Source: Octopus sinensis
Lineage: Eukaryota
NCBI RefSeq assembly: GCF_006345805.1
Contig: NW_021830452.1
Span: forward strand, 884-64,883
Reading direction: 5' to 3'
Length of the DNA: 64,000 nucleotides
The notes under the pieces are model-generated. The model searched no databases, was not told where the DNA came from, and saw nothing but the letters and a program-made list of their open reading frames with translations. Shown one piece after another: positions 1 to 64,000 of this stretch. The position numbers and the translations under genes were made by a program. Every line of letters begins with the position of its first letter. Within the stretch, counting starts at the first letter, position 1.

Positions 1-340
1 TATGTGTGTGTGAGTTGTGTGAGAGTACGAGTGTGCGTGTGGTGTGTAATCGCAAGTGTGTGTGTGTGTGTACCTGTGTGTACATGTGCATGTTGGTTTA
101 AAGTGGAAGATGGAGAAAGCAGGAAACATTATTGCAAAGTAATGAAATGTTATACTGGAAATCAATCTGGAGGGAAGATTTGAAACACACACACACACAC
201 ACGCACACACAAACGCACACACACACGCACACACACACGCGCGCGCGCGCGCAAGTACTTGTACGAACACGCTCGTATGCAAAACACATACTCGCACACA
301 CACATATCTATGTATACATGTATCTATGTATGTAGGCTTG

Positions 341-381
<41 letters not shown>

Positions 382-696
382 TATATATATATATATATAT
401 ATGCATACATACACATACCCATACACACACACACACACATATATATATATGTATATATACATACATATATATTACATATATATGTATATATATGCATATA
501 TATGTATATATGTTATATATATGTGTGGTGTGTGAGTGTACATGTGCATTATATAGTGTATATATAATATGAGTATATATATATTGTGTGTGTGTGAGTG
601 TACATGTGCATATATATGTGTATATATAATAGAGTATATAATATATGTGTGTATATATATATATGTATATATATATATATGTGTGTATATTATATA

Positions 697-758
<62 letters not shown>

Positions 759-775
759 TATATTTGCATGTAAAA
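1..775. repeat. Compound microsatellite block (GT/CA/TA/TACA)
   Basis: Dinucleotide runs seen directly; they explain all ORFs in this span. Confidence 0.95.
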
Positions 776-1074
776 ATGAAGAAAGCGAAGCATTAAACTT
801 AATAAGAAAATTTCAATTACTCGTATAAAAAAAGTAAATAAAGCATGAAATAAATAAATTATGAATAAATATACAAATAAACAAATGGAAAAAATAAATG
901 AGATTTTTAAAAAATTATTTTCGAAATCCTGTATAGAAGCTGTTATGTGATCTATTTCACAGGAAGTCGTTAAATGTGACCAGGGAAAGAAACTGCTGAC
1001 GAGGGAAATTTTCTGCCGTTTTATTTCAACATTCGGTTACTGCTATCGATGTTGCATCAGTCCTAAATGATACA

Positions 1075-1132
<58 letters not shown>

Positions 1133-1410
1133 ATTGATATTGATATTGATATTTTGAAATGTTTAAACTGAGGAAGGTTTATAGAATAGATGCATTTTTC
1201 CTATAATATATTAACCTAAATCTGAAGGGTACGTAATAAATGATTTCGAAATATGATTACGCTTTTGGTTTAACTACATTATAACAACAAGCACACGCAC
1301 GCGCGCCCACAAATGCATGCATACATACATACATACATACATACATACATACATACATACATACATACATACATACATACATACATACATACATGCATGC
1401 ATTCATACAT

Positions 1411-1950
1411 AAGCAGTTGCCCGAAAATGTCATCACAAAATTTATCTACCGATGAGACATGGTGTTGTAGCTGCTAGAGCAGTGTATAGCGACATCTGCC
1501 GGAAGGATAATCTATAGGACAAAGAAATAAGAGCCCACAGTACAGTTGAAGCCATAGCCACTCATAATAAGGAGTACTGGTGCAATGTTCCAGTGAAAAC
1601 CTCAATAAAAATGTAAGCACAATAGACCTGACATAATGATTTGGGATATAGAAGAGAAACTGTGTAAAGTTTTGGAATTCAGCTGCTCAGTGGATGTTAA
1701 CATAAAGCTAAAGATTAACGAAAAAGAAAATACCTACGCTAAACTACTGAGAAATTTGCAGTTACTCTATCCAGATTACAAGTTCAGGTTTATACTTGGA
1801 GTCATTGGGATACTGGTATACGTAACACACTACCTAAAAGCTAATCTTGATAAAATAGGCTTCTCAAAACCAGAAAGGAGAGAGATGATTCGATGACGAC
1901 AAATCCAATCCATCACTGGAACTGTAAAAATTCAGAAGTTTATCATTTAA
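1411..1950 (+). mobile_element. Degenerate 3' end of an RLE-type non-LTR retrotransposon (R2/NeSL/CRE-like)
   Basis: Broken frames read SSCPKMSS..RHGVVA..YWCNVPVKTSIK..HNRPDIMIWDIEEKLCKVLEFSC..GTVKI: end of CCHC knuckle plus PD-(D/E)xK endonuclease, with stops and frameshifts. Confidence 0.8.
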
Positions 1951-2055
1951 GTATATATGAGCATGTCTAGATATGCATGAGAAGACATATATAAAACAGA
2001 ACATACAAATCTGTACGTATTCATACATAAAAACATAATTACATACATATACATA

Positions 2056-2466
2056 GGCGCAGGAGTGGCTGTGTGGTAAGTAGCTTGTCTACCAACCACA
2101 ATGTTCCGGTTCAGCCCACTGCGTGGCACCTTGGGCAAGTGTCTTTACTATAGCCTCGGGCCGACCAAAGCCTGTGAGTGGATTTGGTAGACGGAACTGA
2201 AAGAAGCCCGTCGTATATATGTTAATATATATATGTGTGCGTGTGTGTGTTTATGTGTCTGTGTTTGTCCCCTAGCATTGCTTGACAACCGATGCTGGTG
2301 TGTTTATGTCCCCGTTACTTGGCGGTTCGGCGAAGAAGACCGATAGAATAAGTACTGGGCGTACAAAAGAATAAGTCCCGGGGTCGAGTTGCTCGATTAA
2401 AGGCGGTGCTCCAGCATGGCCGCAGTCAAATGACTGAAACAAGTAAAAGAGTAAAGAGTAAGAGTA
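2056..2466 (+). mobile_element. SINE family B (tRNA head + CORE-like domain + internal microsatellite + 3' module), near full length
   Basis: A-box-like TGGCTGTGTGG, B-box-like GGTTCAGCCC, CORE-like GTGGCACCTTGGGCAAGTGTC, tail (AAGAGTA)n; homologues at 35.5, 41.2, 46.1 and 50.9 kb. Octopus OR SINEs are described as CORE-SINEs; exact family name not verified. Confidence 0.85.
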
Positions 2467-2767
2467 TACACATACATAATGCATACATGGATACATGCAT
2501 ACATACATTCATACATTCATTCATACATAGATACATACATACATACATACCTACATACACACATACATACATGCATGCATACACACATACATACATACAT
2601 ACATACATACATACATACATACATACATACACACATACATACATGCATACATACACACATACATACATACATACATACATACATGCATACATACATACAT
2701 ACATACATGCATGCATACATACATACATACATACATACATAAATACATACATACATACATACATACA

Positions 2768-2797
<30 letters not shown>
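2467..2797. repeat. (TACA)n microsatellite
   Basis: Seen directly. Confidence 0.95.
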
Positions 2798-2799
<2 letters not shown>

Positions 2800-3135
2800 A
2801 GCTGATTTCTCATTCAGAAGTGAGTATGACTTTGCATCTTGTGCTATGCATTCTCTAATTATTTTTGGTGATTAATATTGCCATGAGCAGACACAGACGA
2901 ACTTCCGACTGCTCCTTCCTCTTCACCCAGCCATATGTCGAGAATGTGATTGCTGAAAGCGGAGAGAGATTCATCAGCCCTTGGCTTCTTATTTATTGAC
3001 AGCTGAGCAAAATAAAGCAATGTGAAACGAGGCGCCTTAGTTAATGATAAACGCCCGGAATCGTCTTCCCAACTTTATGATTGCCAGCCTAACATCCTCA
3101 ACAGTTGGTGAGTCCCATCACACACGCACGCACGC

Positions 3136-3192
<57 letters not shown>

Positions 3193-3539
3193 CACACACA
3201 CACACATATGTGAATGTGTAATTCCCAGTATATAAACTCTGTCAGGTCGTCCATTAAATATAACAGTTATGTCGCACGTTCGGATGACCACTACTCAACT
3301 GAACTCTACTCGTCGACTTCTCTCCTGACGTCTAGACTTCTCTCTCTATATCTACGTATTGGGCTAGCCTACTTCATCGTCTGGGGGCGTCCACACAACA
3401 CAAACACACTGTCAACTTGATAGTTCATTGGGCGCACGACTAACTAATCCGGTTCACATCACTCATATAAAAAAGATTGCTATGGTGTCCATGAGTAAGG
3501 AAGTACACGGAAGCTGATTAACCCGAAATTTTATTCAGA

Positions 3540-4400
3540 TGATAGAAAATGTTTTTCAATCGACAATACACAATAGAAATCACAGAATATGCAACTCAAA
3601 AGAAATATTGCTGCGTTTTTAATAGCAAAGAGAAAAAAAATATCGATTATTTGGTCAACATTTTTGCCGATAGCCATGTTGCTATCCGGTCGTTCAATAC
3701 TAAATATTGTTGTACTGTTTGACTGTATTCGATCCATTGTATACTTTAGATATATCTCCATTCAACTACAGCCGCTGAAACCGCGCTCTGTTGAGCACGA
3801 TGAAGTAGGAATGGTTACCAAGATACCAGTCTACTTGTTGAAGACTTGAAGAATGCCATGAAGATCGTTTTTATAAACACTTTCAGCAACTCCACCTGTA
3901 GTTGTAAGTGAACCTGACGGGTGTGTTATGGTCCGTGACAAACTTTGTATAAATTACCTTTTCTACCTTTAAGAAAGCCGAAACAATTCTGTAACGTAAT
4001 GTAACAATTTGCTATCGCTCGTTTAAGTCATCTAACACATCAAGACAGATTGTACGAAATATTTCACGGATTCCATTTCCAAAATAATCTCATCTGCCTT
4101 AAAATATAAGGTAGATATATATACTTTGGCAGAGTTTGGCATTTTGACCTAGTGGCACTTCTCTGACTGGTTTTCTAATCAGATCTTGTAATCTACGAGA
4201 TAATATTTTGTTTCATTGTGAAATTCTTGATTCTTTGAATTAGAATCGTGTGATGTGTATAATTTCTTTGATAATTTCACCGAACATTTCAACTCATTTC
4301 CAGACACTTACCATATTTTCCTCTACAGGGAGAAAACTACACAGGCATAGCTTCATAGTTAAGAAGTTCGTTTCGCAATCATGTTGTTTCAATTTCGGTG
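3540..4400 (-). mobile_element. Degenerate hAT transposase fragment (C-terminal dimerisation domain)
   Basis: Minus strand reads ILVTIPTSSCSTERGFS..MEIYLKYTM..IFSIER..VDQIIDIF, matching the hAT dimerisation motif (xTIPxSSCSxERxFSxL..YLRxTM); many stops. Confidence 0.7.
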
Positions 4401-4790
4401 ACGCGCAAGTGTCTTCTACCGTGGCCTCGGAACGATTAATGCCTTATTCGTGGATTTAGTGGACAGAAACTATTTAGAAGCCTGTCGTATATGTATCAGG
4501 TTGGAAAGAAAATTTTATGCCTTGGTGGTTAAATCCGTATCGATTTTACCTTTTTAAAATGAAGTAAAATCAAAACCCATATCGGACATGGCACGTTGTG
4601 TGAATTCAAAAGGGGATCCTCAGAAATGGAAGCAGCAAGAAATATTTGTTTCGTCAATGGAAATAATGCTTTAAATGTCTAAACATGGCAATGATGGTTT
4701 AGTCATTGTAGTTCAGTCGTCTATCTGTTTGCTGTATGCTGTACGTAAAAATGCGTTAACAATAAAACTGTGTGGCCGTATATTGTATAC

Positions 4791-5015
4791 GAGCTGGCAG
4801 AAACGTTAGCGCGCCGGGCGAAATGCTTTGTGGTATTTCGTCCGCCGCTACGTTCTGTGTTCAAATTCCGCCGAGGTCGACTTTGCCTTTCATCCTTTCG
4901 GGGTCGATTAAATAAGTACCAGTTACGCACTGGGGTCGATATAATCGACTCAATCCGTTTGTCTGTCCTTGTTTGTCCCCTGTATGTTTAGCCCCTTGTG
5001 GGTTGTAAAGAAATG
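4791..5015 (+). mobile_element. SINE family A (tail type 1)
   Basis: GAGCTGGCAGAAACGTTAG head, B-box-like GTTCAAATTCC, central GGTCGACTTTGCCTTTCATCCTTTCGGGGTCGAT, tail ..GTAAAGAAAT; more than 15 copies in the window. Confidence 0.9.
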
Positions 5016-6492
5016 CGTATATTATACAGACATTATTACATCAAAGGCAGATTGAAAAGCTGTGAAATTTTGTCTAATGATCAAGAAACTCGGGGAAAGA
5101 GGAGCGTTGGGAATAATTCCTCTGTCGTCCCAAAGTAACAAGGACAAAACTCGGAATGTTATTGATCAAGAGTTTAATTGATTAGTCAGCAAAATTTAAT
5201 CCAATTCGAATCATAATTAATATGCCATCGTTGTTAATTTGCTAATATTTTTGCTTTCGTTTTCCGAATTTTCCTCACATTTTTATCGGAAATTGATAGG
5301 TTAGTTACCTCAACAAACCCTAAATTGTATGCCTTTTTCATAGGTTTGCTGAAATAGACCTGATTAGAAGCTGTACAAAGTCAATGAGTCTACCTATATG
5401 TGGTATGTCCATTTGCTAGAAATATTAACCAGTTTTTTCTCAAAGACACGCCGCAGTCTTTAATAAAGGACACATTGTAGTTTAGATACGTTATACCTAA
5501 GTAAATAAAAAAAAGTGGGATGGTCACAAAAGGAATGTCTGCAATCATAGGTCCCTTCAGATAATGTTGACCTGGGTCTAAACAACAATAAAGTATGTCG
5601 ATAATACAATACTGTAATCTCAACGTGGTCACTTTATCTGCTAGAAATAATAACCAAATCCATCTCCCCTTAAAACACTGTCTTCTGTCTTAAAATAAAA
5701 GGACACATTAGATAATACAACTCTAGATACACAATGTGTGAAATTAAGGGACAGGATTATCACAAAAGTATCTTCTATTTCCAGTAGGTGGAAGCACCTC
5801 ATACGGGCTTCCTCGTTTGCACAGTCGAATAATGCGCCGTATTTATCGACTGCATCCTCCTTATTCTTTGAATATGAAATCTGCTAAAGTGGTGAGGAAA
5901 CGTTAAAGGGGCAAATTTTAAGCCTTTAGATTAAATCAATCTCAATAGATTAACAAAATACAATCAAAATCATAAATAATATTCTTTTCTACTCTAGGCA
6001 TGAGGCCCGAAATTTTGGGGAAGGGAGCCAGTCGATTAGATCGACCCCACTACGCAACTGGTATTTGATTTATCGACCCTGAAAGGATAAAAGGCAAAGA
6101 TTCGATTACAACTAGGGTTGTAATCGAACGAGACAGAAAGAAATATAGGGGGTTAAATGCTGGATTTTAAGGGGTTTCTTGGTACCAACGCGTATACGTC
6201 AGCAAAAAAAAAAGAAAAAGAAAATTTAGTTCAATAAAGAAACCGTCAAGCCATACCACCCCCAACTAAAATACAAATAATGGTACCATGTCATGAGCGC
6301 AAGTGAATTCTCAACGGTGTATCTAATTGCTTCTCTGCTAAAAGAAACTAATTTTGTTGCTTTTTATTTTCGTATTTATTTTTGTTGTGGAAAACAGATT
6401 TTGGTATTATTGCTGTTGAAATCATTATTAAAAATTAAAAGAAATCATTAAAAATAAAAAGCCTTCTGATATCGAAATTACAAACAAATATC

Positions 6493-6647
6493 ACCACCAC
6501 CACCACCATCACCACCACCACCATCATCCCCCACCATCCCCACCACCACACCACCCCCACCACCACATCATCATCATCATCATCATCATCTCCTCATATC
6601 ATCAGTATTATTAATTATTATTATTAATTATTATGTTATTATTATTA

Positions 6648-6701
<54 letters not shown>

Positions 6702-6706
6702 TATTA

Positions 6707-6741
<35 letters not shown>

Positions 6742-6784
6742 ATTATTATTGTTATTATCATTATTATTATTATTGTTATTATTA

Positions 6785-6837
<53 letters not shown>

Positions 6838-6864
6838 GTAATTATTATTATTATTATTATTGTA

Positions 6865-6902
<38 letters not shown>

Positions 6903-7067
6903 CAATTATTATTATTATTATTGTAATTATTATTATTATATTATTATTATTATGTATCATTATATTATTATTATTATTATTATTTTATTATTGTAATTAT
7001 TATTATTATTATTATTGTAATTATTATTATTATATTATTATTATTATTATTATATATTATTATTGTA

Positions 7068-7120
<53 letters not shown>

Positions 7121-7145
7121 CATTATTATTATTATTATTATTATT
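6493..7145. repeat. Compound (CAC)n-(CAT)n-(ATT)n microsatellite
   Basis: Seen directly; TGTA interruptions recur. Confidence 0.95.
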
Positions 7146-7763
7146 AGCAATTTCCCGTTCAGTTCGAACAAATATCTGAGAAGAGTGTTTACAGATTTTT
7201 TTCTTTTTTCTAACTAGTTTATGTTGGCTTCTTTGCAAGTTGACGTAGCACCGTCGCAATTTATCTCCGTTTGTGATGTGAGATCAGAATTGAATTAACC
7301 AGACGCCATATGGCCGTCATTTCTTAGCTGATACTCGTAGAACAGTTTATATATGGGACGATAAATAATTAAAAATTGAATATTTATATATATATAAAAT
7401 TACTTGTTTACTGGTCTGTTTGTTACCAATGGACTCGAAAACCAGAAAAACCAATCACGTTCAAACTTAACATGAAAGGTCCTTAGACTCGGCTATAGGT
7501 TTCCCTCAAATTTGGACCAATATTCTTTTAAGGAACAAGAGATAGTCCTCATTCAACGAAAATTTGACTCGACCGTTAGTTTTGGTTATTTCCGAAAAAT
7601 AAATGGAAGTTAATGCAGTATGTGTGTGTTACGTGCTGTTGTTAATGTGTCCACCGATTTTTCTCTCGTTAATTGACTTCATGTGAAGGAACAGAAAATA
7701 CCTTCATCCTGGTTGGCGCCGTACCAGGAAATTGCAGCCAAATGACATTAGATATACACCCTC

Positions 7764-7816
<53 letters not shown>

Positions 7817-7929
7817 GTCTGTCTCTGTCTGCCTTTCTGTCTGCATTTCCGTCTGTCTGTCTGTCTCTCTCTCTGTATATATACATATATATATCGCCAA
7901 ACAGTGTTTTGGCATAAGTAAAATTTAGG

Positions 7930-8585
7930 TTAGTTAAAATATGTTTGTGACACACTACCAGTAAAATTGTTAAGTTGACGAAACTTCCAAATGCAACAAT
8001 TTATCATGGGTATAAACAATTTAAAGAAGAGAGGAAAATTGATGGAAAAGAACACAAGACTCGAAGTGATTCCAGGCGCAATCCAAAGTTCCTCGCTGGC
8101 CTCAAACGTTCGATTGAAGCCAACCCATCCAGATCTATGATGACTCTCGCAAAGAAACGCAGTGTGTCCCTTTCCACGATGTCCAGAGGTGTGAGTAGGA
8201 ACCTTGGCATCACTAGCTATGTTCGATGACAGCCGAAGCCAAAGCAATCAGAGCCGAGAGATGCCTAAAGCTTTTCGCATTCATCAAGCATCAAGATGCA
8301 GGAAAAACTCTCGTGTTTGTGGATGAGAAGAATTTCTCTTGTCGACGCTGAGGTGAATCGCAGATATTCTCGAGTGATTGCATACAACCCTTCTAACGCT
8401 CCCACTGTATTTGAGACTAAGAATCCTGCCACTGTGATGGTATTTGGGGCCGTGGCGAGTGATGGAAGTGTTAAGGAACCACACTTCACTAAGTCTGGCT
8501 TGAGATCGGCACAAAGGAGTATCTGGGCATCCTGAAGAACTCTCTGTTACTTTGGATAGAGCAGAAGTTTGGGCTTGACAATGTG
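7930..8585 (+). mobile_element. Degenerate Tc1/mariner transposase, probably maT (DD37D)-like
   Basis: HTH region (RSIEANPSRSMMTLAKK) then LVFVDEKNFS and KNPATVMVFGAVASDG; frameshifted and truncated at a TA run before the third D, so subfamily is inferred from motif similarity. Confidence 0.75.
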
Positions 8586-8659
8586 GGTTAATATATATAT
8601 ATGGTATATTATATATATATAATATATAATATATATATATATAGATATATATATATATA

Positions 8660-9052
8660 CAAGACAAGATAAGAAAATGGAGAAATAATCTAAATCAATA
8701 TCAATTACCAGATGATACTCAATCACATACTTTATTAAACCACCACATAAGAGATTGTAGGGTTAAATATAAAAAGCAGAACAAATCAGTGTACATAAAG
8801 GATGTGTACATAAAAAAGTGTACATAAAAGAGTAATGTTGTATAATAAGTAGAATATATATAAAAGAGAATATAAATACAAGTAAATATAAATATAAGTA
8901 TAAATTAGATCTTACACCTGTTTCGGCCATGTCGATAAGTATGTCTCATTTTACCAATATTAGCCCTTTATGGTTGGTCAATATATAGATATAAATGAGA
9001 CATTTACAAAAAAATATCACAAGGCCTCTTCGGACCCCTATCTCAATTTGTA

Positions 9053-9086
<34 letters not shown>

Positions 9087-9420
9087 TATGTACATATATG
9101 TAAATATACGTGTATATATCAATATATTGACTCCGGTATTATTTTTGGTCGTATACGCAGGTGGTAGAGGTGAATGAATTAGATTTAGCATGTATATAAA
9201 TATGAACATTATACGTTATTCGTATGGGTATGTATAAATGTTTATAATTATGTACAATGTGTTATGCTATACTGATGTCGGTAAAGTCATTTACATCTCT
9301 AAACTAGAAATGGATCTACGGTTAAACCCCTTTTTAAATAAAATCTTTGTTCACTGAAATAGCTAATGGAGTAAATAATGTAGTTCTTAAAGCCATTTGG
9401 CGTCTATTTCCAGGATGTGG
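8660..9420 (-). mobile_element. Probable Penelope-type LTR-like remnant
   Basis: Minus strand has ATGGCCGAAACAGGTG, resembling PLE terminal motifs; otherwise weak. Confidence 0.35.
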
Positions 9421-9644
9421 CACTACTTATTAGTGCCCTTATTATAGTTATATTTATATAATTATACATTTTGTATGCACACACGCATACATACACAAAT
9501 ACACATATACATACCAAGAATTAACGCAACCAAACTTCTACATGTTACTTTTGACAATCTTTTTCCAAAGAGTGAAACCGGTAAAGTAAATAAACATCTT
9601 TTAATATATGCATATTACTCATATATCCCTCTTCGTATATATAT

Positions 9645-9695
<51 letters not shown>

Positions 9696-9844
9696 ATATA
9701 TATATATGCGTATTAGAAGGTTTGGAGATGATGTACAGATATTTTATATTAGAAGAAATGAGTACTCAGAAATTCGGATGGTTTTATATTTACAGATATA
9801 TATATTCTCCAGGTAAGTTTTTATATATATATATATATATATAA

Positions 9845-10200
9845 TATTATTTATGGCTGTCCACTAGTGACCGGAGAAGACCATCATTGACCATTGCGTA
9901 CAAAACGTCAGCAATAACAGTGCATGAGGTTATTGCACTAGCTGTAAGTTTCACCTAGAACCACGCCCGCACCTTCCTCGCTCCCCACGGCGTCATCCTG
10001 CTAAACCATTGAATCTACATTGAGTTCATCCCTCCAATTAACAGGTCCCGTTCTTAGTCCTGGTGGGATTTTAGTAATCCTACTCGCCAGGCAAACCTAG
10101 TGGGGGGTGGTGCCAGTTTAGTCGCCAACGACCTGACCTTACAACAGGTTGTACTAGAGTGCATGTTACCAGTAGCACTCATGAAAGACCACACAAATGA
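9845..10200 (-). mobile_element. RTE-related 3' fragment
   Basis: ATGGCTGTCCACTAGTGACCGGAGAAGACCATCATTGAC closely matches the RTE 3' end at 24524 (ATGGCCGTCCAATCGTGACCGAGGAAAACCATTACTGAC). Confidence 0.5.
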
Positions 10201-10232
10201 CGTGAACCAATATGCATGCATATATGATATAT

Positions 10233-10277
<45 letters not shown>

Positions 10278-10347
10278 GTATATGTATAATATATATACGT
10301 ATGTGTGTACATAGATGTACACACCTACATATATATATGTATATGTG

Positions 10348-10386
<39 letters not shown>

Positions 10387-10393
10387 TATATAA

Positions 10394-10447
<54 letters not shown>

Positions 10448-11382
10448 TATATATATGAATATATATGCGTACAGATTTATACATGTATATATACATACAC
10501 ACTTTACACACTTCCACATGCACACACACGCACGGGCACATGCGCGCGCACACACACACTCACGCACACACACATATAATGTGGAATTATATGCTCCATA
10601 TATATTTGATTAACCAATCTAATCTCTAGAATCAAATATTTCTATATCAAACACACACACACACACACACACACACAAATAAGCAAACACGCATGCATAT
10701 TGATTACCAACACACCCCCCTTCACACACATTCATATGCACACATATGTAAGAATACGTATTTATATACACACACATACTGACACATACATTCCTTCATA
10801 TACACGCGCACATACACAAACGATCATACGCATGCACATACATACATACATACATACATACATACAGACGGATGCATGCCTATATACACATATAGTCCGG
10901 AAGTAGACATGAAACATAAGCTATTCCATATTTCATTAATTGTTTTACCGGCATTAATTAAATAGTTTAGTGGATGGGATGGGGGTGGCGAATTTTGCAC
11001 CATCTAATCCTTCCCCATTACTTTGCCAACAAGAAGACTAAGCCATATCTAGAAATAACAGTCAAATCACAACCCGCCTCTTTAAAAATAAGAAGGACAA
11101 ATTGATTGGACAAAATAGACATGAATATTCAATATTCTTCATATATTTCTGGTGATTCAAGTCCATTTGAACAGCGGCCACGACGAGGCAACAGCGTGAA
11201 TGATTTGTAGCTCATCACATCAATGATTGTACTGCCTGGTTATATTTATCTCTGGTACTCATTTTATCGATTTCTAGTTCCGACTGTTAAGTTATTTCTA
11301 GCAGCTAGACCGATGAGTACAGAGAAGTTTATCTCTAGCTGCGAATGTTTCTAATTCGTAAGGCAGTGAGCTGGCTGAACCG

Positions 11383-11490
11383 TATCACTCCGGGCAAAAT
11401 ACTTAGCGGCAATTCATCTGTCTTTACGTTCTGAGTTCAAATTCAGCCGAGGTCGACTTTACCTTTCATCTTTTCGGGGTCGATAAAATA
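11383..11490 (+). mobile_element. SINE family A, partial
   Basis: Central domain matches other copies. Confidence 0.8.
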
Positions 11491-11699
11491 AGTCGCATTG
11501 CCTTATCATACGTTGCCATAATACAAGAGATTGAGGCCAAGAGGATTTACAATACTGGTCATACCAAAGGCAGACGAGAAACAGAAAGTATCTACACATT
11601 TAGAAATAAAGAGTACAAGTGGAACATTCGAATGTGATAAGTAAACCTGTGTAGACACAACAGGCCATATATAATTCTTATAGGACAGGGAGCAAAAGT

Positions 11700-12005
11700 G
11701 ATTCACAGTTGTAGAGATCAGCTGAATAGTAGATGATTCAAAGATTAAGGAAACGAAGAACATTTATAGAAAAATTGATGAGAAAACTACAGCTCAAGCA
11801 AGAAACATTTACCCAAGCAATAGACTTTTATTGCTTTCTATTGTCATAGGTGCACGGGGTTACGTAACTAAAAATCTACATGGAGCCGAGAAGTATTTGG
11901 GTTCTTTATGAAAGAATAAAATAAACTGATTTGCATTTTCGAAATACAATTGAATCGAGGTAACTGTGAAAATTTGTAAAACATTTCAGAAATTCACCAT
12001 TTGAG
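11700..12005 (+). mobile_element. Second degenerate RLE-LINE 3' end, related to 1411-1950
   Basis: Reads [27 protein letters not shown], the same C-terminal pattern. Confidence 0.55.
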
Positions 12006-12338
12006 GTTTCTGGGTTAAGATATTCACATTGTCACATTTACATATGGGATACACACCGACACACAGACACAGACACAGACACAGACACACATACACACAC
12101 ACACACACACACAGAACGCACACACACAGAAACAGACACAGACACAGACACACGCACAGACACACAGATACAGACACACACACACACACACACAAACACA
12201 TGCATATATCAACCAATCCAGGTAACCATAAAACGTGAGAACTGTCTTAAAGAAAAGAATCTTACCAATTTGTTAGTGGTAGGGTTGAATTCTACTAAGG
12301 AAAACGACTAAATTCCAAAGAAACACACACACGCGCGC

Positions 12339-12369
<31 letters not shown>

Positions 12370-12526
12370 TATATTATGTATTGGCTTATGTTTTTCATTG
12401 TTTGATTTGCCTAATAGTGGTTTTATCTGTAATTTAATATATGATATAATATATTTATACTATAAAATTGGATTTAATCCTAAATCTGATTTTTCCCTGT
12501 AAGTTTGGATTTATTCCCTAATATTT

Positions 12527-12562
<36 letters not shown>

Positions 12563-12599
12563 CAGTAAATGTTATTTACACACATATATATATGCATAT

Positions 12600-12815
12600 A
12601 TATTTCTATACTGCCCACAAGGGGATATTCATAGAGGGGACAAACACGGACAGACAAACGGATTAAGTCGATTACATCAGTGCATAACTGGTACTTATTT
12701 AATCAACGCCGAAAGGATGAAAGGCAAAGTCGACCTCGGTGGAATTTGAACTCAGAACGTAACGGCAGACGAAATACCGCTATGCATTTCGCCCGGCGTG
12801 CTAACGTTACTGCCA
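12600..12815 (-). mobile_element. SINE family A (tail 1)
   Basis: Reverse-complement match to other copies. Confidence 0.9.
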
Positions 12816-13692
12816 ACTCGCCTCCTTTGGTAATATATAATAATAGTGAATACCAAATTATTTCATCCTCGCTTGCGCAACCCGGTGGTTGATGCTTCCT
12901 GCCACTACATCACAGCGTCTCACCATTCATTATATTTCCCAAACCAGAAATACAGAACAAATAAACATTTGCATGATGTTTCTTTTTCATTTTTATTTCA
13001 AGAATATTCTGGAAACTACTTATGCTAATAGCATTAAATGTTATTATTAACTTTTATTATCTCACTAATTTTAACATTTCAACATTTCTTTACAATGCTT
13101 TGGCAGCCATTAGATTTCAAATTTATTATTATTATTATATTTTCTTTTCCGTTTTGGTTATCTTTTTATGCGCTTTTTCTTAAGACTTTTTGTAGAAAAC
13201 TCAAATATACACCATTCTCTACTGAGAAGCCATTGTTGTAAACTATTACTTTGGTAATGAATTATTCTTGATAGTCGAAGATGCGTACATACACACAGAT
13301 ACGCGCGTACACACACACACATGCACACACCTATACACTACCACATTATACATATATAAACACATTCATACACAATCGTGCACACAGATATATATATACG
13401 CACATATTTATAAATACTAATACTTAAAAAAGCACACATATATTCTACTTATATGAAGATAGATATACATAAATCTACATGTGTGTGTGTGTATGTGTGT
13501 GTGTGTGTGTGTGTGCGTGTCTGTAGGTATGTGAGGGTTGAAATAAAGTTAAGATTTCAAATAAAATTTAAGAATAACAATAAAATATTTACAGATATGA
13601 TGACTTTATACGGAGAGTCAAAATTATAATGACGATCAAGTTGACTGGGACTTCAAAATACACATACATACATACGTATATGCAAACTTCTG

Positions 13693-13772
<80 letters not shown>

Positions 13773-14436
13773 GTATGCGCGTGGCTGTGCGGTAAGAAGC
13801 TTGCTTCTCAACCACATGGTTCTGGGTTCAGTCTCAGTGTGGCACTTGGCTTTGTTGATACCTGTCCAATATTTTATAAACATCTGACATCATCGGTGTG
13901 TTATATAAAGCAGTCTAACGCAAATTATTGATTCATCGAGACCTATTTGTGATTGATCGATTTATCAAAAATCTCTATCGAATCATATACACAAAACTTC
14001 TGCTTTAAATACGAAAGTACATATTAAAGAGCACATTAAAAATTTAGTCCAAGATACATTTGTCTGAAAATTGTTATGCTTAGAACACACGTGATCATAG
14101 TTTTGTTTGACGAGGTACGTATATGGAGGAAAACAAGATAGAATGATACTCCAGAATGGTCTGAAATGCCAACTGTTCTAATGCACAAATCCATGAGAAG
14201 CCCATAAATTTACGTCAAATGTTGAACGTTGGAAAATGTGATTAAGATGGCTGTTGTTTGTCAAGCGATCACGACTTTCTGTATGTTGCCGTATGTTTAT
14301 AAGAATTTAGTTGCTCGAGAAAAAGAAACCTGACAATAAACCAACAATGGCCATTTGACAATCGAACCACATTATAAATTGTGAAAGAGCGATATTTAAT
14401 CATGTTCGTTCTGTTATTGAGCTGAAATTTAAACAA

Positions 14437-14470
14437 CCACGCCCTACGCCACGTGACTCTGGTGACGTCA
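14437..14470. promoter_or_regulatory. Candidate TF-site cluster (KLF/Sp box, E-box, palindromic CRE)
   Basis: CCACGCCC (14437-44), GCCACGTGAC (14448-57) and TGACGTCA (14463-70) within 34 bp of non-repeat DNA. Confidence 0.3.
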
Positions 14471-14860
14471 ACAGCTTGAGAAGGCAAAATCTTCGTCATT
14501 TATTTCTTTGTTTCATGTTGAATGTGTAAAGTATGACACCTTTCAATGTTTGTTGATCTCGCCTTTGGCAGTGCTAATTGTCTTCCAAATAGTTTTGTTT
14601 AGTTTGATCGCTTTCATTTAGCCTTTCCGCAGTTTCAGTCATTGAGCTGCGGCCAAGCAGGAGCACTGCTGTTGAAGGTTTAAGTTGATTTTTGATGACT
14701 CCTGTACTCTGCTTTGTATTGCATTTATCTTCTAATCGAGAGAAAAAAGTTTCCCATACAAACGGATGCAACAAGACGGAACCAGATAACGTTTTCTTTT
14801 TCTTTTTTTTTTTTGCTGTAGTTTCAGCTCATAGCTGCGGCCATGCTGATGCACCACCGT

Positions 14861-15020
14861 TTGCGAGAAAGCTAGCGGGGACGCCGCCATGAGCGGCGTG
14901 GTGGGGACCCTCTTCTTCCCCGCGAGTCACACCGACGCGGCCGTAGCCGCTGCTGCAATAATTTTTGCTCAAAGAACCGATTCTGCTATCTCAAACAAGT
15001 ACATACATCATACCGGCATT
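14861..15020 (+). other. GC-rich island 1 replacing part of a SINE-B 3' module; short ORF 14889-15065
   Basis: About 70% GC over 14864-14950; GCCGCCATG; 58-codon ORF MSGVVGTLFFPASHTDAAVAAAAIIF..; several hairpins. Function unknown. Confidence 0.55.
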
Positions 15021-15035
15021 ATACATACATACATA

Positions 15036-15222
15036 GGAACAAACAAGGGCAGACAAACGGATTAAGTCGATTACATCGACCCCAGTGCGCAACTGGTACT
15101 TAATTTATCGACCCCGAAAGGATGTAAAGCGAAGTCGACCTCGGCGGAATTTGAACTCAGAACGTAGACAGACGAAAGCATTTCGCTCGGCGTGCTAAAT
15201 TTTCAGTCAGCTCGCCGCCTTA
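15036..15222 (-). mobile_element. SINE family A
   Basis: Reverse-complement match; divergent to the array starting at 15318. Confidence 0.9.
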
Positions 15223-15317
15223 GAGGATGTAAAAATAATATTATTATGATCCTTGCTAACAACACATACTTAACAGCAAGTGATGTTTATTGTTGCAATT
15301 AGATGTAATATGTTAAA

Positions 15318-16447
15318 GTGGCGAGCTGGCAGAAACGTTTGCACGCCGGGCGAAATGCGCAGCCGTATTTCGTCTGCCGTTACTTTCTGAGTTCAAATTC
15401 CGCCGAGGTCGACTTTGCCTTTCATCCTTTCGGGGTCGATAAATAAAGTACCAGTAAGGCACTGGGGTCGATGTAATCGACTTAATCCGTTTGTCTGTCC
15501 TTGTTTGTCCTCTCTGTGTGTAGTCCCTTGCGGTAGTAAAGAAATACGTATTTCGTCTGCCATTACGTTCTGAGTTCAAATTCCGCCGAGGTCGACTTTG
15601 CCTTTCATCCTTTCGGGGTCGATAAATAAAGTACCAGTAAGGCACTGGGGTCGATGTAATCGACTTAATCCGTTTGTCTGTCCTTGTTTGTCCTCTCTGT
15701 GTGTAGTCCCTTGCGGTAGTAAAGAAATACGTATTTCGTCTGCCATTACGTTCTGAGTTCAAATTCCACCGAGGTCGACTTTGCCTTTCATCCTTTCGGG
15801 GTCGATAAATAAAGTACCAGTAAGGCACTGGGGTCGATGTAATCGACTTAATCCGTTTGTCTGTCCTTGTTTGTCCTCTCTGTGTGTAGTCCCTTGCGGT
15901 AGTAAAGAAATACGTATTTCGTCTGCCGTTACTTTCTGAGTTCAAATTCCGCCGAGGTCGACTTTGCCTTTCATCCTTTCGGGGTCGATAAATAAAGTAC
16001 CAGTAAGGCACTGGGGTCGATGTAATCGACTTAATCCGTTTGTCTGTCCTTGTTTGTCCTCTCTGTGTGTAGTCCCTTGCGGTAGTAAAGAAATACGTAT
16101 TTCGTCTGCCATTACGTTCTGAGTTCAAATTCCACCGAGGTCGACTTTGCCTTTCATCCTTTCGGGGTCGATAAATAAAGTACCAGTAAGGCACTGGGGT
16201 CGATGTAATCGACTTAATCCGTTTGTCTGTCCTTGTTTGTCCTCTCTGTGTGTAGTCCCTTGCGGTAGTAAAGAAATACGTATTTCGTCTGCCATTACGT
16301 TCTGAGTTCAAATTCCGCCGAGGTCGACTTTGCCTTTCATCCTTTCGGGATCGACAAATTACGTAGCAGTTGCATACTGGGGTCGATTTAATTGATTGGC
16401 CCTCTCCCCCCAAATTTCGGTCCTTGTGCCTAGAATAGAAAAGAATT
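15318..16447 (+). repeat. Tandem array of SINE-A bodies: one head, five 183-bp units, terminal unit with tail type 2
   Basis: Units start (GTATTTCG) at 15365, 15548, 15731, 15914, 16097 and 16280. Confidence 0.97.
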
Positions 16448-16477
16448 AGGAGTTATATGTTTGAGTTAATGCATATA

Positions 16478-16690
16478 GGTGAGCTGGCAGAATGGTTAGC
16501 ACGCCGAGCAAAATGCTTGGCGGCATTTCGTTCGTCTTTATGTGCTGAGTTCTAATTCCACCGAGGTCGACATTGCGCTTCATTCTATCGGATGTCGATA
16601 AATTAAATATCAGTTGAACACTAGGGTCGATGTGATCGTCTACTCCCCTACCTCGAAATTACTGGCCTAGTGCCAAAATTTGAAGCCATT
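16478..16690 (+). mobile_element. SINE family A, diverged (tail 2)
   Basis: Homology to other copies. Confidence 0.8.
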
Positions 16691-16779
16691 ATTCTTTTAT
16701 TTGTTTCAGTCATTTGACAGCGTCCATGCTAGAGCACCGCCTTTTAGTCGAACATGCCATTAAGTCAGCTCCTCTCGAT

Positions 16780-16910
16780 AGCTATACTAATGATGCAAAA
16801 GTATCACGAGTGGTCAAGGACAACCTTAAAACTGCGAAAACACCTGAATACAATATACAAGTGAGCTGAATGAAAGAGCCTGAAGAGTTCCCAGCACTTT
16901 ACTATCGATC
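16780..16910 (+). mobile_element. Small CR1/L2-like RT remnant
   Basis: YTNDAKVSR..LNTIYK*AE..EEFPALYY resembles YADDTK..L..IYxWA..KFxxLxY. Confidence 0.45.
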
Positions 16911-17228
16911 CACAAGCAGAATACAATATATGTGTGTGTAAGTTTGTGTGTGTGTGGGTGCGTGTGTATGTGTGCGTGTGTGCATACATGTATGTATGTA
17001 ACATCGAGATCATCATTATCATTTTTACATTCGCTTTTCATAGTGGCATGGTTGGACCGGTGACCGCAGTCTGAGTCATCGCCCGGTAGGAGCTTATTGC
17101 CAACCATTTTACAAAGTTTACCGGTTGCGTTTTGTGGTACCAGCATTACCAAGATTGTGTGTGTATGTGTGTACGTGTACGCGCGTGCGTGTGTGTATGA
17201 GTGTGTGTACATAAGTATGTGTGTGTGT

Positions 17229-17395
17229 ATGAGCAACAATAGCGTAGGTGAAGAGGGGGCGGGGGAGCAGTCCATCTTGTACGACGCTTTTAAGGAGGCG
17301 GCACATCTGGGTTTGCTGCATAAGTCTGTGTAGAGTGTTAGGGGCCCCGCTGTGGAGGAAAGATAAAGGGCTACCCCGGGCGGCACATACTCCAT
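17229..17395. other. GC-rich island 2
   Basis: Purine/G-rich ~165 nt between a (GT)n run and a SINE-B-like remnant; internal GGCGGCACAT direct repeat; 34-codon ATG ORF. Confidence 0.5.
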
Positions 17396-18274
17396 TCTAA
17401 AGAGCTAGACAAGTACTGTGTTCGATGTAATCGAATGAAATCCTTCAATCAAGATTGCTGGTGATGTACTTATATTAAATACAAAAATTTGAATTAAATA
17501 GAAAAAAATGACTGTTCCCTGAATAACATAGGCGAATCAACCATTCAGTCCCCTATTTTCGAGTAATAAAAATGAAACACCTGCAAGGATTTGATCTTAG
17601 AGACTATCGGTTAATAATCCATTAGTTGTTCAGCTGGTCATTTCACCACCATACTACATACGTGACTTTACAGGTAGATAGATTGGTGAATATATTATAG
17701 GTGGATATGTTGAAAAGATAGGTAGAAAGAAAGATAGGTTGATATATTGATAGTTGAGTTGTCAATAGTTTTCTCTCTCGCTGTTAAAATTAAAAAGAAA
17801 AAAAAAAACCCAGCCATGATGCGTTCGTAACTGTACAACAGAGATTTTAATACGTTTTCAGAAATTCAGTGCAGTAAAAGTGAGGTTTTAATATACTAGT
17901 AATTGGTTTTAATATTAGTTTATCTAACTGTTTTCTACCTGGGTATATTTTTAGCTCTTAGCTTGGTTATGGAAATAATAGCGTTGTAATAGCGCCATTT
18001 TCCACTGTTGTGCATTTTCTCAGTTTCACATACAGATATGTACATGAAGATGAATATTGATTTATCTCTTGAGGATGTGGATGTATATACATATGTACAC
18101 AAATACACACACACACACACACACACACATTCACTCACATGCACTCATTCACTCACACACATATACATACATACATGCATACATACATACATACACACAC
18201 ATATATGTATACATAGTGAAAGAGAGGGAGAGAGGGAAAGAGAAAGAGAGAGAGAGAGAAAAAGAGACACAGAA

Positions 18275-18305
<31 letters not shown>

Positions 18306-18603
18306 AAGAAAGAGAGAGAGAGTGAGAGAGAGAGAGACTATTTTTCATAATTTAGTTTTAAACTATTATATTTCTGATATCTCCAGACGAGAACTTAATA
18401 GAAAGAAGGAAAGAAAAAAGGAAGGAAGAAAAGGAGGAAGGAAGGAAGGAATAAAGGAAGGAAGGAAGGAAGGAAGGGGAAGAAAAAAACATGCATATTT
18501 TCGTCTGGAAACACTTATGAAGCGATCATTGGCACTTCCGCTTCAAGAAATCCATGGATAACATTGATAAGAGCTAACTAAACGACCTCTGAACAATCTG
18601 AAA

Positions 18604-18670
<67 letters not shown>

Positions 18671-18688
18671 GCTGCTGTGCTGCTGCTG

Positions 18689-18757
<69 letters not shown>

Positions 18758-18762
18758 TTGCT
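18604..18762. repeat. (TAC)n/(TGC)n compound trinucleotide repeat
   Basis: Seen directly. Confidence 0.95.
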
Positions 18763-19320
18763 GCACCCAACATACCTGTATCTCTTGAACTTTTATTTCT
18801 TGTACTAACACATACATACGCAATAAAGGGGAGAAAATGTGGTAAATAAACAAGCAATATATACTGTGTGTACAACCAGACGGGAAACAAACGCAGAAGG
18901 TCCCCTGATTCTTCATCAGTTATCAACCAATTGGTAACACTCAGTTTTGCACCACATACATACAGGTCGGTAGGTAGATGTATGTGGGTATAATATGTAC
19001 TCTTTTACTCTTATGGTTGTTTCGTTCATTGGACTGCGACCATCATGGAGCATTGAAGGATATCGTAGACCCCTGTACATCATTTAAGTCTGGTACATAG
19101 ACCTCGCTTTACTAAATTGTAAGATTACTGGGGCCGTTTATAAACCAAGCGAGCTAAGCACAAGTACACACATACACTCACACACACACACACTTGCACA
19201 CGCTCTTATTCAGTCTTACACGTACACACACGCACATAGACTCACTTTCTCAATCTCTCTGTTTCTCTCTCTCTCGCACACGCACACTCACTCACACACA
19301 CACACACCACACACACACAC

Positions 19321-19361
<41 letters not shown>

Positions 19362-20190
19362 ACACACACACACACGCACACACACTTATACACACACATA
19401 TTTCTTGCAAGTGAAATGACCTCTGTGACTTCCCCGCCGAGAACTCTGAACATTGAAAACTCTTAGTTATGAACCCCAGCGGACTTGAAACCAGAAAATT
19501 GTCTCGACTTTTGTGTTGTTGGAGACAGTTACTGCTGCTGCAGCTGCTGCTGCTGCCATTAATGCTGCTGCTAACGCTGCTGCTGCTGCTGCTGTTTTAC
19601 TCCCAGGTGAGTTCTGATTCATCAGATGCTTAAAGACACTTGAACCGTAATCATCTCTTTACAGAATTATGTCTAAGTACATTAAGATGCCTTGTTCATT
19701 CCTCCCAAAACGGGATATGGTCCAAGGGAAATTTGGCTGCTACTTTTAACAAGTCAACCGACCGCATAAAAGCCGGCACTCGTTCACATTTATCTTGATG
19801 ATGATAACAGCATATGTCGTTGTAGTGGTGTCTACATGTTGTAGTAGTGGTGGTAGTTGTAAATGCAACACTGAAATTTAACGCTTGGTTACTTTCAAAT
19901 GTCCGCTTTCATTTTCTCTTTTTTTTTTATGTATCTTCCCTTGCGGTGAGGGCGGAAGCATCTATTTATCTTTTTTCTTTTATTTTTCTGTTTGAAGCCT
20001 ACCTCTGAGCCATACCCCGAATAGCCCAGATATTTGTCGCTTATAGCGCATATCTTGGTATCCTTAACATCCGCTATGAGACTGCATTCCGGAAATATTC
20101 ACAGATCAGCAAACGCGCATCGTTTGTCTTAATGACAACACAATCATGTTCTCGGCATCTTTCTGTGCATTATTTAAATATATATATATG

Positions 20191-20287
<97 letters not shown>

Positions 20288-20390
20288 CACACATACTCAA
20301 CTAAATTACTTAAATTACTTTCTCTGCTTTTTCTCTTTCACGCACACATTTACATGCTCACTCACACACATACACACATACACATACATA

Positions 20391-20831
<441 letters not shown>

Positions 20832-21380
20832 AGGTAGTGAGAGAGGTGGGGGAGAAGAAGAAATAAAATTATGGTGCTTTAAACTTATATCGTCCGCATG
20901 AAACATGTTCCAGAACAGATAAGACTCCAAGCCAATGATAAATACTGAAATTATCTTCAAAATAAGAAAAAGGTGAGTTGATTCCTCTGCACATGCAAAA
21001 AAATATGCATTAATAAAAAACGTTACAAAGAAACAAAATCGCGAGGGGTTAGAGTTAAGGCTTAAGGATTAAAGTTAGGGGTTTAAGATTAGAGTTTAAG
21101 GATTAAAGCAGTGTTTCTCAAACATTGTTTAGCTATGGAGCCCTTTCATTCTTATTTTATTCTGCTGGATCTCATTAATCATGGGATGTTTAAAAAAAAG
21201 TCCCATTATATTTTCATGATTAAATATTCTTTTACTTGTTTCAGTCATTTGACTGCAGCCATGTTGGGGCACCGCCTTTAGTCTAACAAATCGACTCCAG
21301 GACTTTTTGCTGAACCGCTAGATTACGGGGACGTAAACATACCAGCAACGGTTTTCAAGCGATGGTGTGGGGGACTTTTT

Positions 21381-21611
21381 GGCGGCGAGCTAGCAGAAGC
21401 GTTAGCACACCGGGCGAAATGCTTTGCGGTACTTCGTCTGCTGTTACGTTGTGAGTTCAAATTCCGCCGAGGTCGACTTTGCCTTTCATCCTTTCGGGGT
21501 CGATAAATTAAGTACCAGTTACGCACTGGGGTCGATGTAATCGACATAATACCTATGTCTGTCCTTGTTTGTCCCCTCTATTTTTAGCCCCTTGTGGGTA
21601 ATAAAGAAATA
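21381..21611 (+). mobile_element. SINE family A inserted into a SINE-B tail, 12-bp TSD
   Basis: GGTGTGGGGGAC at 21364-21375 and 21612-21623. Confidence 0.9.
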
Positions 21612-21881
21612 GGTGTGGGGGACAGGCACAGACACATATATATATATATATATTGCGTCTGTCTCTACGATCTGAGTTCAAATTCTGTTGGAGCCGACTT
21701 TGCCTTTCATCCGTTTCAGGGAGCGATAAAATAATTACCAGTTGAGTGCTGGCAGGCAGGCAAACACAACAGACAGACCGGCATTTAGATAGGTCAATAA
21801 ATTAAGTACCAGTGAAATACTGAGGTCGATGTAATTGACTAGTCCCCTCCCCACCAAATTGTGAAAAGAATTATTATTATC

Positions 21882-22220
<339 letters not shown>

Positions 22221-22799
22221 AATTACAGTTTAGTATTCCCCATTCTCAGGATTTTGTTTCCTCATAACCGTTTTTTTTTTTAATAATGCATATTTTTGTA
22301 CGCGTTAAGGAATCTTCCAAACTATTTTCCATTTTGAACATTGCTCTGGAGTTGAAATCCCGACTTGCACTAAATTCCATTTCCAGAATAAATATCTAAA
22401 TTGAAAAGAAGCGAAAATAGGAAGTGTGACTTACACGATAAGCAATAAATTGCGTTCCTGGGAGTTCTTTAACATTAAGTATGACATATAATATATATTA
22501 TCCAGCCATCGACTTGTATGCTAATGGTCAGAAAAATCAATCGGTAACATAACTGTTAATGCAAGTACAGGAAAAACGATCTCGCATAAATGCGTGTGGC
22601 TTAGATTCATGTTGGTAAAAAACTCTGCTGTCTGTCGTTAGAACACAGTTATCTATAGCTGTTTGTTCCATAAGTAATCCTATGTGTGTGCGTGTCTGTG
22701 TGTGCGCGCGTCTGTGTGTGTACACGCGCGTGTGAATATGTATATGTATATATGTATATATATACATGCATACATATGTGTCTATATATATATAGTTAA

Positions 22800-23030
22800 T
22801 CCAAACATGAAGAAAGAGAAAACACAACAACGCGAGGACGTGGAAGAAGCATAGTGTTATTGGACGCTCAGGAAAGGAAAGACAGAAGGAGGATTCAACG
22901 TTTCGAGCGGAGCTCTTCGTCAGAAACATAGAAAAAGGAAAGGTCGAAGGAAGGGAAGACGGAGAAAGAAAATCGCCAACGATACACACGCGGTCACATA
23001 TTGAAAGACAAGTCATAGATAATGGTCATC
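22800..23030 (-). mobile_element. Penelope-type LTR remnant with a hammerhead-like motif (22891-22930)
   Basis: Minus strand GTTT-CTGACGA-A-GAGC-TCC-GCTC-GAAA-CGTT-GAAT; shares TTTCCTGAGCG with the PLE tail near 59415. Confidence 0.6.
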
Positions 23031-23492
23031 ACATATTTTTCGTTATTGTAGTAAATTTGACTTACAGCTGTTTCCAGTAGTCATTATAGGTTTACTCAAT
23101 CGGCCCCTTGGTCGTTTGAGAAAAACTGAACGATCTAGAAATGTAATGCTGCTTTCGTCAGTCATTTCTGGTTATAACAAAATCGAACACCGAAGGAATG
23201 GTACGGACATGAGGATGAGGACGAAGAGAAAGAATAAGAATAAGTGTAATTGAATAAGATGATTAATTGAAAGAGAGATAAAGAAGAAAGGGGGAAAGTA
23301 GTCAAGGTTTGGAAAGGAAGGACTAAAATGAAGAGAAAGAAAGGAAGAGAGGAAGGAAAAGAGAATAGAAATGGGAAGGTTTTCAACAGAGAAGGGGTCA
23401 GGGGATGACTGAAACTGAGGATGGGATATTCATAAAAACATTAGTGCTTGTAACTGCGTCATCACACACGAAAACATTTACACTGTCTACAG

Positions 23493-23878
23493 CAAGGGTT
23501 CTCAGCCATTTTTTTTTTATCTATGGACCCCTTTGATTATTATTTTATTCTGGTGAACCCCCATAGCCATTCGATGTTTAAAAACTAGCTTTTATAGAAA
23601 ATTCGTTCAAAATTCCTATTTTGTTTTTCATACGTTAACTTATGTAGCGTTGAACAATGTAAAATGTTAGAGAAAGAACCCTAGCAGTTTCTTGCAACAC
23701 CTACCAATACATACAGCTAAAGCAAAATTTTTTCAGGGGCCCTTAAAATACTATTTGTAAACAATTTACTATTTTGTTGCGTGAACCGCCAAAAATCTTA
23801 AACCTGTACTTAGTTTCCTTATATGTCTGGTCTATATGGTAATTACTAAAGTCCGTAGACCCTGGTTGAGAACCCTTG
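23493..23878 (+). mobile_element. hAT (Charlie-like) MITE
   Basis: TIRs CAAGGGTTCTCAGCC / GGTTGAGAACCCTTG; 8-bp flanks GTCTACAG / ATCTACAA; inverted homologue at 30933-31671; partial copy near 21108. Confidence 0.85.
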
Positions 23879-24522
23879 ATCTACAAGTTAAATACTATCC
23901 AAATATTGTGTTTAAATTTTATATTAGGCCACTAACTCACATGGTCGACTTAAGTCGTTAATATTTGGTCATTTGTCTACCCAAATTGTCACTTACTGAA
24001 TCATTTTCACCAGTTTGATTGTTACAGTATGGTCCATTAGTTTTGTAGTATCCATTAGGTTTTGTACAATACTCTTATATAGTGACGGAAACTATTCGAA
24101 AATTGAATGAAAAATCAACAGAAATTATATTATGATGAAAAGGTTGGATACTGAATTGAGATAAAGGGAGAAATGTGAAATTAAAGCCAAAATAAAGTGA
24201 AATCAAATAAAATTATTTTCAAATCCAAATAAAACTGAAGGCCAAATATAATTTTAAATTAAATTAAATTAAAAAGAATAAAAACATTAAAACATTAAGG
24301 ATTAAAATTAAAATTAAAGAATTAACAAATTAAAATTTAAGCAAATCAAAAAATTACAAAAATTTAAAGTTTAAACATTTTTTAAATATAAAAATATATA
24401 AAAATAAAACCTAATAGTAATAAGGTAAATAAAAAAATAAATAAATAATGATAACTTTAAAAAAAAAATTAAATACAAAAATTTGGATAAATTTAAAGAA
24501 CATTTTAAAATTTTGTATATAT

Positions 24523-24912
24523 GTGATGGCCGTCCAATCGTGACCGAGGAAAACCATTACTGACTTTTAGGAATATTTTGCGATCAAGACTGCCTTATAG
24601 CTTACAGTAGCGGCTCCGTTGGTGACTAACGAACCCTGCTCTTGACAAACATACACGACTGTAAATATTGCCGACCAAGCTCTCCCCTTTCATTACACTA
24701 GCAGTGTGATTTCGAGCAGCACGATTAAATTCTTCATGAAGAATACATGCTCTTTCAAAGGCATCGACTCCCTCCTTAACTTGTTTCCTCCATCCGTAGC
24801 AATGGCAAGCATTGCTCTCCCAGTCATCCTCCCGCATTTCACAGACCTTTAATGAGGACTTTACACAGTCTTAAATCGCAATCTTGGCTTCAGGCAGGGT
24901 CGCTTTCCACTA
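24523..24912 (-). mobile_element. RTE-clade LINE 3' fragment
   Basis: SGKRPCLKPRLRFK..EDDWES..WRKQVKEGVDAFE..RVCLSRAGFVSHQRS, the RTE C-terminal pattern with one decayed Zn finger. Confidence 0.8.
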
Positions 24913-24938
24913 ATAATGCTTATAAATTCCACCTAAGG

Positions 24939-24970
<32 letters not shown>

Positions 24971-24971
24971 G

Positions 24972-25188
24972 TAAGGCGGTAACTGGTACAATCGTTAACT
25001 CGCCAAGCAAAATGCTTAAAGGTATTTCACCTACCGCTACGTTCTGAGTTTAAATTCCGCTTGTGTTGACTTTGCGCTTCATATTTTCGGGGTCGATAAA
25101 TTAAGTACCAGTGAAATTCTGGGATCGATGCAATCGTCTAGTCCCCTTTCCCCCCAAAACATCAGGCATTGTGCCTATAATAGAAAGA

Positions 25189-25190
<2 letters not shown>
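24972..25190 (+). mobile_element. SINE family A (tail 2), diverged
   Basis: Homology to other copies. Confidence 0.8.
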
Positions 25191-25230
<40 letters not shown>

Positions 25231-25255
25231 GTTATTATTATTATTACTTTTATAA

Positions 25256-25320
<65 letters not shown>

Positions 25321-25323
<3 letters not shown>

Positions 25324-25997
25324 TAGTTTTATTTTTATAGCGTGCTTTCACTTCACTACCGAGCGCAGCTCTGTGTGCCTTGGGTATGTGCTGTGATTTG
25401 TTGTGATGCTCTGATGGTTATTGTATGGAAAGGGTTCTGCGTAGGATGTGTGCAGTGCCTAGTAGTGCAATTTTCTGTATGTTATATGTGTTTGTAAGTC
25501 CTGGTGTTTTTGTTATGTATTTGTCTGAATATTTTTTTATCATGCCTAATGCACCTACTATGATAGGAATTGTTTCTGTTTTCAGATTCCACATTCTAGT
25601 TACCTCTATTTCCAGGTCTTTGTATTTTGAGAGTTTCTCCATTTCTTTTAGAGACACGTTGTCATCTGCCGGTATTGATACATCAATTAGAAAGCATTTT
25701 TTTCTTCATGATCTCTGACAACTATATCTGGTCTGTTGGCCTTAATTTCTCTATCTGTGTGTATCGGCATATCCCAGAGTATGGTTGCTTTCTCGTTTTC
25801 TGTGACCTTTTCTGGTGTGTGCCTATACCATCTTTTTTCTGTTGTTATTCCATAATGTTGGCATAGCTTCCAATGTATGTAGGTTCCAACTCTGTCATGT
25901 CTGTGAATATATTCCTTCTTAGCCAGGACTGGGCAGCTAGAGATAATATGATTTATTGTTTCTTGTCCATCTCCACATATTCTGCAGTTACTTGTAA
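25321..25997 (-). mobile_element. 5'-truncated R4/Dong-type RLE LINE inside (AAT)n
   Basis: CRICGDGQETINHIISSC (CCHC), RHDRVG, RPDIV..IDVSIP..EKLSKYKDL (PD-D/ExK); stop at 25418-20; one frameshift in an A run near 25700; ~100-bp 3' UTR; TAA repeats on both sides. Confidence 0.92.
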
Positions 25998-26020
25998 TAA
26001 TATTTATTATTATTATTATT

Positions 26021-26055
<35 letters not shown>

Positions 26056-26816
26056 GTATATGTTTGTATGCATATATTATGTTTATATTGCGCATAAGCG
26101 ACGAGAAAATCCAAAAATGGTTTTGAAATTCCAAACAAATTTCCTTGTGAAATTTGTTTTACAGCTAGTTACAGAGATGCTCCTCTCCCTTATTCGTCGC
26201 TGAATCAGAAATGCAGTGAAGCCCTAACTGGCTCTTTCAATACCTGGAACTATCAACACGATAGTTTACCTGTTACTATATTTATATACGTCATGGCTTT
26301 ATGACTAAGGTCAACATCTACTTTTCCTTACCCCCACACTGTCCTCCATATTGCTACATCAATTTTTCAAAAACGAAAAAAAGGAAAAAAAAAATATATT
26401 CATCAGTAATATAACGTTTTCCTCGGAGTTTTTCTATGTCAGTTTTAATGTTTTTCCAATTTTAAATACAAGTTTTATCAAGAGGCTTTTATAATAAACG
26501 TCTAAATTTCTATTTTCTCTTAACTGACATTTTTTTTCATCAATGTCAGATGCAATCAGAAAATGATGATATTGTTTATTATATTTTAATCCTCGGACTA
26601 CACTGAGAATGGTATGGTTGTTGTCGTTGTTGTTTATGTTCGGGTCGAGCTGTGATCAAAGACGTTCGAGCCATGACCATTCGTCTCTTTCTATGCACAA
26701 TACATCTAGGACTACATTAGTCAATGTGCCTTGACTCTTTTATTAAAACGGTAAGAAAACGGTATGATAAGCTTGAAGAAAAGATTTAGTATCTATTTCT
26801 AGCAGGTTAGAATACC

Positions 26817-27045
26817 TATTTCTTTATTACCCACATGGGGCTAAACACAGAGGGAACAAACAAGGACAGACATAGGTATTAAGTCGATTACATCGACCCC
26901 AGTTCGTAACTGGTACTTAATTTATCGACCCCGAAAGGATGAAAGGCAAAGTCGACCTCGGCGGAATTTGAACTCACAACGTAACGCAGACGAAATACCG
27001 CTAAACATTTCGCCCGGCGTGCTAACGTTTCTGCCAGCTCGCCGC
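26817..27045 (-). mobile_element. SINE family A, full length, 18-bp perfect TSD
   Basis: CTAGCAGGTTAGAATACC at 26799-26816 and 27046-27063. Confidence 0.95.
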
Positions 27046-27190
27046 CTAGCAGGTTAGAATACCGTTGTGCTCAAATATACACGACTGTTACGAGAGCTGG
27101 GGGGGGGGTTCAGTGAAATACGTGAAATACGAAATGCAGTTTCTCTTATTGTTGTTGATGTTGTTGTTGTTGCTGCTGTTGCTGTTGAGC

Positions 27191-27357
27191 GCTGTTGAGC
27201 GAGCGGTCTTCGTCCCAGAGCTCGCAAGATGGGAGAAGTCCGAAACGTAGTTCTTTGCTATTCGTAAGACCCGCAGAAGAGAAAGCTGGTCAACCCCCGA
27301 CACCGAGAGCATCGACGGATGGATGAATGCGCATCCAGGCTCAGCGGTTGCGTAGGA
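27191..27357. other. GC-rich island 3 replacing the 3' part of a SINE-A copy
   Basis: The SINE at 27358-27507 (-) breaks off mid-body into ~167 nt of unrelated sequence with pseudoknot potential. Confidence 0.55.
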
Positions 27358-27507
27358 AGTGCGTAACTGGTACTTATTTAATCGACCCCGAAAGGATGAA
27401 AGGCAAAGTCGACCTCGGCGGAATTTGAACTCAGAACTTAAAGACAGACAAAATATCGCTAAGCATTTCCTCCGGCGTGCCAATGATCCTGCCAGCTCAC
27501 CGCCTTA
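27358..27507 (-). mobile_element. SINE family A lacking its 3' part
   Basis: Homology to other copies. Confidence 0.88.
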
Positions 27508-27525
27508 ATGATGATGATGATGATG

Positions 27526-27563
<38 letters not shown>

Positions 27564-27564
<1 letters not shown>

Positions 27565-28050
27565 TGTACATTGTTTTGTCTTGGTATAAAAGATGGGCTA
27601 CAGCAAATATTCTGCTCAATACCACAGATTTGCTTGTCAGTTGTTTGACCATAACCAGTTGAGCATGTCCCTTCGTGGCTGACAATATGTGCATCTCTGA
27701 TCACGAGCAGAAGTAGTGGGGGAGCATCATAGCCATGTGTTGAGAGGATTCTTTGGGGTTTGAATAGTTCACCTCTGGAAACATGGTGGTTCTTTCAACA
27801 TCCTTAAACAACCCTTATTCAGGGACCGTTTGAGCGGGATGGGCTACTCAATCTGAAGAAAATTCTAACTGGGCCCCACCTGCAAGGTCATGTGCTGTTT
27901 ATCTTGATATGAGATCACCATGGCGCGCACATATGGTTGTGATGCATGTGCCTGGTGTACCTTTATCAGACGGGTAGTCATGATGGGTATATTGGGCTTC
28001 GTATATTTTACCCCAGTGTCACTTTGATGGCATGCACTGCTCTCTCACTC

Positions 28051-28121
<71 letters not shown>

Positions 28122-28607
28122 TGTACTTGTTTTGTCTTGGTATAAAAGATGGGCTACAGCAAATATTCTGCTCAATACCACAGATTTGCTTGTCAGTTGT
28201 TTGACCATAACCAGTTGAGCATGTCCCTTCGTGGCTGACAATATGTGCATCTCTGATCACGAGCAGAAGTAGTGGGGGAGCATCATAGCCATGTGTTGAG
28301 AGGGATTCTTTGGGGTTTGAATAGTTCACCTCTGGAAACATGGTGGTTCTTTCAACATCCTTAAACAACCCTTATTCAGGGACCGTTTGAGCGGGATGGG
28401 CTACTCAATCTGAAGAAAATTCTAACTGGGCCCCACCTGCAAGGTCATGTGCTGTTTATCTTGATATGAGATCACCATGTCGCGCACATATGGTTGTGAT
28501 GCATGTGCCTGGTGTACCTTTATCAGACGGGTAGTCATGATGGGTATATTGGGCTTCGTATATTTTACCCCAGTGTCACTTTGATGGCATGCACTGCTCT
28601 CTCACTC
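27564..28607 (+). mobile_element. Two tandem copies (27564-28050, 28121-28607) of a ~487-bp non-coding element in (AAT)n
   Basis: Near-identical copies, each followed by (AAT)n; longer third copy at 52558-53112. Confidence 0.92.
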
Positions 28608-28675
<68 letters not shown>

Positions 28676-29486
28676 GAAGAAGAAGAAGAAGAAAGAAGAA
28701 GAAGAAGAAGAAGCATAATGATGAGGAAGAGGAGGAGGAAGAGGATTTCTTTTATACCATGTAATCGACGAATGACGACATTGCATAAACGAATTGCCAA
28801 ACAATGGTGAAGGCGATGATAGTGGCGGCAGGTGGGGTGGGGGTGGGCTGGAGGTGCTGTTTTGAGCATAAAAATAATCAACAATTCTTTGTAGAAGGAC
28901 CAAAAAATGTTGTTTATGAGTAAAGGATGCAAAATATTGGTTTTAATGCATTTTCCAGAATTCCATACAATCGTTTCCTTGTATTTAAAGGCAAGACTTT
29001 CAAGAAATAAAAGAACTTTTCCTAAAAGAAGGAAATTTGATATTTTAACAGAGATTTGCAAACGTTTCTTCAAATAATTTTCATATTTTTACTGAGAAAT
29101 ATAAAGGATGTCGGGAGAGAAAATAGAAGAGATGGATATATATTAGAGTATATATGCAATGTATATAAAGCAAAAAAGTGATGGATGTATAATAGTAAAT
29201 GTATATATGTAATGTATAAAAGCAAATAGGAGAAACAAATGTATGTAAGTAAATGTATAAAAGAAATATGTTGTTAAGTAAATGCGTAGGAAAAATTTAT
29301 ATAAATGGGAGAGCTGAATGCAGGGAAGCAACAGTTAGAATAACATCAATCGTCAATACGATATAGGAATGTATTGTGTGTATATGCATGCATCTGTGTA
29401 TAATATATGTATAAATGTATGCCTGTGTATGAATGTACACGCACATATACATATACACGTAAAAGTGCAAATATATATATATGTAT

Positions 29487-29530
<44 letters not shown>

Positions 29531-29749
29531 GTGTATGTATACATATATATATATATATATATATTTATGTATGTGTGTATGTATGTATGTATGTATGCAT
29601 GCATGTATGTATTGTTTGAACTGGTCGTGACTTCTGGAACTTGACTGAGGAAAGAAAGCCTGTCCTAATTGTTGTTTCTCTTGTCCGCCTTTGTATCATC
29701 TTTCTGTCCGAATGTTTTAATGTCCTGTATTGCGTTTTTGTTCCCTTTA

Positions 29750-29784
<35 letters not shown>

Positions 29785-29849
29785 TTGATTGATTGATATA
29801 CACACTCATTCTCTTTCTCTCTCTCTCTATCTCTTTCTCATACACACAC

Positions 29850-29895
<46 letters not shown>

Positions 29896-30110
29896 GCACA
29901 CGCACTCACACACAAATAGATAGACAGACGGAATGGACAGAAAGGCAGACTGACAGAAAGACAGACAAGCAGACGGATAGGTAGATAGATAGATATGTAC
30001 ATACACTTATACATATGAATATAAAGAGAGAGAGAGAGAGAAGTACACACACATACACGCGCGCGCACACACGCGTGCACACATACACACGCACACACAC
30101 ACACACATAC

Positions 30111-30151
<41 letters not shown>

Positions 30152-30508
30152 ACACATAACCATTTATTTCTTATTGCAGATCTAAGGATGTAATCATAAA
30201 TACTGTTGTTAGAGAATATCTGTTATCAGATTCCTCATCAGTTGTCTTGATGTCGTCATTAATTAAATCTGACTTAATTTCTGCTGAGGTGGCCAATACA
30301 TTATGGTGGTGGTGGTGGTGGTGGTGATACTGATGGTGGTGATACTGATGATAGTGATAGTGCAGTTGGTGCCAGAGTGTTGATGGTTAGCGGTAGGGAC
30401 AGGGTATTCAGAGAACTCTTACACATTTCAATAACAGCAAGGCTGGTGGCCCAAAATATAACTGGGCCACCCAATGCGAACAACAGGGATGTTTTAAAAT
30501 AAAGTGAA

Positions 30509-30568
<60 letters not shown>

Positions 30569-30932
30569 TTACTTGGAAATAGATGCGTGGCGTTCAGTCA
30601 TATAATAATATAAATGTTATATATATATATATATTATATATATATATATATATGATATATATATTTATATGCATATATGCATACATATATGTACATACTT
30701 ACATGTATATGTATATACATATGCATATATGGGTACGGGACGTCATAGAACGTAGACAACGTAAAATACATTAACACAGAATACGAGCATTTTTTTGCGA
30801 ACAACGAAAGAAACAAATCGAAAACAAGACAAGCAACATAAAGAATATACTGTATATAGTTTGTCCCGCAGATAGGGTGCGATTCGAGGGAGATTTGACT
30901 ACTATTTCTACTGGTCAATCGACTATGTAGAA

Positions 30933-31671
30933 CAGTAGTTCTCGCATCTTTTCAATCTCAAGCACAGATTTTTTAATTATTTATTTTTAACTAAACGCTT
31001 TGAAACTTCGGATTCTGGTTGAATGTGTCACGTAGAACAGAGTTTACTGTTAACGATTTTGACAAAATTTTGTTTTTTAGAAGTTATTTCGTGTTAAAGT
31101 TGTCGTATTTGGGTAACTTGAACTAACCAAGGACGTGTATTCAGCTGAAGAAATTTACTGCTGCTGTTTGCGAACAACAGCTTGATTGATTAAAATTAGC
31201 CAAATACGACAACTTTATCACGAAATAACTTCTAAAATACAAAATTTTGTCAAAAACGCTAAGAGTAAATCGTGTTCTACGTGACACATTCAACTAGTAT
31301 CCGAAGTTTCAAAGTGATTAGTTTTAAAAAATTAATAGAAAAATATATGCTTGCGATTGAACAGATCTTAGTTCTCAACCGAGGTCCATACGACGCCTTG
31401 GGGTTCATTTAAGATATTATTGGTGGGGGTGGGGTCCACAATATTCTATGGGTCCAGAGAAAAAATTGCTTTAGATGTGTTTATTGCAAGAAAAAACTAG
31501 GTTTCTTTCTCTGGCATTTTACACAAGTGAATGACTGATAACGAAAATAAGAATTTTGAAAGAAGTATCTATCAAACCAGTTTTTAAACATCGAATGGTT
31601 ATGGGAGTTTACCAGAATAAAATAGTAATTAAAGGGGTCCATAGATAAAAAAATGTGGTTGAGAACCCTTG
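30933..31671 (-). mobile_element. hAT MITE (inverted homologue of 23493-23878) with a foldback element in its TIR
   Basis: CAGTAGTTCTC|AACC split by the insertion; other end GGTTGAGAACCCTTG; flanks ATGTAGAA / ACGTAGAG. Confidence 0.75.
30944..31368. mobile_element. Foldback / MULE-like element with ~170-bp inverted arms
   Basis: Arms ~30946-31116 and ~31196-31367; TAGTTCTC duplicated at 30936-43 and 31369-76. Confidence 0.8.
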
Positions 31672-32899
31672 ACGTAGAGGATTCCTCGTTTGCTCATGTT
31701 ATTATGGCTTCAAGGGGTTGGCGGAGTGCAGACAAATAAGAAAGGCTGCAAAAATATTTCTCTATGATACACAATCACACACTGAAGTTGATGGAGAGAT
31801 ACCAGCTAAACCCTTTAACATAGTCATCAAATAAGGAAAAGAGAGAGAGAGAAATTAGAGAGGAGGAGGGGAAGAGAAGAGGGAAGGAGGGAAGGCGTGA
31901 AACAGACAGAAAGACAGACGAGGAGGTAGAGGGTGAAGGAGAGAGGGGGTGCCGAGACAGATGTCGACATTCTGCTATATGTCATGCTCCTCTGATAAAA
32001 TCAAATCGGTGAAAATTCTTTTCTAAACACAAAAAGATCGAAAACTGGAATGACAAAAATGTGGTATTTTGGGACCGAGTATAAGATGGATTAGGGAGGA
32101 ACCTCGTTGAAGGACGCAGAAGCTGGACATATCCTTTAAAAACGAACTTTATCACACACGCACAAACACACACATACACACACACACACTCAGCTCATGT
32201 GTATGTGAATGTATGAGTACACATATGTATGATACATACATACTCACACGCATATATATATATGCAAGTATGTATATACACATATGTATCCATACACACA
32301 TATTCTAAGGAATGTGCTATGAACTCACACAGCAATAAGACAGACAATGATACACGTAAACAAACATACATACATACATACATACATACATACATACATA
32401 CCTACATACATACATACATACATACATACATACATACATACATACATACATACATACACACACACAAACACACATAGTACCCAACAAGAATGCTGGACAT
32501 TTACTGTCAATAGAAGTCTGTATTATTTACTTTGGGTTTTGGTCAGTTTGTAACCGGAATATGAAACTATTATTATATTATAATGTTGCTGTTGTTTTAT
32601 TTAATACCAGGTCAGGGCTGATAGAGGTTCTTTTTCATGTGTTCTCTCTCCTGAGTCTCCAATCTCTTAGGGAAAACTTCGAAATATTCTATAGGCTCAG
32701 ACAATTTTGGAGAAGAAGCAGAAACTCATCATCATCCGGTTGTGGATCGCGAATGGGATACCTCTTTCCATCGATGCGTAGCCACGTGACGAACAATGTG
32801 TTGCTTCGTCGGATACTTTTACAGTCGGATCACACTGTGGAGATATCTCAGCTAATGTTGCTGTCCAGGTTATTTATAATCAAAGGTGGCTGATTCGAA

Positions 32900-33600
32900 T
32901 GTTTGTTTACATAAGCAATGAACAAGTAGAAAAATTGAGCAAAATACTGCATTGCTAGCAAAACGGGATGTGATTAGTGTATATAATGTACAAGTTGAAC
33001 GATCCTGAATCGATCAATAGGAAACGATAGACTGATCAGCATTTTCATAAAATCAACTTTAAGATAACAAGATCTGGAAAATGATATACAAGCAAATATA
33101 AGAAAACTACTGCACCAGATGATAGATAAGGGATACACAAGTTAACTGCCTAGTGAGACATGAAACAGTATGGAAAACAGAATGCGATTACGCAGTAGAC
33201 AAGCATATATAGAAAGACTACTAAAATGATCAATGAGAAATAATATACATATATTTTTTTTTAAACGGAGGCTAACATGATATAAAAGCCGAAATGTAGA
33301 TAAATAATAGCGAAGTCAACCAATGAAAACATATAACATCCAACGAACTGGTAAATGAAATAACGAATAACATTGGTAACTGCTAAGCAATCATCAATTA
33401 CAAATAGATGAAAGGGAACGCCATTTTCCTGGCCCCTTTTTTTGAAAATGACTAGTCGCGATGGATGGGCAAGGCTCATGAGCTTTGCTAACTGGTGAGT
33501 ATGGCAGAGAAGATATCCAGTTTTTGGACATCTGTGTGAAATACGTGGGTGATAAGGGAATACTCGAGTAAGGATATTTTGGGTAAAAATAAAAAAGGTC
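32900..33600 (+). mobile_element. Possible highly decayed Penelope-like RT remnant
   Basis: Only fragments such as DLENDIQANIRKLLHQM and EDIQFLDICVK. Confidence 0.25.
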
Positions 33601-33728
33601 ATGGAGGGGAAAATTTACCATGAATTACCCGTTGGTTTACAGAGTTTTTTTGCTACTTCTCCGTTCTTTCTCTTCTTTACATATGGAAATATTGGAATAT
33701 TGTTTGTGCTTATATATGTACATACACA

Positions 33729-33966
33729 AAAGGCGGCGAGCTGGCAGAAACGTTAGCACGCCGGGTGAAATGCTTGAGCGGTATTTCGCCTGCTGCTACG
33801 TTCTGAGTTCAAATTCCGCCGAGGTCGACTTTGCCTTTCATCCTTTCGGGGTCGATTAAATAAGTACCAGTTACGCACTGGGGTCGATATAATCGACTTA
33901 ATCCGTGTGTCTGTCCTTGTTTGTCCCCTCTGTGTTTAGCCCCTTGTGGGTAGTAAAGAAGAAAAA
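33729..33966 (+). mobile_element. SINE family A, full length, 17-bp TSD
   Basis: ATATATGTACATACACA at 33712-33728 and 33967-33983. Confidence 0.93.
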
Positions 33967-34997
33967 ATATATGTACATACACAGATGCGCACACATACAT
34001 ATATACTGACATATGCACACACACGCGCACGCGCACGCAGACATGAATAAAATGGATCTACGTCGGTTTCGAAGATTTGTTTTCGGTTGCCAGACCCATT
34101 GGACTACCTGTTCATTGAATTAACGGGTAAATTGCCGAGTGTTCCACAGACCCGATTATATAAACACCCAAATACTCTCAACATAGTTATTAATTAGAAT
34201 CAGCGTAACTCCGTGTGTGAAAAGGTAGAATTTTCAATTAAAGGTATAGTCCGTCTGATAGGATTCCACGCAGTTTCCGTCATTCACTTTTATTCACAGG
34301 GTTTGTTCAATCCGATGGTATATAAAAAGACACTTCCTGAAGATAATTTTTAGTTTTTAAAACTGTAAAAATGCCCAGCTTGGAACATTAAAGACAAGAC
34401 GGCTGAATAATGGACAAGGTTCTCTACTTCCAGTTCATCGGGTTTATGTTCAAATCCAGTACAGGCGGTTGGTTGTGTCGCTGGAGAAGACACACAAAAT
34501 CATGTTTTTATAGTTAAACGAGCTGTGAAAAAACATGTATGAGAACATCGGCTTTATTTTTTTTGTCCATTCTTGTTTCCTGTTCATGGGGAGTTTTAAC
34601 TTTTTAACTTTCATCTGACACTACATGAACCAATGCAATCACCGTCTCCTGTTGTCCCCGAGAATTCTGGGAGAATTTCTTTTAAATTTTATTTACAATA
34701 TATCATTGATTGGTCCTGGGCAAGACATTGAAATGCATTTAGTAGTGAAGCTCCTGATCAAGAGTTCAGTAGTCTGGCGGAGTATGAAGTTACTCCTTAG
34801 TCATGACTACTTCCAGAACTACTCAAGCCCAGAGTGACGGGACCTTTTAAGAGACCTTCTTCTGCTCTTTGATTCAGTTATGGATCAAATGGCAGAAGAT
34901 GGTCGTGTAGTTAACGTGCATAGGACGCAGAAGGGGGTTAGTGTTAGACATGCTTCACAAAGATCCATTGGTGTGTAGGCAGGCTCTAATGTTATGT

Positions 34998-35341
34998 AAA
35001 AGGGGTAAAGACCCGCTTCGATCATGAATGACCATGGGATTGCACCTAGAAAAGATTCTCCTCCAGGGCACAAGTCCGGCACGGTTGTTTATGGAAGAAA
35101 AGCAGTCGGCCATGCATACCAGCGTCCCCTCACCACTCCACTGATGATATCCAAGGGAAAGGCAAAGGGACCGATACAGCTTGGCACCATTGATGTCACA
35201 AGTAATTTCTACAGCTGAGTGAACTGGAGCAACATGAAATAAAGTGTCTTGCTCAAGAACAAAGCACACAATCCGATCTGGAAATCGAACTCACGACCTC
35301 ATGATTATGAACCCCATGCTCTAACCACTGAGCCATGCGCC
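34998..35341 (-). mobile_element. tRNA-derived SINE family C
   Basis: Minus strand GGCGCATGGCTCAGTGGTTAGAGC..GTGAGTTCGATTTCC followed by TTCTTGAGCAAGACACTTTATTTCA..CTCCAGTTCACTCAGCTG (CORE/V/Meta-type central domain). Confidence 0.8.
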
Positions 35342-35487
35342 TTCACTGATGTTATGTGAACCATTCTAACCTGCTGAGGGATTGAATGGTCCCTGCGCCT
35401 CAACGGTAAGCAAAAGACTATCAGAATAAACGGGCAACCGTTGTATGTTTACTCAAATAAGACATGAATTTTAAAACGGAAGGTCCA

Positions 35488-35904
35488 GGCGCAAGAGTGG
35501 CTGTATGGGAAGTAGCTTGCTTACCAACCACATGGTTCCGGGTTCAGTCCCACTGCGTGGCACCTAGGGCAAGTGTCTTCTAGTATAGCCTCAGGCCGAT
35601 CAAAGCCTTGAGTGGATTTGGTGGGCGGAAACTGAAAGAAGCCTGTCGTATATATGTATAAATATATGTGTGTGTGTGTGTGTGTATGTTCGTGTGTCTG
35701 CGTGTGTCCCCCTAGCATTGCTTGACAACCGATGCTGGTGTGTTTATGTCCCCGTCACTTAGCGGTTCGGCAAAATAGCCCGATAGAATAAATACTAAGC
35801 TTACAAAGAATTAGTCCTGGAGTCAATTTGTTCGACTAAAGGCGGTGCTCCAGCATGGCCGCAGTCAAATGACTGAAACAAGTAAAAAGGTAAAGAGTAA
35901 AGAG
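35488..35904 (+). mobile_element. SINE family B, full length
   Basis: Same architecture as 2056-2466. Confidence 0.92.
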
Positions 35905-35935
35905 TATGGAAGGTTCATGATCGTTTACGCCTGTA

Positions 35936-35990
<55 letters not shown>

Positions 35991-37205
35991 GAAGATAGAA
36001 AGGGAAAGAAAGAGAGACAGTGTCGATGGTAGTAATCGAACATACACGAAATCCTAAACAAAGAACAAAAAAAAAAACACGAGTGCCACCGTTAATATTT
36101 GAACTCAAAAACTGTTGGTCAACGATAACATAAATAGCTTAAGAAAACAAACTCTTGCTCAACTTTATGCTTCGATAATTTGCATAGCAGCGCCGTTTCT
36201 AATTGTATTGCATCTGATGACAACAAAATTAATTTTATGCTGCAATGCAATTCTGTTTGGTACAGCTGAGTGCTGGCTCGTAAAATCTATTTCTCCTTCA
36301 TAAAGACATCCAAGTGTTGTCATTGAGTGTTAAATAACTTCTGTATTCATTTCGTATTCATTCAGTGTGAAGTAATATTGAAAGCAACTCCCTTGCATAA
36401 TCGAAGACATTCCATTTAAACATCATGCGTAAAGCAAAGCTGAACTTCCTAGACATATATACACTTGGGCACTTAAGATTCGACACTCATCTCACCAACT
36501 TATACAAATGAATCATAGTCTACCTCACTCTCTCTCTCTCTATCTCTCCCGCTCACACTCGCACATTCCCGCACACAAACACATACATACATGCATGTAC
36601 GCACACATCAATTTCCATTTGCATAGGTATACATCCATGTACACACCTATCCACACATATAGAATCAATCTATATAACTATCGTTATATATTTTTGTCAC
36701 AAATTAAAAAAGATTGGCAGAAGGAAGCTATTTCCTTAATCAGACTCTGCTTGTTACCGAAACAAAATATTCAGGCGTGCCACACGCACATACGTCAGCA
36801 AGTGTGTGTATACGCAAGTATGTATGTATGTATGTATGTATGTATGTATGTATGTATGTATGTATGTATGTATGTATGTATGTATGTATGTGTGTGTGTA
36901 TGTATGTATTATGTATGTATGTATTATGTATGTATGTGCTTGTGTATGTGTGAATACGTGCGTGCGTATATGCGTATGTGTGTGTGTAAAAATTGAACTA
37001 TATACCTTATATATACGCAGCAACCCTAGCTGCTAACGGTAAGTTATAAAGCAATTTTGTCAACTTATCGAACTTCGATATGAGAAAAAATTTATACCCT
37101 TCTACATCAATAAACCGCTAATGTTTCTGAAAGTTATTCTTCAAACTGTTCGAAGCTTACTAATTTCCTACATATTGATCCTTCGATCTTACCTTTATAT
37201 ATATA

Positions 37206-37422
37206 CGCGAGGAGTGCTGAAAAGTTTCTGGCTGTAAATATATCGCGAAAGGCCTGGTTCGAAGCCCAACCTTCCGAGTTCTTCTACCGGGATTAGAAAA
37301 ACTGAAATATCGCTGCTATAAGGGTGTGAATCTGAGATAGGAATATGTTGAATAAAATCATAATTTACTGATCCTCTTGCATTTTCTTTTACCCACGTTT
37401 AGGAACTTTTCAGCACTCCTTG
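37206..37422 (+). mobile_element. Mariner-derived MITE
   Basis: TIRs GAGGAGTGCTGAAAAGTTTCT / AGGAACTTTTCAGCACTCCTT; TA flanks; interior resembles a mariner C-terminus (FYRD/G..EKL..R..K..NL..EYVE*). Confidence 0.8.
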
Positions 37423-37442
37423 TATATACATACATACATACA

Positions 37443-37476
<34 letters not shown>

Positions 37477-38386
37477 CATACGCACACACATGCACACACA
37501 CATAACTACAAGGTGTCTTCATCAACTGACCTAATGTAATAGGTATGTACATGTTTTATGAGAGCTCAGTTTTGTTTACCTCTAAAAGTCTGGTCTTGAA
37601 CTGCAACTGAAAAATGAGGTACTGTAAATGCTTATCAAAGGTGGCTATAAGTGGCTTTTCCTTGAGCGAAATTCGTAATGTACCTTTAACTATAATTTCA
37701 CTATTCATTTAAACTTGGAACTACGAAACGCATATGCTTTTCATTCTGATCCTTCATTCATTTTTCAGCAAACTGGAAAGTACTAAAACCCTCGATTGGG
37801 TTGCTTCTTCATGTCTATGTTTTCTGACTTCTTTTCTTCGACGACGGTATACTTAGCTTGTGGAATCCTTACTCAATACCATGATCCACATGCTGGGATA
37901 TTCTAGAAACAGCTGTAGCAAACTCAAACTTTTTATCCTATTCTGTACTATGTTTATATTCTCTATTTAATTTAAATGCATTTCGAGTGATGCCAAAGGC
38001 TTTGCTTTTTCCTTCTCTACTTTAACCTATACATAAACGCACACACGCACACATACATCTATATGTACACACACGCACACACATCTATATGTATACACAC
38101 GCACACATAAAATGTGAGTTGAATGCAAACATATAAGAGAAAAGGAGTGAAAGGAAAGAGGGAGAGAGAACTATCAACTGCTTTGAGATTCACAAAGTGT
38201 ACTTCGATAAATTCTCATCAGAAATTTACTAATAGTTTTAATTAAAAATGAGATTAATCAAGTGTGTACATAGGAATGGAAGTGATTGGTGTTTGCAAGA
38301 AGTTGATACAGAATTTGCAATTCAAGGAATCCCATAAAGTTCTGTGAGTGTATGTTTATTCATGCATACACGCACACACATGTACG

Positions 38387-38435
<49 letters not shown>

Positions 38436-39399
38436 AAGAGAGAGGGACGGAGTTTAGGCAGGATTACAAACCAATAGCTAAAAGTTTCGTTCCGCCAAAT
38501 ATATTTAGTTGGTTGTATTTGTCACAGGGTGAAACGAAGAAATTATTCCGGTTAATCAACTTAGAAGTACGCTCGATGGAACAAGGCTGGTTGCACAAAA
38601 GCACATACGGCTGATGTTCCTCATGTTTCCCTTTCGGGGTACAGTCAATCATAACTTTGCCATTTCTGACATTTTTACCATTTTTTTAAATGACTTACTT
38701 CTATGTATTAAACATAGGAAATTACAACCCAATAAAAAAATGACTTACGGTTAGATTTTAGATTTTAGGATTTGGATTTAAAATTAAACTTTAAAGTTAT
38801 GGCTTAAGATATCAGTTTAAGGTGTTTAGGGTTCACATTTGTATAAATTATAGTGATGTACTGTCCTAATTTTACTTATTTATATAACTGTGTTTAAATG
38901 TTCGTTTCGGAACAGCACTGTTGTTGACATGTTTTTCTCCTGTTTTTCTTCGTGTTTTTCCGAAGAGTTTTTACAGATTTCAGTCTGTAAAAATTCTCTG
39001 TTTACTTAGATTTTATTAATTTATTCTATGTGAAGAAAAAAAAAAAAAAAACCATCCTGGTTTTGGTATTAAATATTCGTATCATTATAGATTGGAGACA
39101 GAAATTTGATATTTATATGAAATATTCATAATTTGGTATTCTAAGGGATTTTTGTTATTTTGCGTTACCATTATATATCCGGTTAGTACAAATGTTGGTT
39201 TATACATAAATGCATGATAAAAGATCTCTTAACCACTTGAGTTCAAATCCTGCAGAGGTTAATTATGCGGTCATCCTTTTGGGGCCCATAAATCAAAGAA
39301 GCAGTTAAATATTGAGGTCAATTTCTATAAAGCGGTCAGTGAGTAAATTCTAAGGGATGACTAAACGAATTCCACTCTGTCAAAATAATGATAATCCTT

Positions 39400-40250
39400 T
39401 CTACTATAGATGCAAGGCCTGGAATCTGTGTAGAAGGGGTTAGTCGATCACACAGACTCCAGGACTTAACTGGTCCTTAATTTATTGACTTCAATAGGAT
39501 GAAAGGCAAAGTCGACCTCGGTGGAATTCGAACCCAGAACGTAAAGAAGCACGAAATGCCACTAAGCATATTGCCCAGCGTGCTAACGATTCTGCCAGCT
39601 TGCTATCTTCATCCTTTTCTACTCTAGGCTCAAGGCCCGAAATTTTTGGGGAGGGGGCCAGTCAATTAGATCGACCCCAGTACGCAACTGGTACTTAATT
39701 TATCGACCTGAAAGGATGAAAGGCAAAGTCAACTTCGGCGGAATTTGAACTCAGAACGTAAAGACATACGAAATACCTATTTCTTTACTACCCACAAGGG
39801 GCTAAACACAGAGAAGACAAACAAGGACAGACAAACGGATTAAGTCGATTATATCGATCCCAGTGCGTAACTGGTATTTATTTAATCGACCCCGAAAGGA
39901 TGAAAGGCAAAGTCGACCTCGACGGAATTTGAACTCAGAACGTAACCGCAGACGAAATACCGCTAGGCATTTCGCATGGCGTGCTAACGATTCTGCCAGC
40001 TCGCTATCTTCATCAAAATAGTAATATCATTTCTACTAAAGGCTCAAGGACTGAAATTTTGTGGGAGGGGACTAGTTGATGACATTGACCCCAGTGCATA
40101 ATTGGTACTTAATTTATCGACCCTGAAAGGATGAAAAGTAAAATCGACTTCGGTGGGATTTGAACTCAAGACATAGCGGCAAACAAAATACCACTAAGCA
40201 TTTCACCTGGCGTGCTAACGATCCTGCCAGCTCGCTGCCTTCATTAAAAT
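39400..40250 (-). mobile_element. Cluster of four SINE-A units including a head-less dimer junction
   Basis: Junction GAAATACCTATTTC at 39770-39783. Confidence 0.9.
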
Positions 40251-40574
40251 AGTAATATCAAAAATCAGTATTGAGTATGACTACTTTCTAGAAGTAGCAG
40301 CTAAGTACGTCTCAAATCATACCCTACTGCCTTTGAAAAGAAGAACACCGAGAATAATTCAGTCTTAGATAAATTGAAAAATACGACATTATCATTGCTG
40401 GAACACACTTAATAACGGTCAATTGGATCAAAATTCACCTGGGGTTAAATATCAGTCAGAGACTTTTTAGACAATGTTGTCAATATAGAATTTAAGCTTC
40501 CATAAGTTTACACACACACACATACATACACACCTACAAAAACGCACACATGCACACATACAGACACACACATG

Positions 40575-40644
<70 letters not shown>

Positions 40645-40728
40645 CATCCATCCATACACACAGACTCATATATATATATATGTTTGTGTACGTGTGTGTG
40701 TGTGAGAGAGAGAGAGAGAGTATGTATG

Positions 40729-40768
<40 letters not shown>

Positions 40769-40769
40769 A

Positions 40770-41040
40770 TGCATGAAAGGTGTTCCAAATCAATACAGAC
40801 CTGGCGAAGAAGGGTTAGTCAAAGTTTTTAGGTATGGAATTTGAGGGGCGAAAACCTGGAAAGCTGAAAAGAGATAGGTACACCAGGGAGGTATGAGCAT
40901 AGTGATACATCTTCTGGTAAGAGGAGGAGGGGCAGAGTCCATAAATGTTTTCAGACCCTCTCACAAATATAGGAGGAAGTCACCTTCTTTGTTCGAACGC
41001 GGGGCCTGAATGCTTCTAATAGACTGGACTCTACTAAAGC
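40770..41040 (-). mobile_element. CR1/Jockey-like LINE C-terminal remnant
   Basis: Minus strand FFARSVLIWNTF resembles SFFPRT..LWNxLP. Confidence 0.35.
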
Positions 41041-41077
41041 ACTCAAGGACCAGGAGGTGGCGTTAAACTAGGCGGCG

Positions 41078-43695
41078 CAGGGTTGCCGATTTAGCATATT
41101 CTATGCTAAATCTAGCATTTTTTTTTCAGCATTTAGCAGAAAATTTTTGAATCTAGCATTTAGCAGGGAAAATAGGTTTACTCTTTACTCTTTTACTTGT
41201 TTCAGTCATTTGACTGCGGCCATGCTGGAGCACTGCCTTTAGTCGAGCAAATCGACCCCGGGATTTATTCTTTGTAAGCCCAGTACTTATTCTATCAGTC
41301 TCTTTTGCCGAACCGCTAAGTTACGGGGACGTAAACACACCAGCATCGGCTGTCAAGCAATGCTAGGGGGACAAACACAGACACACAAACACACACACAT
41401 ACATATATATATATATACATATATACGACAGGCTTCTTTCAGTTTCCGTCTACCAAATCCACTCACAAGGCATTGGTCGGCCCGGGGCTATAGCAGAAGA
41501 CACTTGCCCAAGGTGCCACGCAGTGGGACTGAACCCGGAACCATGTGGTTGTTTAGCAAGCTACTTACCACACAGCCACTCCTGCGCCTATTTAAAATTT
41601 TTTTTAGCATTTTTCTCTGATCATGACATTTCCACAATAGTTCCCCTTTTTGCTTCTTTTTCTTCCTTTTCTACTTTCGTTGATGTATCTTATGGCCAAA
41701 TTTTAGTACTATCGGCTTTTGTTAAATTTTTGTTTCACTTTCTTGAAACTTCATTGAAAGTTTATGAAACGGAAGTTTATCAAGTTATGAACTTTTCCAC
41801 CCCACCCCCAACGACTTGGATACAGAGTGGTGCTGGTGGGGGAGGGGGAGAAGATAACTCATATCAGCGCCCGAACTCCCTACACAGTAATGTAAATATG
41901 TTGCAAAGAATGGAAGCATGGAAATTCGTCCAAAAAAATCCTTTATTCTGTTGTGATGTACAAAATGTTCAAATATTGTGAGAAATGTTCTAAGCTCCAT
42001 ATTTTGATGGAGATCTGATTTCTGATATAGGAGATAGAAAATTTAGCCTGTTATTAGATGAATCCATTGATATATCGATAAACAAGTTGTTAGGAATTAT
42101 TATTATCATATATCATAGTGACACTTATGAAAAAGTAGTGCATCCATATCTCAGTATGGTATCTTTAGAAACATGTGATGTGGATAGCATTGTAGATGCC
42201 TTAAAAATTGAATTAGTGAAAAAGAAATTAGATAATAAAAAGAATTAGTGGCTATAGGAACCGACAATGCTAGAGTAATGATAGGAATCAACAATGGAGT
42301 TTTCCAGAAATTAAAAGACGTTCCATCATTACTTCTGTTTAGATGTCTATGCTTGCCCACAAACTTAGAATTTTAGTATCCGAAACCTATAAATGGTCCT
42401 CTCATTTCTCAACAAGACAAAGTGTCTACAAACAACTTTACCTTACTATCAATGATAAAGAGCCTTTGAAGATCGTGAATTCTTGTACAACTAGGTATAT
42501 ATCAATAGAACAAGCGGTAAATAGAATTTTAAGCCAATGATTTGAATTGCAAACTCACTTCCAAACTACAACTACAAAAAAAAAAATGCTTTACAGCACA
42601 AACATTACATGAAATGTTTTGTGATTCTAGGAATGAACTTTACCATTTATTTTTGCATCCAATTTTAAAACATGTTCAGGAAGTGAATAAACTGTTTGAA
42701 TCAAACACTGTCGACAAACGAAAATTACTTGAAGATCTTTCAAATTTGATCAAATCGGTTGCTAATATGATAGTCTTACCAACATGAAGAATTGATTCTC
42801 TTGATCCTGTTGCTTCTATTGAAAACTTTCTGGATCCTAAACCAAATTTAGGCTACAGGTTTGAGAGAAAGATACAGAAATGGTCATCAAGAAAACTGGA
42901 AGAGCCACCGAAGAAAATAAATTTCGCAAAAGAGAACAAGAATTTTTACTCTGCCTTTATAAAGAGCTCAAGCACTGTTTGCCAGGAAATATCAATATGC
43001 TGAGGAATATCAAATGTTTTTTCAGTAGAGAATATTTTGCAGCATTTCAAAGAGCCAATTTTACCTGTCTTAGAAGCAATGCATTTAAATGAAGAAAAAA
43101 ATTGCTTCAGTTGAAATTCAGTTTAATTGCATTCATTTAGTTAAATGAACAAATACGTCTAATACTGAGGCATTCTAACTGGAAGTCTTGGAATATAAAG
43201 ATGCTACTGGAGAAAATCCTTTTAGAAATGTTGCAATTTTGCCATTAATTTATTGACATTGCTAAACTCAAATGCAGAAGTTGAACGGTTTTTCAGTAGT
43301 ATGGATGTAATCAAATCAAAATTGAAAAACAAAATGCATCTTCCCATGCTTAGATCAATACTGTCTATAAAATATGGCCTGAAAAGAAATGGCAAATGTT
43401 GCAAAATCTTCGATATTCCAAAACACATAATTAACAAGACTGGGACCTTGAATGTATACAGAAGTCAAGACCTAGGCACTGCAGCTGAATGTGATTAAAT
43501 CAGTGAAATTCAAGAAATTATTTCTCAATGCTGAATATTATTAAAGAAAGTAAATAAAAATGTAAATAAAAATCAAGTTTTTTTTATATAATTAGTCTTT
43601 AGCATTTTTTGTCATATTTAGCATGTTTTAGCATTTTTTGGTATTTCTTCAACTGAAATATAGCATAAAATTCTGATTTTAAATTGGCTACACTG
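41078..43695 (+). mobile_element. hAT DNA transposon with both ends, pseudogenised transposase
   Basis: TIRs CAGGGTTGCCGATTT vs (rc) CAGTGTAGCCAATTT; 8-bp TSD AGGCGGCG / AGGTGGCG; motifs FSLLLDESIDIS, GTDNARVM, TTRY, SNAEVERFFSSM. Confidence 0.92.
41179..41590 (-). mobile_element. SINE family B nested in the hAT 5' region
   Basis: Full-length reverse copy. Confidence 0.92.
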
Positions 43696-43909
43696 AGGTG
43701 GCGGTTGAATTCTACTAAACAGTCTGCACATGATTTCATCTGACGAATTTCATACTGTTTCCACCAACCAAATTTCATTCACAAAGCTTTCAACCACTCT
43801 GGGCTATGATACAAGGCTTTTGTGAAAGATGCCGTGTAGTGAGATCGAAACGATACCAACGTCGTTATTTACCTGCTCCCAGGTAAATATCGGGGATGAA
43901 AGAAAAGGG

Positions 43910-43952
<43 letters not shown>

Positions 43953-44929
43953 GAACAGAACGGAAGAGAGAGACAGACAGTGGGTAGAAAGGAAGATAGA
44001 GAGAGGGGTGGAGAAAAGATGAGAGAGAGAAAGAGAGAAAGCAGTGTGTGGGGGAGTAATTCTTAGCGATTCATTTGGATGGATCGCTAACATATTTGAT
44101 TTGAAACGGGTACGTATCAACAGTACCGCGATATGTGATCCCCACTATAGTGTAGCTGAGGGTTGTACCCTGTAGAAGGACCAAAAATTGTTCAGAGGGA
44201 AAGCATTTTTGACCTTAAGCAAAGCTCCTGACTTTTAAGTTGCAGTTTTAGTTATAATGTATTTATATTGCTGCTGCTGTTTCTGCTGCTGTTGTTGTTG
44301 TTGTTGTTGTTATTTAGCACCACAAAATCATTCCAGATGTGAATACTACGTCGGTTTACATGAACAACGTATCTAAGACAATGTGTCACCTTACAAGATC
44401 GTGGGATACGATTTGAGGGAGACATGCCTGCTATATCTAGCAGATGAAATGACTGCACAGAGGTGTCCTTCCTCAATATATATATATATTATATATTGTT
44501 GTTCTTTAGTCCAACGTCAAACCCTGATCAAGCAGGCCTGTTATCAAAACTATTCCAATATCAACTATTCCGCCAATTTGTATATTCAACAATACGTTGT
44601 CCAAAGCGAGCTTCATATTTTAAAGATGGCAGAATATGATAATTGCAAATTCAGCTGCCGTTTTGAACGTGATATAAAGTCTTCCTCGGCAGAACATTCG
44701 CCAACCTGCACATATTTTATAGGTGCTGAGAGTGATTACTCTCTTCCTGTCTAGTATATGTGTCTGGGCATGCAGTTACCCCGTTGTTTGATGCACGGGA
44801 AACAAATAGCTGTGAAATCTATGGATTCCAGGCCATCTCAAAATCTGTTTTATTTGTTTGTTGTATTTAAGTAGCTAACATTTATTTCTCTATTTTACGT
44901 TTCCCATTATTAGTGGCTAATGTAGGAGG

Positions 44930-44930
<1 letters not shown>

Positions 44931-45017
<87 letters not shown>

Positions 45018-45177
45018 GTATATATATGTTTATATATATGCGTATATATATATTGGCTAAACTGGCAATATGACCATTCCGAAATATAACAATATATATG
45101 TATATATACATGTATATATATACATATATATATATATACGCATATATATGTAAACATATATATATATATACTATACA

Positions 45178-45243
<66 letters not shown>

Positions 45244-45323
45244 CTATATATATATATATAATATATATATACATATATATATATATATAGATATATATAT
45301 ATATAATATATATATATATATAT
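44931..45323. repeat. Long imperfect (TA)n
   Basis: Seen directly. Confidence 0.95.
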
Positions 45324-46134
45324 CTAAATGTAACTCCTGCTAAATGCATTGAATGCCCTTTTGCTACGTTCGTCCACTACCACGTGTGTGTATGTATGTA
45401 ATGTATGTATGTATGTATATACATGTACATGCGCACACTTAACTCTGTGTGTGTATAGACAAACATATGCAAGCACACATACAAACACACACGCACACGC
45501 TAACACACGCACGCAGATTTTCTGGTACAAGTTTTATTTAGTTATAATGTTTAGATTTATGATGATGTCTTTCTCAGTATGTCGTAATGAAATTTAGTCT
45601 TTACTACCATTTTGTAAAATACATTTATTTATTTATTTATTTTGTATTGTCATGGTGTATACAATAGTGTCGTTGCTTTAGAGTGCCAACGATTTAATTG
45701 CTAGCTCACTGCATTTTTGAGAATGACAAAGATTATTCAGTTATTCGATGCCGAGTGACATCTTGAGCAAGTATGTTCTATTATAGCCTCGACCTGGCCA
45801 AAACTTTGTGACTCTATTTGGTAGACGGAAACTGAAAGAATCCCATCGTGTACATGAATACATATGTCTGTTTGTGTGTCTGTATGTGTCTGAGTGTGCA
45901 TGTATGCGTGTCTTTGTATTCGTCCCTCCAACACCGTCGCCTGACGACCGGTGTTGGTTTATCTATATCCTCGTAACTTGGTGATTTGGCAAAAGAGATC
46001 TCGCAGTAGAAGTACCTGGTTGAAAAATAAGTACTGGGGTCGATTCGTTTGACTAAAACATTTCAAGGTGGTACCCAAGGTTGACTACATCCCATTGAAT
46101 GAAACAAGTAAATGATAAAAAATAATAGATACAT

Positions 46135-46300
46135 AGGCACAGGAGTGGCTGTGTGGTAAGTAGCTTGCTTACCAACCACATGGTTCCGGGTTCAGTCCCA
46201 CTGCGTGGCATCTTGGGCAAGTGTCTTCTGCTATAGCCCCGGGCCGACCAATACATTGTGAGTGGATTTGGTAGACGGAAACTGAAAGAAGCCTGTCATA

Positions 46301-46343
<43 letters not shown>

Positions 46344-46380
46344 ATGTGTTTGTGTGTGTGTGTGTGTGTGTTTGTCTGTC

Positions 46381-46417
<37 letters not shown>

Positions 46418-46615
46418 ATGTCTGTGTTTGTCCCCCCAACATCGCTTGACAACCGATACTGGTGTGTTTACGTCCCCGTAACAGCGGTTCGGTAAAAGAG
46501 ACCGATAGAATAAGTACTAGGCATACAAAGAATAAGTCCTGGGGATCGATTTGCTCGACTAAAAGGCAGTGCTTCAGCATGGCCGTAGTCAAATGACTGA
46601 AACAAGTAAAAGAGT
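46135..46615 (+). mobile_element. SINE family B, full length with long internal microsatellite
   Basis: Homology to other copies. Confidence 0.92.
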
Positions 46616-47517
46616 GTATATAAGCTCGCGCACTTGGATTGAAGAACTGATCGGTCGAATCCATTGTGTATTCATTTTTCTTTTACTTTGGTTTCGGTTT
46701 CAACCCGAACGACCCCTGCCAACATTTTCCTTTAATCCTCCCGACGTCGATAAAATAAGAAGCAGTTCAAGTACTGAGGTGGACGTAATCGCCTGAACCC
46801 TGAAAAAGGTGGCACCCCACACGGAAGACAACAAAAGAAATAAAAACAAACATATACAAAAAAAAAAAAAATCGTGAAATCGTGTGTCTGTGTGAGAGAG
46901 AGTGTGTGTGTGTCTCTGAGAACTTTTCTTTGTTGCATTGTGTGTGTGTGTGTCTGTGTGTGTTTGTGCGCGCTCGCGCACGTGTCGTATTACAAATTGT
47001 TAGTTGAAGTTTTCACACGTTTTTTTGCTTTATTGCTGTTCGTTGTGGCTTTTATGTGGCTGTGGTTGGGTCTTATGTGACTGTTAATAACAGTTTACTA
47101 AAGCGTGTGTGTGTATGTGTGTGTATGTATGTGTGTGTGAGACTTTGTATGTATTCTTGTAAATCTTGTTCTATATTTTTTCTCTTTGTGATTGTCTGTT
47201 TTTTTTTTTTTTTTTGACTTTTATGTAAACATGCTTATTGAAGTGTTTAAGTTTGTGACGTTTAGGTGTGAGGTTTTCCGTTGATGTTGTTGTTTGTCTT
47301 GCTCTCCTATCTTTTGTGTGTTTTTCTATGAATCTTTTCTAATTTCAGATGTAACTATGATGCAAAGCAAATTACCATTTTGCTAATGAGCTTTGTCTTT
47401 TTGTGAAATTAAGTGCAGCGTTGTCTTGGTCTCTTCACTCCAGTTTAGTATTTTCTATGCACTTAGTCTTTTCTATGTACTGCAGTATATATTCTACGTG
47501 ATATAGTCTTTTCAGTG

Positions 47518-47891
47518 GAGGCGCAATGGCCCAGTGGTTAGGGCAGCGGACACGCGGTTTCGATTCCCAGACCGGGCGTTGTGAGTGTTTATTGAGCGAA
47601 AACACCTAAAGCTCCACGAGGCTCCGGCAGGGGATGGTAGTGATCCTTGCTGTACTCTTTCGCCACAACTTTCTCTCACTCTTACTTCCTGTTTCTGTTG
47701 TACCTGTATTTCAAAGGGCCGGCCTTGTCACTCTCTGTGTCACGCTGAATATCCCCGAGAACTACGTTAAGGGTACACGTGTCTGTGGAGTGCTCAGCCA
47801 CTTACACGTTAATTTCACGAGCAGGCTGTTCCGTTCATTCGGATCAACCGGAACCCTCGTCGTCGTAACCGACGGAGTGCTTCCCCAAAAA
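47518..47891 (+). mobile_element. tRNA-derived SINE family D, full length, 13-bp TSD
   Basis: A box TGGCCCAGTGG, B box GGTTTCGATTCC, A-tail; AGTCTTTTCAGTG at 47505-47517 and 47892-47904. Confidence 0.9.
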
Positions 47892-47949
47892 AGTCTTTTC
47901 AGTGCAGTCTAGTATATTTTTATTTGTTTTTGTTTTCTTCTCAAACAGC

Positions 47950-49020
47950 TGCAACATAAATGCGTTCCACGACGTTGCCTCAAGAATCCCTATCCTCCTC
48001 TCGCATTACCTTTAATTAGATCATCAATAGGTGAGTCGCTGCAAATAACATCGATCTAATTGAGCGATCTCCATCACCTTTTAGTATACAAAACTCTCTC
48101 CTAAAAACACGTGATATGGCCTGGTGTGCAGCACAAAAATAGTGGCCAGTAGGGGAGGATGCAATGTGTACCGAAATCCCCTCTTTGGTTTTGTGTTCAT
48201 TCCATAAGATATTGTGAGCCCTCATAAGAAGACTGGTGTACGTTCTGTCGAGTTTACGTTGAAGCTCTTTGATTGTCGAGGTTTGAGCTCTATGGAGAAG
48301 AACGCTCCTTACTCCGAAGAAGGAGAGCCTTGTTGATTTTGGAATATTAGAAGCTTCTTACAGACACTCCAGGCTAGTTACTTTCGTGTAAGGAGGTTTT
48401 CCTTACCGTCAACAACATTGAACCCAAGGTGCATGAAATCACTGAATTCTTTGAATTACGTACCATCTTGAGGATAAATTTCTTAGCTGCTTTCACTCTC
48501 ATTGATGGCCATGTACTCAATGTTCTTAGTGTTGAGAAACATACGTCAGCTACCGGATATATTTGTTATCAGGGGATGTTGACAAATGATATGCATCATA
48601 TAGTTGATGTGGTGTGAGGACCAAAATTGCTAACAGAATCCTGCTCTGATGCATGCTCTGATAACTTCTTGAACACTTCCGTTCTAAGGTGAGGTTTTTG
48701 TCTTAGAGGCCAAGGTTTTGCCTCAAAATATAGTCCACAAGAATCATGAAGAGAAAAGGGGATAGTGTGTCTCCTTGAAGGAGTCCTACTGTTGTTGGAA
48801 ACATTTCGTCTGAATCGTCTGTATTTTGAATGAAGCTTATCAAACATTCATGTCTTATCAAACACGGCCCTTCTGTTGACACTATTTAATGTTTTGGAGA
48901 AATCCAGATACATTAAATGCCTTTTGCTTGGAGGTTCTGATCTCTTCTACAGTTCTTTTGAGAGCAAGGATCTGTGGTAATGTTGATCAGCATTTACTGA
49001 AACCATTTTGGTTCCTATAA
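47950..49020 (-). mobile_element. Degenerate RTE-clade LINE RT
   Basis: NQNGFS..STLPQILALKRTVEE, YLDFSK..SVNR, GLLQGDTLSPFLFMILVDYILR, LNTKNIEYM. Confidence 0.85.
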
Positions 49021-50874
49021 ATTTTTCACAGTAATACAGTCTACGCAGTAATAAACTTTAAAGACTATACAACTGAAATACCGTAGTATCGTCATTTCGC
49101 TCTCGTATAGTATTTCATTGTTGTACAATATTTTTACTGTTGCATAATAGTCCTTTCTTTATAGTACAGGCTTTTTACCATAGTTTCCAATGTACTACAG
49201 CCTTTTCATTGTACTATAGCCTTTCTAATGTAGTGTAGTCTTTCCTTTTGTAAAAGAATCTCTCTAGTGGAACAGCAAGAATGCTATGCATTTTTTCTTT
49301 GTTTGTAGTTTAAGATTTTGTTTGTTGTAAGTTTTATGTGTAAACTTCTGGTTGATTGTCATGATTTCTGGTTGATGATCAGACAGACATTGTGTCTGCT
49401 GTGTTTCATATGCTGTTAACTTTGATAACTGATATCTGGAGATGTTAGTCAGTGTATTAGGTGGGGGAAGGGGGGGACGAAATAGTTTATTGGGTTTTTG
49501 TGAAAGCTATTTGCGTGAAGGTGCATTTGATTAATGTTATAATGGTTCGGTTTTTGCGATGACGTCTGTAGATAAGTGGTCACGTGTGTATATGTGTGTG
49601 TTTGTAAATGTGCGAGCGTGTGTGCGTGCTTGTGTGTGTGAGCGTGTGTGTGTGTGTGTGTGTTGTGTGTGTGTGTGTGTGTGTGTGTGGTGTGTTTGTG
49701 TGTGTCCAGAAATATGATGAAATCCACAATAGCGAATGGACATTGATGTCTGCTGTGATAATTGTAGTGCTTTGTTTAGTCTGCAGCAACATCACTAATA
49801 TAATACATTTGGGAAGAATAAATAAATATATAAATATGTGTGTGTGTTTGTGTGTATGTATATGTGTGTGTGTGTGTATGTATATATGTGTGTGTGTGTG
49901 TATGTGTGTATAACAACTACAACAATAATTTCTTGATTTAGCCAGTGAGTGCAGTTCCATACAAATCATTCATACATACAGAACATAAGACGTTAAAAGG
50001 AAGTTTTACATGACGTGGGCAATGAGGTAAACAAACAAGTTAGATTTCTTTAAAATATTAGTTTGAAAGACGTTACACCAAAGATGTGGGGATAAGTTGA
50101 ATAATTTATGAAAAATATGAAAACGTAGAATGATTAAATAACCCGTAATAAAACAAAATAAGTGAATAAACGAAGTTCGGTTTATAAAAGAGTGGGATAG
50201 GGATCTAGCCATCTATATTTAAAGGAATAAACCATTATTGGTACTGGTTAGAGCACCCGCGGTTATAATTATGCAAACCCTAAAATCCATCCATATATTG
50301 CTCTCGGTTGGAAAATATAGAATCTTCCCTGTGAAGCTCTTGAAAAACTGAAGGGTGCCATGTCCTACGATTGGTTAAAAAGAATGAAACTATAAACTTT
50401 ATAAGAATACTTTATCAACAGTCGATCTTTTCTTTGTTTTTTTTTGGTGCTTTTTTTTCTTGTTTTCTTTCATCACTTCTCTGATTGGCTGGAAAGCCCT
50501 AAACCAATTCGTGCATCTTGTATCACCCTTTTTCGATTACACGAAGGGCTGTAAAATTCAGTTCATTCGGGAAGAAAGGCTTCTCCTCAAGAGCGACGTG
50601 TTCCATTTCACAGGAGAACGTCTTCTTTTTGCTGGACAAAAATCCCGCTTCTGTGCAGAGGAAGTGGTCTCACTTCACGAAAAATCCCTTCTTTTCCCGA
50701 TGAAATAAATGTTTAGTCTTCTCGCACTTTTGATTCGGATGTTTATTTTTCACTTTGACGTAGGAAGGCTCCATCCTCACAAGTGGATGAGGTGGTATTG
50801 CTCTGAATATAGAGACCTGAATTTGATCAACAAATTTTAGGCTGGGGCGCACTCAACGCCTGTCCACTGTAGGT

Positions 50875-51260
50875 GCAGGCGTGGCTGTGTGATAAGAAGA
50901 TTGCTTCCCAACCCATGGTTCCGGGTTCAGCCTCACTACGTGGCACCTTGAGCAAGTGTCTTCTACTATAGCCTCGGGCCTTGTGAGTGAATTTGGTAGA
51001 CGGAAACAGAAAGAAGCCCGTCGTATATATATATATGTATATAACAATGTGTGTGTGTGTGTCTTTGTGTCTGTATTTGTCCCACATGCCAATCGCCGCT
51101 TGTCAACCGATTTTTGATGTATTTACGCCCCCGTAACCTAGCGGTTCGGCAAAAGAGAAATAAGTCATGGGGCCGATTTATTCGGCTACAACCCTTCAAA
51201 GAGGTGCTCTAGTAAGGTCGCAGCCAAATGACTGAAACAAATAAAAGAATAAAAGAATAA
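50875..51260 (+). mobile_element. SINE family B
   Basis: Homology to other copies. Confidence 0.88.
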
Positions 51261-52479
51261 ACGAATAACGCTTGTACTAAATTCCTTACAAGACAAATTC
51301 TTGATTTATCAAAATAATCATCGCTTCAACTGAGAGTAAACCACCCCGGAATGATTCTGTGGTTCAGAGGAAGTCCCTGCTAACCTTCCGTCTGCATGTA
51401 ATTTTTCATCTGCACTCATCCACATTGACTTCTGCTTCATTGGTAATTTTGAGGCGCAATGACCACATCCCATGCACCTCATTGTGATGCTTGTAGATTA
51501 CTGACCCCTCCGTCAAAATATGAGTCTATGACCAAATGCATGAGAAACAGATTCAGCTTATCGCTTCATAAAATCTTTTGCAGTCGGTGCTGACCCCTTC
51601 GTTCCTGTCACAAAACAGCTGTTCCTTTAAATTTAGTAATTTATAATTTTTTTCTTTTTAGGCGGGGATGCATTCAACGCCCGTCCACTGTTTGAAAGGT
51701 AGAAGTAGGTCACGTTTCTCTGTACCAGTTCTTGGATAAATTCCTCACTCAATCAAACAGATTAGGGACACACAACCACCATGTCTCTCCCTGAACTTGT
51801 TCCATGAACAAAACTTGCTTGCCACTAGGAACGTTAGAAAAACTGATTCCATTGCTATTGACGCCATTTACAATATTTTCCTTTGAAAAATATGAGCGTG
51901 AGTATTGATGTTGTTGTTGTTGCTACTGCCAAGCAAATCGCTACTATTGTTCACGATAGTGCCATTGTCCATTGAAATGTCATTATTTTTCTATCAATGT
52001 GTGTGTGTGAGTGTGTGTATGTGTGTGTGTGTTCGTGCGTGCGATTCCTGGTATAAAATATTATTGTTCGTTATTTTTGTATCATGTTTATTTTCTATGT
52101 AGTTGTCTTTTATTTTCAATATATTCTTTGAGGGGGACGTTGTTTCTGTCTCGGAGTCATTTTTAGCATTTGAGCGAATGCAAAGACAAAAAAAAAAAAA
52201 AGAAAGAAAGAAAAAAAAAGCAACGAGAGGAAACAAGAGGATATCTTCAAAATGTCTGTTTTCTCAAACAGAAGCAAAAACAACTAAAAGAAAACTCTCA
52301 CCTTTTTTCATGTGAACTGTCTACGACATACAATACAGAGACATTCAATTTGGAGGGGAAATATCTACAAACTTTAAGTCAGAATAGAAGCGATATATAA
52401 ACAATTAATGCCGAAGAAGATTAATAATAATAGTAATAATAATAATAATGATAATAATAATAATAATAATAATAATATG

Positions 52480-52557
<78 letters not shown>

Positions 52558-52560
<3 letters not shown>

Positions 52561-53112
52561 GCCCTGATGCAGTACCAGGCAGTGGCTCTCATGGCTTCTG
52601 ATCTTAACTGATAGGAAGTGTTATCATGTACATTGTTTTGTCTTGGTATAAAAGATGGGCTACAGCAAATATTCTGCTCAATACCACAGATTTGCTTGTC
52701 AGTTGTTTGACCTTAACCAGTTGAGCATGTCCCTTAGTGGCTGACGATATGTGCATCTCTGATCACGAGCAGAAGTAGTGGGGGAGCATCATAGCCATGT
52801 GTTGAGAGGGATTCTTTGGGTTTGAATAGTTCACCTCTGGAAACATGGGTGGTTCTTTCAACATCCTTAAACAACCTTATTCAGGGACCGTTTGAGCGGG
52901 ATGGGCTACTCAACCTGAAGAAAATTCTAACTGGGCCCCACCTGCAAGGTCATGTGCTGTTTATCTTGATATGAGATCACCATGTCGCGCACATATGGTT
53001 GTGATGCATGTGCCTGGTGTACCTTTATCAGACCGGTAGTCATGATGGGTATATTGGGCTTCGTATATTTTACCCCAGTGTCACTTTGATGGCATGAACT
53101 GCTCTCTCACTC
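52558..53112 (+). mobile_element. Longest (~555 bp) copy of the (AAT)n-embedded non-coding element
   Basis: Matches the 27.5-28.6 kb copies plus a 68-nt 5' extension; AAT repeats on both sides. Confidence 0.92.
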
Positions 53113-53146
53113 AATAATAATAATAATATAATAATAATAATAATAA

Positions 53147-53179
<33 letters not shown>

Positions 53180-53182
<3 letters not shown>

Positions 53183-53760
53183 CCTTTCTATTATAGGCAC
53201 AAGGCCTGAAATTTTGGCTGAGGGAGCCAGTCGATTAGATCGACCCCATTACGCATCCGGTACTTAATTTATCGGCCCCGAAAGGATGAAAGACAAAGTC
53301 GAAATACCTATTTCTTTACTACCTACAAGAAACTAAACACAGAGAGGACAAACAAGGACAGACGAACGGTTTAAGTCGATTATATCGACCCCAGTGCGTA
53401 ACTGGTACCTATTTAATCGACCCCGAAAGGATGAAAGGTAAAGTCGACCTCGGCGGAATTTGAACTAAGAACGTAGAGGCAGACGAAATACGGCTAAGCA
53501 TTTCGCCCGGCGTGCCAACGATTCTGACAGCTCTCTGCCTTAATAATAGTAGTAATAGTAATGATGATGATGATGATGATGATTTCAAATTTTGATACAA
53601 AGCCAGCAGTTTCAGGGGAAAAGGTCAGTCTTTGACCCCAGTGCTCAACTGGTACTTGTTTTACCAACCCTGAAAGGATGAAAGGCAAAGTCGACACCGG
53701 CAGAATGTGAACTCAGAACGTAAAGTCGAACGAAATGCCGCTAAGCAATTTTCCCGGTGA
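53180..53760 (-). mobile_element. SINE-A cluster with the same dimer junction
   Basis: GAAATACCTATTTC at 53301-53314. Confidence 0.88.
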
Positions 53761-53770
53761 TGTAACGATT

Positions 53771-54416
53771 CAGCGCATTGATGACAACAGGGAGATGGTA
53801 GAGCTCATTACCCCCAATACAAGAGCATTTGAGTCTCTGGTGACATGTGAGAAAAGCTGGATCGACTGTTATCCAGATATCAGGAGACAGTGACCAATGA
53901 AAGCATTCTGGCTCCACCGGACTCAAGAGGGCCAAGCAAAGCCAGTCCACCGGAAAGCTTATGAAGATCTCCTTCTTCGAAAGAGGATCAACAAAGAGTA
54001 TCTTTTGTTGGTTTGAGAGAGCTCGGGAAAATATTTCATTGCAAAAGGACAAAACGCTTCCACATGGGTCGGTGGAACCTGCACCGGACAATGAATCAGT
54101 CCACAATTCCATCCTGGTAACCGGCTACTTGGCAGAGACAGGAGTCAAACTATTCTCCGCACTCCGTACAGTCCAGACCTAGCTTGCTGTGTCTTTTGGT
54201 TGTCCCCCAAGCTCAAGGAGAGCCTCAGGGGCAGTTGTTTTGAAGACATTGAGGTTATAACAAAGGCCCTGGACACTTTCCACGAGGCCTACACGAAGTG
54301 GCTGCAGTACTACAGGTGCATCGAAATCTTTGAAGTGGGGTTAGTGTTTTGTACTTCTTAGAAATTAATAGATGTCTTTCCTGAATAAGTCTCAAAACTT
54401 CAAGAATGCACCTTAC
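53771..54416 (+). mobile_element. Degenerate mariner transposase 3' half and right end
   Basis: VTCEKSWI, DNES.VHNS, PYSPDLAC..FWL.PKLKE: the mariner YSPDL motif. Confidence 0.85.
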
Positions 54417-54450
54417 ATTTATCAGTTATATCTTATGTAATCAGACGTAG

Positions 54451-54996
54451 CATACATACATACATTATGGCTGCCCCCTCGTTATCGAGTATGGCCATTG
54501 CACGAAGCTTAACTGTTATTGGTGCTGTGATCGAATGTAACTTTTTAGCCCAGCTAAAGATCTACAATGTCTTGTACAGAATTGGCAGCTAAAACCTTTA
54601 CCGGCAATAGCCGGCTGTAGTTGTAACTGGGCTTCATGTACCTTTGCATGTCGTTTAAGTATTCCCGCCGAATTACACTCACTCTCTTCCACATGCCTGA
54701 CAGATATGATTAGTATGTTGTGTTGCACTACCACCAGTGGCTAGGTTGTCACTCATATGTCTCGCTTTATGACTACGAAGATGACTCTTGAGTACAGCTT
54801 TACTGAGGCAGGGTCTTGCACAGACACTGCATGTTAGCATCAAAGGAAGACCCTTCCCATCTGGAAGTGTAACAGCGATGCCCTTCCTGACATCCCTCCT
54901 TACTTTCTCATGTGCAACTCGAGATTTCTCAAAGGTGTCTGTCACCTCGTGCACAATCCTTCTCCGCCTGCTACGATCAATAGCTATGCCTTCCCA
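54451..54996 (-). mobile_element. RTE LINE 3' fragment encoding three C2H2 fingers, in (TACA)n
   Basis: WEGIAIDRS..FEKSR then CSVC..HLRSH, CQAC..HAKVH and CQFC..YIRSQH; a 4-bp GAGT duplication near 54680 shifts the frame; tail GGCAGCCATA(ATGT)n. Confidence 0.85.
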
Positions 54997-55207
54997 TACA
55001 TACATACATACATACATACATACATACATACATACATACATACACACATACACACATACATACATACATAAATGCATACATACATATACACACACATGTA
55101 TGCATGTATGCATGTATTTCTGTCTGTCTCAGTGCGTGACTGCTTGTCTGTTTGTCTGTCTCCCTCTCTCTCTTTCTCTTTCATTCTCTGTCTCCCTTAT
55201 CTATCTA

Positions 55208-55290
<83 letters not shown>

Positions 55291-56039
55291 GTCTATCATT
55301 TCCATTATGTAATCATTTATCATGTGTGTAATCAAGACTATCTGTCAAAAGCGGATTAGATGCATACTAGTGAGCTGAAAAGAAGGTGGTGACCTTTGTG
55401 CATTTCTCAAGAGCATCAGGGATGGAGATAGGGTAGTATCTCCAACCGGCCGGAAATGAAATCCGAGCAGCAGACTTGGCTTGGCTGCCTGTAGCTGACT
55501 TCCTCGATGGATGGACGGACGGCGACTGCATTGTGGAACGATAAAACAATATCAAAACGATCGGAGACAGATAGGTAGATAATGAGAGAAAGAGGGGGGA
55601 GAGAGATGGAGAGGGAAGGAAAGGAACAGAGAGAGAAAGAGAGAGAGGGAGAGAGAGAGAGAGAAGGAGGGAGACGAGCAGAATGAGAGAGAAAGAGAGA
55701 GAGTTGAAATAAGAGGTGAGTAAGATAGAATATGTCAAGATATGATGTATGTTTTGTTGACATGTTTGGTAAATGTTAGTTGCTGTTCGGTAAGAACATG
55801 TCAACTGATATTTTAGAGGAATCTCTCTTAATTAACCGGAAGTTGTCCTTCCATTTATAGGAAGCCATCTTCTTCGAGATTGGAATGGTAAGGTTACTAA
55901 GTCTCAATATGTCTGACATATGTTTGTAGATGCTCAATATTATAGACACGTACGTATGCATTATACGTATGTATATGTATAGATGCACATATACATATGT
56001 ATGTGCATGTATATGCATGTGTACATGTATATATATATA

Positions 56040-56078
<39 letters not shown>

Positions 56079-56184
56079 CTATGTTTGTATGTATGTATAT
56101 ATTGTATGTATATATGAACGTATGTGTGCACGAATGTATAAATGCAAGTATATATCTATAAATATCTGTGTTATGTACGAATGC

Positions 56185-56244
<60 letters not shown>

Positions 56245-56674
56245 TGTGTGTGTGTGTGTGTGTGTGTGTGTATGATGTGTGTGTGTTCTAAATGGTCAGT
56301 AATGATCTTCGGTCACGAGTTGACAGCACATATATTTACATGCATATATGTATGTAAATATATGTACAAGTGTGATCTGTATAATTATAAGCAAAGTTTT
56401 GTGCAGTTCAGTGTATTAACGCAAATTCTCCGCATACAAACAAATATAGGCACTCGCGTGCGCGCCCGCACATGTGATAACACACATACTACCATAAATA
56501 TGTATTTAACTCATAAACGCAATTTAACTTACAAACATACAACATACAAACGTAAGAAATATAAGGTATATATATATAATAATTATTGAGGGAATACTAA
56601 TCCTAACTTACAGGGAAAAATTCAATTTAGAAATACTAAATCAAATTTCATACAATATAATATATATATATATA

Positions 56675-56717
<43 letters not shown>

Positions 56718-56972
56718 AAGAAATATTAATATGGCGATAACTATTAATATATATATATAGATATATGTAAATTAGAAAAAAACACCTTTTATCAATTCAA
56801 AATGAACAATTAAATTACACCATCTAGAAAATTACATATAATAGAAATATTAAAATTAAATAACAATAATATACCGATGATTAAGTAAATTGCAAAAAAG
56901 TAATAAAAACGTATATAATCGGTTTATATATTGGTATATAATTGGTATATATATATATATACATATATATAA

Positions 56973-57050
<78 letters not shown>

Positions 57051-57051
<1 letters not shown>

Positions 57052-59497
57052 CCGCCAACTCAATGACACCTCCTTCTATTCTCCTCTGCCCTCTAACCCC
57101 ACACGTAGCTACCAACAGACGGTATCCTCTACTGTCCAAGACCTCATCTCGTCCTCCCGTCTCCCCCGCACCGCATCCAACCTAATTGTGCGAACCCCAC
57201 GTACCCCCACCATTTACTTCTCTCCCCCAAATCCCCAAAACCCACAACCTGGCCGCCCCATCGTCTCCGCCTGTAACCGCCCCACGGAGCTCATCTCTAA
57301 ATACCTCGACCGTGTCCTTGCCCCCCTAGTGGCATCTCTTCCTCCCACATCCACGATACCAACCATGCTCTCCGGCTTTTCAACTCTTTCTCCTTTCCTC
57401 CCGGCTCCTCCAAAATCCTTTTTACTATGGACATCCAAAGCCTCTATACTGTTATCCCTCACCACGAAAGACTGCAGGCCCTTCGACACTTTCTTGACCT
57501 CCGCTCTAACCTTGTACCTGACACCTCCACACTCATTCGTCTGGGGAGTGGCCATGGGAACGCGAATGGGCCCCAACTATGCGAATCTGTTCGTTGGCTA
57601 TGTTGAGGCCCAAATATTCTCTAATTTCACTGGTCCCACTCCTGAACTATATGGTCGTTACATTGACGACATTATCGGTGCCACCTCACTCTCCCGCGAA
57701 CATCTAGATTCCTTCCTCTCTTTCGTCCAATCTTTCCATCCAGCCCTCCACTTCACTTCCACTATCTCCAACACCTCTGTCTCCTTCCTCGACATTTCGG
57801 TTAGCATTCTTCACTCCACTCTTACCACCTCCATTCACTACAAACACACAGACTCACACTCATACCTCAACTTCTCTTCCTCCCACCCAGAACACACCAA
57901 GCTTCCATCCCCTATTCCCAATTCCTCCGTCTACGTAGGCTCTGTAGTGACGACCATGACTTTGAGACTCAGTCTCAACGTATGGCTCACCACTTCACCC
58001 TACGTGGATACCCCCTCACCACTATCCACACCGCCCTTCCAGAGCACGGTCCGTGGACCGTGTATTTGCTCTCTCTCCCCGAACCCGCCCTGTAGTCTCC
58101 CGCCTCCATTTTCCCCTCACTTACCACCCCACGACCCTACGTCTCCAACGCACCATTCTTCGAGCTTTCCGTCATCTCCAGTCCAACCGTCCACTTCACA
58201 CCTCTTCCCTAACCGACCCCTCCCCTCTTTCAAACGAGCCCACAACCTTCGAGACCTTTTGGTCCATAGCTCCTTCCCTGACCCTACCTCCCAACCCGGC
58301 TCGTTCCCCTGCTCCCGCCCACGTTGCCGCACTGCCCTTACCTCTCCAACACCACCCGCCTCACTAGCACCCACCATCGACCCCATCCCATCATCCACTC
58401 CTTCACCTGCACCTCCAGCAATATTATCTATTGCATCTCTTGCTCTCTCTGCAATTCCTTGTACATCGGACAAACGGGACGCCGCTTGGCTGACCGGTTC
58501 GCGAACACCTTCGTGACATCCACCTGCGAACGACACACCGGTCTACGCCATTTCCGCTCCACCGGTCACTCCTTGCAACACTATCTGTGTTCGGTTTGTC
58601 CTTACACAGAGGCCATCGGATTCCCGTTTGCGCCGTGAACAGGAATTAATCTTCTCTCTTCGCTTTATACGCCATTTGGTCTCAACTCTCCCCCCTCCTC
58701 ATCTAACCCCCCTCTCCCCATCCTCACCTATCCCCCCCCCTGACCCCTACTTCTTCAGTCCTTCATCCTTTCACCCCTACTCCCCTCCTTCTTCCCTCTT
58801 TCCTCTCCCTCCTTCCCTCTTCCTCTGCTCCCTCACTCCCCTTCTCCCCCCTCCCCTTCTTCCCCCCTCCTCTCCCCTCTATCCCCCCTTCTCCCCCCTC
58901 TTCTTCCCCCCTTCCCCCCTCTTCTCCTCACTACACCACACGACTTTACACATCACATCATATATGATGTGCCATACTAATACATACACCAACTAATACA
59001 TACTAATACGTACTAAACATACTAATACATACTAAACATACACCAACCCTATACATACACACGTCCAGACCCCTCATACGCACTTATACTCTCTCATAAC
59101 ACACACACAACACTTATACATACTAATACGTACTATACATTACTAATACTACTAATACATACACCAACCCCATACATACGCCTGTCCAGACCTATCCTAG
59201 GGTCATTCAACCCTATTATCAACCCTATTATCTCCCCTTATTTCGCTCTCGCGTCTCATGTTTGATCTTTGACCTCTGGCCGAAATCAGATCGCCATGTT
59301 GATTCGTTAGTTACTGCACGCATTTTTTTCTCTCTTTTTCTGGTGTTTTTTCTCTCTGTGTATCTTTCTGTTGAAGAGCGTAGGCTCGAAATGTTAAAGA
59401 CTTGTTTTATTTATATTTCCTGAGCGCCATACTAATACAATTGTTTGTTTGTTTTCCACCTGCCTTCGTCTTTTGTCTATTTTCATAAAGCTTCCCG

Positions 59498-59500
<3 letters not shown>
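57051..59500 (+). mobile_element. 5'-truncated Penelope-like element (Poseidon-type): RT + GIY-YIG + LTR-like tail
   Basis: GRPIVS, GVAMGTRMGPNYANLF, RYIDD, FLDI, HYKxTDSHSYL; IIYCISC..LYIGQTGRRLADRF; frameshifts and an internal deletion before GVAMG; hammerhead-like motif at 59363-59400. Confidence 0.93.
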
Positions 59501-59530
<30 letters not shown>

Positions 59531-59533
59531 AAC

Positions 59534-59749
59534 TTTAGTTATTTCTCGTTGCAAATTATATATTCTATTATTATTTACAGACAACCTCCTCTTTGGGACG
59601 TAGATTTCAAAAGTGTATTTAGGATCAAAAGGCTCTGAAACGGTGAACCCTCGGGAAATACGAATTTGACTTTTGAAATCTTCGTCCCAAAGAGAAGGTT
59701 GTCTGTAAATAATAATAGAAAATATAATTTGCAACGAGAAATAACTAAA
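59534..59749. mobile_element. Short foldback / MITE with 81-bp arms
   Basis: Arms 59534-59614 and 59669-59749, 3 mismatches, 54-bp spacer. Confidence 0.9.
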
Positions 59750-60529
59750 CTTTGAGACCGACAAATCTCCCACCCTCTATCTGTCAAACAGGTTCTCTCT
59801 CTCTCTCTCTCTTCTTATTTCCATCTCTCTATATATTTACCACACTCTCTTTGTTATATTTACCACCCTCTCTTTGTGTATATACTACCTCTCACGTATG
59901 TTACTCCCCATCTCTCTCCCCTCCTCTCTCTCTCCATATGATATGCAATTTGCTTTCATCTTCTTTAAAACTTCGTCGTCTAATATTTACTTTCATTTTA
60001 TGATACAGCTATTAAACACAAATTCTGTTTTCTTTCTAGGTAAAAATGCCCAAAATTTAAACATCTGTAACATTTTTCTAAATTTATTTTTGGAAAGAAT
60101 GAATCACAAAATCGGATTTAGCGCGAAAATGTGCATCAATAAACCAAATTTGAAAATTTTCACTTAATCTGAAAATTTCAAAATCTGTTCCTGGAACGGA
60201 AAAGATCTCCCCATCTATTTATCTATATATTTATCTCTTTAATTTCCGATTTTCTCATCGTGAACTTCCTCCATCTATATATATATATATATTTATCACA
60301 CTGTCTCACTCTAAACATGTTCATTGCTTACGCTGTGTGAGAGAGAGAGAGAGGGAGAGAGAGAGTGTGACTATGTGAGAGAGAGAGTGTGTGTGTGAGG
60401 GTGTGTGTATGCATGTGAAGCACGTCATATATATACATATATATGCACGGTGCTATCTATCTATCTATCAGATCTCACTATCGCATCAATCTATCACACC
60501 TATCTATATGTAATAGATGTGATTGAAGT

Positions 60530-60604
<75 letters not shown>

Positions 60605-61504
60605 GTGATGGATAGATAGATGTGATAGATGCACTTCACAACCAGTGTTGGCTTGTTTATATTCCTGTAACGTAACAGTTCGGCAATAAGCGTGCGATAG
60701 AAAAAGTACAAAATTTAAAAGTACTAAGGTCGAATTGTTTAACGAAATACTTCAAGTTGATGTTCTATCATGGCCGCAGTCTTGTGACAGAAAGAACCAA
60801 AAACGTTAAAAGATATATTCGTGTCTGTGCGTGTGTATATGTGTGTATGCATGTGCTTGCTTGTGTGTATATTTTTCTTGTATGTTTTATTTGTCATCAG
60901 ATTGCGGCCATGCTGGGGCATAGCCTTGAAGGGTTATAGTCGAACAAATTGACTCCAGTATATATTTTCTGAACTCCGGTACTCATCGGACTCTTCCACC
61001 GAATCGGGATGCAAACAAATCGACACCGGACGAAAAGCGATGGGGAAACAGAGAGAAAGACAAAGACACGCGTCAAGTGGCTGAGAAGCAAACTGGTTAC
61101 CACAGAACCACGCCTGTGCCTTCACACAGCCATAATGTTGTAAGGAAGGAATAAATGGAATACCATCATCTCCATCCTAGGTCTAAGCATGTGTATATAT
61201 ATATATATATGAATAAAAAATGGAGTTAACGCAGGTGTAAACAAGTATTTTTACTTTCGACACATGTTTCGAAATTCCACTGATACTATTCAAAAGAATA
61301 GAATGCAATCTTCCTTCGGGAAAGTGAAAAAAATGAAACTCGTCATACGACATTTTAGCAAAAAATGATGGATTTGTATAGCGATAGACAGAACGCTATT
61401 ATAAACAAGGAGTTACAACACCTTTACTTGTGAGATTTTTGCTGCCCTGGTAACTATTTATTTATTTTTCCGTGTTAATTGTCAACAAGGTAAAAATACA
61501 CTCA

Positions 61505-61535
<31 letters not shown>

Positions 61536-61539
61536 GCGA

Positions 61540-62147
61540 CTGTCAGTAATTGTTACTGAGAGCGCAGGGTAGCACCTACATTGCTAGAAATAAGAGTCAA
61601 AGATCCTTAGACCCTCAAAGCACATGTCTATGCACTGACAGGGGAGATAACCGCCCCACAGAAAGCGAGATCACCATACTAGTCTAGTTTCTAGTGGTGA
61701 CTAGTTCATCGCTGGATGGTTTGGCTTCACCCGACCGTCAGAATATCGCATATACCATATGAATCAATGGATGATTCAGCAAAATGGTAATGGTAAAAAT
61801 ATAGAAAGAACGAAGGTGACTATACGAAGTATGAACCAAAAATGAAAATTCAGTTGTCACTAATTGTCACTGAGGATGCAGGGTGGCACCTAAATTGCGG
61901 GAAATAATTCATTGATTCGTATGCTAAATACAAAATACTGACGGATTTAACCAAACCATCCAGTGATGATGCGCTTTAACTTTAAGCCAAATTACACTAG
62001 TATGGTGATCTCATTCGCTGTGGGGCAGTTATCTCCGCTGTCGCTGCACAGGCATGAGCTTTTCTGCGGCTCTAAGGGTCTTTGAGTTTTATTTCTAGCA
62101 ACGTAGTTGCTACTCGGCTCCCACAGTCACAATTATTGACAACTGAA
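61540..62147. repeat. Long imperfect inverted repeat with an internal direct copy of the arm end
   Basis: 61541-61684 pairs with 61996-62143; 61706-61748 pairs with ~61935-61970; 61849-61907 repeats the outer arm. Confidence 0.8.
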
Positions 62148-62199
62148 TTTTGTCCTACTTGGTTTTATACTGCGTATAGCCGCCTTTGTTATAATAGCT

Positions 62200-62300
62200 G
62201 TATAAATGTACACACACACGAGTCTGTGTGCTGTATATGTTATGTATTCAAATACACATTATGTGTGTGTATGTGTATGTGTTATGTATTAATATACATG

Positions 62301-62343
<43 letters not shown>

Positions 62344-63203
62344 ATATATTTATATATGTACATACACACAGAGATAGAGAGAGATTTATACATGAATACA
62401 CACACAAGCTCATATATATTCACATCGAAGTATGGATTTTTTTAATATACTTAAACACATATATTTTATTGTTTATGAACACATTGAGTATGCGTATATG
62501 TGTTTACGCGTATCTGTGTATATATATATATGTATAGATACATACATACACACGCATATACATGTACAAATACATACATATATATGTATATATACATACG
62601 TACACATACATGCATATATATAAATACACACACGTACATATATATACATATACATATATGAATGCATAACACATACAACACACACATATATACATACATA
62701 TACATTAAACACACACATACATACACAAACATATATATACATACATGCGCTCTTACGCACATGTATATTGATATTTGCTTGTGTTTGTGTGTCTGTACAA
62801 ATGTTTGGTTAAGTACAGTCGTGCGTCTAATCTTTACACCAATGTTAACATGTACGTATTGTATCCAGAAAGCTGGCCGCCAGCAACAACCAGTACATAC
62901 AAAGAAGGGATTAATAAGCCGTGAAAAAAAAGTACACGAGCCTTTTAAGCTGTCCTATATTTAAACCGAACCGCATTTGATCAGAAGCGAAGTCCAACAT
63001 AAAATATATATATACTTGTCTACTACTTCTCCTTGTGTTCACAGACAGGTATACACCCGTTGTGAAATCATTACGGTGTATGTTGTATCACAATCTCATA
63101 CAAACACACACAAATACACAGACACTCACACATTCACTGCGTGTGTGTGTGTGCAACGTGTGATATTGGGTAGACATAAATTTCTGTACGTTTATATATG
63201 TAT

Positions 63204-63248
<45 letters not shown>

Positions 63249-63371
63249 GTATGTATGTATGTATGTATGTATGTATGTATTATGTAATACAAAAAAGGGA
63301 CGGGAACGAAAAACATCCAAACAGAGGATACAAAGAAAACACACACACATACACACATATATATTATGTAG

Positions 63372-63406
<35 letters not shown>

Positions 63407-63660
63407 GTATCTTATATATAGATAATATATATATATATTACAATTTAATATAATTAATATAGTTATGGTGTATGTCCGTGTTTGTCTGTATATATACTTA
63501 TATATATATATATATGTGTATATATACATATATATATATATACGCACATATTTATACATGTATGTATGTACTTATGTATGTGTAAGTATATCCTAGTATA
63601 GCTTGTCTGTGGTGATATGAGATACATACGTATATACGTGTGTATGTGTGCGTGTGTGTG
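62200..63660. repeat. Compound TA/TG/TACA microsatellite-rich block
   Basis: Seen directly. Confidence 0.9.
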
Positions 63661-64000
63661 CGATTTTCCGCCTTGTGTAGATATATATATGTAGATATGT
63701 TTGATATGAAAGAAAACAGGCTGATGGCAGGTGAGGAAATTCTTGCCTCAGTAATCACACTAGACGACTAATTACCGAGAGCAAAGCCATCTGCATCAGA
63801 GAAGACATTATACTATAGCAACAGCAACAGCAACAACAACAGACGCAAACAACAACAAGAACAACAACAATGGCTGCCAAAAGTACGTTGAAAGGGGGGG
63901 AAGGTTTTTGGAGATAATAGAGTAGCCAGAGGGAAGAAGGGCCTTGGCTGGTGAAGATAACATCACACAGACGATATTGTATTACAAGAGTTGCTGATCC

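What the first reader, a model, noticed from the sequence alone, without database searches (positions are those of the whole stretch)
14861..15065. GC island 1: Kozak ATG, codon-biased short ORF and stacked hairpins replacing a SINE module
A SINE-B tail (-) stops at 14862. The ~160 nt expected up to its microsatellite (compare 41238-41400) are replaced by about the same length of unrelated sequence, with no TSD. It contains GCCGCCATG and a 58-codon ORF in which 16 of the 17 codons after ATG end in G/C, then switch to mostly A/T-ending. Stems: GCGGGGA/TCCCCGC enclosing ACGCCGC-CATGA-GCGGCGT (ATG in the loop), and GCGGC-CGTA-GCCGC. Options: foreign DNA, a structured RNA gating a micro-ORF, or an assembly/engineered artefact.
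Basis: partly seen in the sequence, partly recalled or inferred. Interest (0 to 1): 0.7.

Follow-up and report, generated by a model that had tools for sequence, protein, structure and literature searches.

The report
Probable sequencing garble between two SINEs
A short GC-rich stretch between two common jumping-gene copies is most likely a patch of badly read sequence left in the assembly, or else ordinary repeat debris, and its start codon, tiny reading frame and hairpins look incidental.

Summary
The motifs are there: GCCGCCATG at 14883, a 58-codon ORF (14889-15065), two 5-7 bp hairpins. They add up to little. Folding z is -0.7 to -2.1; 149 ATG ORFs this long occur in the window; the G/C-ending run starts five codons before the ATG (22 of 23, P 0.01-0.02, post hoc). 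No RNA family, protein, plasmid, phage or bacterial source was found.

The island is not wholly unrelated to the SINE. Its first 50 nt echo the SINE-B module with many deletions (2 of 400 shuffles); 14911-14995 stays unassigned. The neighbouring SINE-A copy is the most damaged of 9 young copies, is the only one of 13 lacking its 3' block, and is one arm of a tight inverted repeat. A Penelope-like element in the window has 11-12 frameshifts, nearly all -1, and no stops, which points to uncorrected long-read errors.

Best reading (0.55): an unpolished low-quality read patch. Main rival (0.33): a real 144-nt truncated retro-insert on the minus strand, bracketed by an 8-nt direct repeat. Under both, the ORF is antisense to the repeat unit and incidental. 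Reads or a second assembly would decide.

The parts
14618..14795 (-). Diverged composite SINE fragment: same tail (14632-14670) plus a SINE-A-like body
   Evidence: Tail match; body 14672-14795 aligns to SINE-A copy 26853 (z 3.8, 2 of 1000 shuffles) and to copy 60926 (z 4.3, 3 of 1000)
14793..14817 (+). T-rich tract where young SINE-B copies have short TTTTAC-type repeats; 14810-14817 is the left copy of the 8-nt direct repeat
14818..14862 (-). SINE/LINE-type 3' tail with two small hairpins; the second reads CAGCT-ATG-AGCTG where SINE-B has CAGTC-AAAT-GACTG
14861..14910 (-). Deletion-rich echo of the SINE-B 3' module: + strand anchors GCTAG, CGGGGACG and GGGGAC in the same order and orientation as in SINE-B
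   Evidence: 2 of 400 shuffles; boundary chosen after looking
14874..14942 (+). Run of 22 of 23 G/C-ending triplets, starting five codons before the ATG; modest and unexplained
14881..14899 (+). 7-bp hairpin with ATG in the loop, overlapping GCCGCCATG (14883-14891)
   Evidence: a 7-bp stem arises in 5-6.5% of 2000 shuffles
14889..15065 (+). 58-codon ORF; crosses a CATA-like repeat and stops inside the antisense SINE-A; judged incidental
14911..14995 (.). Unassigned part of the island; holds the 5-bp hairpin 14937-14950 and the right copy of the 8-nt repeat (14962-14969)
   Evidence: No similarity to post-tail sequence (194 and 181 of 400 shuffles) or to the rest of the window (25 of 30 shuffled maxima as high)
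14996..15030 (+). Irregular CATA-like repeat standing where the SINE-A 3' block should be
15031..15225 (-). SINE-A copy with 14 private change events, 12 of them in the head-side half; left arm of an inverted pair
15312..16395 (+). Inverted SINE-A partner running into a 183-bp x 5.6 tandem array (97% identity between units)

Best explanation
The island is a low-quality long-read patch that survived into the assembly. The true DNA is probably ordinary SINE sequence: the continuation of the SINE-B-type tail on the left and the 3' end of the SINE-A on the right. Shown: both flanking SINEs break at the island, the first 50 nt keep SINE-B anchors in order, the right-hand SINE is unusually damaged, and repeats elsewhere in the window carry deletion-type errors. 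Inferred: the strand was read with missed and miscalled bases, plausibly because the SINE-A pair 15031-15225 / 15312-16395 folds back behind the pore, and polishing could fix only stretches that still resembled something. The Kozak-like 9-mer, ORF and hairpins are by-products of a 67% GC string.
For: Penelope-like element 57053-58687: 12, 11 and 12 frameshifts against three homologues, 10 of 12, 8 of 11 and 10 of 12 of them -1, no stop in 533-534 aligned codons. SINE-B copy 2055-2450 has clustered 1-2 nt deletions and a base swap. The flanking SINE-A has 14 private events against 3-9 in 8 other young copies, none CpG-type against 7 of 48. It is the only one of 13 SINE-A copies without the 3' block (one microsatellite row dropped; 5 of the 12 are array units). 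It is an arm of an inverted repeat, 93-94% over 128 nt. The island's best whole-window match under two skip-rich pair-HMMs is 21307(+), inside a SINE-B module just past a tail (1-2 of 30 shuffled maxima as high). First 50 nt: 2 of 400 shuffles, E. coli GC-matched controls for the 135-nt query 1-2 of 200. Same-strand GGGGAC pairs under 50 nt apart occur only in five SINE-B modules and the island. The tails at 14632 and 14821 share the same two departures from consensus, seen in 0 of 10 other tails, although their bodies differ. PMC7229812 (results section read): inverted duplicates give miscalled and missed bases. PMC8486125 (passages): deletions are the commonest nanopore error.
Against: No reads were available, so nothing is direct. 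Most whole-island alignments to SINE-B were at chance (the wrong-strand control of the chain test scored higher than the island for 14861-15000). 14911-14995 matches nothing. 2-3 of 24 Penelope pieces beat the island in the test, so composition can fake it. The island is not a mirror of the adjacent SINE-A (z -1.8 to -3.0) and only weakly of the array (z 1.0-2.2). The half of SINE-A nearest the island is the accurate half. PMC8486125 reports substitution errors drifting towards A/T, the opposite of this island. All tail changes keep both hairpins paired, two pairs compensatory. An 8-nt direct repeat sits where a TSD would. No E. coli-like k-mer signature (z -0.1) and no adapter remnant.
Confidence: 0.55

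Rival explanations
1. Real but ordinary repeat debris: a 144-nt, 5'-truncated retro-insert (14818-14961, minus-strand sense) from a sister SINE or partner LINE that shares the tail, inserted into an A-rich site with an 8-nt target-site duplication; or a deleted and patched junction between two SINEs. The + strand ORF is antisense and incidental.
For: Direct repeat TTTTTGCT at 14810 and 14962, abutting the tail end and the GC drop. Tail changes preserve both hairpins. The neighbouring tail at 14632 shares two variants. SINE-B anchors would then be shared ancestry. Truncated tails with unrelated upstream sequence exist at 16731 and 19047. Module exchange by template switching is described for SINEs (PMC4758252, PMC4824008, PMC5786205; passages). 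I recall, untested, that octopod repeats include a second tail variant of this kind.
Against: An 8-nt repeat in this geometry arises at about 6% of 4287 random sites and 1 of 8 other tails has a 9-nt one. No second copy in 64 kb. It does not explain the damaged SINE-A or its missing 3' block without extra events.
Confidence: 0.33
2. Foreign coding DNA (bacterial, contaminant chimera or engineered) captured between the SINEs.
For: Third-position GC 22 of 23 against 15 and 14 at the other positions; 13 CpG in 100 nt; unique in the window.
Against: No match covering more than 27% of the query in plasmids or phages (best E 0.04), none in E. coli. No exact 24-mer in 185,579 GTDB genomes. One tblastn candidate of 600 (L004) vanishes at collection-scale E and has no DNA similarity. 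No protein relative, Pfam best E 0.051, PDB best E 0.3.
Confidence: 0.06
3. A functional structured RNA that hides a Kozak ATG and gates a 58-aa peptide.
For: GCCGCCATG appears in 0.25% of 20,000 shuffles (post hoc); the ATG lies in a hairpin loop; z -2.1 for the best sub-stretch.
Against: No Rfam match over the island at E <= 10 and none in the window at gathering scores. HDV-like descriptor incomplete and no hammerhead core. 149 equal-length ATG ORFs in the window. The GC3 run begins before the ATG. The ORF ends in repeat sequence and has no homologue.
Confidence: 0.03

Closest known systems
Nanopore low-accuracy segments at inverted duplications (PMC7229812)
   Same: A garbled, shortened stretch beside a close inverted repeat, with missed bases; deletion-type errors elsewhere in the window.
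   Different: The island lies just beyond the matched arm and is not a demonstrable mirror of it; the platform is inferred; no quality scores were seen.
tRNA-derived CORE-type SINEs of octopus (OR1/OR2, Ohshima and Okada 1994, as cited in PMC4824008 and PMC4758252)
   Same: SINE-B has a tRNA-like head followed by CCTTGGG (2132-2138), the motif PMC5786205 gives as shared by CORE and Ceph domains; the focal tail and first 50 nt relate to its 3' module. Assigning the host to octopods rests on my recall of these repeats, not on a call.
Chimeric or tail-exchanged SINEs made by LINE template switching (PMC4758252, PMC5786205)
   Same: A known tail joined to an unrelated 5' part, with a possible short TSD.
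   Different: Single copy in the window; donor unidentified; TSD not beyond chance.
HDV-like ribozymes at retrotransposon 5' ends
   Same: GC-rich with short stems; a P3/L3/P1-like partial arrangement at 14913-14933.
   Different: No P2 partner with a catalytic C, GA instead of GG after P1, no Rfam match.

Membership tests
Long-read low-quality patch | Low read quality or disagreement with accurate reads at the locus | not testable with these tools
   No reads or second assembly available
Long-read low-quality patch | Residual deletion-biased errors in repeats of the same assembly | tested here: met
   (11-12 frameshifts, mostly -1, no stops)
Long-read low-quality patch | Nearby inverted repeat | tested here: met
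   15039-15166 against six array or partner arms, 89-94%
Long-read low-quality patch | Garbled stretch is a shortened mirror of the leading arm | tested here: inconclusive
   Weak for the array (z 1.0-2.2); negative for the adjacent SINE-A
SINE-B (CORE-type tRNA SINE) copy | 3' tail with two hairpins | tested here: met
   (variant second hairpin)
SINE-B (CORE-type tRNA SINE) copy | 150-nt 3' module | tested here: inconclusive
   First 50 nt 2 of 400 shuffles; whole module at chance
SINE-B (CORE-type tRNA SINE) copy | tRNA-like head and CORE motif | tested here: not met
   Absent; a SINE-A copy follows instead
Retro-insert by target-primed reverse transcription | Target-site duplication | tested here: inconclusive
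   8-nt repeat 14810/14962; about 6% by chance
Retro-insert by target-primed reverse transcription | Other copies or an identifiable donor family | not testable with these tools
   None in 64 kb; no animal genome collection on hand
Protein-coding micro-ORF | Homologues or conservation | tested here: not met
   the protein sets cover this host thinly (best Penelope hit 80%)
Protein-coding micro-ORF | Transcription and translation | not testable with these tools
   No RNA data
HDV-like ribozyme | P2 pseudoknot with catalytic C, and P1.1 | tested here: not met
   Rfam
Hammerhead ribozyme | CUGANGA core | tested here: not met
Nanopore adapter remnant | Match to the ligation adapter above background | tested here: not met
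   53-149 of 4264 tiles score as high

The most novel reading that the evidence does not exclude
The island is real: a GC-rich, codon-patterned fragment of non-host RNA or DNA was joined to a SINE/LINE tail by template switching and inserted as a 144-nt unit with an 8-nt target-site duplication. That would be SINE-tail-mediated capture of foreign sequence in an animal genome, or the 3' end of an undescribed retroelement family with a compensated tail hairpin.
Probability: 0.07. Interest if true: 0.45.

Novelty: not a real feature. Interest (0 to 1): 0.1.

Why it matters
Mainly as a caution: in this assembly, repeats carry uncorrected read errors, so short odd-looking islands and frameshifts should not be read as biology without read support. 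If accurate reads confirm the island, it would mark a new tail variant or a capture event in this animal's retroelements, a modest point for SINE evolution. Nothing found supports a regulated micro-protein.

Tried and rejected
Source searches, all negative: BLASTn of 14850-15010 against plasmids, phages and E. coli; exact 24-mer and protein-guided scan of GTDB; word-based protein search of the + ORF and of the 53-aa minus frame (near lengths only); phmmer of the 71-aa + frame against 1.84 billion proteins; Pfam for 5 frames; PDB; Rfam; ARAGORN. Three of the five frames were checked against Pfam only. The ESM Atlas gave no answer. Viral and metagenome contigs and any animal genome collection stayed unchecked.

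Ideas that failed: simple collinear homology to SINE-B, short-gap pair-HMM, k-mer chain, E. coli-like hexamer bias (held-out E. coli tiles mean z 2.4), mirror of the adjacent SINE-A, adapter remnant, HDV-like and hammerhead folds. A top hit at 54816 came from CATA repeats and vanished once they were left out of the query. About ten alignment schemes were tried, so the positive SINE-B result is post hoc.

Literature searches gave no SINE consensus for this host and nothing on molluscan start-codon context; I make no claim that these are not in print.

Full report
Setting. The window is an AT-rich (37% GC), microsatellite-rich animal sequence with two abundant SINE families, called A and B here as in the finding. 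That it is an octopod rests on my recall of these repeats and on no call. SINE-B has a tRNA-like head followed by CCTTGGG, which PMC5786205 (passages) gives as common to CORE and Ceph domains; PMC4824008 and PMC4758252 (passages) list octopus OR1/OR2 as CORE-SINEs.

Observation. The listed motifs are present. The outer and inner stems share A14881, and the + strand fold uses another partner for TCCCCGC. Folding z is -0.72 for the whole stretch and -1.0 to -2.1 for six sub-stretches; 6 of 70 GC-rich tiles do as well. A 7-bp stem arises in 5-6.5% of shuffles, and ATG ORFs of 58 codons or more occur 149 times in the window. The GC3 run is longer than reported, 22 of 23 from 14874, but it begins five codons before the ATG; P is 0.01-0.02 post hoc and 4 of 121 GC-rich tiles match its asymmetry. 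The later switch to A/T follows the drop in GC at 14960. GCCGCCATG appears in 0.25% of shuffles, a motif picked after the fact. This modest triplet pattern is the one feature I cannot explain.

Source searches. Nothing in Rfam over the island, plasmids, phages or E. coli, GTDB by exact 24-mer, or protein sets. The one GTDB candidate of 600, L004, gives no hit at collection-scale E and no DNA similarity. These negatives weigh against a prokaryotic or known-protein source. They say little about host repeats, since the best hit for the window's Penelope-like protein is only 80% identical and no animal genomes could be searched.

Relation to the SINEs. As a whole the island does not align to the SINE-B module above chance. 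Its first 50 nt, however, carry GCTAG, CGGGGACG and GGGGAC in SINE-B order and orientation. Same-strand GGGGAC pairs under 50 nt apart occur only in five SINE-B modules and here, and 0 of 20,000 shuffles had two. With long deletions allowed, the best of 128,000 window start points is 21307(+), inside a SINE-B module just past a tail (1-2 of 30 shuffled maxima as high; not top under the mild-gap model). Against the sequence after ten other tails, 14861-14910 is reached by 2 of 400 shuffles, while 14911-14995 is at chance. Caveats: many schemes were tried, and 2-3 of 24 Penelope pieces scored higher in that test. On the right, the SINE-A copy lacks the 3' block that 12 of 12 other copies keep (5 are array units). 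So the island replaces the ends of both neighbours.

Evidence for bad sequence. The flanking SINE-A has 14 private events against 3-9 in eight other young copies, none CpG-type, including a scrambled block that the other young copies keep intact. It is an arm of a close inverted repeat with a 183-bp array. The Penelope-like element at 57053-58687 shows 11-12 frameshifts, mostly -1, with no stop in 533-534 codons, and SINE-B at 2055-2450 has clustered small deletions. PMC8486125 (passages) finds deletions the commonest nanopore error; PMC7229812 (part 2 of 4: end of methods, results, start of discussion) shows inverted duplicates causing miscalled and missed bases. The two adjacent tails at 14632 and 14821 share two departures absent from ten other tails although their bodies differ, as repeated context-dependent miscalls would give. 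The platform and the fold-back cause are inferred.

Evidence against. The island is not a mirror of the adjacent SINE-A and only weakly of the array; the SINE-A half next to it is the accurate half. PMC8486125 reports errors drifting to A/T. All changes in the tail keep its two hairpins, two pairs compensatory. An 8-nt direct repeat brackets 14818-14961, though such repeats arise at about 6% of random sites. These points support a real 5'-truncated insert of a sister family on the minus strand; module exchange is described for SINEs. Tests for E. coli-like k-mers, an adapter remnant (sequence from bioRxiv 10.1101/2022.07.07.499093, passages; test) and HDV-like or hammerhead folds were negative.

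Verdict. Artefact 0.55, ordinary retroelement debris 0.33, foreign DNA 0.06, functional RNA with micro-ORF 0.03. Under the two leading readings the meaningful strand is minus and the Kozak, ORF and hairpin arrangement is incidental. Interest 0.1. SINE consensus sequences in figures and supplements of the cited papers were not seen and could bear on the sister-family reading.

Noticed in passing
window 57030-58700 (+): Penelope-like element (reverse transcriptase with YIDD, GIY-YIG-like end; motif names from my knowledge, homologues carry PF00078 and one PF01541), 53-57% identical to three homologues, 11-12 frameshifts and no stops.
   Followed up: yes
window 15364-16392: 183-bp x 5.6 tandem array of head-truncated SINE-A units; units differ at only three positions, in recurring variants.
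   Followed up: partly
window 21230-21620: Composite of an internally deleted SINE-B and an oppositely oriented SINE-A; best window match to the island.
   Followed up: yes
window 2055-2450: SINE-B copy with clustered 1-2 nt deletions and a base swap in its head, another likely error patch.
   Followed up: partly
window 54679-55000 (-): Open frame ending in a C2H2-like stretch, like the C-terminus of an RTE-type LINE ORF2 (recalled), next to a CATA microsatellite.
   Followed up: no
window 30946-31366: Inverted repeat, 186-nt arms, 85% complementary, 49-nt spacer; MITE-like.
   Followed up: no
window 59531-59752: Inverted repeat, 95-nt arms, 91% complementary, 32-nt spacer.
   Followed up: no
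window 47520-47880: GC-rich stretch with a tRNA-like start, probably a third SINE family.
   Followed up: no
window 17240-17390: Another GC-rich stretch (62% over 60 nt) outside the masked SINEs, unassigned.
   Followed up: no
window 16690-16760: SINE-B tail truncated after about 15 nt of module, followed by unrelated sequence.
   Followed up: partly
L004:501-599: A frame in a Phnomibacter genome shares 11 consecutive residues with the ORF; no DNA similarity and no hit at collection-scale E, taken as chance.
   Followed up: yes
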